Origin: Patescibacteria group bacterium
GTDB lineage: Bacteria > Patescibacteriota > Microgenomatia > UBA1400 > PJMF01
Direction: 5' to 3'
NCBI GenBank assembly: GCA_049322655.1
Contig: JBMORP010000002.1
Coordinates: 238,915-272,012, forward strand
DNA length: 33,098 nucleotides
Part shown: positions 1 through 33,098 of the stretch, piece after piece
Layout: each line of letters starts with the position of its first letter
How positions within the stretch are numbered: position 1 is the first letter of the stretch
Notes under the pieces: model-generated
Databases searched by the model: none
What the model was told of the DNA's origin: nothing
The model's input: the letters and a program-made list of their open reading frames with translations, nothing else
Made by a program: the position numbers and the translations under genes

Positions 1-1215
1 GCTAGCCCAACGTTCTTCTCCGCCGAGGTATTTAGCTGGTTCATTGGGATCGTGGAGTGACAGCCTCACCTGCAAGTCAAAACCAAAAGCCCCGTAAAAC
101 TTCTCAACAATGTCCCAAACTGCATTAGCTTCATCTTTAACTTGATTGGGTCGACAAAAAACATGAGAGTCATCTTGAGTGATAGCTCTGACGCGTGATA
201 AGCCGTTCAATTCTCCGGTTTGCTCATCACGATAAACCATAGTGGTATTAGCATAACGTTGGGGCATTTCACGGTAACTCATCTGCTTACGAGCAAAGAT
301 TTGAGTGTGATGAGGACAATTCATCGGTTTCATCACAAATTCATGACCCTCCCGTGTCACCATCCTGAATAGTTCATCACCAAACTTATCCCAATGACCA
401 CTGGTTTGATAAAGATCTTTCTTGGTAATATGAGGGATCTCTACCTTTGAGTAACCACGGGCTTTTCGTAATGACCACACAAAATCATCAAGCAAGACTC
501 TCATTTGGGTGCCTTTTGGCGTCCAGAGTGGTAAACCAGGACCAACTAAATCAGAAAAAGTAAATAAATCTAAAGTTTTTCCTAATTTACGATGATCACG
601 TTTCTTAGCTTCTTCTAGTTTATTAATATAAACATCCAATTCAGTTTGGGAAGCAAAAGCTGTCCCATAGATTCTGGTCAGCATTTTATTCTTTTCATCT
701 CCTCGCCAATAAGCACCAGCCACACTCAAAAGTTTGAAAGCTTTGATTTCACCGATTTTTTCAACATGAGGGCCACTACAAAGATCAACAAAAGCTGATT
801 TAATTTCTACTCCACCAGTTTTTAAACTAACTTCATCGGCTTCAACTTGATCCTTAGTCCCAGTTAAATAAACCGTCACTGGTTGTTTATCACCTTCAAT
901 TTCATCTAACCATTCTTGTTTGAATGGATTATCAGCAAACAATTTTCTAGCTGTTGCTACAGACACTTCTACTCGCTTCATCAAAAAATTGAGTTGAATA
1001 AGCTTCTTCATTTGTTTTTCGATCTTGGGAAAATCAGCCTCACTAATTTTCAAATCACCGGTCACATCAAAATCAAAATAAAAACCCTCATCAGTAGCTG
1101 GCCCCATCGCCATGATCACTTTATCTTGGCTGTAAAGTTGGTGCATGGCCAAAGTCAAAACGTGTTCTGCTGAATGTCTCAGTTTCCATAATTGATCAGC
1201 TGATTTTTTATCCAT
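1..1215 (-). CDS. thrS: Threonine--tRNA ligase, 5' part (runs off left edge); lacks N-terminal TGS domain
   Basis: Not in ORF track. ATG at 1215 reads MDKKSADQLWKLRHSAEH...; editing motifs HSAEH and DLCSGPHV; YWRGDEKN, RDHRKLG, KPMNCPHH and GLSRVR are typical ThrRS motifs; frame open to position 1. Confidence 0.97.
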   Translation of the reverse strand, partial: MDKKSADQLWKLRHSAEHVLTLAMHQLYSQDKVIMAMGPATDEGFYFDFDVTGDLKISEADFPKIEKQMKKLIQLNFLMKRVEVSVATARKLFADNPFKQEWLDEIEGDKQPVTVYLTGTKDQVEADEVSLKTGGVEIKSAFVDLCSGPHVEKIGEIKAFKLLSVAGAYWRGDEKNKMLTRIYGTAFASQTELDVYINKLEEAKKRDHRKLGKTLDLFTFSDLVGPGLPLWTPKGTQMRVLLDDFVWSLRKARGYSKVEIPHITKKDLYQTSGHWDKFGDELFRMVTREGHEFVMKPMNCPHHTQIFARKQMSYREMPQRYANTTMVYRDEQTGELNGLSRVRAITQDDSHVFCRPNQVKDEANAVWDIVEKFYGAFGFDLQVRLSLHDPNEPAKYLGGEERWAS

Positions 1216-1282
1216 ATTTCCTTTTCTTCAAGTTGTTGTTGCAACTATGTTATTGTACTTGCTTTTAACTGTTTTTTGATAC

Positions 1283-1306
1283 TAAAAAACCCCTCTTGCA
1301 AGGGGT
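1283..1306 (-). terminator. Attenuator terminator (3:4 hairpin) of the thrS leader
   Basis: Minus strand ACCCCT-TGCAAG-AGGGGT followed by TTTTT, between the leader peptide and thrS. Confidence 0.85.
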
Positions 1307-1339
1307 GTCATGTCTTTTATCAGCCACACACAACACACC

Positions 1340-1390
1340 CTAGCCAAGGGTTGTAGTTGTGATGGTGGTAACAAAAGCACTAAGTATCAT
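1340..1390 (-). CDS. Thr-rich leader (attenuator) peptide, 16 aa MILSAFVTTITTTTLG
   Basis: ATG at 1390, TAG at 1340-1342; 6 Thr among 7 consecutive codons, directly upstream of thrS and followed by attenuator hairpins. Confidence 0.85.
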   Translation of the reverse strand: MILSAFVTTITTTTLG

Positions 1391-1398
1391 TACACGTG

Positions 1399-1426
1399 AT
1401 TATAACCCAACTTTTAAAAAAAACAA
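1399..1426 (-). promoter_or_regulatory. Putative sigma70 promoter of the leader-thrS transcript
   Basis: TTGTTT-16 nt-TATAAT (TATAAT at 1399-1404), 8 nt before the leader ATG. Confidence 0.55.
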
Positions 1427-1430
1427 AAAA

Positions 1431-2711
1431 CTAATTGGTTTTTTTTGAAAAGTCTAGATCTTGAAGCTCTAACATTTTAATTTGTTTTGGCTTTCTACGA
1501 CTATAGTAACCATCATAGTTCTTAACTCTTTTACTATCTTTGGCAAAAAGCGTGTGTAAATACCAACGCTCTTTAGTTACTTTACCAGCTTCGTCTTTCA
1601 AAAATAAAACCAAGCCATCTTTAGTTACTTTGAACTGAGGAGTTTTGGGATTAGACAAACTAAAACGATGGGCCACGGAGCCATCTTCCTCCTGACAAAT
1701 AATGCCAGAAATATCTTCTGGTGGCCGAGCTATTTCCTCACCTTTAACATTAACAAAAGTCTCTTTATCTGGAACAGCAAAAGCTTTATCAGGCTCCGCC
1801 ACTATAATTGGCTCACCATATTTACCCTTAATTACCTTGTAAAAAACTTCGATCCCTTCTGGAGCTAAGTTAACAATTTCATACTTATCTTCCCAAACTT
1901 TAAATGTCCATTGATTAACTTTGTACTCTGCTTTTGGCCGATTTTCTGGATCAAGTGCTTCAAATTTTCTTTTTAAACGCTTATGAAGTTGCTTGGCCAG
2001 TCTTTTTAAATCAGTACTATCTTTTAAAAGTTCTTGCCAAGACTCTGGTTTCTCTTGGTCAATAAATTCACCACTGGCAACAAAGTTAATATCTTGTAAT
2101 TCACTAACTTCAACTGTCGCAGGCTTTTCCAAAACATAATAAGCATCGTAGTTTTTAATTCTGTTTTTATCTTTAGAAAAAAGAGTTTTTAAGTACCACC
2201 TCTCACCGTTAATTAACAAACCATCCTCAGTCTGTTCAATTACCCGCTCACCCTTACCACTCAAACTAAAACGGTGAGCTACAGAACCATCTGCATTTTG
2301 GCAAATCACACCAGCAATCTTCATTTCTGGCTTAGCAATTTGTGTTCCTTTGACATCGGTAAAACTAACTCCTTCTGGTAAAGCAAACGCTAAGGTTGGT
2401 TCGGCTGTAATAATTGGTTCACCGTATTTACCATTTTCCATGGCATAAAAGCGATCAATGTCACCAGTCTCATCCGGGTTAGCCAACTTGTAATGATCAG
2501 CCTCAATCACTAGTTTCCATTGGTTAAACTGTGCTTCAAATTCTGGGGCTTGTTCTTGCTCTGGTTGGTGACGATTCTTCAATTTATCAATTGCAATTCG
2601 AGATAATAAATTCCAATTATCCTTGGGTTGATCTTGAATACTTTGCTCGATCTTTTGTTGCCACCAATCAGCTGAACTAATGTTTTTAGTAATATTTATA
2701 AATTTTTCCAT
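1431..2711 (-). CDS. Hypothetical protein made of two tandem copies of an unrecognised ~200-aa domain
   Basis: 426-aa ORF; GKYGEPII, ICQxxDGSVAHRFSLS, ERWYLxTLF and KNYDxYY each occur twice; TGgTATAAT upstream at 2743-2751. Confidence 0.85.
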   Translation of the reverse strand: MEKFINITKNISSADWWQQKIEQSIQDQPKDNWNLLSRIAIDKLKNRHQPEQEQAPEFEAQFNQWKLVIEADHYKLANPDETGDIDRFYAMENGKYGEPIITAEPTLAFALPEGVSFTDVKGTQIAKPEMKIAGVICQNADGSVAHRFSLSGKGERVIEQTEDGLLINGERWYLKTLFSKDKNRIKNYDAYYVLEKPATVEVSELQDINFVASGEFIDQEKPESWQELLKDSTDLKRLAKQLHKRLKRKFEALDPENRPKAEYKVNQWTFKVWEDKYEIVNLAPEGIEVFYKVIKGKYGEPIIVAEPDKAFAVPDKETFVNVKGEEIARPPEDISGIICQEEDGSVAHRFSLSNPKTPQFKVTKDGLVLFLKDEAGKVTKERWYLHTLFAKDSKRVKNYDGYYSRRKPKQIKMLELQDLDFSKKTN

Positions 2712-2759
2712 AATAAAGTTTCCATTTTTTTAAGAAACCTTAATTATACCAAATCAACC

Positions 2760-4715
2760 TTAGCCGGCTCCCCCACCGCCACCGCCACCGCCACCACCGC
2801 CACCTCCAGATGATCCGCCACTAGAACCAGTGCCACTGGCTCCAAAACTTTTAGTTGAAGAGGTTGTAAATGAGCCCAAAGCAGTATCCAAAGCACTAGA
2901 AAAACTAGCAAAAGAGGAAGAAAAACCATGAGTATGACTATGACCAACCCAAACAGCAGTAATTGTGGGATCATTGAGATCAAAACTAACTGGCAGCTGA
3001 GAAAGAGCTTTGGCAGAAACACCTAGCAAAGTACCGTAAACAAGATATTTTTCCCAAAGAATAACTGAATCAATTGGATACTCCTTTGTTTTGCGATAAT
3101 CCTTCATGTGTTTGGCAAAGGCCCGCCATAATGAAGCTTCTTTCAAGCCTTGGGCTGTATAGTTGAATTTAGTGGCAAAAATCCCCCAGAAAACTGTTAA
3201 AAATAACATTGGTTGAGCTAAACCAAACATAAAAATAAAAAGAGCAGCTGGAGTAAAGTACTCTCCGAGCCAAACCACTTGAAAAATTAGAACAGCTAAC
3301 GCAAGAACAAAAATCAGCACAATAGGTAAAATTTTCTTGAAAAAACTTGGCCCTTTTTTAGTATCAATCAGTCCCTGTTTTTTATTATTAGTAAAAGCCT
3401 TAGTTTCTAAAGCTTTAATTAGGTGATAACCACTTCTGGGATGGTTTTTACTATACTTAATTAAGTCCTTAAACCACAAAATATCATGTCCTTGGGCTGC
3501 TCGCTCGAATAAATAGTTAAAAACTAGTTTTTGCAACTCACTTGGTTGTTTATTGTTTTTAAGTTTTTGAAAACCATATTCATATTTTTTGAACAACAAA
3601 CCCTGCTTATCATCACTGCGAATAATCTTGGCAAATTTATCTTGAACTAAAGATAAGGCCGTAGCGATAAAGGCTTTGGTTGATAGACTCTTGCTGTGTT
3701 TGACTATTTGCTCAACTGAAGCTGGCTCTAAATTACTAGGTGGTTCCCAAAACCGATCAGCCTGGTTTGCTTTGTGAACTCTTTGTCTATCATTAAAAAA
3801 CCAGTTAAAAAATGACCACAAACCAACTATCCAAGCTAAAACTGCCAAACTGCTTTGAATTTTGCTAAAAATCTCATTTCTACCCAGCCACAATTTGGTT
3901 TCTTCAATAAATTTGTTTTCTTGTTTGTTGATCTTATCCCTAGAAAAAGTGCCTTTAGCTCCAGCAAAAAAGCTTGTTTTGGGTAGAATAATCCTAGCTT
4001 CGGTCATCTTTCCGGGGTTAACTCTTGGTACGGTAATTTGCACTGTTTTTTCATCTACAATTGTAATTGTGCCACTGAGTTCACCATGCAACCAAGCCTG
4101 AATTTCGTCACCTTTAATTCCAGCTGGTAAAGTCAGATTAACCAAAACATTTTTTTGAGCAACTTCCCATTCGTTACCAATAAATTGCCAATAAAGTTCA
4201 GCTACATCATCATGTAAAGTCACGGCATTATCGACTAAATAGTTAACTGTAAAAACTTTGGTCTTATCAATTGCTGAGTAGTGCCATTGCAAATAGACTT
4301 CTTTTTCGTCTTGAAAAGTAGTAAAAGTCCCAGCAGGGTTACTCCTTCGATCTTCGAAGTTAATTTTATCGGGATCAATAAATCGATAACAATTTTGTTC
4401 ATCACAAATACTTTTAATTCTGACTTGATAAGGCTCTGTTCTGCCTGGGTTAGTTGTTTGCTGGGGTTGTTTGTTGATTCGCTGATAAGCAAACCGGAAA
4501 TCCCCAGAAAAAACATAGGTACGTTGTTCACTGACCTCCATTGAACCATCTGGGTTAATTTTGGCGTTAATTTGAACAGCTTGAATTTGGTATTCCCTGT
4601 CCTCAGCAGCCTGAGTTTTAGTAGGACAAATTAAAGAAAAAAGAGTAAAAAATAACAACCAAACCATTTGTAAACTAATCATCCTTTTGAAAGTATTCAC
4701 TTTTGTTAATTTCAT
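2760..4715 (-). CDS. DUF2207-family membrane protein
   Basis: N-terminal signal, INPDGSMEVSEQRTY, ELYWQFIG, TM helices, WEKYLVYGTLLGV and a Gly-rich C-terminus. Start is likely ATG 4715 or 4682, because the 4838 start overlaps the L10 leader. Confidence 0.88.
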   Translation of the reverse strand: MKLTKVNTFKRMISLQMVWLLFFTLFSLICPTKTQAAEDREYQIQAVQINAKINPDGSMEVSEQRTYVFSGDFRFAYQRINKQPQQTTNPGRTEPYQVRIKSICDEQNCYRFIDPDKINFEDRRSNPAGTFTTFQDEKEVYLQWHYSAIDKTKVFTVNYLVDNAVTLHDDVAELYWQFIGNEWEVAQKNVLVNLTLPAGIKGDEIQAWLHGELSGTITIVDEKTVQITVPRVNPGKMTEARIILPKTSFFAGAKGTFSRDKINKQENKFIEETKLWLGRNEIFSKIQSSLAVLAWIVGLWSFFNWFFNDRQRVHKANQADRFWEPPSNLEPASVEQIVKHSKSLSTKAFIATALSLVQDKFAKIIRSDDKQGLLFKKYEYGFQKLKNNKQPSELQKLVFNYLFERAAQGHDILWFKDLIKYSKNHPRSGYHLIKALETKAFTNNKKQGLIDTKKGPSFFKKILPIVLIFVLALAVLIFQVVWLGEYFTPAALFIFMFGLAQPMLFLTVFWGIFATKFNYTAQGLKEASLWRAFAKHMKDYRKTKEYPIDSVILWEKYLVYGTLLGVSAKALSQLPVSFDLNDPTITAVWVGHSHTHGFSSSFASFSSALDTALGSFTTSSTKSFGASGTGSSGGSSGGGGGGGGGGGGGAG

Positions 4716-4723
4716 GATATAAT
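4715..4723 (+). promoter_or_regulatory. Extended -10 promoter of rplJL
   Basis: TGaTATAAT just 5' of the L10 leader. Confidence 0.6.
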
Positions 4724-4733
4724 TTTGTTTCTG

Positions 4734-4824
4734 TTTCCTAAGACAGTGTGTCCAACTACAAGTTGGTGAAATGTCACACCGAGGAGAGATGCTTAAAATA
4801 CCGTCCGCTTTGTTGGACTTTTTT
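4734..4824 (+). promoter_or_regulatory. L10 leader (ribosomal protein L10(L12)4 autoregulatory RNA) with downstream terminator-like hairpin
   Basis: CCTAAGACAG-TGTG...CACA-CCGAGG core matches the L10-leader pattern; upstream of rplJ; GTCCG...TGGAC plus T6 at 4803-4824. Confidence 0.75.
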
Positions 4825-4949
4825 ACCTCTTTTCTCATTCTACATTTCTTTCACTGCATAAGAAACCGCACCTTAAAAGGCTTGTGGTGAAATAAAACTT
4901 ATTTCCCTACAAGAAAGAAAATTATTAAGTAGTAGAAGGTATTCGCTGT

Positions 4950-5465
4950 ATGCCAAACCAACACAACTTGGAGCAAATCGAGATCTTGAAAAAGAAACTT
5001 GATCAGGCACAGTCAGCAGTAATCGTCGAATATCAGGGCACTACCGTTAACGACCAAGTCGAACTCCGCGCTGCTTTAACCGCTGCCGGTGGCGAAATGT
5101 TTGTTACCAAAAACACCCTCATCGATATTGCTGTCGGAAAAGGCAAACTAGCCGATTCTTTGACTGGTATGAATGCTATCGTCTTCTCTTTTGAAGATCC
5201 TGTGGCTGCCTTGAAAGCTCTTTTCAAGTTCCACCAAGACACCGAGAAATTGGTGATCAAACAGGGTTTCATGGAAGATAAAGTTTTAACTTTTGAAGAA
5301 GTTGAAGCTCTTAGCAAACTACCTGGTAAGCAAGAACTGCTCACCACTTTGGTGGTCAGACTTCAAGGCCCAGCCTATGGCTTGGTCAATGTCCTTAAAG
5401 CTGGACAAAGAGATCTTGTATATGCTCTGCGTGCTCTCCAACAAAAACTGGAGACCACAGCTTAA
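4950..5465 (+). CDS. rplJ: 50S ribosomal protein L10
   Basis: 171 aa; VEYQG...ELR...VTKNTL and [11 protein letters not shown] motifs; precedes L7/L12. Confidence 0.97.
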
Positions 5466-5498
5466 TTAAAAAGTAATTAACAAATAAAAAGGAAAAAC

Positions 5499-5903
5499 AT
5501 GTCAGAAGACACAAAACAACTCTCCGCTAAAGTGGAGAAAATCGTTAGCGCTGTTTCCGAACTTTCCCTTATGGAAGTTTCTGAACTCGTTAAAGCTTTA
5601 GAAGATAAATTCGGCGTTAGTGCTGCCGCCCCAGTCATGATGGGTGCTATGCCAGCCGCTGGTGGTGAAGCCGCCGCTACCGAAGTTAAAGATGAATTCG
5701 ACGTTATTTTGAAAGACGCCGGATCCAACAAAATCGGGGCTATTAAAGCCGTTCGTACCTTGAAACCAGAATTAGGTTTGGGTGAAGCTAAGACTTTCGT
5801 CGAGTCAGCTCCAAAAACCGTTTTGGAAGGTGCTAAGAAAGAAGATGCAGAAGCTGCTAAGAAAACCTTAGAAGAAGCTGGTTGTGTCGTTGAATTAAAG
5901 TAA
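5499..5903 (+). CDS. rplL: 50S ribosomal protein L7/L12
   Basis: [45 protein letters not shown]. Confidence 0.98.
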
Positions 5904-5936
5904 TTTACTTTATTCAAATTTAACTTAAGCAACAAG

Positions 5937-5963
5937 AAAACCCCGCTGCAAAGCGGGGTTTTT
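5937..5963. terminator. Bidirectional rho-independent terminator
   Basis: AAAACCCCGCT-GCAA-AGCGGGGTTTTT between convergent rplL and the next gene. Confidence 0.9.
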
Positions 5964-5986
5964 GCTTTAACAAACTAAAAGAATAA

Positions 5987-6310
5987 TTAAGCTATTATTT
6001 TTCCTCTTCTAGTAACATATTTTTCTCCCCTGGCCAAAAAATCTTGATGAACCTGTAGAGCTTTTGCCGCGGCTTCATCAAGTTTTTTCTTGGCTAGTTT
6101 TTTCTTTCTAAATTCATAAATTGGGATTGCTTCCCATTCTTGGTGAGCGGCTAATAGTTCATCAAGAATTTTTGCTTCTAAACTGTTTTTAGGAGCATTC
6201 CTAGCAAATATGTGATTTTTAATACGTTCTCTATATTTTTCTTCAACAATCTCCTGAGCTTTCTGCTCAATTTCAGCCTTGATTTTTTTGATTTTAGTAA
6301 AAAATTCCAT
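5987..6310 (-). CDS. Hypothetical basic helical protein (~107 aa)
   Basis: Likely ATG at 6310 (MEFFTK) with AAGGG upstream; ends at the shared terminator. Confidence 0.65.
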   Translation of the reverse strand: MEFFTKIKKIKAEIEQKAQEIVEEKYRERIKNHIFARNAPKNSLEAKILDELLAAHQEWEAIPIYEFRKKKLAKKKLDEAAAKALQVHQDFLARGEKYVTRRGKIIA

Positions 6311-6338
6311 AAAAAAATAACCCTTTTCAACAACAAAG

Positions 6339-7793
6339 CTATTCAAAGAAATCAAACCAAGAAATATTCTTTACTTTATTAGCCTTTAACTCATAGTTAA
6401 ACGGAATTTTACAAACATCAGACACAAACTTTAACACTTTACCGATCTTAGTTTTTTTTAGCTTATTTTTCTTTTTCTTTAGGTCTGCAATTACTTTACT
6501 TTTTTTTTGCTCAACTTCAACTGGCTTAAAATCATAAAGCTTGAGGTCTGCAATTTCACTGAGATAGTCATTTAGTTTTTTTGGGTTAGAAGCCTCAACA
6601 CAATAGTAAAAAACAGCTTCAGCCTGATTACCATAAATACGAATTAAGTCTCCTTCTTTATAAAACTTAACTAAATCTTTGACATAATCATATTTTTTTA
6701 ATTTATAGATGAAATCTTTTTTAAAAAGACTGGTTTCATAAGTGAAAACTGCTTTTTGCATTACACAGTTGTTCTTTGTTTTTTTAAACTCAACTTGTTC
6801 ACCTAAACTCAGTTGATATGCGGCTTTGGCTAAATCCAATCCATAGGCCCGATAATAACCTTGAGCAATCGGCCCTCCAGCAATTCTTGCCCCAACTTCT
6901 ATTAAAATAACTTGATCTCCATTAACCTTCATTTCGCAATGAAAACCACAATTATCAAAATTCAGTGCTTTTAAAATTTTTTTTGTCTCTGCATAAATTT
7001 TTTGTTTATTCTTTAAAATGTGTTCGCTCACTGGAGGAATAAAATTAAATTCAGGCACTAATAATGGGTCCGGAGATAAAAAATATTCAGCAAAACCAAC
7101 TATTTTTGGCTTTTGGTTTTGTATCACTCCATCAACAGAAATTAAAGAACCTTCAATAAATTCTTCCAAAATAAACAAATTATCACCATCAAATCTATAA
7201 GAGAAATACTGATTCATTTCATTTTTTGCCAGGTTAAATGCTTTGGTTACTTCTCTAGGATTTTGGGGATTATTAATCTTTATTACAGCCAAACTATGAT
7301 TGCCATCATGAGGCTTAATCACCACTGGAAACTTGAGTTTTTTGCAAAGCAACTTAAGTTCTTTGAGAGTTTTAAAAAAATGATAGTAAGGAGTCTTGAT
7401 TCCTTTTTCTTTACATCTCTCTCTCATCACATATTTATAAAAAGAGCTATTAATCACCGCTGACGGAGAAATAAAAGTCTTGTCTAATGCCGAAGCAACA
7501 CAACTTGCCTGAAAAGTATATTCTTCAACAAACGTAGTTACTCCATCAAACTTGATACCATTTTTTTCTTGAAAAACCAAAACATCCTCAATAAAAGTTT
7601 CAAAATTAGTATCCTTAGATAGAATTATTTTCTTTTTGGGAATGTAGTTTAAAACCCATTTTTTCTCTATTAAGTCTTGTTCCGTTAACAAGAGGTAGAG
7701 ATCAAGCCCCAACTCTTTTGCTTTAGCAAAAGTGTGCGTTTTATTTATCCCTCCGGAATTAATGATTAAAACTTTTTTATTCTTCAAAGTCAT
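6339..7793 (-). CDS. ATP-grasp ligase (L-amino-acid ligase-like)
   Basis: FPVVIKP, EEFIEG, GFHCEMK and IEVGARIAGG ATP-grasp motifs. Confidence 0.88.
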   Translation of the reverse strand: MTLKNKKVLIINSGGINKTHTFAKAKELGLDLYLLLTEQDLIEKKWVLNYIPKKKIILSKDTNFETFIEDVLVFQEKNGIKFDGVTTFVEEYTFQASCVASALDKTFISPSAVINSSFYKYVMRERCKEKGIKTPYYHFFKTLKELKLLCKKLKFPVVIKPHDGNHSLAVIKINNPQNPREVTKAFNLAKNEMNQYFSYRFDGDNLFILEEFIEGSLISVDGVIQNQKPKIVGFAEYFLSPDPLLVPEFNFIPPVSEHILKNKQKIYAETKKILKALNFDNCGFHCEMKVNGDQVILIEVGARIAGGPIAQGYYRAYGLDLAKAAYQLSLGEQVEFKKTKNNCVMQKAVFTYETSLFKKDFIYKLKKYDYVKDLVKFYKEGDLIRIYGNQAEAVFYYCVEASNPKKLNDYLSEIADLKLYDFKPVEVEQKKSKVIADLKKKKNKLKKTKIGKVLKFVSDVCKIPFNYELKANKVKNISWFDFFE

Positions 7794-7983
7794 AACTCAA
7801 AGGTGATAATAACATTATTTATATTTTTTAAAAAGCAAAACTGCTTATATTTGACCTAGTTTGAAATTCACTATTGACCCAGTTCAGTTTATTCTGTTAC
7901 CTTGGTATATAGATTTGAAAAATTCTGATCTATATTGCACCATTCACCGCGGATGCAGTATTAACACTTAGGAAAGGATCTGC

Positions 7984-8262
7984 ATGACTGATGCATCTGC
8001 CACCGTCTCTGAGATGGACGACAAAAAAACCGGCCGAGCCAACGATGCCGCCAAGCTAGATATTAATAACCTGCCAGACTTACTTACAGTTCGTGAAGTG
8101 GCAGACCTACTTAGAGTTTCCCCTCTTACCATCAAACGTTGGGGTAAGCGTGGCAAACTTCCAGCAATCAGAATTAACTCCCGTGGTGACCGTCGCTATA
8201 AAAAAGAAGCAGTGTTATGGTTACTAGGTGTTAATCCAGCAGAAACTCCTGACGAAGATTAG
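7984..8262 (+). CDS. Small MerR/excisionase-type HTH DNA-binding protein (BldC-like)
   Basis: LLTVREVADLLRVSPLTIKRWGKRGKLPAIRINSRGDRRY; SD AGGA upstream; own terminator. Confidence 0.88.
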   Translation: MTDASATVSEMDDKKTGRANDAAKLDINNLPDLLTVREVADLLRVSPLTIKRWGKRGKLPAIRINSRGDRRYKKEAVLWLLGVNPAETPDED

Positions 8263-8284
8263 TTTCTAAAAAAAATAGACGTTT

Positions 8285-8316
8285 ATACTCCCGTTACCAA
8301 CGGGAGTGTTTGTTTT
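8285..8316 (+). terminator. Rho-independent terminator
   Basis: ACTCCCGTT-ACC-AACGGGAGT followed by a T-rich tail. Confidence 0.8.
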
Positions 8317-8365
8317 ATTAGCCTACTTTACTATTAACCAATCTACTTTAATATAAATTAATAGA

Positions 8366-9169
8366 TCATTTTTTCTTTAACAAATCTATAATGGCCAATT
8401 TTATAAACTTAGCTAATTTCAACTGTCTTCGCCACCGACTTGGTTCTTGCCATAATCTAAACAACCATTCCAAGCCCATCACTCTCAACCCTAGTGGTGC
8501 CCGCTTTAATTTTCCCAACAGTAAATCAAATGATCCACCAACAGCCATTACTAATTTAACCTTACTGCTTGTTAATAGTTCTTCATGGTCTACAATCCAT
8601 TTTTCTTGCCAGGGCGCACCAAAAGCCACAAACACTAGGTCTGGCTGTTCCCTTTTGATTAGTTTGACTAAAGCAAGTTCTTCCTCTTTCGTCGGCTGAG
8701 CTACCTTTTGGTAAGCTGATTGCCAAAGTAAGGTGAGTTTTTTGGCGGTGGCCAAACCTGATACTGAAATCTGGTGCAACTTATGTTGGTAATCCCTGCC
8801 ACCAACTAACAAAACTTTCCAGGATTGATCACTGGCTAATTTTAGTAATTTTTCTACTATATCAACTCCAGCGATCCTTCGTTCAACTCCTTTTTTACCA
8901 ACTAATTTATCGGCTAACTGACTAAAAATCACCACCCCTACCCCATCTGGCAATAAAATATCTGCTTGATCTAAAAGTCGAGAGAAGTCTTTATTTTCAG
9001 CAGCTAAAACAAACTGCTCTGGATTGGGGGTGAAAACCTTAATGACTTTTTTAGTCCTTATAATTTTTTCACTAATGCTTTCTATCAGTTGACTCTCATC
9101 TTTGCTAAAAAGAGATTTACCTAGAAAAAGGACTGTTTCATAAGTCTTTTTTGTGTTTTTTTGCTTCAT
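8366..9169 (-). CDS. WecB/TagA/CpsF family glycosyltransferase
   Basis: TPNPE, PDGVG, RIAGVD, PDLVFVAFGAPWQEKWI, VGGSFD, GLEWLFRL. Confidence 0.93.
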   Translation of the reverse strand: MKQKNTKKTYETVLFLGKSLFSKDESQLIESISEKIIRTKKVIKVFTPNPEQFVLAAENKDFSRLLDQADILLPDGVGVVIFSQLADKLVGKKGVERRIAGVDIVEKLLKLASDQSWKVLLVGGRDYQHKLHQISVSGLATAKKLTLLWQSAYQKVAQPTKEEELALVKLIKREQPDLVFVAFGAPWQEKWIVDHEELLTSSKVKLVMAVGGSFDLLLGKLKRAPLGLRVMGLEWLFRLWQEPSRWRRQLKLAKFIKLAIIDLLKKK

Positions 9170-9574
9170 TTTTCACTTTTTAAAACTGAAAAGAGTACGA
9201 AAAAGATCAGCTTCCATTACCTATTGTATCAATAGTCTATGGTTTTCCCAATCTAAGTTTTAAGAAAAGTGTCATACTTTTTCATACTTCGTCTTTTATT
9301 CGTATCTTCATTTTTTGAAATTCAATAAACCCGAATTTTTTTATTGAAAAAAACACGAAGTCACTATTGGCTGACTGTTAACTTAACTAATTTTTTATTG
9401 GTTTTGAGTAGCTTTTTTTTTGAGAAAATTTATTTAAAAAACCAATTAATAGTATAAATAAATAAAAAGTATCCAGAATCAACGCACCCGAATGATTTTC
9501 GTTGGTGCTAACCACTCTATTCAACCAACTTTCAGTTAATAGCCTTATCTCCTCTGACTAGGTATAATAAAAGC

Positions 9575-11002
9575 ATGCCAACCGAGAAAACTCTCGAATC
9601 ATTAAGAAAACAACACCCCCGCTTCATCTACCAAAGCTTTGACTGGCAATTTAGTAACCAGACATTGACTATTTCTTTTGATTTTTTGTTGGAACCAACC
9701 ATTAATTTTCAACCCCAAATCACCATCACCAACCTAGATAAAAAAACCTTTGCCAATATACCTCAAGAAATCATTAGCCACTGGGTTTTTAATATGGGGA
9801 TGATTGAGCTCTTCAGCTATTGGAAAGTAGCAGCCTCACCAGAAATAGTTATTCAGCCACTGCCACTCTCTCCAGAGCAACTCTCTTGGTGGCAAGAATT
9901 ACTGCTTGATGGCATGGGTGAATACTTTTACACCAATAACATTGATTTCACTCAACCAAACTTCGTTAAATTTACTAATCAAAAAACTCTTACTCCCCAA
10001 CAACTACCCAGCTTTTCTTTTCAAGCAAAAAATAAAGCTCTTGTCCCAGTAGGTGGAGGAAAAGATTCTGCTTTAGTCATAAATTTACTCAGCAAATATA
10101 AGCTTCCCTACGAAATACTACTCAGCTATCCTCAATCACCGGCTGCCCATAAAATAGCCAGTGAAACTCAAGTTAAAATTATTGAAATCAAAAGAACTTT
10201 TGCTCCAGAACTCTTGGAACTCAACAAACAAGGATACTTAAATGGACACACTCCCTTCAGTGCCAGATTGGCTTTTGAAAGTAGCTTGGTTGCATTACTA
10301 AGTGGTCATAAAAATATTTTATTGGCCAATGAATTCTCGGCCAATGAGGGTAATGTGCCCTACTTGGGAACGATGGTAAATCATCAATACTCCAAATCAT
10401 TTGCTTTTGAAAACAAATTCAGAGCTTATGTAACAAAATACCTGGGTTCAGCTCCAGAATATCTGTCACTCCTCAGACCACTCACTGAACTACAAATAGC
10501 AGCTCTTTTCTCCAGAAACCAACAATTTCATTCTGTTTTTCGTAGCTGTAACAGAGGTCAACAACAAAATCGTTGGTGTGGCGAATGCCCTAAATGTCTG
10601 TTTGTTTTCACTGTTCTTTACCCATTTATCGATGAACAAAAATTAATTAATGAAATCTTTTCAGAAAACTTGTTTGAAAAGCCAGCTATGAACAAAACCG
10701 CCCAAGAACTAATGGGCCTTGATGCTAACAAACCATTTGAGTGTGTTGGTACTCATGAGGAAACCCAGGCTGCCTTTTATTTAAGCATTAAAAAATGGCA
10801 AAAAAATCACCCCAATAAACCCCTGCCATTGGTTTTAGAAAAAATTAATAATGAAATCTTGGATCAAGTCCCAAACTTGGCACAAACCAGCAAAATGTTG
10901 CTGTGTTTTTGGAATGAACAACACAACTTGGATGCCAATTTAATTGAGTTGCTACAACAAGAAGCTCAACAAATTTGTCAAGCTAAAAATAGCTATTTTT
11001 GA
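9575..11002 (+). CDS. murL: UDP-MurNAc-L-Ala-L-Glu epimerase (MurL)
   Basis: VPVGGGKDS, NGHTPFSA, VNHQYSKS, SCN, WCGECPKC and KPFECVG; abuts a MurD-type ligase. Confidence 0.85.
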   Translation: MPTEKTLESLRKQHPRFIYQSFDWQFSNQTLTISFDFLLEPTINFQPQITITNLDKKTFANIPQEIISHWVFNMGMIELFSYWKVAASPEIVIQPLPLSPEQLSWWQELLLDGMGEYFYTNNIDFTQPNFVKFTNQKTLTPQQLPSFSFQAKNKALVPVGGGKDSALVINLLSKYKLPYEILLSYPQSPAAHKIASETQVKIIEIKRTFAPELLELNKQGYLNGHTPFSARLAFESSLVALLSGHKNILLANEFSANEGNVPYLGTMVNHQYSKSFAFENKFRAYVTKYLGSAPEYLSLLRPLTELQIAALFSRNQQFHSVFRSCNRGQQQNRWCGECPKCLFVFTVLYPFIDEQKLINEIFSENLFEKPAMNKTAQELMGLDANKPFECVGTHEETQAAFYLSIKKWQKNHPNKPLPLVLEKINNEILDQVPNLAQTSKMLLCFWNEQHNLDANLIELLQQEAQQICQAKNSYF

Positions 11003-11010
11003 AAGAAACT

Positions 11011-12435
11011 ATGATTGATCAACAACAAGTTTTGGCTAACTTAGAAAAAAACTCGATTCTGATTCTGGGAATGGGACGAGAAGGTTGGTCAACTTACTAC
11101 TTTTTGAGAACCAAGTTTCCCAATAAAAAACTAGCCGTGGCAGACAAACAACCCCTAGAAAAATTTGCTGAAGATCAACAACAGCTACTAAAAGATGATC
11201 CTCACCTTGAGTACTACTTTGGTGACAACCATTTAACTAACCTAAAAAATTATCAGCTAATCTTTAAAAGCCCTGGGATTCCTCAAACTATCCCAGCAAT
11301 CGATCAAGCCAAACAAAGCGGTTCTCAGCTTACTTCTAACACACAGCTTTTTTTTGCACTCTGTCCAGGGATAACAATTGGTGTAACTGGAACCAAAGGT
11401 AAAAGTACTACCTCGGCTATAATTCACCATGTTCTGAAAAGTAATGATTTAGCTAGTCACTTGGTTGGCAACATTGGTCAGCCTGCTTTAACTATTTTAG
11501 AAAAAATTAATGCTGATTCACTAGTTGTTTGTGAACTATCTAGCCACCAGCTTGAAACCATGACTATTAGCCCTCATATTGCGGTAGTTCAAGATGTTAC
11601 TAGTGAACATTTGGATTATTACCAAGATACTGCTAGTTACCAACAAGCCAAAACACCTATCTGTAAATACCAAACCAAAGATGATTTTGTCATTTTTAAC
11701 CCCCAAATGTTGGGCGCTACTAAGATTACCCAATTCAGTGCTGGTCAGCACCTTCGTTTTTCGACCCAAGAAGGACCAGATGCCATTGTTTTCGTTAGAA
11801 ATAAGCAAATTCTACGCAAGGATAACCAGCAAAGAACTGAGCTGATTTTAGAAACAAATAAACTGCCACTCAAAGGTGAACATAATCTGCTAAATGTCAT
11901 GCCTGCTGTAGTGGTTGGGACACTGTTTAATCTATCAGCAGCACAAATCGGCCAAGCTTTACAAAACTTTAAAGCTCTTCCTCATCGCTTAGAGTTTTTT
12001 TATGAACGAAAAGGAATTCGTTATTATGATGATTCTCTATCTACGATGCCTGCTGCAGCTATGAGAGCTTTAGATAGCTTTTCCGAACCAATTGTTTTAT
12101 TGGCTGGTGGCTATGAACGTCAGCAAGATTTCTCCGACTTAGCCAAAAAGATCCTAGAGAAAAAAGTAGTTGGTTTGGTTCTTTTTGAACCAACTGGCAA
12201 AAGGCTGGCAGCTGAAATTGATAACTTAGTCAGCAACAATAAGCCCATCGTTGAGTTTGCTTCACAAATGAAAGAGGCCGTGAGCAAGGCCCAACAAATA
12301 ATTACTGAATATTTTGAAAAATCTGGAGAAAATCAAGGAATAATTTTACTCAGCCCAGCTAGTGCTAGTTTTGGTGCTTTTAAAGATTATCAAGACAGAG
12401 GTGAACAATTCAAAAAAGCAGTAAAAACTGATTAG
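11011..12435 (+). CDS. murD: MurD-family ligase, probably L-Glu-adding MurD2
   Basis: KSPGIP, GVTGTKGKSTT, GNIG, ELSSHQL, HLDY, PHRLE, LLSPASASF, RGEQF. Start is ATG 11011 or TTG 10999 overlapping the murL stop. Confidence 0.93.
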   Translation: MIDQQQVLANLEKNSILILGMGREGWSTYYFLRTKFPNKKLAVADKQPLEKFAEDQQQLLKDDPHLEYYFGDNHLTNLKNYQLIFKSPGIPQTIPAIDQAKQSGSQLTSNTQLFFALCPGITIGVTGTKGKSTTSAIIHHVLKSNDLASHLVGNIGQPALTILEKINADSLVVCELSSHQLETMTISPHIAVVQDVTSEHLDYYQDTASYQQAKTPICKYQTKDDFVIFNPQMLGATKITQFSAGQHLRFSTQEGPDAIVFVRNKQILRKDNQQRTELILETNKLPLKGEHNLLNVMPAVVVGTLFNLSAAQIGQALQNFKALPHRLEFFYERKGIRYYDDSLSTMPAAAMRALDSFSEPIVLLAGGYERQQDFSDLAKKILEKKVVGLVLFEPTGKRLAAEIDNLVSNNKPIVEFASQMKEAVSKAQQIITEYFEKSGENQGIILLSPASASFGAFKDYQDRGEQFKKAVKTD

Positions 12436-12752
12436 TTTTTAGTTGTTTCGTCAGCTGTTCTTTTTTCTGCCTGCATTTCTATTATTATTGCCATAATGTC
12501 AAAAAACATGTCTTGACCTGTTTTGGCTTTCTTATCTGCAAGCAAATTAATAATCTTCACGATTCTGTCTTTGTCAGCTGGAGCCAAACCATCACTTACT
12601 TCAATGGCATCTAAAACATCCCCATCAATATCACCTTCTTTAGGCTCTCTTTCTTCATTCACATTGATCTCACCTTCTATACCAACAAGTTGAGGATTGG
12701 CCACAATTTCATCAGTTAACTCAGCGAGTAAATGCTTGGAGGCTTCTGCCAT
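12432..12752 (-). CDS. Hypothetical acidic protein
   Basis: 106-aa ORF with SD-like AAGG, in tandem with its upstream neighbour. Confidence 0.65.
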   Translation of the reverse strand: MAEASKHLLAELTDEIVANPQLVGIEGEINVNEEREPKEGDIDGDVLDAIEVSDGLAPADKDRIVKIINLLADKKAKTGQDMFFDIMAIIIEMQAEKRTADETTKN

Positions 12753-12763
12753 AAAAAACCTTT

Positions 12764-13087
12764 CTATTTATTGGTTGGTGGTAAGCCTTCTAATCTAATA
12801 TCTTCAGCACTAGGTATTGGTGGTTTGGCAGCTTGTTGTTCAAATCCGCCTGCTGAAGCCACCAAACTTCTTAGTAATTCAATTGCTGGAATATTTTTTT
12901 CAGCTGCCAAATGATTGACTCGATCAACTAGAACACTAACCCATGATTCATCTTCTGGAGTGATTTTAACCTCTTCTCTCAACATTGACTCATCAATTTG
13001 TCCTATTTCCACTTTTTCATACTGCTTGGCCAAATCAACAGCCCTACTAAAAGCCTCCAATCCTGGTTTTTTCATTTGGTCAGCCAT
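12764..13087 (-). CDS. Hypothetical protein
   Basis: 107-aa ORF with a strong SD (AAGGAG). Confidence 0.7.
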   Translation of the reverse strand: MADQMKKPGLEAFSRAVDLAKQYEKVEIGQIDESMLREEVKITPEDESWVSVLVDRVNHLAAEKNIPAIELLRSLVASAGGFEQQAAKPPIPSAEDIRLEGLPPTNK

Positions 13088-13162
13088 ATTTTCTCCTTTA
13101 CACTAATTAATTTTAATTAAAAGACACCTTCAGCTTCTCAAAAATCTACCCAGTTGTAAAGC

Positions 13163-14188
13163 TTAAGCTTCACCTCGATACCCAAGACTTCGCCTAAAAT
13201 CACCCAAATGATCTATAATTGTGCCCATTCCCCTGATGACTGCTTTTTCTGGTTCATCCACTACCGAAACAGGAATCCCTAATTTCGGAACTAAATATGA
13301 ATCTAAACCAGTTAATAAAGCTCCACCACCAGCAAGCAACAAACCTTTATCAACAATATCCACCGTTAGTTCTGCTGGGATTTTGCTAAGCAGTTTTTTC
13401 ACTTGTTTAACTAGACTTTGCATTCGCTCTTCAGCAAAAGGTAACAACTGCTTGGCACTCAACTGAAGCTCTTTAGGAGCAGTCGTTTTCTCATCCTTAC
13501 CGGTAACCAAAATTGTCCCAGGATGAACTTCATCGACACTAACTAAATCGTGAATTAGCTTTCTAGCCGTCTCACGACTAAGTAAAACTTGCTTTTCTTT
13601 TTGCAAATAAACCTGAAGAGCTTGTTCAAAATCATCACCAGCTTCATATGATTTTTCAAAATCAACTAGAGTTCCTAATGAAACCACAGCTACTTCATTA
13701 ATTCCTGCCCCCAATTGAAAAATAAAACCACCAGATGAATCTGCCACCGGCATCCCTGCACCAATGGCAGCGGCCAATGGTTGAGCGACAGTCAAAACCT
13801 CCTTGGCACCCAGTGAGTAACCCAATTTAATTGTTTCCTCTTCAACAGCAGTACTGAGGCTAGCTGGAATACTAAACAAAATCGTTGGACTAAAAAAACT
13901 CTTTTTTAAAACATCTTTAAGGACTACTTTTAAAAAGGCTAAGGCGGTTTTTTCATCCCAAACTTGCCCTTTCTGAAAAGGTCTGAGTAATGAAACATTG
14001 GCAGCCACCCTGCCTCTCATTTCATAAGCATCTTGACCACTAGCTAGAATTCTTTTTGACCTAGAATCAATCGCTAAATAGCTAGGGTACTCCCCCACCA
14101 AACCAACTCCTTTTTCCCACACTCGTACAGCATCAGAGCCTAAATCTACAGCCAAAGTGGTACTTAATTTGTCCAGATATTGCAACAT
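13163..14188 (-). CDS. mreB: Divergent MreB/Mbl-like actin-family protein
   Basis: AVDLGS, PLAAAIGAG, AGDDF, PAELTVDIVDKGLLLAGGGALL, AVIRG. Confidence 0.85.
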   Translation of the reverse strand: MLQYLDKLSTTLAVDLGSDAVRVWEKGVGLVGEYPSYLAIDSRSKRILASGQDAYEMRGRVAANVSLLRPFQKGQVWDEKTALAFLKVVLKDVLKKSFFSPTILFSIPASLSTAVEEETIKLGYSLGAKEVLTVAQPLAAAIGAGMPVADSSGGFIFQLGAGINEVAVVSLGTLVDFEKSYEAGDDFEQALQVYLQKEKQVLLSRETARKLIHDLVSVDEVHPGTILVTGKDEKTTAPKELQLSAKQLLPFAEERMQSLVKQVKKLLSKIPAELTVDIVDKGLLLAGGGALLTGLDSYLVPKLGIPVSVVDEPEKAVIRGMGTIIDHLGDFRRSLGYRGEA

Positions 14189-14236
14189 CGCTACTGTTAT
14201 AATAACGTCTATTGCTTAGAAGAACAATCAAATCAT

Positions 14237-15604
14237 ATGTCTCGTTCCATCGTTCCCAAAAACCTCTTTACTAATGTCAACCTCGGCATTATCTATACCC
14301 TAGTGTCAGCTGTGGTGATTTTGCTGGGAACCACAATTGCTATTCAATATGCCAAAGGTGGTTTCCGTTTTACTCAAAAAGGCTTCTCTCCAGAAACTGG
14401 ACTCCTTAACGCCAACTCTTTTCCCACTGGGGCCGAGGTTTATATCGACGGTGAACTAGCTACTGCCACTGATAATACTTTGTATTTGAAACCAGGTGAG
14501 TATCTCGTTGAGATTAGAAAAGAAGGCTTTTCCCCATGGAAAAAACAACTTAAAGTTCAGGAAGAACTAGTCAGCCAAACCAATGCTCAACTCTTTCCTG
14601 TCGCTCCTAGTTTTTCACCACTAACCTTAACCGGTGTTACCACCCTGTCTACTTCTCCTGACGGACAAAAAGTTCTTTTTTATACTGATACTGCTCAAAC
14701 CACAGAAAAAAATGGGCTCTACCTACTAGAATTAACAAACAACTTTATTCCTCTGCAAAGAACTCCCAAACAAATTGCGATTGATAGTAACAATCTAAAC
14801 TTGAAAAACGCCAGTTATATTTGGTCACCTGATAGTACTGAATTGATGATCCTTGATAAAGAAAAACATCTTTTAATAAATATCGAAGATAAAATTAATT
14901 TAGAAGCTGAGCCTGATATTACTTGGAAAGAGAAACAAATTCTATCCCAATGGGAAGCAGAAATCTACCAAAAAGAACGGGAATTTCTCAAAAAGTTTCC
15001 TGAAGAGATCATTGAAATAGCCACTACCTCTGCCAAAAATGTTTATCTTTCTCCAGATAAAAAGAGAATGCTTTATACTGCCACAGCAGAACTAACTTTG
15101 TCTGAAGATATCATCCCTCCAATTCCTGCTAGCAACACCCAACCAGAACAACGCTCTTTAGTCAGTGGTGGCATCTATGTTTACGATCGAGAAGAAGATA
15201 AAAATTTTCAAATCGGTGTAGAAACCGGTGATCCAGCTACTGTCTCAAAAATCTTACTCTCAACAGATTTATTTGGTGCAGCCAAGTCACTTGAAACCTC
15301 ACCTAGTGCCTTTACTAATTTACAAGCTACCAACTCAGCTGAAACAGCCAAGTTGTTTCAGGCTTACCACACGTCTCTACCAATCAACACTCTCCAATGG
15401 TTCCCTGATTCAAAACACATCTTGTTTGCTAAAGACCAACAAATTCATATTATGGAATATGATGGTACCAATAATACTGTTGTTTATAGCGGACCATTCC
15501 AAGAAAACTTTGTTTACCCATGGCCAGATGGTAGTAAAATCTTGATTTTGACTTCTTTTAGTCCAGATTCACCAATGAATCTGTATGCTGTAGAACTGAA
15601 ATAG
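14237..15604 (+). CDS. Membrane-anchored PEGA-domain protein with TolB-like beta-propeller repeats
   Basis: N-terminal TM; SFPTGAEVYIDG...LKPGEYLVEIRKEGF (PEGA); SPDG/WSPDS/WFPDS/WPDGS repeats; ATG at 14237. Confidence 0.85.
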   Translation: MSRSIVPKNLFTNVNLGIIYTLVSAVVILLGTTIAIQYAKGGFRFTQKGFSPETGLLNANSFPTGAEVYIDGELATATDNTLYLKPGEYLVEIRKEGFSPWKKQLKVQEELVSQTNAQLFPVAPSFSPLTLTGVTTLSTSPDGQKVLFYTDTAQTTEKNGLYLLELTNNFIPLQRTPKQIAIDSNNLNLKNASYIWSPDSTELMILDKEKHLLINIEDKINLEAEPDITWKEKQILSQWEAEIYQKEREFLKKFPEEIIEIATTSAKNVYLSPDKKRMLYTATAELTLSEDIIPPIPASNTQPEQRSLVSGGIYVYDREEDKNFQIGVETGDPATVSKILLSTDLFGAAKSLETSPSAFTNLQATNSAETAKLFQAYHTSLPINTLQWFPDSKHILFAKDQQIHIMEYDGTNNTVVYSGPFQENFVYPWPDGSKILILTSFSPDSPMNLYAVELK

Positions 15605-15624
15605 TCTTGAAATAAAACAATCAC

Positions 15625-15696
15625 CGGGGAGTAGTTCATCGGTAGAATGCTCGATTCGGGTTCGAGCGGCAGAGGGTTCAATTCCCTCCTCCCCGA
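15625..15696 (+). tRNA. tRNA-Pro(CGG), CCA not encoded
   Basis: Acceptor CGGGGAG/CTCCCCG, anticodon arm CTCGA-TTCGGGT-TCGAG, T arm GAGGG-TTCAATT-CCCTC. Confidence 0.93.
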
Positions 15697-15699
15697 CAA

Positions 15700-16311
15700 C
15701 TACGATTTTACCTGATCTCTAACTGACACCAAAAAATTAGCTAACTGTTTGAAAACCCCAACTTCGGCAGCTGACTTAAAACCATGTTCTTCTGCCTCCA
15801 AAAACTGTTGTTGAATTTTCCGATAATCTACTACCCATTCCTTGACCGGCTGTTCAAACATTAAAAATGGATAAGAAATTGCTGCCATTTTGAGCAAATT
15901 TAAAAAATCTATTCCTGAGTTAAGACTTACATCCCATTTAAGCCAGCTAAACAAGTCTTTTAATAAAGAAACATCGTTTTCATTCATCAATAGTGGACCA
16001 ACTCTATTAAGAAAATCAGCATTACCATAAATCAACTGACTGGCTAATGAATTAAGCATCATTCTTGGTTCACTGTCATAAGTCCGACCGTAGTGTTCTT
16101 CCAGGTAAGCTCTAATTTTTTTATCTTTGATTAACTCCCCCCAAACTGCATAACTACTCAATTCAGGATCGGCAATCAACAGTTGTTCAGTCAAAGAAAT
16201 TAATTCTGTTAGTAATGGTAAAAGATGATGCTCAATATAACCATTTTCGGCTTCAATTGTGTTGGTTGCTCTAATAACGCCAGTCAAAAACTCTTTGTTT
16301 AAAACACTCAT
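15700..16311 (-). CDS. Hypothetical protein
   Basis: 203-aa ORF with ATG start; no motif recognised. Confidence 0.7.
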   Translation of the reverse strand: MSVLNKEFLTGVIRATNTIEAENGYIEHHLLPLLTELISLTEQLLIADPELSSYAVWGELIKDKKIRAYLEEHYGRTYDSEPRMMLNSLASQLIYGNADFLNRVGPLLMNENDVSLLKDLFSWLKWDVSLNSGIDFLNLLKMAAISYPFLMFEQPVKEWVVDYRKIQQQFLEAEEHGFKSAAEVGVFKQLANFLVSVRDQVKS

Positions 16312-16358
16312 AAAAAAATTTGTTAAGATACTAACTAAAACTAAGGTTATTTTAAACT

Positions 16359-16652
16359 ATGTCTACCATTCCACCACGCACCATTATTAGTAATTTTAGC
16401 AAACCAGGACCGACAAAAACGGCCAATCAATCTCGGTTGCAACAACTAACCAACCGACATCAGCATCACCTCCAAAACAATACTAAAAAAACTCAAAAAG
16501 ATCTTAACCAACTAACTGAACGAAAACAACGAATTGACCGCACTATTCCCATTACCAAACAACCACTCCAAACTCACCTCAAAGGCGTGAGTAATTATCT
16601 TGGCCAACAGGCTAATAACCTCAGAGCCAAAGTTAATGGCAAAAGTAACTAA
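16359..16652 (+). CDS. Hypothetical basic Gln/Asn-rich protein
   Basis: 97-aa ORF followed by a terminator. Confidence 0.5.
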   Translation: MSTIPPRTIISNFSKPGPTKTANQSRLQQLTNRHQHHLQNNTKKTQKDLNQLTERKQRIDRTIPITKQPLQTHLKGVSNYLGQQANNLRAKVNGKSN

Positions 16653-16653
16653 C

Positions 16654-16686
16654 AAAAATCCCACCACTAAGGGTGGGATTTATTTT
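16654..16686. terminator. Bidirectional terminator
   Basis: AAATCCCACC-6 nt-GGTGGGATTT with A/T flanks between convergent genes. Confidence 0.8.
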
Positions 16687-16700
16687 CTATTTCAGTGAAA

Positions 16701-17408
16701 CTAATTACCAACAATCACCACTACTTCAGCGTCAGAGGGAGCCTCTCCTGTTGGCAGTTCAGTTGTTAATTGAACACCTAGATTAGCAGCAAAAATTTGA
16801 GCTTGTTGTAATCTAGTCTCATCATTAGTCAAAGCCACAATCACTGGTCCTTGATAGTCTTGATTGGCTGCGGCCACAACATTGCTCACATTGACTACTT
16901 TTCCTAATTGTTCAATCAAAACATCTACTCTTTCTTGGCTGGCTCCACCAGTGCGAATCTCAACATTAAGCGGGTTCTCAGTATCCAACTGCAAAGCATT
17001 ATTACCCTGAACTGAGATTGTCCCAACATTGACAATGATGTTTTTATCTGGTGAATAAATAATACTTTTGCCAGATTGAACATAGATAATGACTTTATCA
17101 CCATCAGTAGCTTTACGGAAAAATGGTTGATATTGAGCCAATACTTCGGCATCTGTCACGGTTGCAATCGTTGGTTCTTCATCTTCTGGAAGGATCATTA
17201 ATTTACCAACTTTTGCCAAGACTTCTTCTCTTTCTTTGGCAATTGCTTCTTGTTGAGCTTCAGGATTTGAGAGTTTATCTACTTGTGTTTTAGTTTGTTG
17301 GTATTTAAGAAAAGACCAACCAGCAAAACCCATTAAACCCAATACAACCACAACCCTGAGAATTGTCTTGAGACTTATTTTTTTCTTATTGGTAGTGGTT
17401 TCTTCCAT
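16701..17408 (-). CDS. Single-TM membrane protein with LytR C-terminal-like domain
   Basis: N-terminal TM; EEPTIATVTD..QPFF..GDKVIIY; C-terminal LNVEIRTG...AEVVVIVG resembles LytR_C. Confidence 0.75.
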   Translation of the reverse strand: MEETTTNKKKISLKTILRVVVVLGLMGFAGWSFLKYQQTKTQVDKLSNPEAQQEAIAKEREEVLAKVGKLMILPEDEEPTIATVTDAEVLAQYQPFFRKATDGDKVIIYVQSGKSIIYSPDKNIIVNVGTISVQGNNALQLDTENPLNVEIRTGGASQERVDVLIEQLGKVVNVSNVVAAANQDYQGPVIVALTNDETRLQQAQIFAANLGVQLTTELPTGEAPSDAEVVVIVGN

Positions 17409-17521
17409 CTTATTCCTTTTCCTTAGCCAAGGAGCTAGTTGGTACTTAATTCAGTATAAGGAGTTTTGATCCAGAAACAAGAGGAAATAGTCGATAAGTC
17501 TTGGTACAATACATCAGTTAA

Positions 17522-17593
17522 GCCCCTATAGTTAAACGGATAGAACAGTTGCCTCCTAAGCGACAGATCCAGGTTCAATTCCCGGTGGGGGCA
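17522..17593 (+). tRNA. tRNA-Arg(CCT), CCA not encoded
   Basis: Acceptor GCCCCTA/TGGGGGC, anticodon arm GTTGC-CTCCTAA-GCGAC, T loop TTCAATT; TGgTACAAT at 17502-17510. Confidence 0.92.
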
Positions 17594-17596
17594 CAA

Positions 17597-17632
17597 AACA
17601 TAAATACTCTCGTTAGAGAGTGTTTTTGTTTT
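17597..17632 (+). terminator. Terminator after tRNA-Arg
   Basis: ATACTCTC-GTTA-GAGAGTGT followed by a T-tract. Confidence 0.75.
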
Positions 17633-17647
17633 CTGATCCTATCAATT

Positions 17648-17768
17648 GGAATTTAAGCTAGCTGAACAACGTGAAGCTGGGTCACCGGCGAGAAGCTGAA
17701 GCGCAAGCACAAGCTACCCAACTAATACAGCGAGTGAGCAACGCGAGTAAATCGTGAAATCCCGGTGA
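17648..17768. repeat. Structured palindromic element carrying tRNA-Arg 3'-end-like pieces
   Basis: TCACCGG (17682-88)/CCGGTGA (17762-68) inverted repeat with internal hairpins; the ends resemble the tRNA T-arm. Confidence 0.45.
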
Positions 17769-17847
17769 AGAAAAAAATAAATAAAAAGAGCTAGTTTAAA
17801 TTAGTGATATAATTTGATGGTTTTCTATAAATTATAAAAAGGCACAT

Positions 17848-18012
17848 ATGATAAACCCAGAACTTTCAAGAAGTTTAAGATTTCGCCAAGACCCTGAAGA
17901 AACCCCTACTTCTGATATGACCCCAGAGGAGCTAGTGGAAGCAGGAGAGACAGAGGGAACCTATATTTCTACTAATGATGAAGGTCAACAAGTAGTTGTT
18001 TGGCCAAAGTAA
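17848..18012 (+). CDS. Small acidic hypothetical protein (54 aa), absent from the ORF track
   Basis: MINPELSRSLRFRQDPEETP...VVVWPK; SD AAAAGG, TGaTATAAT at 17805-17813, terminator downstream. Confidence 0.65.
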   Translation: MINPELSRSLRFRQDPEETPTSDMTPEELVEAGETEGTYISTNDEGQQVVVWPK

Positions 18013-18034
18013 GATTAGTTGTGAAATGGAAACA

Positions 18035-18060
18035 AAAAGCCGGCTAACCAGCCGGCTTTT
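18035..18060. terminator. Bidirectional terminator
   Basis: AAAAGCCGGCT-AACC-AGCCGGCTTTT between the small ORF and ndk. Confidence 0.9.
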
Positions 18061-18077
18061 CAGTTTACAATAACCAT

Positions 18078-18548
18078 TTATTTTAGCTCATACTCAGCGT
18101 AGATTACTCCATCCATCGCTCCGTGATACTCAATCAATTCATCGTCAGCAAAAACAATGCCAATTTCTCTTTTAGCATCACTTTCACTAGATGAAGCATG
18201 AATCAAGTTATATTGCTGACTCATTCCAAAATCTCCTCTGATAGATCCAGCTTCAGCTTCTCTACCCAAAGTGGTACCAACGAGCTTACGAACTACTGGA
18301 ATCACATCAACACCCTCCCAAACCATCGCCACAATCGGCATTGATCCCATAAAACTCTTCAACTCACCAAAAAATGATTTATCTCTATGCTCGACATACC
18401 ATTCCGACAGCATTTCATCGGTCATGTTTAACATCTTTAAACCAACCAACTTAAGGCCTTTTCTTTCAAAGCGACTAATGATTTCGCCGATTAGCCCTCT
18501 TTGTAGGCCATCTGGTTTAACTAAAACGGCTGTTCTTGAACTTGCCAT
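18078..18548 (-). CDS. ndk: Nucleoside-diphosphate kinase
   Basis: VKPDGLQRGLIGEIISRFE, GSIRGDFG, NLIHAS. Confidence 0.97.
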   Translation of the reverse strand: MASSRTAVLVKPDGLQRGLIGEIISRFERKGLKLVGLKMLNMTDEMLSEWYVEHRDKSFFGELKSFMGSMPIVAMVWEGVDVIPVVRKLVGTTLGREAEAGSIRGDFGMSQQYNLIHASSSESDAKREIGIVFADDELIEYHGAMDGVIYAEYELK

Positions 18549-18986
18549 AACAGCTTCCTTTCAACTAAGTTGTTACTTTTCCTGACTTGTATCCTAACAT
18601 TTCTTGACTTTATTAGAAACAAGAAAAACAGCTATTTTTTATGTTCAAAATATTTTTAAATATAAATTAATATATCTAAAGAACTCATTAATTTACTTAA
18701 AAAATGCTGTTCTCGAGCATTGAATTTTTTTGATTGTTTTAACAACTATATCTAAAACAATCAAAAAACTAATTAACATATCTTTAAAGCTAGCTTAAGA
18801 CACTCACTGATCTCTTTAAAAGCAAATTGATCTCTTTGAGAAAATGTTTAAAAGCAAACAAAGTAACTTTAAATATATATTAATATTAACAAAAAGATCA
18901 TCTGTGCTTTTAAGCCAAAATAAACAAAAAACTATGTCAGTTAGCTATGAGACACTTACCCACGGGGTAAAAGGGGCTGGGAAAAT

Positions 18987-20288
18987 TTAAAAATTTTTAA
19001 TTAATTCAACAAATTTTTGCTCGCTTTTATAGGGGCCGATTAAAGCTAACCTGACTTCATCTTTTTTGACTAAAGTTGCGATCACTTGTTGAACATCCTC
19101 GACTGTAACCGCTTGAATCTTAGCGATTACTTCTTCTAATGTTTCTAGTCTATCTGAGAGAACTTTTTTCAAACCATAAAATTGGGCTACAGCGCTGCTG
19201 TCTTCCATGCTTAAAATCATACTACCCACCAAATGCTCTTGGGCTCTTTTAAGCTCGATTCTCGTTACTGGTTTACTGCCATCAGCTAAGGAATGAAACT
19301 CTTGTAAAGCTACGGAAATAGCCTCTTCAATTCGCTGAGGATCAACTCCAGCAGCTGCTCCCAAGATACCAGTATCGTGATATTGATCAACTTCAGATCG
19401 TACATAATAACTCAAGCCACGTTTTTCCCTAATTTCGGTAAAGAGTCGTGAACTCATATTGCCCCCCAAAATAGTTGAGGCAACTGCCAAAGCAAAGCGG
19501 CGCTGATCATCTCTTTTAAAACTTTGCCAACCCAAGACAAAATGAGCTTGCTGAGTATCTTTGTAGTGAACTAGCAAACGTTGGTCAGTCAGGTTTCCAG
19601 CAAATAAATGAGCTTGTAAATTTGCTCTCGTTGTCCTTCTTTGGTTGGTTGGTTTATTAAACAATTCCTCAATCTTTTGGTGAAGTTTTTTAGCTAAAAC
19701 TTTAGAGGACTTGCCTGCTAACACCAACACCATGTTAGAAAGTCCATACCACTGGCTGAGAAATGCTTCAAAATCGGCTTTGGTCACACTGGTAACAGAA
19801 TCTTTCGTGCCCAAAATATCATGTCCCAAACCAGTCCCTTTAAAAGCCATTTGATTAAATAAGCTACCAACATGTCTAGCAGGTGTATCTGCATACATGT
19901 TCATCTCTTCGATAATCACGCCTTTTTCTCTGTCAATATCAGCTGGCTGTAAATTTGGTTGAAGCAACATGTCAGATAAAACATCTAAACTTTTTTCAAT
20001 ATGTTTAGCTGCTGATTTGACGTAGTAGCCAGTGTATTCATGGCTAGTAAAAGCATTAAACTCTGCACCCAAGCCATCAATCGTTGCTGCTAATTCTTGT
20101 GCTGTGGGATAGTTTTTTGTTCCCTTAAAAACAATATGCTCAAAGAAGTGAGCAATACCAAACTTATTTGTTTCTTCATAACGAGAGCCAGTGTTAGTTA
20201 GTACCATAGCCGTTATTGATTCCACACTTTTCATCGGCAACAACAAAACCGATAAACCATTTTTTAAAGTAAGAGTTTGGGGTGTCAT
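18987..20288 (-). CDS. M16 (pitrilysin/insulinase) family zinc peptidase
   Basis: GIAHFFEH (HxxEH), NAFT, MSSRLFTEIREKRGLSY; ATG 20288 just after TGcTAGAAT. Confidence 0.94.
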   Translation of the reverse strand: MTPQTLTLKNGLSVLLLPMKSVESITAMVLTNTGSRYEETNKFGIAHFFEHIVFKGTKNYPTAQELAATIDGLGAEFNAFTSHEYTGYYVKSAAKHIEKSLDVLSDMLLQPNLQPADIDREKGVIIEEMNMYADTPARHVGSLFNQMAFKGTGLGHDILGTKDSVTSVTKADFEAFLSQWYGLSNMVLVLAGKSSKVLAKKLHQKIEELFNKPTNQRRTTRANLQAHLFAGNLTDQRLLVHYKDTQQAHFVLGWQSFKRDDQRRFALAVASTILGGNMSSRLFTEIREKRGLSYYVRSEVDQYHDTGILGAAAGVDPQRIEEAISVALQEFHSLADGSKPVTRIELKRAQEHLVGSMILSMEDSSAVAQFYGLKKVLSDRLETLEEVIAKIQAVTVEDVQQVIATLVKKDEVRLALIGPYKSEQKFVELIKNF

Positions 20289-20736
20289 AAAGCTGCATTC
20301 TAGCACAGTTTTTTAGAGAATTTTGCCCTAGCTTTTTCGAGAAAAATAACCAGCTAAAAGCTATTTTTATGATTTTTATTTAACCAAATAATTACCGAAT
20401 TAAATTGAACACTTTTTTTATTCTTTAGAGTTTTTAATATTTTCAAAAAATATCTATTTTACAGACGTCATTTTGTGTTCAAAAAACTAAAACTCAATCA
20501 AATGCCATAAAAACATCTATTTCAATCTAATATCACCAATACTAGTCACTAGTTTCGCCTTTTATTCGAGTCATTAAAACAGCTCATTAACAACTTTCAG
20601 CTTAGATAATTAGTTAAAAAATTAAACTAGCCAACTGATGGTAAAAATAAAACTTACTAGTTGCCAAAAACACTCTTTCCCCCCTTAAGCTTTTTGAACA
20701 GTTTTTTTCTTGATCAGGAATAGTCTTTTAAAACTT

Positions 20737-21597
20737 TTAAAATCTTTTTCTCAGCTCTGCCAACAAAATTTTGCCATCACTAATTTTAAAAATAATGTCA
20801 CCACTTTGCTCAGTGCTAAATATTTTTACCCCCAAACTTTCTAGTTTTGCCAAAGTTTCAGAATGAGGGTGACCAAAACTATTTTTACCAACACTAATCA
20901 CTGCGGTATCAGGCAAGACTTTTTCCAAAAATTCGCTAGAACTACTGGTGTTTGAGCCATGATGGCCAACCTTTAAAACATCCACTTGAGGCAAGTAATT
21001 TCTTTCTAGCAATGCTTCCTCCCAACTCAATTCTCCATCACCAGTGAAAAGCCACTGAGTTCCAGCCAAATTTAGCAATCCACCCAAAGAACGATCATTT
21101 TCAGTTAACTCAGTAGCTGTTAGACCAACCACCTCGAGAAAGCTTAAGTTGTCACCAGAGGGCAAAACGATTGATTGGCCCAAAACAGGCTGTTTACTCA
21201 CTAAACCGGACCGATAATTATTGATTTGGGCTAGCAAATCCTTGACTAATTGGTTATTTTTAGTAGGCTCAATAAAGTAGATTTCTTTGACATTATAAAT
21301 ACCCATAATTTCTCCGAAATAAGCCATGTGGTCACTGTCAAAATGACTAATAATTACTACCTCAATAGTCTGATCCCAAAAAGGTAAAACATGACCCAAA
21401 CAACCTAGCAATCTGTCACTTGCTCCGCTATCTATTATTAGTTGAAAAAAACCTTGCTGGATCAAGATAGAATCACCTTGACCGACATCACAAAACACAA
21501 CTTTAGTTGATTTATCAGGCCATTTTTTATAAATAAAAATTAAAAAAATTAGTAAAAGAGCAATTAGAAAAAAAAGCCTTTTTCTAACAGTTTTCAT
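20737..21597 (-). CDS. ComEC-type metallo-beta-lactamase-fold nuclease (stand-alone, N-terminal TM)
   Basis: DVGQGDS, SHFDSDH, LFTGD, KVGHHGS, FGHPH; ATG 21597 overlaps the comEC end by 14 nt. Confidence 0.9.
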   Translation of the reverse strand: MKTVRKRLFFLIALLLIFLIFIYKKWPDKSTKVVFCDVGQGDSILIQQGFFQLIIDSGASDRLLGCLGHVLPFWDQTIEVVIISHFDSDHMAYFGEIMGIYNVKEIYFIEPTKNNQLVKDLLAQINNYRSGLVSKQPVLGQSIVLPSGDNLSFLEVVGLTATELTENDRSLGGLLNLAGTQWLFTGDGELSWEEALLERNYLPQVDVLKVGHHGSNTSSSSEFLEKVLPDTAVISVGKNSFGHPHSETLAKLESLGVKIFSTEQSGDIIFKISDGKILLAELRKRF

Positions 21598-22939
21598 GGA
21601 AAAAGACGACCTTTCTGTTGTGTTTTCTTCGCAAAAACACAATTAATACTAATAATCCCATCCCCCAAACTAACAAATAAAAGTCTTTTTCTTCTGGTAA
21701 CACAGTTTGTCTCAGAAAAAATAAAAACCTCAGTTGACCAACTAATGAGATAAAAGATGCAATAACATATCTATATATCAATAAATAAGGCCAAAAAAGT
21801 AACTCCAAATAACTATTTTTAAACCAGGCTAACAAGCCCCCCAAAACAAACCCCACTTGAGTAAACCAAGCTACTGGAAATAAAAACAACGAGTTACTGA
21901 TAAAACTCAACCAATTCAACTCACCAAAGAACCAAATTACTAGAGGTAAAAGCAAAATTTGGGCAGACACAGAAGCTAGAAATTCTTGTCGAAAAAAACT
22001 AGTTATAGTCAACTCACCAGACGAAAATAGTAAAAATTGACCACTAAACAAAATCAAACCCAGGGTGGCTAAGACTGAAAACCAAAAAGAAAGACTCTTG
22101 ATAAGCTCCAGATTAAAAAATAACAAAATGAAAACAGAGTAAATCAAAACTCTTCTTGAGGAAATAGCTCTGCCAACTTGATTGGCTAATATTAACAAAC
22201 TCAACATTACCCCAGCTCTCAGGAGGGGCGGATCTCCTTCTAGAAACCAGACATATAACCAAATAATAACTAATGAAACTAAAGATTTGGTTTTTCTTGA
22301 GAAAAAAACATTTTTTTTAGTCACTAAACCAGTTAATAACGCGACATTAAATCCTGAAGCCACCAAAATATGTAGTAAGCCAACTCTTTGAAAAACAGCA
22401 TAATAAGTATTTTGAGTGATTTTTTCACCCAAAACCAGGCCTTTGAGCATTGCAAGTGAATCTTTGCTTTGGCTTAGCTTCGCTATTTCCTCAACTCTAA
22501 CCTGGTTTCCCTCGAGTCTTTCCCTCATCTCAAAAAACCGATATTTTAACAAAACCACCACTCTTTTAATTAATAATTTAGATTGATTTTTCAATCTTTT
22601 TACCTTTAAAAAACTAATAGCAAATATACCACTATCACTGCTAAAACAGACCTCACTCTGTCTGGATTCTTGAGTATTTTTTTCGCTTGCGAGTTGATTT
22701 TTTTGAATAAAACAGAAGATATCAAATAACATCAACTGCTTTTGGCAGATTGAACCGCTCAATTGAGTTGAAACTTTGTTTCGGCTTTTATCTGCGATCG
22801 TCTTTGATCTATTCAGTTTTAACGCATTAAAGCTGAGTATTATTAATACTACTAAAACAACCAAAATACTAAAAAGAACAACATATTTATTTTTCTTAAG
22901 AGCTCTCTTTTTTGGTATTATTTGATCTATTAGTAACAT
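21584..22939 (-). CDS. comEC: ComEC/Rec2 competence membrane domain protein
   Basis: GLVLGE, GLLHILVASGFNV, PPLLRAGVM, SFWFSVLAT; many TM helices. Confidence 0.9.
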   Translation of the reverse strand: MLLIDQIIPKKRALKKNKYVVLFSILVVLVVLIILSFNALKLNRSKTIADKSRNKVSTQLSGSICQKQLMLFDIFCFIQKNQLASEKNTQESRQSEVCFSSDSGIFAISFLKVKRLKNQSKLLIKRVVVLLKYRFFEMRERLEGNQVRVEEIAKLSQSKDSLAMLKGLVLGEKITQNTYYAVFQRVGLLHILVASGFNVALLTGLVTKKNVFFSRKTKSLVSLVIIWLYVWFLEGDPPLLRAGVMLSLLILANQVGRAISSRRVLIYSVFILLFFNLELIKSLSFWFSVLATLGLILFSGQFLLFSSGELTITSFFRQEFLASVSAQILLLPLVIWFFGELNWLSFISNSLFLFPVAWFTQVGFVLGGLLAWFKNSYLELLFWPYLLIYRYVIASFISLVGQLRFLFFLRQTVLPEEKDFYLLVWGMGLLVLIVFLRRKHNRKVVFFHENC

Positions 22940-22992
22940 TTTTTTAAAAAGGATAATTTTTAAAGTAATTTTTTAACTAACATTGTGTAAAA

Positions 22993-23595
22993 CTATAAGG
23001 AAATAGCAGCCTTCAATTCGTTAAAAATGCTATGAGAAATGCCGGCTTTAGTGACTAAATCGTCTAATTGTAAATATGGTCTGTTTTCAATAATTGCTTG
23101 GGCTCGACTCTCGCCAATTCCTGGTAAACTAACCAATTCTTTTAAACTGGCTTGGTTAATAGAAATTAAGTTTTTAGTTTCAGCACCAAGCTGATTTTCA
23201 ACCTTTAAATCTTTTTCCCATATAAAGGGCACATAGATTTTGTCTCCATCTTTAAGCAACGACGCTAAATTAAGATTTTTGGCGATAAACTCAGCATCTG
23301 CTTGCACACTGAATCCCCCAGCTTGCTTGAGAGCCTCTCCAACCCGGCTAGTTCGGTCGAACTGCCAAACTCCAGGGTGATTAACCGCTCCAGTAACTTC
23401 AACTGTGATTTGGGGTAACTGACTCACTAGCAACTCGTTTTGATTATTGAGCATTTCCAAAGAACATTGAGGAACCTGACTTCGCTCAACCAACAACACA
23501 TAAAAACCATAAACAAAAACCACTCCACCGACAATGCTTGAGGCTAGTTCAAATAAAACCAATAATTTGGACCAAACCACCAACCTTGAAATCAT
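22993..23595 (-). CDS. comEA: ComEA family DNA-binding protein (TM-SLBB-HhH)
   Basis: VEVTGAVNHPGV, ALKQAGG, NLASLLKDGDKIYVP, ISINQAS..L.SLPGIG. Confidence 0.92.
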   Translation of the reverse strand: MISRLVVWSKLLVLFELASSIVGGVVFVYGFYVLLVERSQVPQCSLEMLNNQNELLVSQLPQITVEVTGAVNHPGVWQFDRTSRVGEALKQAGGFSVQADAEFIAKNLNLASLLKDGDKIYVPFIWEKDLKVENQLGAETKNLISINQASLKELVSLPGIGESRAQAIIENRPYLQLDDLVTKAGISHSIFNELKAAISL

Positions 23596-23636
23596 AGTTT
23601 CAAAGTAGTAGTTAAAAATGACTTAAAACTGAAAAC

Positions 23637-26123
23637 TTAAATCTTAGTCACAAAGCTAACTATTTTTCCTGGTACAAAAATTTCTTTGACTACTTTCCCA
23701 GCCAACCATTTTTGGACTTCAGGACTGTCTTTAGCCAACTTAATGACAGTTGCTTTGTCTGTAGCCGACTCAACTTTAACCAGCAACTCAGCTCTAACTT
23801 TACCATTAACCTGAACAGCAAAAGTTACTTCGTTTTCCTTGGCTAATTCTGGATCGTAAACAGGCCAAGCCTGAACATGAACACCATCATACTGACCTTC
23901 AGTTTGAGTTGGAGTCTCCATACACAAAGCATTCAACTCTTCAGCCATAAAAGGAGCAAATGGCGCCAGCATTAAAATAAATTTCCTGACATCTGCTAAA
24001 CAAAGCGCTTGACCTTGTTGATTGGTTGTTTCCCATAAATTGGTCAACTCCATCATCATGGCGATAGCCGTATTGAATTTGAGAGTAGGAATATCTGCGG
24101 TGACCTTTTTTAAGGTTTGATGAAGCTTTCGCTCAACTACTTGATTTGATTTGTCTGGAGGATTATTTTTAGCCATTGTAACCAAACTAAAAACTTTTCT
24201 CAAAAATCTAGCTACCCCAGCCACAGCTCTTGGATCCCAAGGCTTATCAGCCTCTAATGGCCCCATAAACATTTCATACACCCTAAGGGTATCTGCCCCA
24301 AACTCTGTAACAATCTCGTCAGGATTAATAACATTGCCCTTACTTTTACTCATTTTTTTACCATCAGGACCAAGAATCATCCCTTGATGTCTCATTTTGG
24401 CAAATGGTTCGCTAACCTTGAGGTAACCTTCATCTCGAAGAAATTTAGTAAAAAAACGAGAATATAAGAGGTGCAATACAATATGTTCAGGTCCAATTAG
24501 GTAGAGGTCTACCGGTAACCAAGCAGCCAACTTTTCCTGATCAGCAAACTCTTCTTTGTTTCTAGAGTCACAGTAACGTAAAAAATACCAGCTGGAATCG
24601 ACAAAAGTATCCATGGTATCGAACTCAGGTCGCCAACCCTTGCCATACAACCGTTCGGTTCTTTCAATAAATTCTTGAGAAGATTTTAACGGAGATTCTC
24701 CAGTTGGTTTGAAATCAACGTCGGTTGGTAGTTTCCAAGGTAAATGTTCTTCCTTGACTGGGTGAGGCTGCCCCTCTGGGTCATAAACAATAGGAATTGG
24801 AGCTCCCCAATAACGTTGTCGAGAAATTAACCAATCTCTTAGCTTGTAAGTGGTTTGCCATTGAGCAAAACCCTGCTCAATCATCCACTTGGCCATGTTT
24901 TGTTTGCCCTGTCCCCAAGCATCTTGCCCATCAAACTGACCAGAGTTGACCAATAACCCTGGCGCCTCCATAGCTTTTTTGCCATCCCTAACTTGATCAT
25001 TAAGCTCTTTGTCGGCATAAGCCACTACTTGCTTGATTGGGAGGTGGTATTTTTGGGCAAAAGCAAAATCACGGTCATCATGGGCTGGAACACCCATAAC
25101 AATTGCCGTTCCTACCCCCATCAGCACATAATCCGCTATCAACAGAGGAACTTCTTGACCATTAACGGGATTAATTACTGTCAAACCAGTTAATACTCCA
25201 GTTTTATCTTTCTCCCCAATTCGGCGTTCTTCTTCTGTTTTATGTTTAGCCGCTGCTAGATAGCTTAGAACTTCGTCTTTACGATCTTTGGGCACATTTG
25301 CTAACAGACCTTTTGCCTCAAACTCCTCTGGAGCAATCACCACAAAGGTTACGCCAAACACTGTTTCCCAAAACTTGGTCCACACGGTCATTTTTTCAGT
25401 GGTTTCCTTGAGAATAAAATCAATAGCCAAACCTTTAGCTTTACCAATCCAATTTTTTTGTTGTTGTTTAGTTGGCTCTGGCCAATCAACTTGATCTAAA
25501 CCAGCAAGTAACTCATCTTTGTACTCAGTAATCTTGAAATACCATTGTTTCAAATCCTTTTGCTCTACTGCGGCATCACAACGTTCACAAAGCCCATTAA
25601 CCACTTGTTCATTAGCCAGAACTGTTTGACAAGATGGACACCAATTAACCATTCCCATCCCTTGATAAGCTAAACCTTTTTTATATAACTTAAGGAAAAG
25701 CCACTGGGTCCACTTATAATACTCTGGATGATTAGTGGCCGTTTCGTTTTCCCAATCATAAGAAATACCCAATCTTTGAATTTGTCCCCTGAAAGTATCG
25801 ATTGCTTTTCTCGTTGTTTCTGCAGGATGAACCCCTGTTTTAATGGCGTAGTTCTCAGCTGGTAAACCAAAAGCATCCCAACCCACAGGAAAATAGACAT
25901 TTTTGCCATTCATTCTTAGAAATCTGGCCATAATATCTAGCGCTGTCTTCGATTCAACATGGCCAACATGCAAACCTGATCCCGAAGGATAGGCAAAAGC
26001 AAATAATAAGTACTCTTTTTGTTGATCTGACAATGGTTGAGTATCCTGAAACAAACGCAAGGAAGACCACACTTTTAGCCATTTTTCTTCTGTTTGTGTG
26101 TGGTTATAAGCAACTTTTGCCAT
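23637..26123 (-). CDS. leuS: Leucine--tRNA ligase
   Basis: YPSG..LHVGH, GWDAFGLPAEN, GVPAHD, DWLISRQRYWG, KMSKSKGN, VQVNGKVR. Confidence 0.98.
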   Translation of the reverse strand: MAKVAYNHTQTEEKWLKVWSSLRLFQDTQPLSDQQKEYLLFAFAYPSGSGLHVGHVESKTALDIMARFLRMNGKNVYFPVGWDAFGLPAENYAIKTGVHPAETTRKAIDTFRGQIQRLGISYDWENETATNHPEYYKWTQWLFLKLYKKGLAYQGMGMVNWCPSCQTVLANEQVVNGLCERCDAAVEQKDLKQWYFKITEYKDELLAGLDQVDWPEPTKQQQKNWIGKAKGLAIDFILKETTEKMTVWTKFWETVFGVTFVVIAPEEFEAKGLLANVPKDRKDEVLSYLAAAKHKTEEERRIGEKDKTGVLTGLTVINPVNGQEVPLLIADYVLMGVGTAIVMGVPAHDDRDFAFAQKYHLPIKQVVAYADKELNDQVRDGKKAMEAPGLLVNSGQFDGQDAWGQGKQNMAKWMIEQGFAQWQTTYKLRDWLISRQRYWGAPIPIVYDPEGQPHPVKEEHLPWKLPTDVDFKPTGESPLKSSQEFIERTERLYGKGWRPEFDTMDTFVDSSWYFLRYCDSRNKEEFADQEKLAAWLPVDLYLIGPEHIVLHLLYSRFFTKFLRDEGYLKVSEPFAKMRHQGMILGPDGKKMSKSKGNVINPDEIVTEFGADTLRVYEMFMGPLEADKPWDPRAVAGVARFLRKVFSLVTMAKNNPPDKSNQVVERKLHQTLKKVTADIPTLKFNTAIAMMMELTNLWETTNQQGQALCLADVRKFILMLAPFAPFMAEELNALCMETPTQTEGQYDGVHVQAWPVYDPELAKENEVTFAVQVNGKVRAELLVKVESATDKATVIKLAKDSPEVQKWLAGKVVKEIFVPGKIVSFVTKI

Positions 26124-26644
26124 AATCCTTCCTTTTCTCAGGATACTTAACTAACCTATCGAGTATACCAGAGTTATCCAAAAATAATAAATTATTTGGC
26201 ACTAATTTTTAAAATAAATGTTCTTGTTTGATGAACTTAAACCAACGGTTTAGCTGAGGAGAACCAGAGTGTTTAGTTAAAAAATAAAAAATAAATATTT
26301 TTGTGAAAAACTTCTTTAAAAAGTTGTTTTCGTGTTATCTTCAGATAATCTTTAGATTAAAAGATCGGCTTGCAACAACAAACTATTATTACCGCATTTT
26401 TATCGCATTATTACTGAATGATCTGGAAATATTATTAACGCAAATTATTTTTAATCAATATTTATAGATCAAAATATGATTATCTGTTTTGTGTTTTAAT
26501 TAAAAAGTAAAAACCCGAAGTGATTTTTAGGAGATAGTGAAGTTAAACCGAAAAAGAAAAGAATTAAAACCGTAAATAATATTTAAGATATCAAAAAGAA
26601 TCAAAATCAAAAAACTGAGTTAAAAGCCTGTAGTATTTAGCCAT

Positions 26645-27391
26645 CTACCCCATAGAACTAAGAGCTTGCAAACTAAAGACCAGATCTAGGCCAGAAGGAA
26701 CATGAGGATAATATTCATGAAGAATGCCAAAGTCATTTTTTAATGAACCATACAAACGATCAAAGACTGAAGATATCTCTATTTTGGATTGATTAGAAGC
26801 TATTTTTATACTAGTTTCTTTTTCTAGCAAAGATGCTATTTCATTGCTAATGCTCGAGTAAGAATTAGCTAAATCGCTAAGCTGCAAAATTGAACCTATA
26901 ATCTCTTTATCATCGCCAAAAGTCCAGTTTTTAAAAGGAGCAACCATAACACTCCCCTCGTAAGAATTTCTCAACTCATAAGAGACCTTTTCAGATAATG
27001 GGCCAGGAAATAAAAACACTCCTCTGGTTAAAGCCAAGGAATGCTCGGTCAATAGGATTCTTCTTAAAAACCTAAAATTATGATCATGCTTAGGAGCCTG
27101 AAGGAAGATAACTGCCCACCATTCCCCATGCCACTGCCTTCTTTGAGGTGAAAAAGCCGGAATTGCCTGTTCCAAAGACCGCTTGCCATGAGAAGTAATA
27201 CTAATAGCCTGGGTAGAGTTAATCCTCTCCAAGATAATTTTTTTTCTCTGCTGTAAATAGAATAAAGAAGACTGCAAACCAGCCTCAGTGATGGTTGGTA
27301 AAAATAAGCTGAGTTCTTGAACATCAACCCATCTAGATAAATTGTCTTTGGGATAGAGCCAAGTAAGAATTCTGGTAGAGTTGTCTTTCAT
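26645..27391 (-). CDS. PaaX-like transcriptional regulator (N-terminal wHTH plus central domain)
   Basis: wHTH ending ITSHG, then WHGEWWAVIF...LRRIL...LTRGVFLFP, typical of PaaX-like proteins. Confidence 0.7.
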   Translation of the reverse strand: MKDNSTRILTWLYPKDNLSRWVDVQELSLFLPTITEAGLQSSLFYLQQRKKIILERINSTQAISITSHGKRSLEQAIPAFSPQRRQWHGEWWAVIFLQAPKHDHNFRFLRRILLTEHSLALTRGVFLFPGPLSEKVSYELRNSYEGSVMVAPFKNWTFGDDKEIIGSILQLSDLANSYSSISNEIASLLEKETSIKIASNQSKIEISSVFDRLYGSLKNDFGILHEYYPHVPSGLDLVFSLQALSSMG

Positions 27392-27952
27392 TGTTCGTGT
27401 TTTTTATGTATAAATCTTTTATTGCATTTTTTACTCAGATATTAAGCCATCTTTTATACCTCATCATAAAAAGTTTTCCACAATTATTTTTTCCGAAGTC
27501 ACTTCTCACTTGTTTTAACTAATAAACTAAATAAAAATCAATATCTTTAACTAGTAACTTAAATTGATTTATAAAGCCTTTTTTAATTTTTTACTCCCCA
27601 GTAATTTACTCAATAAAGCACGAACATTTAGTTTTCTGTTCACATAATACACTCTTTCTAAGAGTATTAACAGTCAAAAAAACTGTGAAAAACTCATTCA
27701 AACCTTGTCAATGACCCCGATGTTGAAATAGAAACTGATTGTATTTGATGTTATTTGAGTAATATCTATCCTCTTTACAAATACTCTACTTGAGTAAAAA
27801 GTTATTTTTTTTGTGCAAAACGTCACTCAACCCAACCTCAAAAATTGAAGCAAAATGCCATTGCATCTACCCCCTAAAATTTCTTAAACTTATCTCTGCA
27901 ATTGCATCTAACAGAGCTCGTAAAAAAGCCTGGATTACACAATAAAACAATC

Positions 27953-30900
27953 GTGAGAACACAGCCTGCAACAAACCAGCCTCTCAGTCCCACAAAAAAC
28001 GGTTTTTCCACAACTTCGTTGAACTCTATTGCGGGTTCTTTTACTTCCAGAATTCAACAATCTCAAGACTCTCTCGAGTCATACTTAAAAGAACTGCAAC
28101 AACAAGGCAATGCTGAAGCTACACTGAGAAACTATCGGAGTGATATCTCTCAATTTCTTGAGTTTTGCAAAGTTCATCAGCTCGACCCAGCCGCAGGCAG
28201 TGATGCTGTTGAAAAGTTTGAAGATTTTCAGAGAAAAAAACATTTAAAAGATGCTTCGATTAGAAGAAAATCTGTGAGTGTTAATTCTTTTTTAAGCTGG
28301 CTGACAAAAACACAAACAATTGATCAAGACCATTCTTCTCAAGTTTCCAAAAAAACCGAAAATAAAACAAATCAAACTCAAGAAGCTAGTTACATCATTC
28401 CAATTGCCATTGAAAAAATCCTCAACCAATACCTGACCACTCTCAAGTACAACACTATTTCTGACACTACCATCAGAAATTACCGCAGTGACATCAAGCA
28501 ACTAGCTGTTTTTACCAAAGCCCAGACGATTGTTGGCTTACTAGCTTTAGACCAACTCAAAAGATTCGCTGCCGACCAAAAACAAAAAGGCTTAAAGCCT
28601 ACTTCAATCCAGAGAAAACTAGTCAGTATTACCCAATTTGCCCTCTGGGCTCAAAGAAGAAAGCTTGTTTCTGGAGTAACTACTGAGTGGTCAGCTCAAG
28701 TCATGGATACTATCTTTGATAAAAGTGATGGCCCAATCGTAGTAACTCCTCCCACAGAAGACAAAAGCCTTGCTATTGATGTGAGAAAAAGGAGACGCAG
28801 AGAATCTCTACTAGCAGGCCTGGTGTTATTATTGCTTTTATTCGGTAGTACGATTGGCTTGTTCTTGGTTAAATCAGTTCAAGACATTAGACAAAGAGCT
28901 TATGTTGACCCCAAGCAAAACCAACAAATCACTCAAACTACAACCACAACCACCACCACAACTGGCTCTACCGATAAAAGAACCCTACCTTTCAGAGGAA
29001 AACTTTATAGCAGCGAAACTGGACAACAAATTACTGGTACCACTGGAGCTTCATTCAAGCTTTATAACAACGCTGCTGGATCTGGAGAAGCAATCTGGGA
29101 ATCTGGTGTGTGTGAGGTCTCGACTAATGATCAAGGTATCTTCGATATTCTTTTGGGTGGCAAAGAAGAAGCAGAAAATGGCTGTGGCCCTTACTTGTCA
29201 GATGACATCTATTTCGGTAACTCAAATCTTTGGCTATCAACCATCATTAACAGCGAACAGCTAGCTCTCTACCCAATTAAAACTGTTGAGTACGCAAAAG
29301 ATTCAGCCTTACTTGCTGGCTATCCAATTGGAGATCCAGTGATCAAAGAATCTATTCTTTTCATGAATGAATATGGAGAAGTGTTATTTGCTGATGAACC
29401 AACCTTCAATGTTCCAGAAGGAGATTTAACTCTATCTGGAAACAACCTTTATTTTGTAACAGAAGGCTTGGGAGGAGCATTCTTTGATAGTTTGATAGTA
29501 GCTCCTTATGGCTATTTTGGTGGAGCTGATAACCCAGCCTTAGTCCTACAGTCAACAGAAAATGCTACTAAACCTTTAATGGTTTGGGCCGACTCAACCG
29601 GCACTACGATGGGAGTAATTGATGCTAATGGTAATATTGGCTTGGGAACAGAAACCCCACAAGGACTTCTCGGCTTAGGAAACAATGGAGCCTATTTATC
29701 AGCATATGGAGACGATTTGCTTTTTTATGATGAAGCTAACGGTACTCTCTTAAGTTTGAGCCAATTAGCCAAAGACGAAGTCGGAGTAAACTATTGGGAT
29801 AAAACCAATAGTGATATTAGTTACAGCACTGGTAATGTTAGCGTTGGCACTTCAGTTTCAGAGCAAGCTTTAACTGTTAGTGGTAATTTACAATTGGGTG
29901 TAGCTGATGCTGATCGCTATATCTACTTCGACAACGGCACTGGAGATAATGCTGGCATCCGTTATAACAGCACTGACAATACGATTCAGTTTTCTCACGA
30001 TGGATCAACTTGGTCCAAGATTGGAGCTGGTCAAGTTACTTCAATTACCAGTACTGATAGCTCCATTACTTTAAATCCTACAACTGGAATTGGTGATGTT
30101 GATTTAGCACTTAACTTAGGCACTGCTCACAACTGGACAGGTCAACAAAACTTCGCCTCTAATGTGGGTATTGGTACTACTGCTCCTTCCTACAAATTAG
30201 ATGTTCAAGGCACAGCTGGAGATATTGTCGCTAGATTTAATGGTCGAGTTATTGGCGCCGATGCCGTTAATAGTGATGAGTTTGTCACCTTGGGGCAAGT
30301 AACTGGCTTAACTCTCCCAACAGGATCTGGCGGTGAAACTCTTTACTATGATGGTTCTGCCTGGGTCGCTACCACCAACCTTTATAATGATGGCACCAAC
30401 ATCGGTATTGGCACCAATGTTACTGATGCAGCTTTAACTTTAGCTGCTGACACCCTAGCTAGTGGTGGAATCAGCTTTGGTGGTGATACAAATATTTACC
30501 GATCTGCTGCTAATACTCTCAAAACTGATGATGCCTTCGTGTTAGGTTCAGTTGGAACTGGTACCACTAACTCCGTGATTACCAGAGAAACTGATGGCAC
30601 CCTCACTGCCAGAACTATCGACTCCAGAGTCTGGGGATCTTCTTTAATGAGTGGTTCTGGAACCACTGGTTATGTCACTTACTGGGATACAGACAATTCT
30701 ATTGCTGCTGAACAATACCTGAGTGTTACTAGAGGTGGTCTGGGTAGCAATGTGACCGCTCTTGGAGCCGGAGAAATTCTTTACTCCACTGGTACCTCAG
30801 CTTATGACTCCTTAGCTGCAGGTTCTGCTAACCAACTCCTAATCTCTGGTGGTGCCGCTGCCCCTTCCTGGTCTAATGTTGCATCCCTCCTCACCGCTGG

Positions 30901-33098
30901 TGATGATATTGATATCACTGGTACCACCAATGCTACAATCACCCTAGAAGATGATATTGATCTAACTGCTCTTCGTGCCTCTTCAGCTTCTGGTCTCTCC
31001 TTATATGATGATGGTGGTGTTCTTGGTTTGTTTCTCCAAGATGCTACTGGTAATGTCGGGATTGGTACCACCTCACCAGAGCAACAACTCACCACCACTG
31101 GTAACTTACAACTAGGTACTTCTAACGCAACTAGATATATTTACTTTGATAATGGCACAGCTAGCAACTCTGGTTTCCGTTATAACAGTGCCACAGGTAG
31201 ACTGGAGTTTTCTGATAATGGTAGTGTCTGGAATAATTTTGGTACTGGTGACGGAACAGTCACCTCAGTCACCAATGCTGATGGCACTATTACTGTCTTC
31301 CCCACTGATGGCGATGTCGTTGCTTCTATAAACCTGGCCAATGCCAACAATTGGACTGCTCAACAAACCTTCGGGGCTAATGTCGGTATTGGAGTAACTA
31401 GCACTACAGCTGCTCTTGATTTTGCTGCTGGTACCACTGCTGCAGCAGGAATTGAGTTTGGTGGGGATACCACTCTATACCGAGCTGCCGCCGACACTTT
31501 AAAAACCGATGACAACTTTATTCTTGGTACAGCTGGAGTTGGCACCACTAACTCGGTCATCACTAGAGAAACTGATGGTACCCTTACTGCCAGAGATATT
31601 GATGCTAGAGTTTGGGGATCAACTTTACTCGATGGCTCTGGTACCACTGGTTACGTAACTTATTGGTCTGACAGTGATACTTTGGCTGCTGAACAATATT
31701 TGTCTACTCTTAGAGGTGGCCTAGGTGGAGATGTAACTGCTCTAGGAGCTGGTGAACTTCTCTATTCTACCGGCACCTCAACCTATGACTCTTTGGCCGC
31801 TGGTTCAGCTAACCAACTTTTAATTTCTGGAGGGACTGCTTCTCCATCATGGTCTGATATTTCTTCTCTCCTCACTGCTGGTGATGATATCGATATTACT
31901 GGAAGCACTAACGCTACTATCACTCTAGAAGATGACATTGATCTGACCGTCCTTCGTGCCTCTTCAGTGGCTGGACTAGCTCTTTATGATGATGGTGGTA
32001 ACCTGGGTCTTTTTGTCGCTGATCAAGGTAATGTCGGTGTCGGTACCAACACTCCAGATACAACTTTCCATGTTGATGTGGGAGCTACCAACAGAAACAT
32101 TAAATTTTCTGCTAACTCTGGTTTTAGCACTGGTTTAGACATCTTCAGTGGCACCCAATACTCACAACTCATTCAAGAAACCACTGGTGAACTCTCGATT
32201 AAAAATAGAAACTTAAACGAAAACATTCAATTTATTGTTAATGATGGCGGAATTTTAACTACAGCTCTGACTGTTGAAGGAGCAAGTGGGAATGTAGGCA
32301 TTGGCACTAGTTCTCCTGGAGCAAAACTTGGTTTTGTTGCTGATACAACCGCTGCTGGTGGCATTGATTTTGGTGGTGATACAAATATTTACCGTTCGGC
32401 TGCTAATACTTTAGTAACTGATGATGACTTTAATGTCTTGGGTGGTAATTTGGGCATTGGAGCCTCAGGTGAAATCTACCTTTCAGCAGTTGATACGCTC
32501 AGAACCGATGATACTTTTGTTTTAGGCAGCATCGCTCTTGGCACCACTGACTCAGTCATTACCAGAGAATTAGATGGCTCACTAACAGCGAGAACTGCTG
32601 ACTCCAGAATCTGGGGATCTTCCTTAATTGATGGCTCTGGTACAACCAACTATCTATCCAAATTTACTGATGATGACACTTTGGCAAATTCAGTAGTTTA
32701 TGATGATGGAACTAATGTTGGCATTGGTACCACCTCACCAGAACAACAACTAACAGTTAATGGCAACTTACAACTGGGAGTAGCTGATGCTGACAAATAC
32801 ATTTATTTCGATAATGGAACGGCCACTAATGCTGGTATTCGCTATAACAGTACAACTAATATTTTGGAATTCTCCAACGATGGTACTAGTTGGAATCAAT
32901 TTGGTAGTGGCAGTGGCTCTGTTACTTCCGTCACTAACGCTGATGGTACTCTTACTATCTCACCAACTACTGGAGATGTAGTTGCTTCTCTCAATCTAGC
33001 TAACGCTAACACCTGGACTGGTGCTCAAACCTTTAATGCTAATACTTACTTCCCTGGTAGCACTATCATCGATACTGCTGGTAATGTCGGTATTGGTA
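27953..33098 (+). CDS. Giant membrane-anchored fibre-like protein with two N-terminal integrase SAM-like (core-binding) domains; partial, >1,700 aa
   Basis: Not in ORF track (no stop in window). Frame open from 27878 to the end; start GTG 27953 (or TTG 27902). TLRNYRSDI / TIRNYRSDI domains, TM at 28808-28870, about 11 GNVGIGT-type motifs. Confidence 0.88.
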   Translation, partial: MRTQPATNQPLSPTKNGFSTTSLNSIAGSFTSRIQQSQDSLESYLKELQQQGNAEATLRNYRSDISQFLEFCKVHQLDPAAGSDAVEKFEDFQRKKHLKDASIRRKSVSVNSFLSWLTKTQTIDQDHSSQVSKKTENKTNQTQEASYIIPIAIEKILNQYLTTLKYNTISDTTIRNYRSDIKQLAVFTKAQTIVGLLALDQLKRFAADQKQKGLKPTSIQRKLVSITQFALWAQRRKLVSGVTTEWSAQVMDTIFDKSDGPIVVTPPTEDKSLAIDVRKRRRRESLLAGLVLLLLLFGSTIGLFLVKSVQDIRQRAYVDPKQNQQITQTTTTTTTTTGSTDKRTLPFRGKLYSSETGQQITGTTGASFKLYNNAAGSGEAIWESGVCEVSTNDQGIFDILLGGKEEAENGCGPYLSDDIYFGNSNLWLSTIINSEQLALYPIKTVEYAKDSALLAGYPIGDPVIKESILFMNEYGEVLFADEPTFNVPEGDLTLSGNNLYFVTEGLGGAFFDSLIVAPYGYFGGADNPALVLQSTENATKPLMVWADSTGTTMGVIDANGNIGLGTETPQGLLGLGNNGAYLSAYGDDLLFYDEANGTLLSLSQLAKDEVGVNYWDKTNSDISYSTGNVSVGTSVSEQALTVSGNLQLGVADADRYIYFDNGTGDNAGIRYNSTDNTIQFSHDGSTWSKIGAGQVTSITSTDSSITLNPTTGIGDVDLALNLGTAHNWTGQQNFASNVGIGTTAPSYKLDVQGTAGDIVARFNGRVIGADAVNSDEFVTLGQVTGLTLPTGSGGETLYYDGSAWVATTNLYNDGTNIGIGTNVTDAALTLAADTLASGGISFGGDTNIYRSAANTLKTDDAFVLGSVGTGTTNSVITRETDGTLTARTIDSRVWGSSLMSGSGTTGYVTYWDTDNSIAAEQYLSVTRGGLGSNVTALGAGEILYSTGTSAYDSLAAGSANQLLISGGAAAPSWSNVASLLTAGDDIDITGTTNATITLEDDIDLTALRASSASGLSLYDDGGVLGLFLQDATGNVGIGTTSPEQQLTTTGNLQLGTSNATRYIYFDNGTASNSGFRYNSATGRLEFSDNGSVWNNFGTGDGTVTSVTNADGTITVFPTDGDVVASINLANANNWTAQQTFGANVGIGVTSTTAALDFAAGTTAAAGIEFGGDTTLYRAAADTLKTDDNFILGTAGVGTTNSVITRETDGTLTARDIDARVWGSTLLDGSGTTGYVTYWSDSDTLAAEQYLSTLRGGLGGDVTALGAGELLYSTGTSTYDSLAAGSANQLLISGGTASPSWSDISSLLTAGDDIDITGSTNATITLEDDIDLTVLRASSVAGLALYDDGGNLGLFVADQGNVGVGTNTPDTTFHVDVGATNRNIKFSANSGFSTGLDIFSGTQYSQLIQETTGELSIKNRNLNENIQFIVNDGGILTTALTVEGASGNVGIGTSSPGAKLGFVADTTAAGGIDFGGDTNIYRSAANTLVTDDDFNVLGGNLGIGASGEIYLSAVDTLRTDDTFVLGSIALGTTDSVITRELDGSLTARTADSRIWGSSLIDGSGTTNYLSKFTDDDTLANSVVYDDGTNVGIGTTSPEQQLTVNGNLQLGVADADKYIYFDNGTATNAGIRYNSTTNILEFSNDGTSWNQFGSGSGSVTSVTNADGTLTISPTTGDVVASLNLANANTWTGAQTFNANTYFPGSTIIDTAGNVGIG
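29831..33098 (+). repeat. Degenerate modular coding repeats within the giant gene
   Basis: Module A (GNLQLG..YIYFDNG..G.RYNS..W) starts at ~29831, ~31049 and ~32714. Module B (FGGDT..YR.AA.TL.TDD..VITRE.DG..R.WGS) starts at ~30431, ~31412 and ~32324 (partial). Confidence 0.85.

What the first reader, a model, noticed from the sequence alone, without database searches (positions are those of the whole stretch)
1283..1404. Ribosome-mediated Thr attenuator controlling thrS
Seen in sequence: a 16-aa leader MILSAFVTTITTTTLG with 6 Thr in 7 codons. Its coding region forms a long 1:2 hairpin (CUUUUGUUA/UGAUAAAAG, CCAC/GUGG, CACAAC/GUUGUG, ACCCU/AGGGU). Segment 2 (GGGUGU) can alternatively pair with ACACCC in the terminator 5' arm (2:3 antiterminator), and a 3:4 terminator with a U-tract follows. 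Established: this is the thrL/pheM attenuator logic, whereas thrS is controlled by translational autorepression in E. coli and by a T-box in Firmicutes. Inference: a probably auxotrophic CPR cell senses Thr-tRNA charging to tune ThrRS. The -10 box lies only 8 nt before the leader ATG, suggesting near-leaderless translation.
Basis: partly seen in the sequence, partly recalled or inferred. Interest (0 to 1): 0.82.

Follow-up and report, generated by a model that had tools for sequence, protein, structure and literature searches.

The report
Leaderless threonine attenuator before thrS
A tiny threonine-rich reading frame with switchable RNA hairpins and a transcription stop signal sits in front of the threonyl-tRNA synthetase gene of this ultra-small bacterium and most of its family, and very probably raises synthetase transcription when charged threonine tRNA runs short.

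Summary
On the minus strand a TATAAT box (1404-1399) lies 8 nt before a 16-codon ORF (1390-1340) with 6 Thr in 7 codons. A long hairpin, an alternative antiterminator, a terminator (1306-1289) with a T-run, and thrS (ATG 1215) follow.

A Thr-rich ORF with a terminator stands before thrS in 4 of 4 genomes of the genus, 95 of 125 of the rest of the family, 3 of 19 and 4 of 56 in wider kin, and 0 of 78 outside.

Masking a ribosome on the Thr codons flips the predicted fold to the antiterminator in 90 of 106 loci, against 183 of 3180 shuffled controls. A ribosome at the stop codon gives the terminator in 104 of 106.

The leader looks leaderless: 95 of 106 have a -10 box 4-13 nt before the start, and 1 of 106 has a Shine-Dalgarno motif.

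Caveats: there is no RNA data, a conserved second -10 box lies between terminator and thrS, and alignment-based covariation is weak.

The mechanism is classical. Leaderless leaders before synthetase genes are reported in Streptomyces. I found no paper on this in Patescibacteria. This scan had already noted the same device on other Patescibacteria and DPANN DNA.

The parts
1399..1404 (-). -10 box (TATAAT) of the leader promoter P1, 8 nt before the leader ATG
   Evidence: Read. A -10-like hexamer ends 4-13 nt (mode 7-8) before the leader start in 95 of 106 loci, against 7 of 106 random ATGs. The two-hexamer promoter scan did not list it, because no -35 passed its rule.
1340..1390 (-). Leader ORF of 16 codons plus TAG. 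No Shine-Dalgarno motif, so presumably translated from a leaderless transcript.
   Evidence: An SD-like 4-mer stands before 1 of 106 leader starts and 67 of 106 thrS starts.
1349..1369 (-). Regulatory Thr codon run (6 Thr in 7 codons)
   Evidence: Thr runs are conserved in relatives. 87% of the run codons across 106 loci are ACC or ACT.
1310..1380 (-). 1:2 hairpin: the leader coding region, Thr codons included, pairs with the G/U-rich stretch after the stop codon
   Evidence: Minimum-free-energy fold. The same helix is predicted by RNAalifold on 7 close relatives.
1291..1350 (-). Alternative 2:3 antiterminator: 1350-1328 pairs with 1313-1291 and takes up the terminator's 5' arm
   Evidence: Constrained folds with a ribosome masked on codons 5-11 or on Thr codons 8-13.
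1283..1306 (-). Intrinsic terminator: 7-bp stem with a 4-nt loop (1306-1289), then a run of T
1252..1257 (-). Candidate second promoter P2 (-10-like TACAAT) between terminator and thrS
   Evidence: A -10-like hexamer lies in this spacer in 95 of 106 loci, against 1338 of 2120 shuffles. Most lie 10-30 nt before the thrS start.
1..1215 (-). thrS (threonine--tRNA ligase). ATG at 1215-1213, Shine-Dalgarno-like AAGGA at 1223-1219. The gene runs off the window start and is 605-606 aa in the genome.
   Evidence: TIGR00418, 651 bits against a cut-off of 383.65.

Best explanation
This is a ribosome-mediated (leader-peptide) transcription attenuator that senses charged tRNA-Thr and tunes transcription into thrS.

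Transcription starts at or next to the leader ATG, from the -10 box 8 nt upstream. A ribosome is presumed to load on the 5'-terminal AUG without a Shine-Dalgarno sequence.

- **Thr-tRNA plentiful.** The ribosome runs to the TAG. The stop codon sits at the top of the 1:2 hairpin and directly at the G-rich antiterminator strand. The ribosome covers that strand, the 3:4 terminator forms, and transcription stops at the T-run.
- **Thr-tRNA scarce.** The ribosome stalls in the ACC/ACA/ACT run and holds segment 1. The freed segment 2 (1350-1328) pairs with the terminator's 5' arm (1313-1291), and RNA polymerase reads on into thrS.
- **No translation.** The 1:2 hairpin and the terminator both form, and transcription stops.

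A conserved -10-like box after the terminator probably gives thrS a basal promoter, so the attenuator would add inducible read-through on top of it.

Shown here: the sequence features, their conservation, and the predicted position-dependent fold switch. Inferred: the transcription start, leaderless translation, coupling of transcription and translation, stalling, and the actual read-through.
For: 1. **Anatomy in the window.** The parts are in place. The fold has z = -4.37.

2. **Uniqueness in the genome.** This is the only intergenic Thr-rich small ORF. It is one of 7 hits for the architecture '-10 box, short ORF, terminator, downstream gene'.

3. **Conservation tied to thrS.** A small ORF with at least 4 Thr in 7 residues and a terminator within 75 nt of its stop is found in:
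   - 4 of 4 evaluable genomes of the genus;
   - 95 of 125 of the rest of the family (73 with at least 5 Thr);
   - 3 of 19 other families of the order;
   - 4 of 56 other orders of the class;
   - 0 of 78 thrS loci from other Patescibacteria and Bacteroidota.

   By my hand tally, about 41 of 54 evaluable genera of the family have it.

4. **Switch test on 106 loci.**
   - With a ribosome on the second Thr codon, the fold shows the antiterminator instead of the terminator in 90 of 106 loci.
   - With the spacer shuffled, this happens in 183 of 3180 trials.
   - With a ribosome at the stop codon, the terminator forms in 104 of 106.

5. **Co-variation of the partners.** There are 87 distinct terminator hairpins among the 106 loci. 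The switch occurs with the cognate terminator in 90 of 106, and with a swapped-in foreign terminator in 319 of 1054.

6. **Leaderless design.** See the figures under parts.

7. **Not just the upstream gene's terminator.** In 12 of 106 loci the upstream gene is on the other strand. It is on the same strand in 62, unclear in 29, and the flank is too short in 3.

8. **The same design recurs in this genome.** It stands before a HisC-like aminotransferase, with His codons, and that leader is conserved in 13 of 18 orthologous loci.

9. **The logic fits.** thrC and homoserine dehydrogenase were not found, so charging depends on imported Thr and on ThrRS level.
Against: - **No expression data.** No RNA run holds the locus. 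The start site, the 3' end and read-through are all untested.
- **A second promoter is likely.** A -10-like box lies between terminator and thrS in 95 of 106 loci, where 63% is expected from shuffles, and most lie 10-30 nt before the thrS start. thrS may therefore be transcribed largely from its own promoter, which would make the attenuator's contribution smaller than in classical operons.
- **The promoter scan missed both boxes.** The two-hexamer scan did not list P1 or P2.
- **Alignment-based covariation is weak.**
  - RNAalifold predicted 0 pairs on the 97-sequence MAFFT alignment, whose columns are not in structural register.
  - On 7 close relatives it predicted 16 pairs, only 2 of them with compensatory changes.
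- **The switch test is not universal.** 16 of 106 loci do not switch at the second Thr codon, and in 24 of 106 the unconstrained fold lacks the terminator.
- **Limits of the method.** The folds are thermodynamic, not kinetic. Related genomes are not independent samples.
- **The device is dispensable.** 30 of 125 evaluable family genomes outside the genus lack it. Some of these have thrS close behind another gene.
Confidence: 0.8

Rival explanations
1. The leader, hairpins and terminator form a self-contained small transcription unit (a small peptide or small RNA gene, or a leftover). thrS is expressed essentially from the downstream promoter P2, so read-through contributes little to ThrRS level.
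For: A -10-like box between terminator and thrS is enriched (95 of 106 loci, against 1338 of 2120 shuffles) and lies 10-30 nt before thrS. The terminators look strong. Attenuator-derived RNAs and peptides that act in trans are reported in Sinorhizobium (PMC6614838 and PMC7298713, search listings and abstracts only).
Against: The unit is found before thrS and nowhere else in this genome. Outside the Thr run the peptide is poorly conserved, while the Thr codons and the switchable pairing are kept. An antiterminator that depends on ribosome position has no role in a free-standing gene. In 14 of 106 loci the terminator lies 45 nt or less from thrS.
Confidence: 0.1
2. The hairpin with its T-run is simply the terminator of the upstream 426-aa gene (1431-2711), and the Thr-rich ORF is a chance reading frame.
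For: The upstream gene is on the same strand and has no other terminator before 1306. The upstream ORF is on the same strand in 62 of 106 loci.
Against: Thr-rich ORFs are very rare: 4 in the whole genome in six frames, 0 of 78 with a terminator (one Thr-rich ORF without one) before thrS outside the class. The ORF has its own -10 box. In 12 loci the upstream gene is divergent. The device follows thrS across about 41 genera.
Confidence: 0.02
3. Control is translational, or acts through a trans factor. Examples: a stalled ribosome unmasking the thrS ribosome-binding site as in the mycobacterial Cys short ORFs, ThrRS binding a tRNA-like operator as in E. coli, or a T-box-like contact with tRNA.
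For: Leaderless Cys short ORFs in mycobacteria act by freeing a sequestered ribosome-binding site (bioRxiv 10.1101/834739, abstract read). This genome does hold a T-box-like element elsewhere.
Against: The thrS start lies 18-360 nt (median 71) beyond the terminator and outside the switching helices. Every locus counted has a canonical terminator with a T-run, by the selection rule. No Rfam family, T-box included, matches 1000-1700 better than E = 0.5, and none reaches its gathering score.
Confidence: 0.04

Closest known systems
E. coli pheM-pheST attenuator (leader peptide controlling an aminoacyl-tRNA synthetase operon); recalled knowledge, not tested against sequence here
   Same: A short leader ORF rich in the cognate codons, with terminator and antiterminator alternatives, controls transcription of the synthetase for that amino acid.
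   Different: A different amino acid and gene. The E. coli leader is not leaderless. There is no sequence relation: the Rfam Phe_leader model scores 16.2 bits against a gathering score of 55, E = 7.4.
E. coli thrL-thrABC attenuator (Rfam Thr_leader, RF00506)
   Same: A Thr-codon run in a leader peptide, the same 1:2 / 2:3 / 3:4 logic, and the same signal (charged tRNA-Thr).
   Different: It controls Thr biosynthesis, not thrS, and also carries Ile codons for multivalent control. The model gives no match in 1000-1700 at E up to 10. This genome has no thrC or hom.
Leaderless leader peptides of Streptomyces lividans TK24, including 'thrL' before thrS (PMC8079986, passages of the section on 5'-UTR cis-regulatory elements read)
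   Same: A leaderless short ORF before thrS (and before alaS, trpS and leuS), read there as an amino-acid-dependent attenuator.
   Different: The Streptomyces thrL has only 2 Thr, and its authors found no clear Rho-independent terminator. Here there are 4-11 Thr codons, a canonical terminator and a predicted antiterminator, conserved across a family of another phylum.
Polycysteine leaderless short ORFs of mycobacteria (bioRxiv 10.1101/834739, abstract read)
   Same: A leaderless sensory short ORF with a run of one codon type; ribosome stalling remodels the downstream RNA.
   Different: [quoted passage not shown] This one has an intrinsic terminator and a distant thrS start.
T-box riboswitch before thrS in Firmicutes (Rfam RF00230)
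   Same: The same regulated gene, the same physiological signal (uncharged versus charged tRNA-Thr), and the same output (terminator versus antiterminator).
   Different: It senses tRNA directly, without translation. There is no T-box match at this locus. The genome does have a T-box-like element before its GlyRS gene.

Membership tests
Leader-peptide (ribosome-mediated) transcription attenuators | Short ORF upstream of the regulated gene, enriched in codons of the cognate amino acid | tested here: met
   6 Thr in 7 codons. This is the only intergenic Thr-rich small ORF in the genome. It is conserved in relatives.
Leader-peptide (ribosome-mediated) transcription attenuators | Intrinsic terminator between leader ORF and regulated gene | tested here: met
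   Terminator at 1306-1289 with a T-run. In 16 of 17 relatives' candidates a terminator starts 23-42 nt after the stop.
Leader-peptide (ribosome-mediated) transcription attenuators | Mutually exclusive antiterminator whose formation depends on where the ribosome sits | tested here: met
   In silico only. The switch occurs in 90 of 106 loci against 183 of 3180 shuffles. The terminator forms with a ribosome at the stop in 104 of 106. The window itself is shown.
Leader-peptide (ribosome-mediated) transcription attenuators | The leader is translated, and read-through rises when the cognate charged tRNA is scarce | not testable with these tools
   No RNA run is listed for the locus. Reporter or Term-seq experiments are needed.
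Rfam Thr_leader (RF00506) | Match to the covariance model at or above the gathering score | tested here: not met
   No match at E up to 10 in 1000-1700.
Rfam Phe_leader (RF01859) | Match to the covariance model at or above the gathering score (55 bits) | tested here: not met
   16.2 bits, E = 7.4.
T-box riboswitch (RF00230) | Specifier loop and conserved T-box sequence; model match | tested here: not met
   No T-box match in 1000-1700 at E up to 10. No match over the gathering score in 20 thrS loci of relatives that lack the leader.
Leaderless sensory short ORFs (actinobacterial type) | Transcript begins at the start codon: -10 box about 7 nt upstream and no Shine-Dalgarno motif | tested here: met
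   Sequence-level only. The spacing is 8 nt here. A -10 box stands at 4-13 nt in 95 of 106 loci, and 1 of 106 has an SD-like motif.
Leaderless sensory short ORFs (actinobacterial type) | Mapped transcription start at the AUG/GUG | not testable with these tools
   No RNA data.
E. coli-type thrS operator (translational autorepression by ThrRS) | tRNA-Thr anticodon-arm mimics next to the thrS ribosome-binding site | not tested
   No dedicated search was run. The switching helices lie upstream of the terminator, 73 nt from the thrS start.

The most novel reading that the evidence does not exclude
Leaderless leader-peptide attenuation may be a general amino-acid-sensing regulon in this Patescibacteria family. 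It would cover at least thrS (Thr) and a HisC-like aminotransferase whose conserved leader carries His, Trp and Tyr codons. That would mean these ultra-small cells, which have few regulators, rely on ribosomes loading at the first transcribed nucleotide and staying coupled to RNA polymerase. The device may be old and shared with other Patescibacteria lineages and DPANN archaea, as other notes of this scan suggest, rather than a recent family invention.
Probability: 0.4. Interest if true: 0.65.

Novelty: new member of a known kind. Interest (0 to 1): 0.5.

Why it matters
Almost nothing is known about gene regulation in Patescibacteria, most of which cannot be grown alone.

A cis-acting device that can be read from sequence gives a testable handle on how these amino-acid auxotrophs sense supply from their hosts. 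It is kept in about three quarters of a family of 140 genomes. It has a clear signal (charged tRNA-Thr) and a clear output (ThrRS).

It also predicts two features of their basic biology. Leaderless translation should be efficient. Transcription and translation should be coupled from the first nucleotide.

For annotation, it marks more than 100 unannotated small ORFs as leaders rather than as hypothetical proteins.

Tried and rejected
- **Rfam search of 1000-1700 at E up to 10.** Only chance-level matches.
- **Rfam at gathering scores on 20 thrS loci of relatives without the leader.** Only tRNA genes, no T-box.
- **RNA evidence.** No RNA holder is listed for the locus.
- **RNAalifold on the 97-sequence MAFFT alignment.** It predicted 0 pairs. 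Column-wise pairing and mapped per-sequence folds showed that the alignment is not in structural register. I therefore built no covariance model and made no count of structure pairs.
- **RNAalifold on 7 close relatives.** It recovers the 1:2 helix and the terminator, but with only 2 compensatory pairs.
- **Other single-residue-rich leaders in the own genome (at least 5 of 7 residues).** None besides the Thr leader.
- **A candidate Trp leader before trpB.** It shows no predicted switch, so I left it as weak.
- **Vibrio fischeri paper PMC2330054.** Its two passages that mention thrS have nothing to do with a leader.
- **Searches for prior description.**
  - thrS, leader peptide and attenuation.
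  - Leader peptide or attenuation together with the Patescibacteria, CPR or Microgenomates names.
  - aaRS, leader peptide, leaderless, attenuator and threonine.
  - thrS and leader peptide.
  - Leaderless together with the CPR names.

  None showed a description of this device in Patescibacteria. Subscription journals and supplementary files were not searchable.

Full report
**What is in the window**

All features lie on the minus strand.
- The upstream 426-aa gene ends at 1431.
- TATAAT lies at 1404-1399. Eight bases later an ATG (1390) opens a 16-codon frame, MILSAFVTTITTTTLG, which ends at TAG 1342-1340.
- Six of seven consecutive codons (1369-1349) are Thr.
- There is no Shine-Dalgarno motif before this ATG.
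- thrS begins at 1215, behind an AAGGA motif. The full gene matches TIGR00418 (thrS) at 651 bits against a cut-off of 383.65. Pfam finds the class II core and the tRNA_SAD domain.

**Folding**

The minimum-free-energy fold of 1404-1270 has a long hairpin between the leader coding region and the G/U-rich stretch after the stop codon, plus a separate terminator hairpin.
- The energy is -47.2 kcal/mol. Shuffles average -30.4 (sd 3.85), giving z = -4.37. None of 200 shuffles folds as well.
- The terminator scan lists ACCCCTTGCAAGAGGGGT at 1306-1289 followed by a T-run.
- When about 28 nt are held unpaired as a ribosome on codons 5-11, the best fold pairs 1350-1328 with 1313-1291. This consumes the terminator's 5' arm.
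- With the ribosome on the last Thr codon or on the stop codon, the terminator returns.

**Chance**

In six frames of the whole 929-kb genome, 4 ORFs of 8-40 aa have at least 5 Thr in 7 residues.
- Only this one lies outside long ORFs.
- Among all intergenic small ORFs rich in a single residue, it is the only ATG-started one with a terminator and a downstream gene.
- No Rfam family matches the region. The best leader-type hit is Phe_leader at 16.2 bits against 55, E = 7.4.

**Relatives: sampling**

I located thrS in several sets of genomes.
- *Closest relatives:* 40 genomes.
- *Family:*
  - All 140 genomes, 57 genera. 135 have a match to the ThrRS N-terminus.
  - One unpublished genome was not fetched.
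- *Class:*
  - 251 genomes sampled; 189 have a match.
  - I fetched 60, picked by hand to spread over families. I took the better matches first, which is a selection bias.
  - One unpublished genome was skipped.
- *Named records:* 80 from the genome collection, other Patescibacteria and Bacteroidota by their titles.

**Relatives: result**

The rule was a small ORF of 8-45 aa with at least 4 Thr in 7 residues and a terminator within 75 nt of its stop, in at least 300 nt of upstream sequence.

| Group | Loci with the device | Too short to judge |
|---|---|---|
| Own genus | 4 of 4 | 1 |
| Other genera of the family | 95 of 125 (73 with at least 5 Thr) | 5 |
| Other families of the order | 3 of 19 | 1 |
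| Other orders of the class | 4 of 56 | 0 |
| Named outside records | 0 of 78 | 1 |

- In the outside set, L042 was dropped because it is the same contig as L131.
- A hand tally over searches gives about 41 of 54 evaluable genera in the family.
- Family members without the device either have thrS close behind another gene or carry degenerate remnants.
- A 97-sequence alignment shows a common plan: a -10 box, about 8 nt, ATG, a run of ACC/ACT codons, a CCC...TA(G/A)...GGG turn, a G/U-rich stretch, a C-rich arm, a G-rich arm and a T-run. It was built from the 106 loci, less 4 with identical peptides and 5 that I judged weak.

**Is the switch conserved?**

For each of the 106 loci I folded the RNA from the leader start to the end of the terminator.
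- With a ribosome on the second Thr codon of the run, the terminator is lost and its 5' arm pairs upstream in 90 of 106.
- When the spacer is shuffled (30 shuffles per locus), this happens in 183 of 3180 trials.
- With the ribosome at the stop codon, the terminator forms in 104 of 106.
- With no ribosome, it forms in 82 of 106.
- The terminators differ (87 distinct hairpins). Putting a foreign terminator behind a leader lowers the switch rate from 90 of 106 to 319 of 1054.

Formal alignment-based covariation was not obtained.
- RNAalifold predicted nothing on the 97-sequence MAFFT alignment, which is out of structural register.
- On 7 close relatives it recovered the 1:2 helix and the terminator, with 2 compensatory pairs of 16.

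**Leaderless start**

- A -10-like hexamer (TATAAT 48, TATACT 22, TACAAT 12, others 13) ends 4-13 nt before a leader start codon in 95 of 106 loci. The most common spacing is 7-8 nt.
- The same test on random ATGs in the same regions gives 7 of 106.
- A Shine-Dalgarno-like 4-mer precedes 1 of 106 leader starts and 67 of 106 thrS starts.
- This places the transcription start at or next to the start codon. That is an inference; no 5' ends are available.
- The two-hexamer promoter scan did not list the site.

**A second promoter**

- The TACAAT at 1257-1252 is not an isolated oddity. A -10-like hexamer lies between terminator and thrS in 95 of 106 loci, against 1338 of 2120 shuffled spacers.
- Most sit 10-30 nt before the thrS start, even where the spacer is only 31-45 nt long.
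- thrS therefore probably has a basal promoter of its own. The attenuator would then add read-through from P1 when Thr-tRNA is short.
- How much each contributes cannot be told from sequence.

**Context**

- The genome has tRNA-Thr genes with anticodons TGT, GGT and CGT. 87% of the leader Thr codons over the 106 loci are ACC or ACT.
- thrC (best 26.7 bits against a cut-off of 167.1, and that match lies on trpB) and homoserine dehydrogenase were not found in this 96%-complete genome. This fits dependence on imported threonine.
- The upstream gene is on the opposite strand in 12 of 106 loci, so the terminator is not merely the end of a preceding gene.

**Comparison with what is known**

The logic is that of the classical leader-peptide attenuators.
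- *Closest functional parallel:* the E. coli pheM-pheST attenuator, a synthetase operon under a leader peptide (recalled, not tested against sequence here).
- *Histidine leader:* one before hisS paralogues in bacilli is described in PMC2965389 (passages read).
- *Streptomyces lividans:* leaderless leader peptides before alaS, thrS, trpS and leuS were reported from RNA-seq (PMC8079986, passages read). Its thrL has two Thr and no clear terminator.
- *Mycobacteria:* leaderless polycysteine short ORFs act translationally (bioRxiv 10.1101/834739, abstract read).
- *Patescibacteria:* I found no paper describing such a device there. Supplements and subscription journals could not be seen.

**Earlier notes of this scan**

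These are AI notes and unchecked.
- They report the same kind of Thr leader before thrS in several other Patescibacteria genomes and in DPANN archaea.
- One note concerns a look-alike stretch.
- They suggest a wider spread than my class sample shows. I did not test them.

**Verdict**

This is a well-supported ribosome-mediated Thr attenuator before thrS, leaderless by its sequence features and conserved across a Patescibacteria family. It is a new member of a known kind. The mechanistic steps beyond sequence and predicted folding remain inferred.

Noticed in passing
L292:2566-2725 (-), which is G000:C6 about 220994-221153: A second leaderless attenuator in the same genome. TATAAT lies 8 nt before a 21-codon ORF (MLLANTHHHAWYYTQKGGVCF). 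A terminator follows, and 22 nt later comes a HisC-like aminotransferase (TIGR01141, 258 bits against a cut-off of 276.55). Masking a ribosome on the His codons flips the fold to an antiterminator. A leader with the conserved pattern HH.AWYY and a terminator precedes the orthologue in 13 of 18 loci. It may sense His and aromatic amino acids.
   Followed up: partly
G000:C6:99905-100162 (-): A T-box-like element (RF00230, 30.8 bits against a gathering score of 93, E = 1.7e-5). It contains the AGGGTGGAACCGCC motif and a terminator just before a glycyl-tRNA synthetase gene. The genome thus seems to use both a T-box (glyS) and a leader peptide (thrS).
   Followed up: partly
G000:C6 about 474076-474370 (-): A 15-codon ORF with one Trp codon behind a -10-like box, followed by a terminator and then trpB (408 aa). 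No ribosome-dependent switch is predicted. It is a weak candidate for a Trp leader.
   Followed up: partly
window 1252-1257 (-), and the same spacer in L003-L006 and others: A conserved AAGTACAAT-type -10-like box between the attenuator terminator and thrS, seen in several genera. The motif AGTA[C/T/A]AAT occurs in 26 of 106 loci. It is probably a basal thrS promoter.
   Followed up: partly
window 1431-2711 (-): The upstream 426-aa protein has no Pfam match. In its translation it shows two similar halves, each with a GKYGEPII...AEP...DGSVAHRFSLS stretch. It looks like an internal duplication of unknown function.
   Followed up: no
L024:1341-1414 and L025, L021, L027, L012, L014, L023: In 7 of the 20 leader-less thrS loci scanned (6 from other families of the order), a tRNA gene lies in the locus, in L024 just before thrS. 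Its anticodon was not determined.
   Followed up: no
window 2760-4838 (-): A 692-aa predicted membrane protein ends in a run of 13 glycines within a Gly/Ser-rich tail.
   Followed up: no

Follow-up and report, generated by a model that had tools for sequence, protein, structure and literature searches.

Regulators such as ToxR, CadC and TcpP carry an N-terminal cytoplasmic DNA-binding domain, a single transmembrane (TM) helix and a C-terminal extracytoplasmic domain. Cultivated Patescibacteria (CPR) are attached to host cells and have few regulators, and to our knowledge the way in which they recognise their hosts is largely unknown. In recombinases, the N-terminal four-helix domain is a DNA-binding domain that forms half of a clamp, as set out in PMC3646895, and MrpR (YopR), the master repressor of phage SPbeta, is described in PMC10516654 as a tyrosine-recombinase-type protein that acts as a DNA-binding regulator. 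At the cell surface, the mosaic adhesive trimeric (MAT) fibres of Bdellovibrio bacteriovorus, e.g., Bd2133 and Bd3182, function in prey recognition and, in the account given in PMC10769870, share an invariant extracellular N-terminal domain that is thought to attach to the predator's own surface. The eukaryotic protein MYRF is, according to the descriptions in PMC3742443 and PMC8326128, a transcription factor bound to the membrane that contains an ICA (S74) domain of the phage tailspike type.

The window analysed here, a stretch of 33,098 nucleotides from a Patescibacteria group bacterium, ends with the 5' part of a giant gene in which a Bdellovibrio-MAT-like, probable recognition fibre and a predicted cytoplasmic head of DNA-binding type are joined in one polypeptide, accompanied by a dedicated PaaX-like partner gene. 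The open frame (27902..33097, +, 1732 codons) runs off the window end, where contig C2 also terminates. Alignment of six upstream regions places the start at the GTG at 27953, which is ATG in two related loci (L032 and L033); this matches the start chosen in an initial annotation of the same DNA and leaves 1715 aa inside the window. The architecture that annotation had described, i.e., two SAM-like domains, RKRRRR, a TM helix, poly-Thr and a fibre, is indeed present at 27953-33097 on the forward strand:

27953..33097 (+), giant gene, 5' part; 1715 codons, open at the contig end, with the remainder on the reverse strand at the end of contig C6
28073..28315 (+), first core-binding (SAM-like) domain, delimited with our own HMM; aa 58-138 of P0001, with a net charge of +1
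28421..28663 (+), second core-binding (SAM-like) domain, delimited with our own HMM; aa 174-254, with a net charge of +11 and pI 10.5
28784..28801 (+), basic stretch RKRRRR immediately before the TM helix
28808..28870 (+), single TM helix of 21 aa, predicted signal-anchor, N-in (Kyte-Doolittle)
28931..28963 (+), poly-Thr linker TQTTTTTTTTT, read from the sequence
28985..33097 (+), acidic fibre (charge -102): a membrane-proximal module (LPFRGKLYS...), then long divergent repeats with NVGIG, assigned from PDB profile matches and self-similarity

Extension of the contig toward the C-terminus, which had been proposed as a check, showed that the gene continues at the end of contig C6. All matches to the fibre repeats in the genome are confined to the C2-end and C6-end frames, C2 followed by C6 is collinear with the complete relatives in G125 (4356 aa) and G181 (3294 aa), and the downstream synteny is common to this genome and G155. 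The two frames are a single giant gene with ~4,440 codons or more, and its product is one protein of corresponding length (~4,440 aa or more).

On aa 1-323, Pfam matched Phage_int_SAM_1 (PF02899; E 1.6e-16, 60.8 bits against a cut-off of 22.3) and SAM_4 (E 1.1e-10), each in two stretches, as well as SAM_5 (E 1.9e-5). The family profile aligns the SAM domains to XerD (1a0p), XerA (5hxy and 4a8e) and the integrase N-terminal domain 3nrw; the best PDB match of the SAM profile is 9i5v_14, a 400-aa protein of which just 34 residues are modelled and which is therefore structurally uninformative. The integrase core-binding identity proposed for the tandem domains is thus upheld by both Pfam and profile alignment, with HMM ends lying slightly later than the initial limits (28073-28303 and 28421-28651). 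The catalytic Phage_integrase domain (PF00589) is absent from aa 324-1732 and from the C6 continuation, and aa 324-1732 gave no other Pfam match at or above cut-off. Since a core-binding domain is present and PF00589 is missing, the protein is not a recombinase; the expected lack of an R-H-R-H/W-Y domain holds for both gene parts, and it is the TM helix that comes after the SAM domains.

The window protein has the four-helix domain signature in common with XerC, XerD, XerA and phage integrases (PF02899, PF13495), and the recombinase pattern T..Y..D ... R..S...F is retained in the SAM domains of the family. Unlike these enzymes, it lacks a catalytic domain, carries the core-binding domain in tandem duplicate, is predicted to be tethered to the membrane, and possesses invariant residues of its own (N-Y, R-K, Q-F and W, at least 80% conserved in 93 domains); the closest relatives of its domain are giant surface proteins, not recombinases. 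The SAM domain sequence is, judging from this conservation, under strong purifying selection. Net charge is positive in 95% of 88 SAM domains, with a median of +6. Two points count against DNA binding by the head: the first SAM domain of the window protein has almost no net charge, and the core-binding domains of recombinases, once separated from the catalytic domain, show weak DNA binding.

The TM helix is the sole Kyte-Doolittle hydrophobic segment in the 1732 aa, and the window protein has no N-terminal signal sequence. The part before the helix has a net charge of +14 (pI 9.8) and the ectodomain of -102 (pI 4.05); the family means are +4.6 and -4.8 per 100 aa, respectively. Among giants, which we define as proteins of at least 1000 aa with a SAM domain (n=73), the last SAM domain is followed within 350 aa by a TM helix in 70, and K/R are commoner before the helix than after it in 62 of these 70. 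The missing signal sequence, the charge asymmetry and the K/R bias agree with the cytoplasmic N-terminus that the positive-inside rule had suggested, and we infer an N-in topology with the fibre outside as the consistent reading. In its predicted layout, which the charge bias fits, the protein would resemble ToxR, CadC and TcpP, from which it differs in having a recombinase core-binding head instead of an OmpR-type winged helix and a fibre of >4,000 aa instead of a small periplasmic sensor.

The acidic fibre portion inside the window comprises 1,409 aa, in which NVGIG occurs nine times and YIYFDNGT three times, with self-matches that are 46-74% identical at the protein level. The evidence for repeats consists of the motif positions and the genome-wide matches to fibre repeats, as protein self-BLAST printed no off-diagonal rows. 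TRF found no tandem arrays in the DNA, so the fibre repeats announced initially are present but are long, divergent, protein-level repeats rather than DNA tandem repeats. They match Bdellovibrio MAT fibres in the PDB (profile A1; 8ond_A, E 1.5e-5; 8ol4_A, E 7e-4). The C6 part contains Laminin_G_3 (E 4e-20) and Peptidase_S74 (PF13884; E 2e-14, 53.8 bits against a cut-off of 22), the latter also found in the complete relative P0009 and located ~550 aa before the C-terminus, beyond the TM helix and fibre. The fibre has concanavalin-like lectin modules and a conserved C-terminal region. These matches relate it to the MAT fibres of Bdellovibrio and to the tail fibres of phages; it is probably trimeric, as the analogy with fibres that contain S74 suggests, and it probably serves host-cell recognition or adhesion.

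As far as MAT fibres are described in PMC10769870, the likeness extends to GNVGIGT-type repeats, to an S74 chaperone domain, which defines a MAT subfamily and is found in the C6 part of our gene, and to the biology, since both come from a bacterium obliged to recognise another cell. In contrast to the MAT fibres described there, the protein has a TM anchor and a predicted cytoplasmic head of DNA-binding type, exceeds them 4-5-fold in length, and has a further ~550 aa beyond S74. MYRF, as presented in PMC3742443 and PMC8326128, likewise has, in one polypeptide, a DNA-binding domain, one membrane span and a trimerising chaperone domain of S74 type, and both are type-II membrane proteins; here, however, S74 lies across the membrane from the head and near the C-terminus, and the DNA-binding folds are unrelated. 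Because of this position on the far side of the membrane, S74 would be unable to release the head, and we rejected a MYRF-like self-cleaving transcription factor given that S74 lies ~550 aa from the C-terminus, past the TM helix and fibre. MrpR, in the description of PMC10516654, offers a precedent for a regulator rather than a recombinase, but it is a soluble phage repressor.

Upstream of the giant gene, a divergent gene and a conserved intergenic region carry the following features:

26645..27391 (-), putative PaaX-like regulator of 248 aa, the divergent partner gene, defined with an HMM of the protein
27392..27952 (no strand), divergent intergenic control region with conserved blocks (alignment A4)
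27474..27482 (+), DnaA-box-like 9-mer TTTTCCACA within AGTTTTCCACAA; 23 of the 37 intergenic regions contain the 9-mer
27630..27652 (+), AGTTTTCTGTTCACATAATACAC, the non-coding block with the highest conservation, nearly invariant in A4
27684..27692 (-), DnaA-box-like site, TGTGAAAAA on the + strand, matching TTWTNCACA; it lies in the genome's densest cluster of such sites
27812..27820 (-), match to a DnaA-box-like site, TGTGCAAAA on the + strand
28004..28012 (+), DnaA-box-like 9-mer TTTTCCACA within the coding region, encoding F-S-T, with codon-level conservation

The partner gene, the control region and the C6 continuation are additions to the initial annotation. By HMM, 36 of the 39 related loci carry a divergent PaaX-like ORF directly upstream of the SAM match; in G181 the PaaX-like gene spans the record start. 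Each of the 13 genomes with a match to the PaaX-like HMM contains exactly one, and in G194 the gene is present with no giant gene adjoining. PaaX_M (PF20803) was found at E<=0.01 in 14 of 28 family members, with L025 passing the cut-off (25.8 against 24 bits), and the window's own protein gave no Pfam match. Its PDB matches are weak and comprise 3kfw (0.07), PaaX 8a39 (0.29) and winged-helix proteins.

The six sequences in A4 share many invariant columns, although the proteins of these loci are only ~50% identical. The 12-mer AGTTTTCCACAA occurs four times in the genome against 0.2 expected, and two of the four copies flank the putative dnaA gene. The stretch TTCACATAATAC of the 27630..27652 block occurs once in the genome, and GTTCACATAATACAC is found with up to two mismatches in 16 of the 37 intergenic regions. 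At the N-terminal FST of related loci, the exact codons TTT-TCC-ACA are used in 16 of 21 cases, and in the window as well, where codon usage predicts ~1.2%; the control motifs, unlike this 9-mer, vary freely at synonymous sites. This pattern indicates that the DnaA-box-like sites are under DNA-level selection. The conserved DNA blocks may, however, be sites for DnaA or for the PaaX-like protein, which counts against reading them as targets of the head. In the distant genome G031, where the PaaX-like gene is kept and SAM is replaced, no conserved block is recognisable except a one-mismatch match to the 8-mer ATCTAACA. Rfam returned no family at threshold for the conserved leader (best CyaR, 23 bits against a cut-off of 47), and we claim no promoter, as a sigma-70 consensus scan of 27300-28000 for promoters and terminators found none.

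Because the G181 record starts in the intergenic region and because of the DnaA-box cluster, a location at oriC was suspected. It was rejected. In C2 joined to the reverse complement of C6, the cumulative GC-skew minimum lies at ~325-335 kb and dnaA at 332.5-334 kb, whereas the module is at 266 kb; in the 320 kb around the record start of G181, the skew minimum is at ~60 kb and dnaA at 61.6 kb, with the densest DnaA-box windows there.

The survey for further SAM-SAM-TM-fibre proteins that had been suggested recovered a large Patescibacteria family. The library gave 128 matches to the N-terminus, 71 of them in proteins of 1,000-7,697 aa, and PF00589 was detected in just 8 of the 52 shorter matches scanned. 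The HMM counts one or two SAM domains in the giants, and P0016 and P0017 show three by eye; linkers span 38-258 aa. SAM-headed giants occur in 13 of the 201 genomes of the class. A search with the membrane-proximal ectodomain module for differently headed fibres gave four matches, all close SAM-bearing relatives, and a protein atlas queried with the stored homologue P0006 gave nothing beyond leads below 0.8. In line with the initial annotation, to which no characterised protein of this architecture was known, our literature search found no description of it (Supplementary Tables 3 and 4 of PMC10769870, on fibres elsewhere, lay outside the search).

A second family places a MerR-like helix-turn-helix (HTH) domain, sometimes in tandem, ahead of a TM helix in giant ORFs that reach 6605 aa; the MerR assignment is below Pfam cut-offs, with PDB E values of 0.003-0.06. 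HTH-headed giants occur in 27 of the 201 genomes, none of which is among the 13 with SAM-headed giants, so that 40 of 201 genomes encode a giant protein with either DNA-binding-type head. In G031, an HTH-headed giant occupies the position paired with the PaaX-like gene. Since the FQGRLT membrane-proximal module is missing from all 21 HTH-headed giants examined for it and a PaaX-like partner lies upstream of only 1 of 25, we regard the parallel as analogy, not homology; the latter count also ties the PaaX-like pairing to the SAM module.

We take the protein, with moderate confidence and at about an even chance of being right, to be a host-recognition fibre anchored in the membrane, in which exapted core-binding domains bind DNA without catalysis. 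Arguments for DNA binding are the conservation of the core-binding signature, the basic charge and the parallel family with MerR-like HTH heads. Binding would proceed without recombination and make the protein a membrane-tethered DNA-binding protein in the manner of ToxR, so that transcription, or the placement of DNA nearby, would be coupled to the state of the fibre at the surface. Among the three roles initially offered, a contact-sensing membrane-tethered regulator fits best. Chromosome tethering failed in its simple version, with the module at oriC, on GC skew and dnaA position, while tethering itself stays among the candidate roles; anchoring DNA for transfer found no supporting observation. 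In a bolder form, which we think rather improbable, giant fibres are direct transmembrane links from the host-contact apparatus to the chromosome and a convergent general design of ultra-small bacteria. Contact or tension on the trimeric >4,000-aa fibre would then travel along the single helix of each chain to a cluster of core-binding domains sitting on specific DNA near their own gene, e.g., at the 27630-27652 block or the DnaA-box-like 9-mers, ~60 kb from oriC. In this way, and without a two-component system, transcription could be switched, or the origin-proximal part of the chromosome kept at the site of attachment.

The close association with the PaaX-like gene (a divergent neighbour in G181 and at 36 of 39 loci, single in each of 13 genomes, upstream of just 1 of 25 HTH-headed giants) could also mean that the SAM domains capture or release this regulator, or a Xer recombinase, at the membrane, so that the fibre would control a soluble transcription factor by anti-sigma-like sequestration, and the family-specific invariant surface residues would suit a protein partner equally well. 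We nevertheless judge docking unlikely, because a divergent regulator gene most simply regulates its neighbour, because nucleic-acid binding better suits strongly basic domains and the HTH swap in the PaaX-paired position of G031, and because G194 has the PaaX-like gene without an adjoining giant. If the SAM domains had no ligand-specific role and were only a passive folded stopper or a biogenesis aid for the single-helix anchor of a very long fibre, recruited as a stable, basic, N-in module, their variable copy number (1-3) and linker length (38-258 aa) would be expected. So would the use of two unrelated small domains at this site by different lineages. The C2 part has, moreover, no hydrophobic segment besides the N-terminal TM helix, and no other anchor was seen. 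Such a stopper would have no need of near-invariant surface residues (T..NY.SD..QF, RK..S...F..W) while ectodomains diverged completely, and recruitment of two folds that are both DNA-binding types is improbable for a random stable domain, which makes this reading quite unlikely.

It is very unlikely that the SAM-TM region is a long cleavable leader from which signal peptidase, cutting after the helix at ...LA|(Y/F)P, frees the mature fibre. A motif [SAGT]xA[FY]P followed by a very conserved module does occur within 45 aa after the TM helix in 32 of 70 giants, but P, Q, N or K is frequent at its -3 position, it is missing from the window's subfamily, where a poly-Thr stalk takes its place, and cleavage would leave the fibre with no other visible anchor; we know of no signal-peptide form with a 300-aa folded pre-sequence. 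The position of the gene at a contig end in a repeat-rich region, and a break that separates the SAM region from the giant frame in G140, might suggest a decayed gene or a recombinase remnant joined to a surface gene by mis-assembly or frameshift. The chance of this is close to nil: the same continuous SAM-TM-fibre frame recurs in many independent assemblies, so the fusion is a genuine reading frame and not an assembly artefact, complete ORFs of 4356 and 3294 aa exist, the domain occurs in 73 giants, and its sequence appears to be under strong purifying selection. Intact frames in many assemblies and the complete relatives refute the artefact and decay readings.

This widespread architecture, which we found described in no paper, may link cell contact to DNA. 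If the head binds DNA, the protein would represent a new use of the recombinase core-binding domain and a minimal device for contact-to-chromosome signalling or tethering. The cytoplasmic region is small (~285 aa) and expressible, and the conserved DNA blocks offer candidate targets. As anticipated in the initial annotation, relatives carry the label 'site-specific integrase, partial', through which the numbers of integrases and mobile elements in CPR genomes would be overestimated; the actual giant gene is usually split across contig ends.

The giant gene lies in an open frame of 1732 codons (27902-33097, + strand) that exits the end of the window still open. Alignment of six upstream regions places its start at GTG 27953, with ATG at the equivalent place in loci L032 and L033, and counted from this GTG the window encodes 1715 aa of the protein. 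Pfam matched Phage_int_SAM_1 in two stretches of the window protein (E 1.6e-16, 60.8 bits against a cut-off of 22.3) as well as SAM_4 (E 1.1e-10) and SAM_5 (E 1.9e-5), confirming the two tandem integrase-type SAM domains that had been read from the sequence in the initial annotation. The basic stretch, single transmembrane (TM) helix and poly-Thr described there as following these domains were located as well:

28073-28315, + strand: SAM-like core-binding domain 1 (aa 58-138)
28421-28663, + strand: SAM-like core-binding domain 2 (aa 174-254)
28784-28801, + strand: basic stretch RKRRRR
28808-28870, + strand: hydrophobic (TM) helix, the sole one found in the window protein
28931-28963, + strand: poly-Thr

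No Pfam match reached the cut-off in aa 324-1732 of the window frame, in agreement with the earlier claim that a catalytic domain is absent after the SAM domains.

The window end coincides exactly with the end of contig C2 of its genome (G000; 929,306 bases, 6 contigs, 96% complete). On the reverse strand, the 3' end of contig C6 begins with the same fibre repeat as the C2 end, and all matches to this repeat in the genome fall within the C2-end and C6-end frames. The C2 part (aa 37-734) aligns to aa 12-678 of a complete 4356-aa ORF in the related genome G125, and the C-termini of the proteins from G125 (3873-4355) and G181 (2803-3292 of 3294) align to the C6 part over its final ~490 aa. Three pilin-like genes, a ~690-aa multi-TM protein and Obg follow beyond the C6 part, in synteny with the region downstream of the G155 gene. 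We therefore read the C2 and C6 parts as a single gene with a minimum of 4,443 codons (1715 + 831 + 1897), to which the sequence missing at the junction and in a gap would add. The giant gene encodes two lectin-like modules of ~800 aa each, and this gap, 100 Ns at G000:C6:649787-649886 (L003:9406-9505), falls in the first of them. The frame differs on either side: the C6 frame is open for 873 codons when counted across the gap, beyond which it shifts and reaches a stop after 1,934 codons with the gap included (1,897 real codons). The C6 part matched Laminin_G_3 (4e-20) and Peptidase_S74 (2e-14) in Pfam. The neighbourhood (L003, L027 = G000:C6:632382-652381; L024:10394-16000) is devoted to surface structures, and a second large Laminin_G_3-rich ORF also lies downstream of the giant gene, together with the three genes, type IV pilin-like, the multi-TM protein and Obg. 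The giant gene of G181 is directly followed by another giant gene, LamG-rich, which codes for >1,869 aa, includes a TM helix of its own and lacks a SAM domain.

A full-library phmmer search with aa 1-323 as query returned 128 matches at E<=1e-3, 40 of them at <=1e-10. Seventy-one were at least 1,000 aa long (maximum 7,697), 15 measured 450-999 aa and 42 were shorter than 450 aa. Among the 57 matches below 1,000 aa, 52 were scanned for a catalytic domain, P0010, P0012, P0047, P0051 and P0078 being omitted as proteins with a TM helix after the match; SAM_1 was present in all 52 and the catalytic PF00589 in only 8. Using a custom-built HMM, we found a SAM-like domain in 73 proteins with a length of 1,000 aa or more, a set that takes in the window protein and database-search relatives. 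The HMM detected one SAM copy in 53 of these giants and two in 20, and three copies can be seen by eye in some, e.g., P0016 and P0017. A hydrophobic helix follows the last SAM domain within 350 aa in 70/73 giants (median linker 84 aa), and 65 of the 73 contain a single helix of this kind over their full length. The closely related P0003-P0006 from Candidatus Pacebacteria, which their sources label 'site-specific integrase, partial' or hypothetical, share 51-72% identity and the same SAM-SAM-basic-TM order with the window protein; the poly-Thr stalk is also present in P0003-P0005. In a 201-genome sample of the class, 21 genomes gave a SAM match at E<=1e-6, 13 of them with the match in a frame open for 635 aa or more, and these include four of the five other genomes of the window's family; these counts describe samples in which related genomes are non-independent. 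The SAM domain is thus the hallmark of a protein family.

Many distant members (giant genes of L028-L066) start with MPAK or MPAN. The DNA string ATGCCTGCCAA at giant-gene starts is common to 10 of 37 regions and its 10-mer ATGCCTGCCA to 12, a pattern suggesting that the translation-initiation region is constrained. G140, a single-contig genome, has a 191-aa SAM frame (L084:12529-13101, - strand) and a 2,555-aa giant frame (L084:4503-12167, - strand) separated by a break within the second SAM domain; a frameshift, an error of sequencing or a gene split in two might each account for this break.

The N-terminus of the window protein contains no hydrophobic segment. Its predicted cytoplasmic part (aa 18-304) has a net charge of +14 and a pI of 9.8, against -102 and 4.05 for the portion of the ectodomain within the window; the family averages per 100 aa are +4.6 and -4.8, respectively. 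Lys and Arg are more frequent in the 20 aa before the helix than after it in 62 of 70 giants (equal in 5, fewer in 3), and fibre-type extracellular domains sit C-terminal of the helix. Together, these features are consistent with an N-in/C-out topology, the orientation predicted initially from the positive-inside rule, in which the N-terminus would be cytoplasmic and the fibre outside.

A family profile compared with the PDB aligned the head with XerD (1a0p, 6e-7), an integrase N-terminal domain (3nrw, 6e-7) and XerA (5hxy, 4e-5; 4a8e, 9e-4). The top match, P. gingivalis protein 9i5v_14, is structurally uninformative because, according to its paper, only 34 of its residues are modelled. This ribosome-bound chain of 401 aa is labelled RaiA; over its first ~280 residues the alignment resembles that of a Xer-type recombinase and includes a core-binding domain plus a 'LLGHDSLSTTVQYTHI' stretch, and it may be a recombinase-like/hibernation-factor fusion. 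For recombinases, PMC3646895 describes the four-helix N-terminal domain as the DNA-binding domain. The SAM-like domains of the giants retain T..Y..D and R..S...F and add the family-specific, near-invariant N-Y, R-K, Q-F and W. Net charge is positive in 95% of 88 SAM-like domains (median +6); in the window protein, the membrane-proximal copy carries +11 and the first copy +1. For the fibre, the same profile matched solved Bdellovibrio MAT structures, 8ond (bd2133, 1.5e-5) and 8ol4 (7e-4). MAT proteins are mosaic adhesive trimeric fibres with S74 and non-S74 subfamilies which the predator uses on its prey (PMC10769870). The giant protein resembles them in its ectodomain only. Since it has no catalytic domain, it is not a tyrosine recombinase, and the placement of its S74 domain, across the membrane from where MYRF-like factors would need it, sets it apart from those factors. 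ToxR-like regulators are similar to it in predicted layout only.

Upstream of the giant gene lie a divergent PaaX-like gene and an intergenic region of ~560 nt:

26645-27391, - strand: PaaX-like gene, 248 aa, divergent to the giant gene
27474-27482: DnaA-box-like TTWTNCACA site
27684-27692: DnaA-box-like TTWTNCACA site
27812-27820: DnaA-box-like TTWTNCACA site
28004-28012: DnaA-box-like TTWTNCACA site, within the giant gene

In our species-genome collection, an HMM placed a PaaX-like ORF immediately upstream of the giant gene in 36/39 loci; the three remaining loci are L039 and L054, with <620 nt of upstream sequence, and L065, a weak match. In the complete genome G181, the PaaX-like gene is at the end and the giant gene at the start of the circular record, i.e., the two are adjacent. 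PaaX_M was matched in 14 of 28 partner proteins, in one (L025) above the cut-off, and the window copy had no Pfam match. A leucyl-tRNA synthetase-like ORF of 828 aa, named by eye (23637-26123, - strand), adjoins the PaaX-like gene, and the same gene order is found in G011 (L026).

The intergenic region contains long invariant blocks across loci with ~50% protein identity. The commonest conserved intergenic 9-mer, TTTTCCACA, occurs in 23/37 regions, and AGTTTTCCACAA occurs four times in G000 against 0.2 expected, with two occurrences flanking putative dnaA and dnaN. The DnaA-box consensus is TTWTNCACA, and the TTTTCCACA/AGTTTTCCACAA motif fits it. Nowhere in the genome is this consensus more densely clustered than in the control region (4 sites within 600 nt; mean 0.062). 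Across 36 loci, its density is 2.30 per kb in intergenic regions versus 0.13 per kb in the flanks, and 50 sites were observed against a mean of 2.7 for permuted motifs; 29 loci have at least one site and 15 at least two. Site 28004-28012 is located within the coding sequence and reads as F-S-T. FST is spelled TTT-TCC-ACA in 16 of 21 occurrences (39 loci), plus the window's own, whereas codon usage of the same genes predicts ~1.2% and the control motifs NYRSD and RKL vary (20 spellings in 33 and 24 in 31 occurrences, respectively). By this pattern of spellings, the coding-region 9-mer itself is under DNA-level selection. DnaA, the PaaX-like protein or the SAM domains could bind the DnaA-box-like sites, DnaA being the simplest reading.

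We rejected the module as a replication origin: the GC-skew minima of G000 and G181 are at dnaA, 60-66 kb off, and point to dnaA as the origin. The distance between dnaA and the module is 37-63 kb on one contig in G181, G125 and G155; in G000, putative dnaA and the cluster are ~66 kb apart as measured along the C2+rc(C6) join, junction gap excluded. The G181 module has at most one TTWTNCACA site. If dnaA marks the origin, the giant gene is head-on to the replication fork in G000 (C2+rc(C6)) and G181 (C1:1-62000). Outside the window, a 316-aa Xer-like ORF (G000:C2:152987-153937, - strand) has another AGTTTTCCACAA ~1.5 kb away, at C2:155409.

In G031, the PaaX-like gene is divergent to a giant ORF that lacks a SAM domain and spans at least 1,704 aa:

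L085:2-5113, - strand: G031 giant ORF, MerR-like N-terminus before a TM helix

Pfam MerR-type matches to its head stayed below the cut-offs (E 0.003-0.008), and MerR-family regulators made up six of eight weak PDB matches, including the top five. Relatives of this protein make up a family, with nine matches of ~700 aa, two of which are labelled 'DNA-binding transcriptional MerR regulator' by one source. A profile of this family matched GlnR (7tec, 0.003), MerR (3gpv, 0.004) and 4ua1 (0.056) in the head and, outside the membrane, the MAT fibres 8ond (3e-7), 8ol4 and 8ojn. The MerR-like head is present in 27/201 genomes of the class (loci L085, L090-L114), on ORFs reaching 6,605 aa, and its HTH is tandemly duplicated in some (G001, G162, G046). 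A TM helix follows the HTH in 18 of the 21 ORFs with enough sequence. The FQGRLT module, membrane-proximal in the ectodomain of SAM-headed giants, was found in 0/21 MerR-headed ORFs, and only 1/25 MerR-headed giants has a PaaX-like neighbour. None of the 27 genomes is among the 13 with SAM-headed giants. As judged from these comparisons, the MerR-headed giants are the same design assembled independently. The G031 ectodomain also contains an Intein_splicing (Hint) domain (Pfam E 5.4e-21; L085:2-4363, - strand), which may be a self-processing site.

The data show how the giant protein is built and that this architecture is conserved, and they show its partner gene and control region; DNA binding, trimerisation, cleavage and host recognition are what we infer for it. 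By homology with MAT and tail fibres, the fibre would be trimeric, matured by S74 and able to recognise the host. The core-binding domains would bind DNA without catalysis, and the protein would thus act as a membrane-tethered DNA-binding protein, a reading to which we give about even chances. Our chief, though indirect, reason to regard DNA binding as the function under selection is the recruitment of two folds of DNA-binding type to one and the same position.

Other functions of the head have to be weighed against membrane-tethered DNA binding. The SAM-like domains might serve as a docking site for the PaaX-like regulator, which we consider unlikely, or as a passive anchor or biogenesis aid, which seems to us rather improbable. 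It is highly improbable that the SAM-TM region is a cleaved leader, and we give practically no credence to the SAM-fibre fusion being an artefact. Nowhere in our literature search, with supplements outside its scope, was a giant surface protein with a SAM-like or HTH head described. Sequences of the giant family are already public, as hypothetical proteins or 'integrases'.
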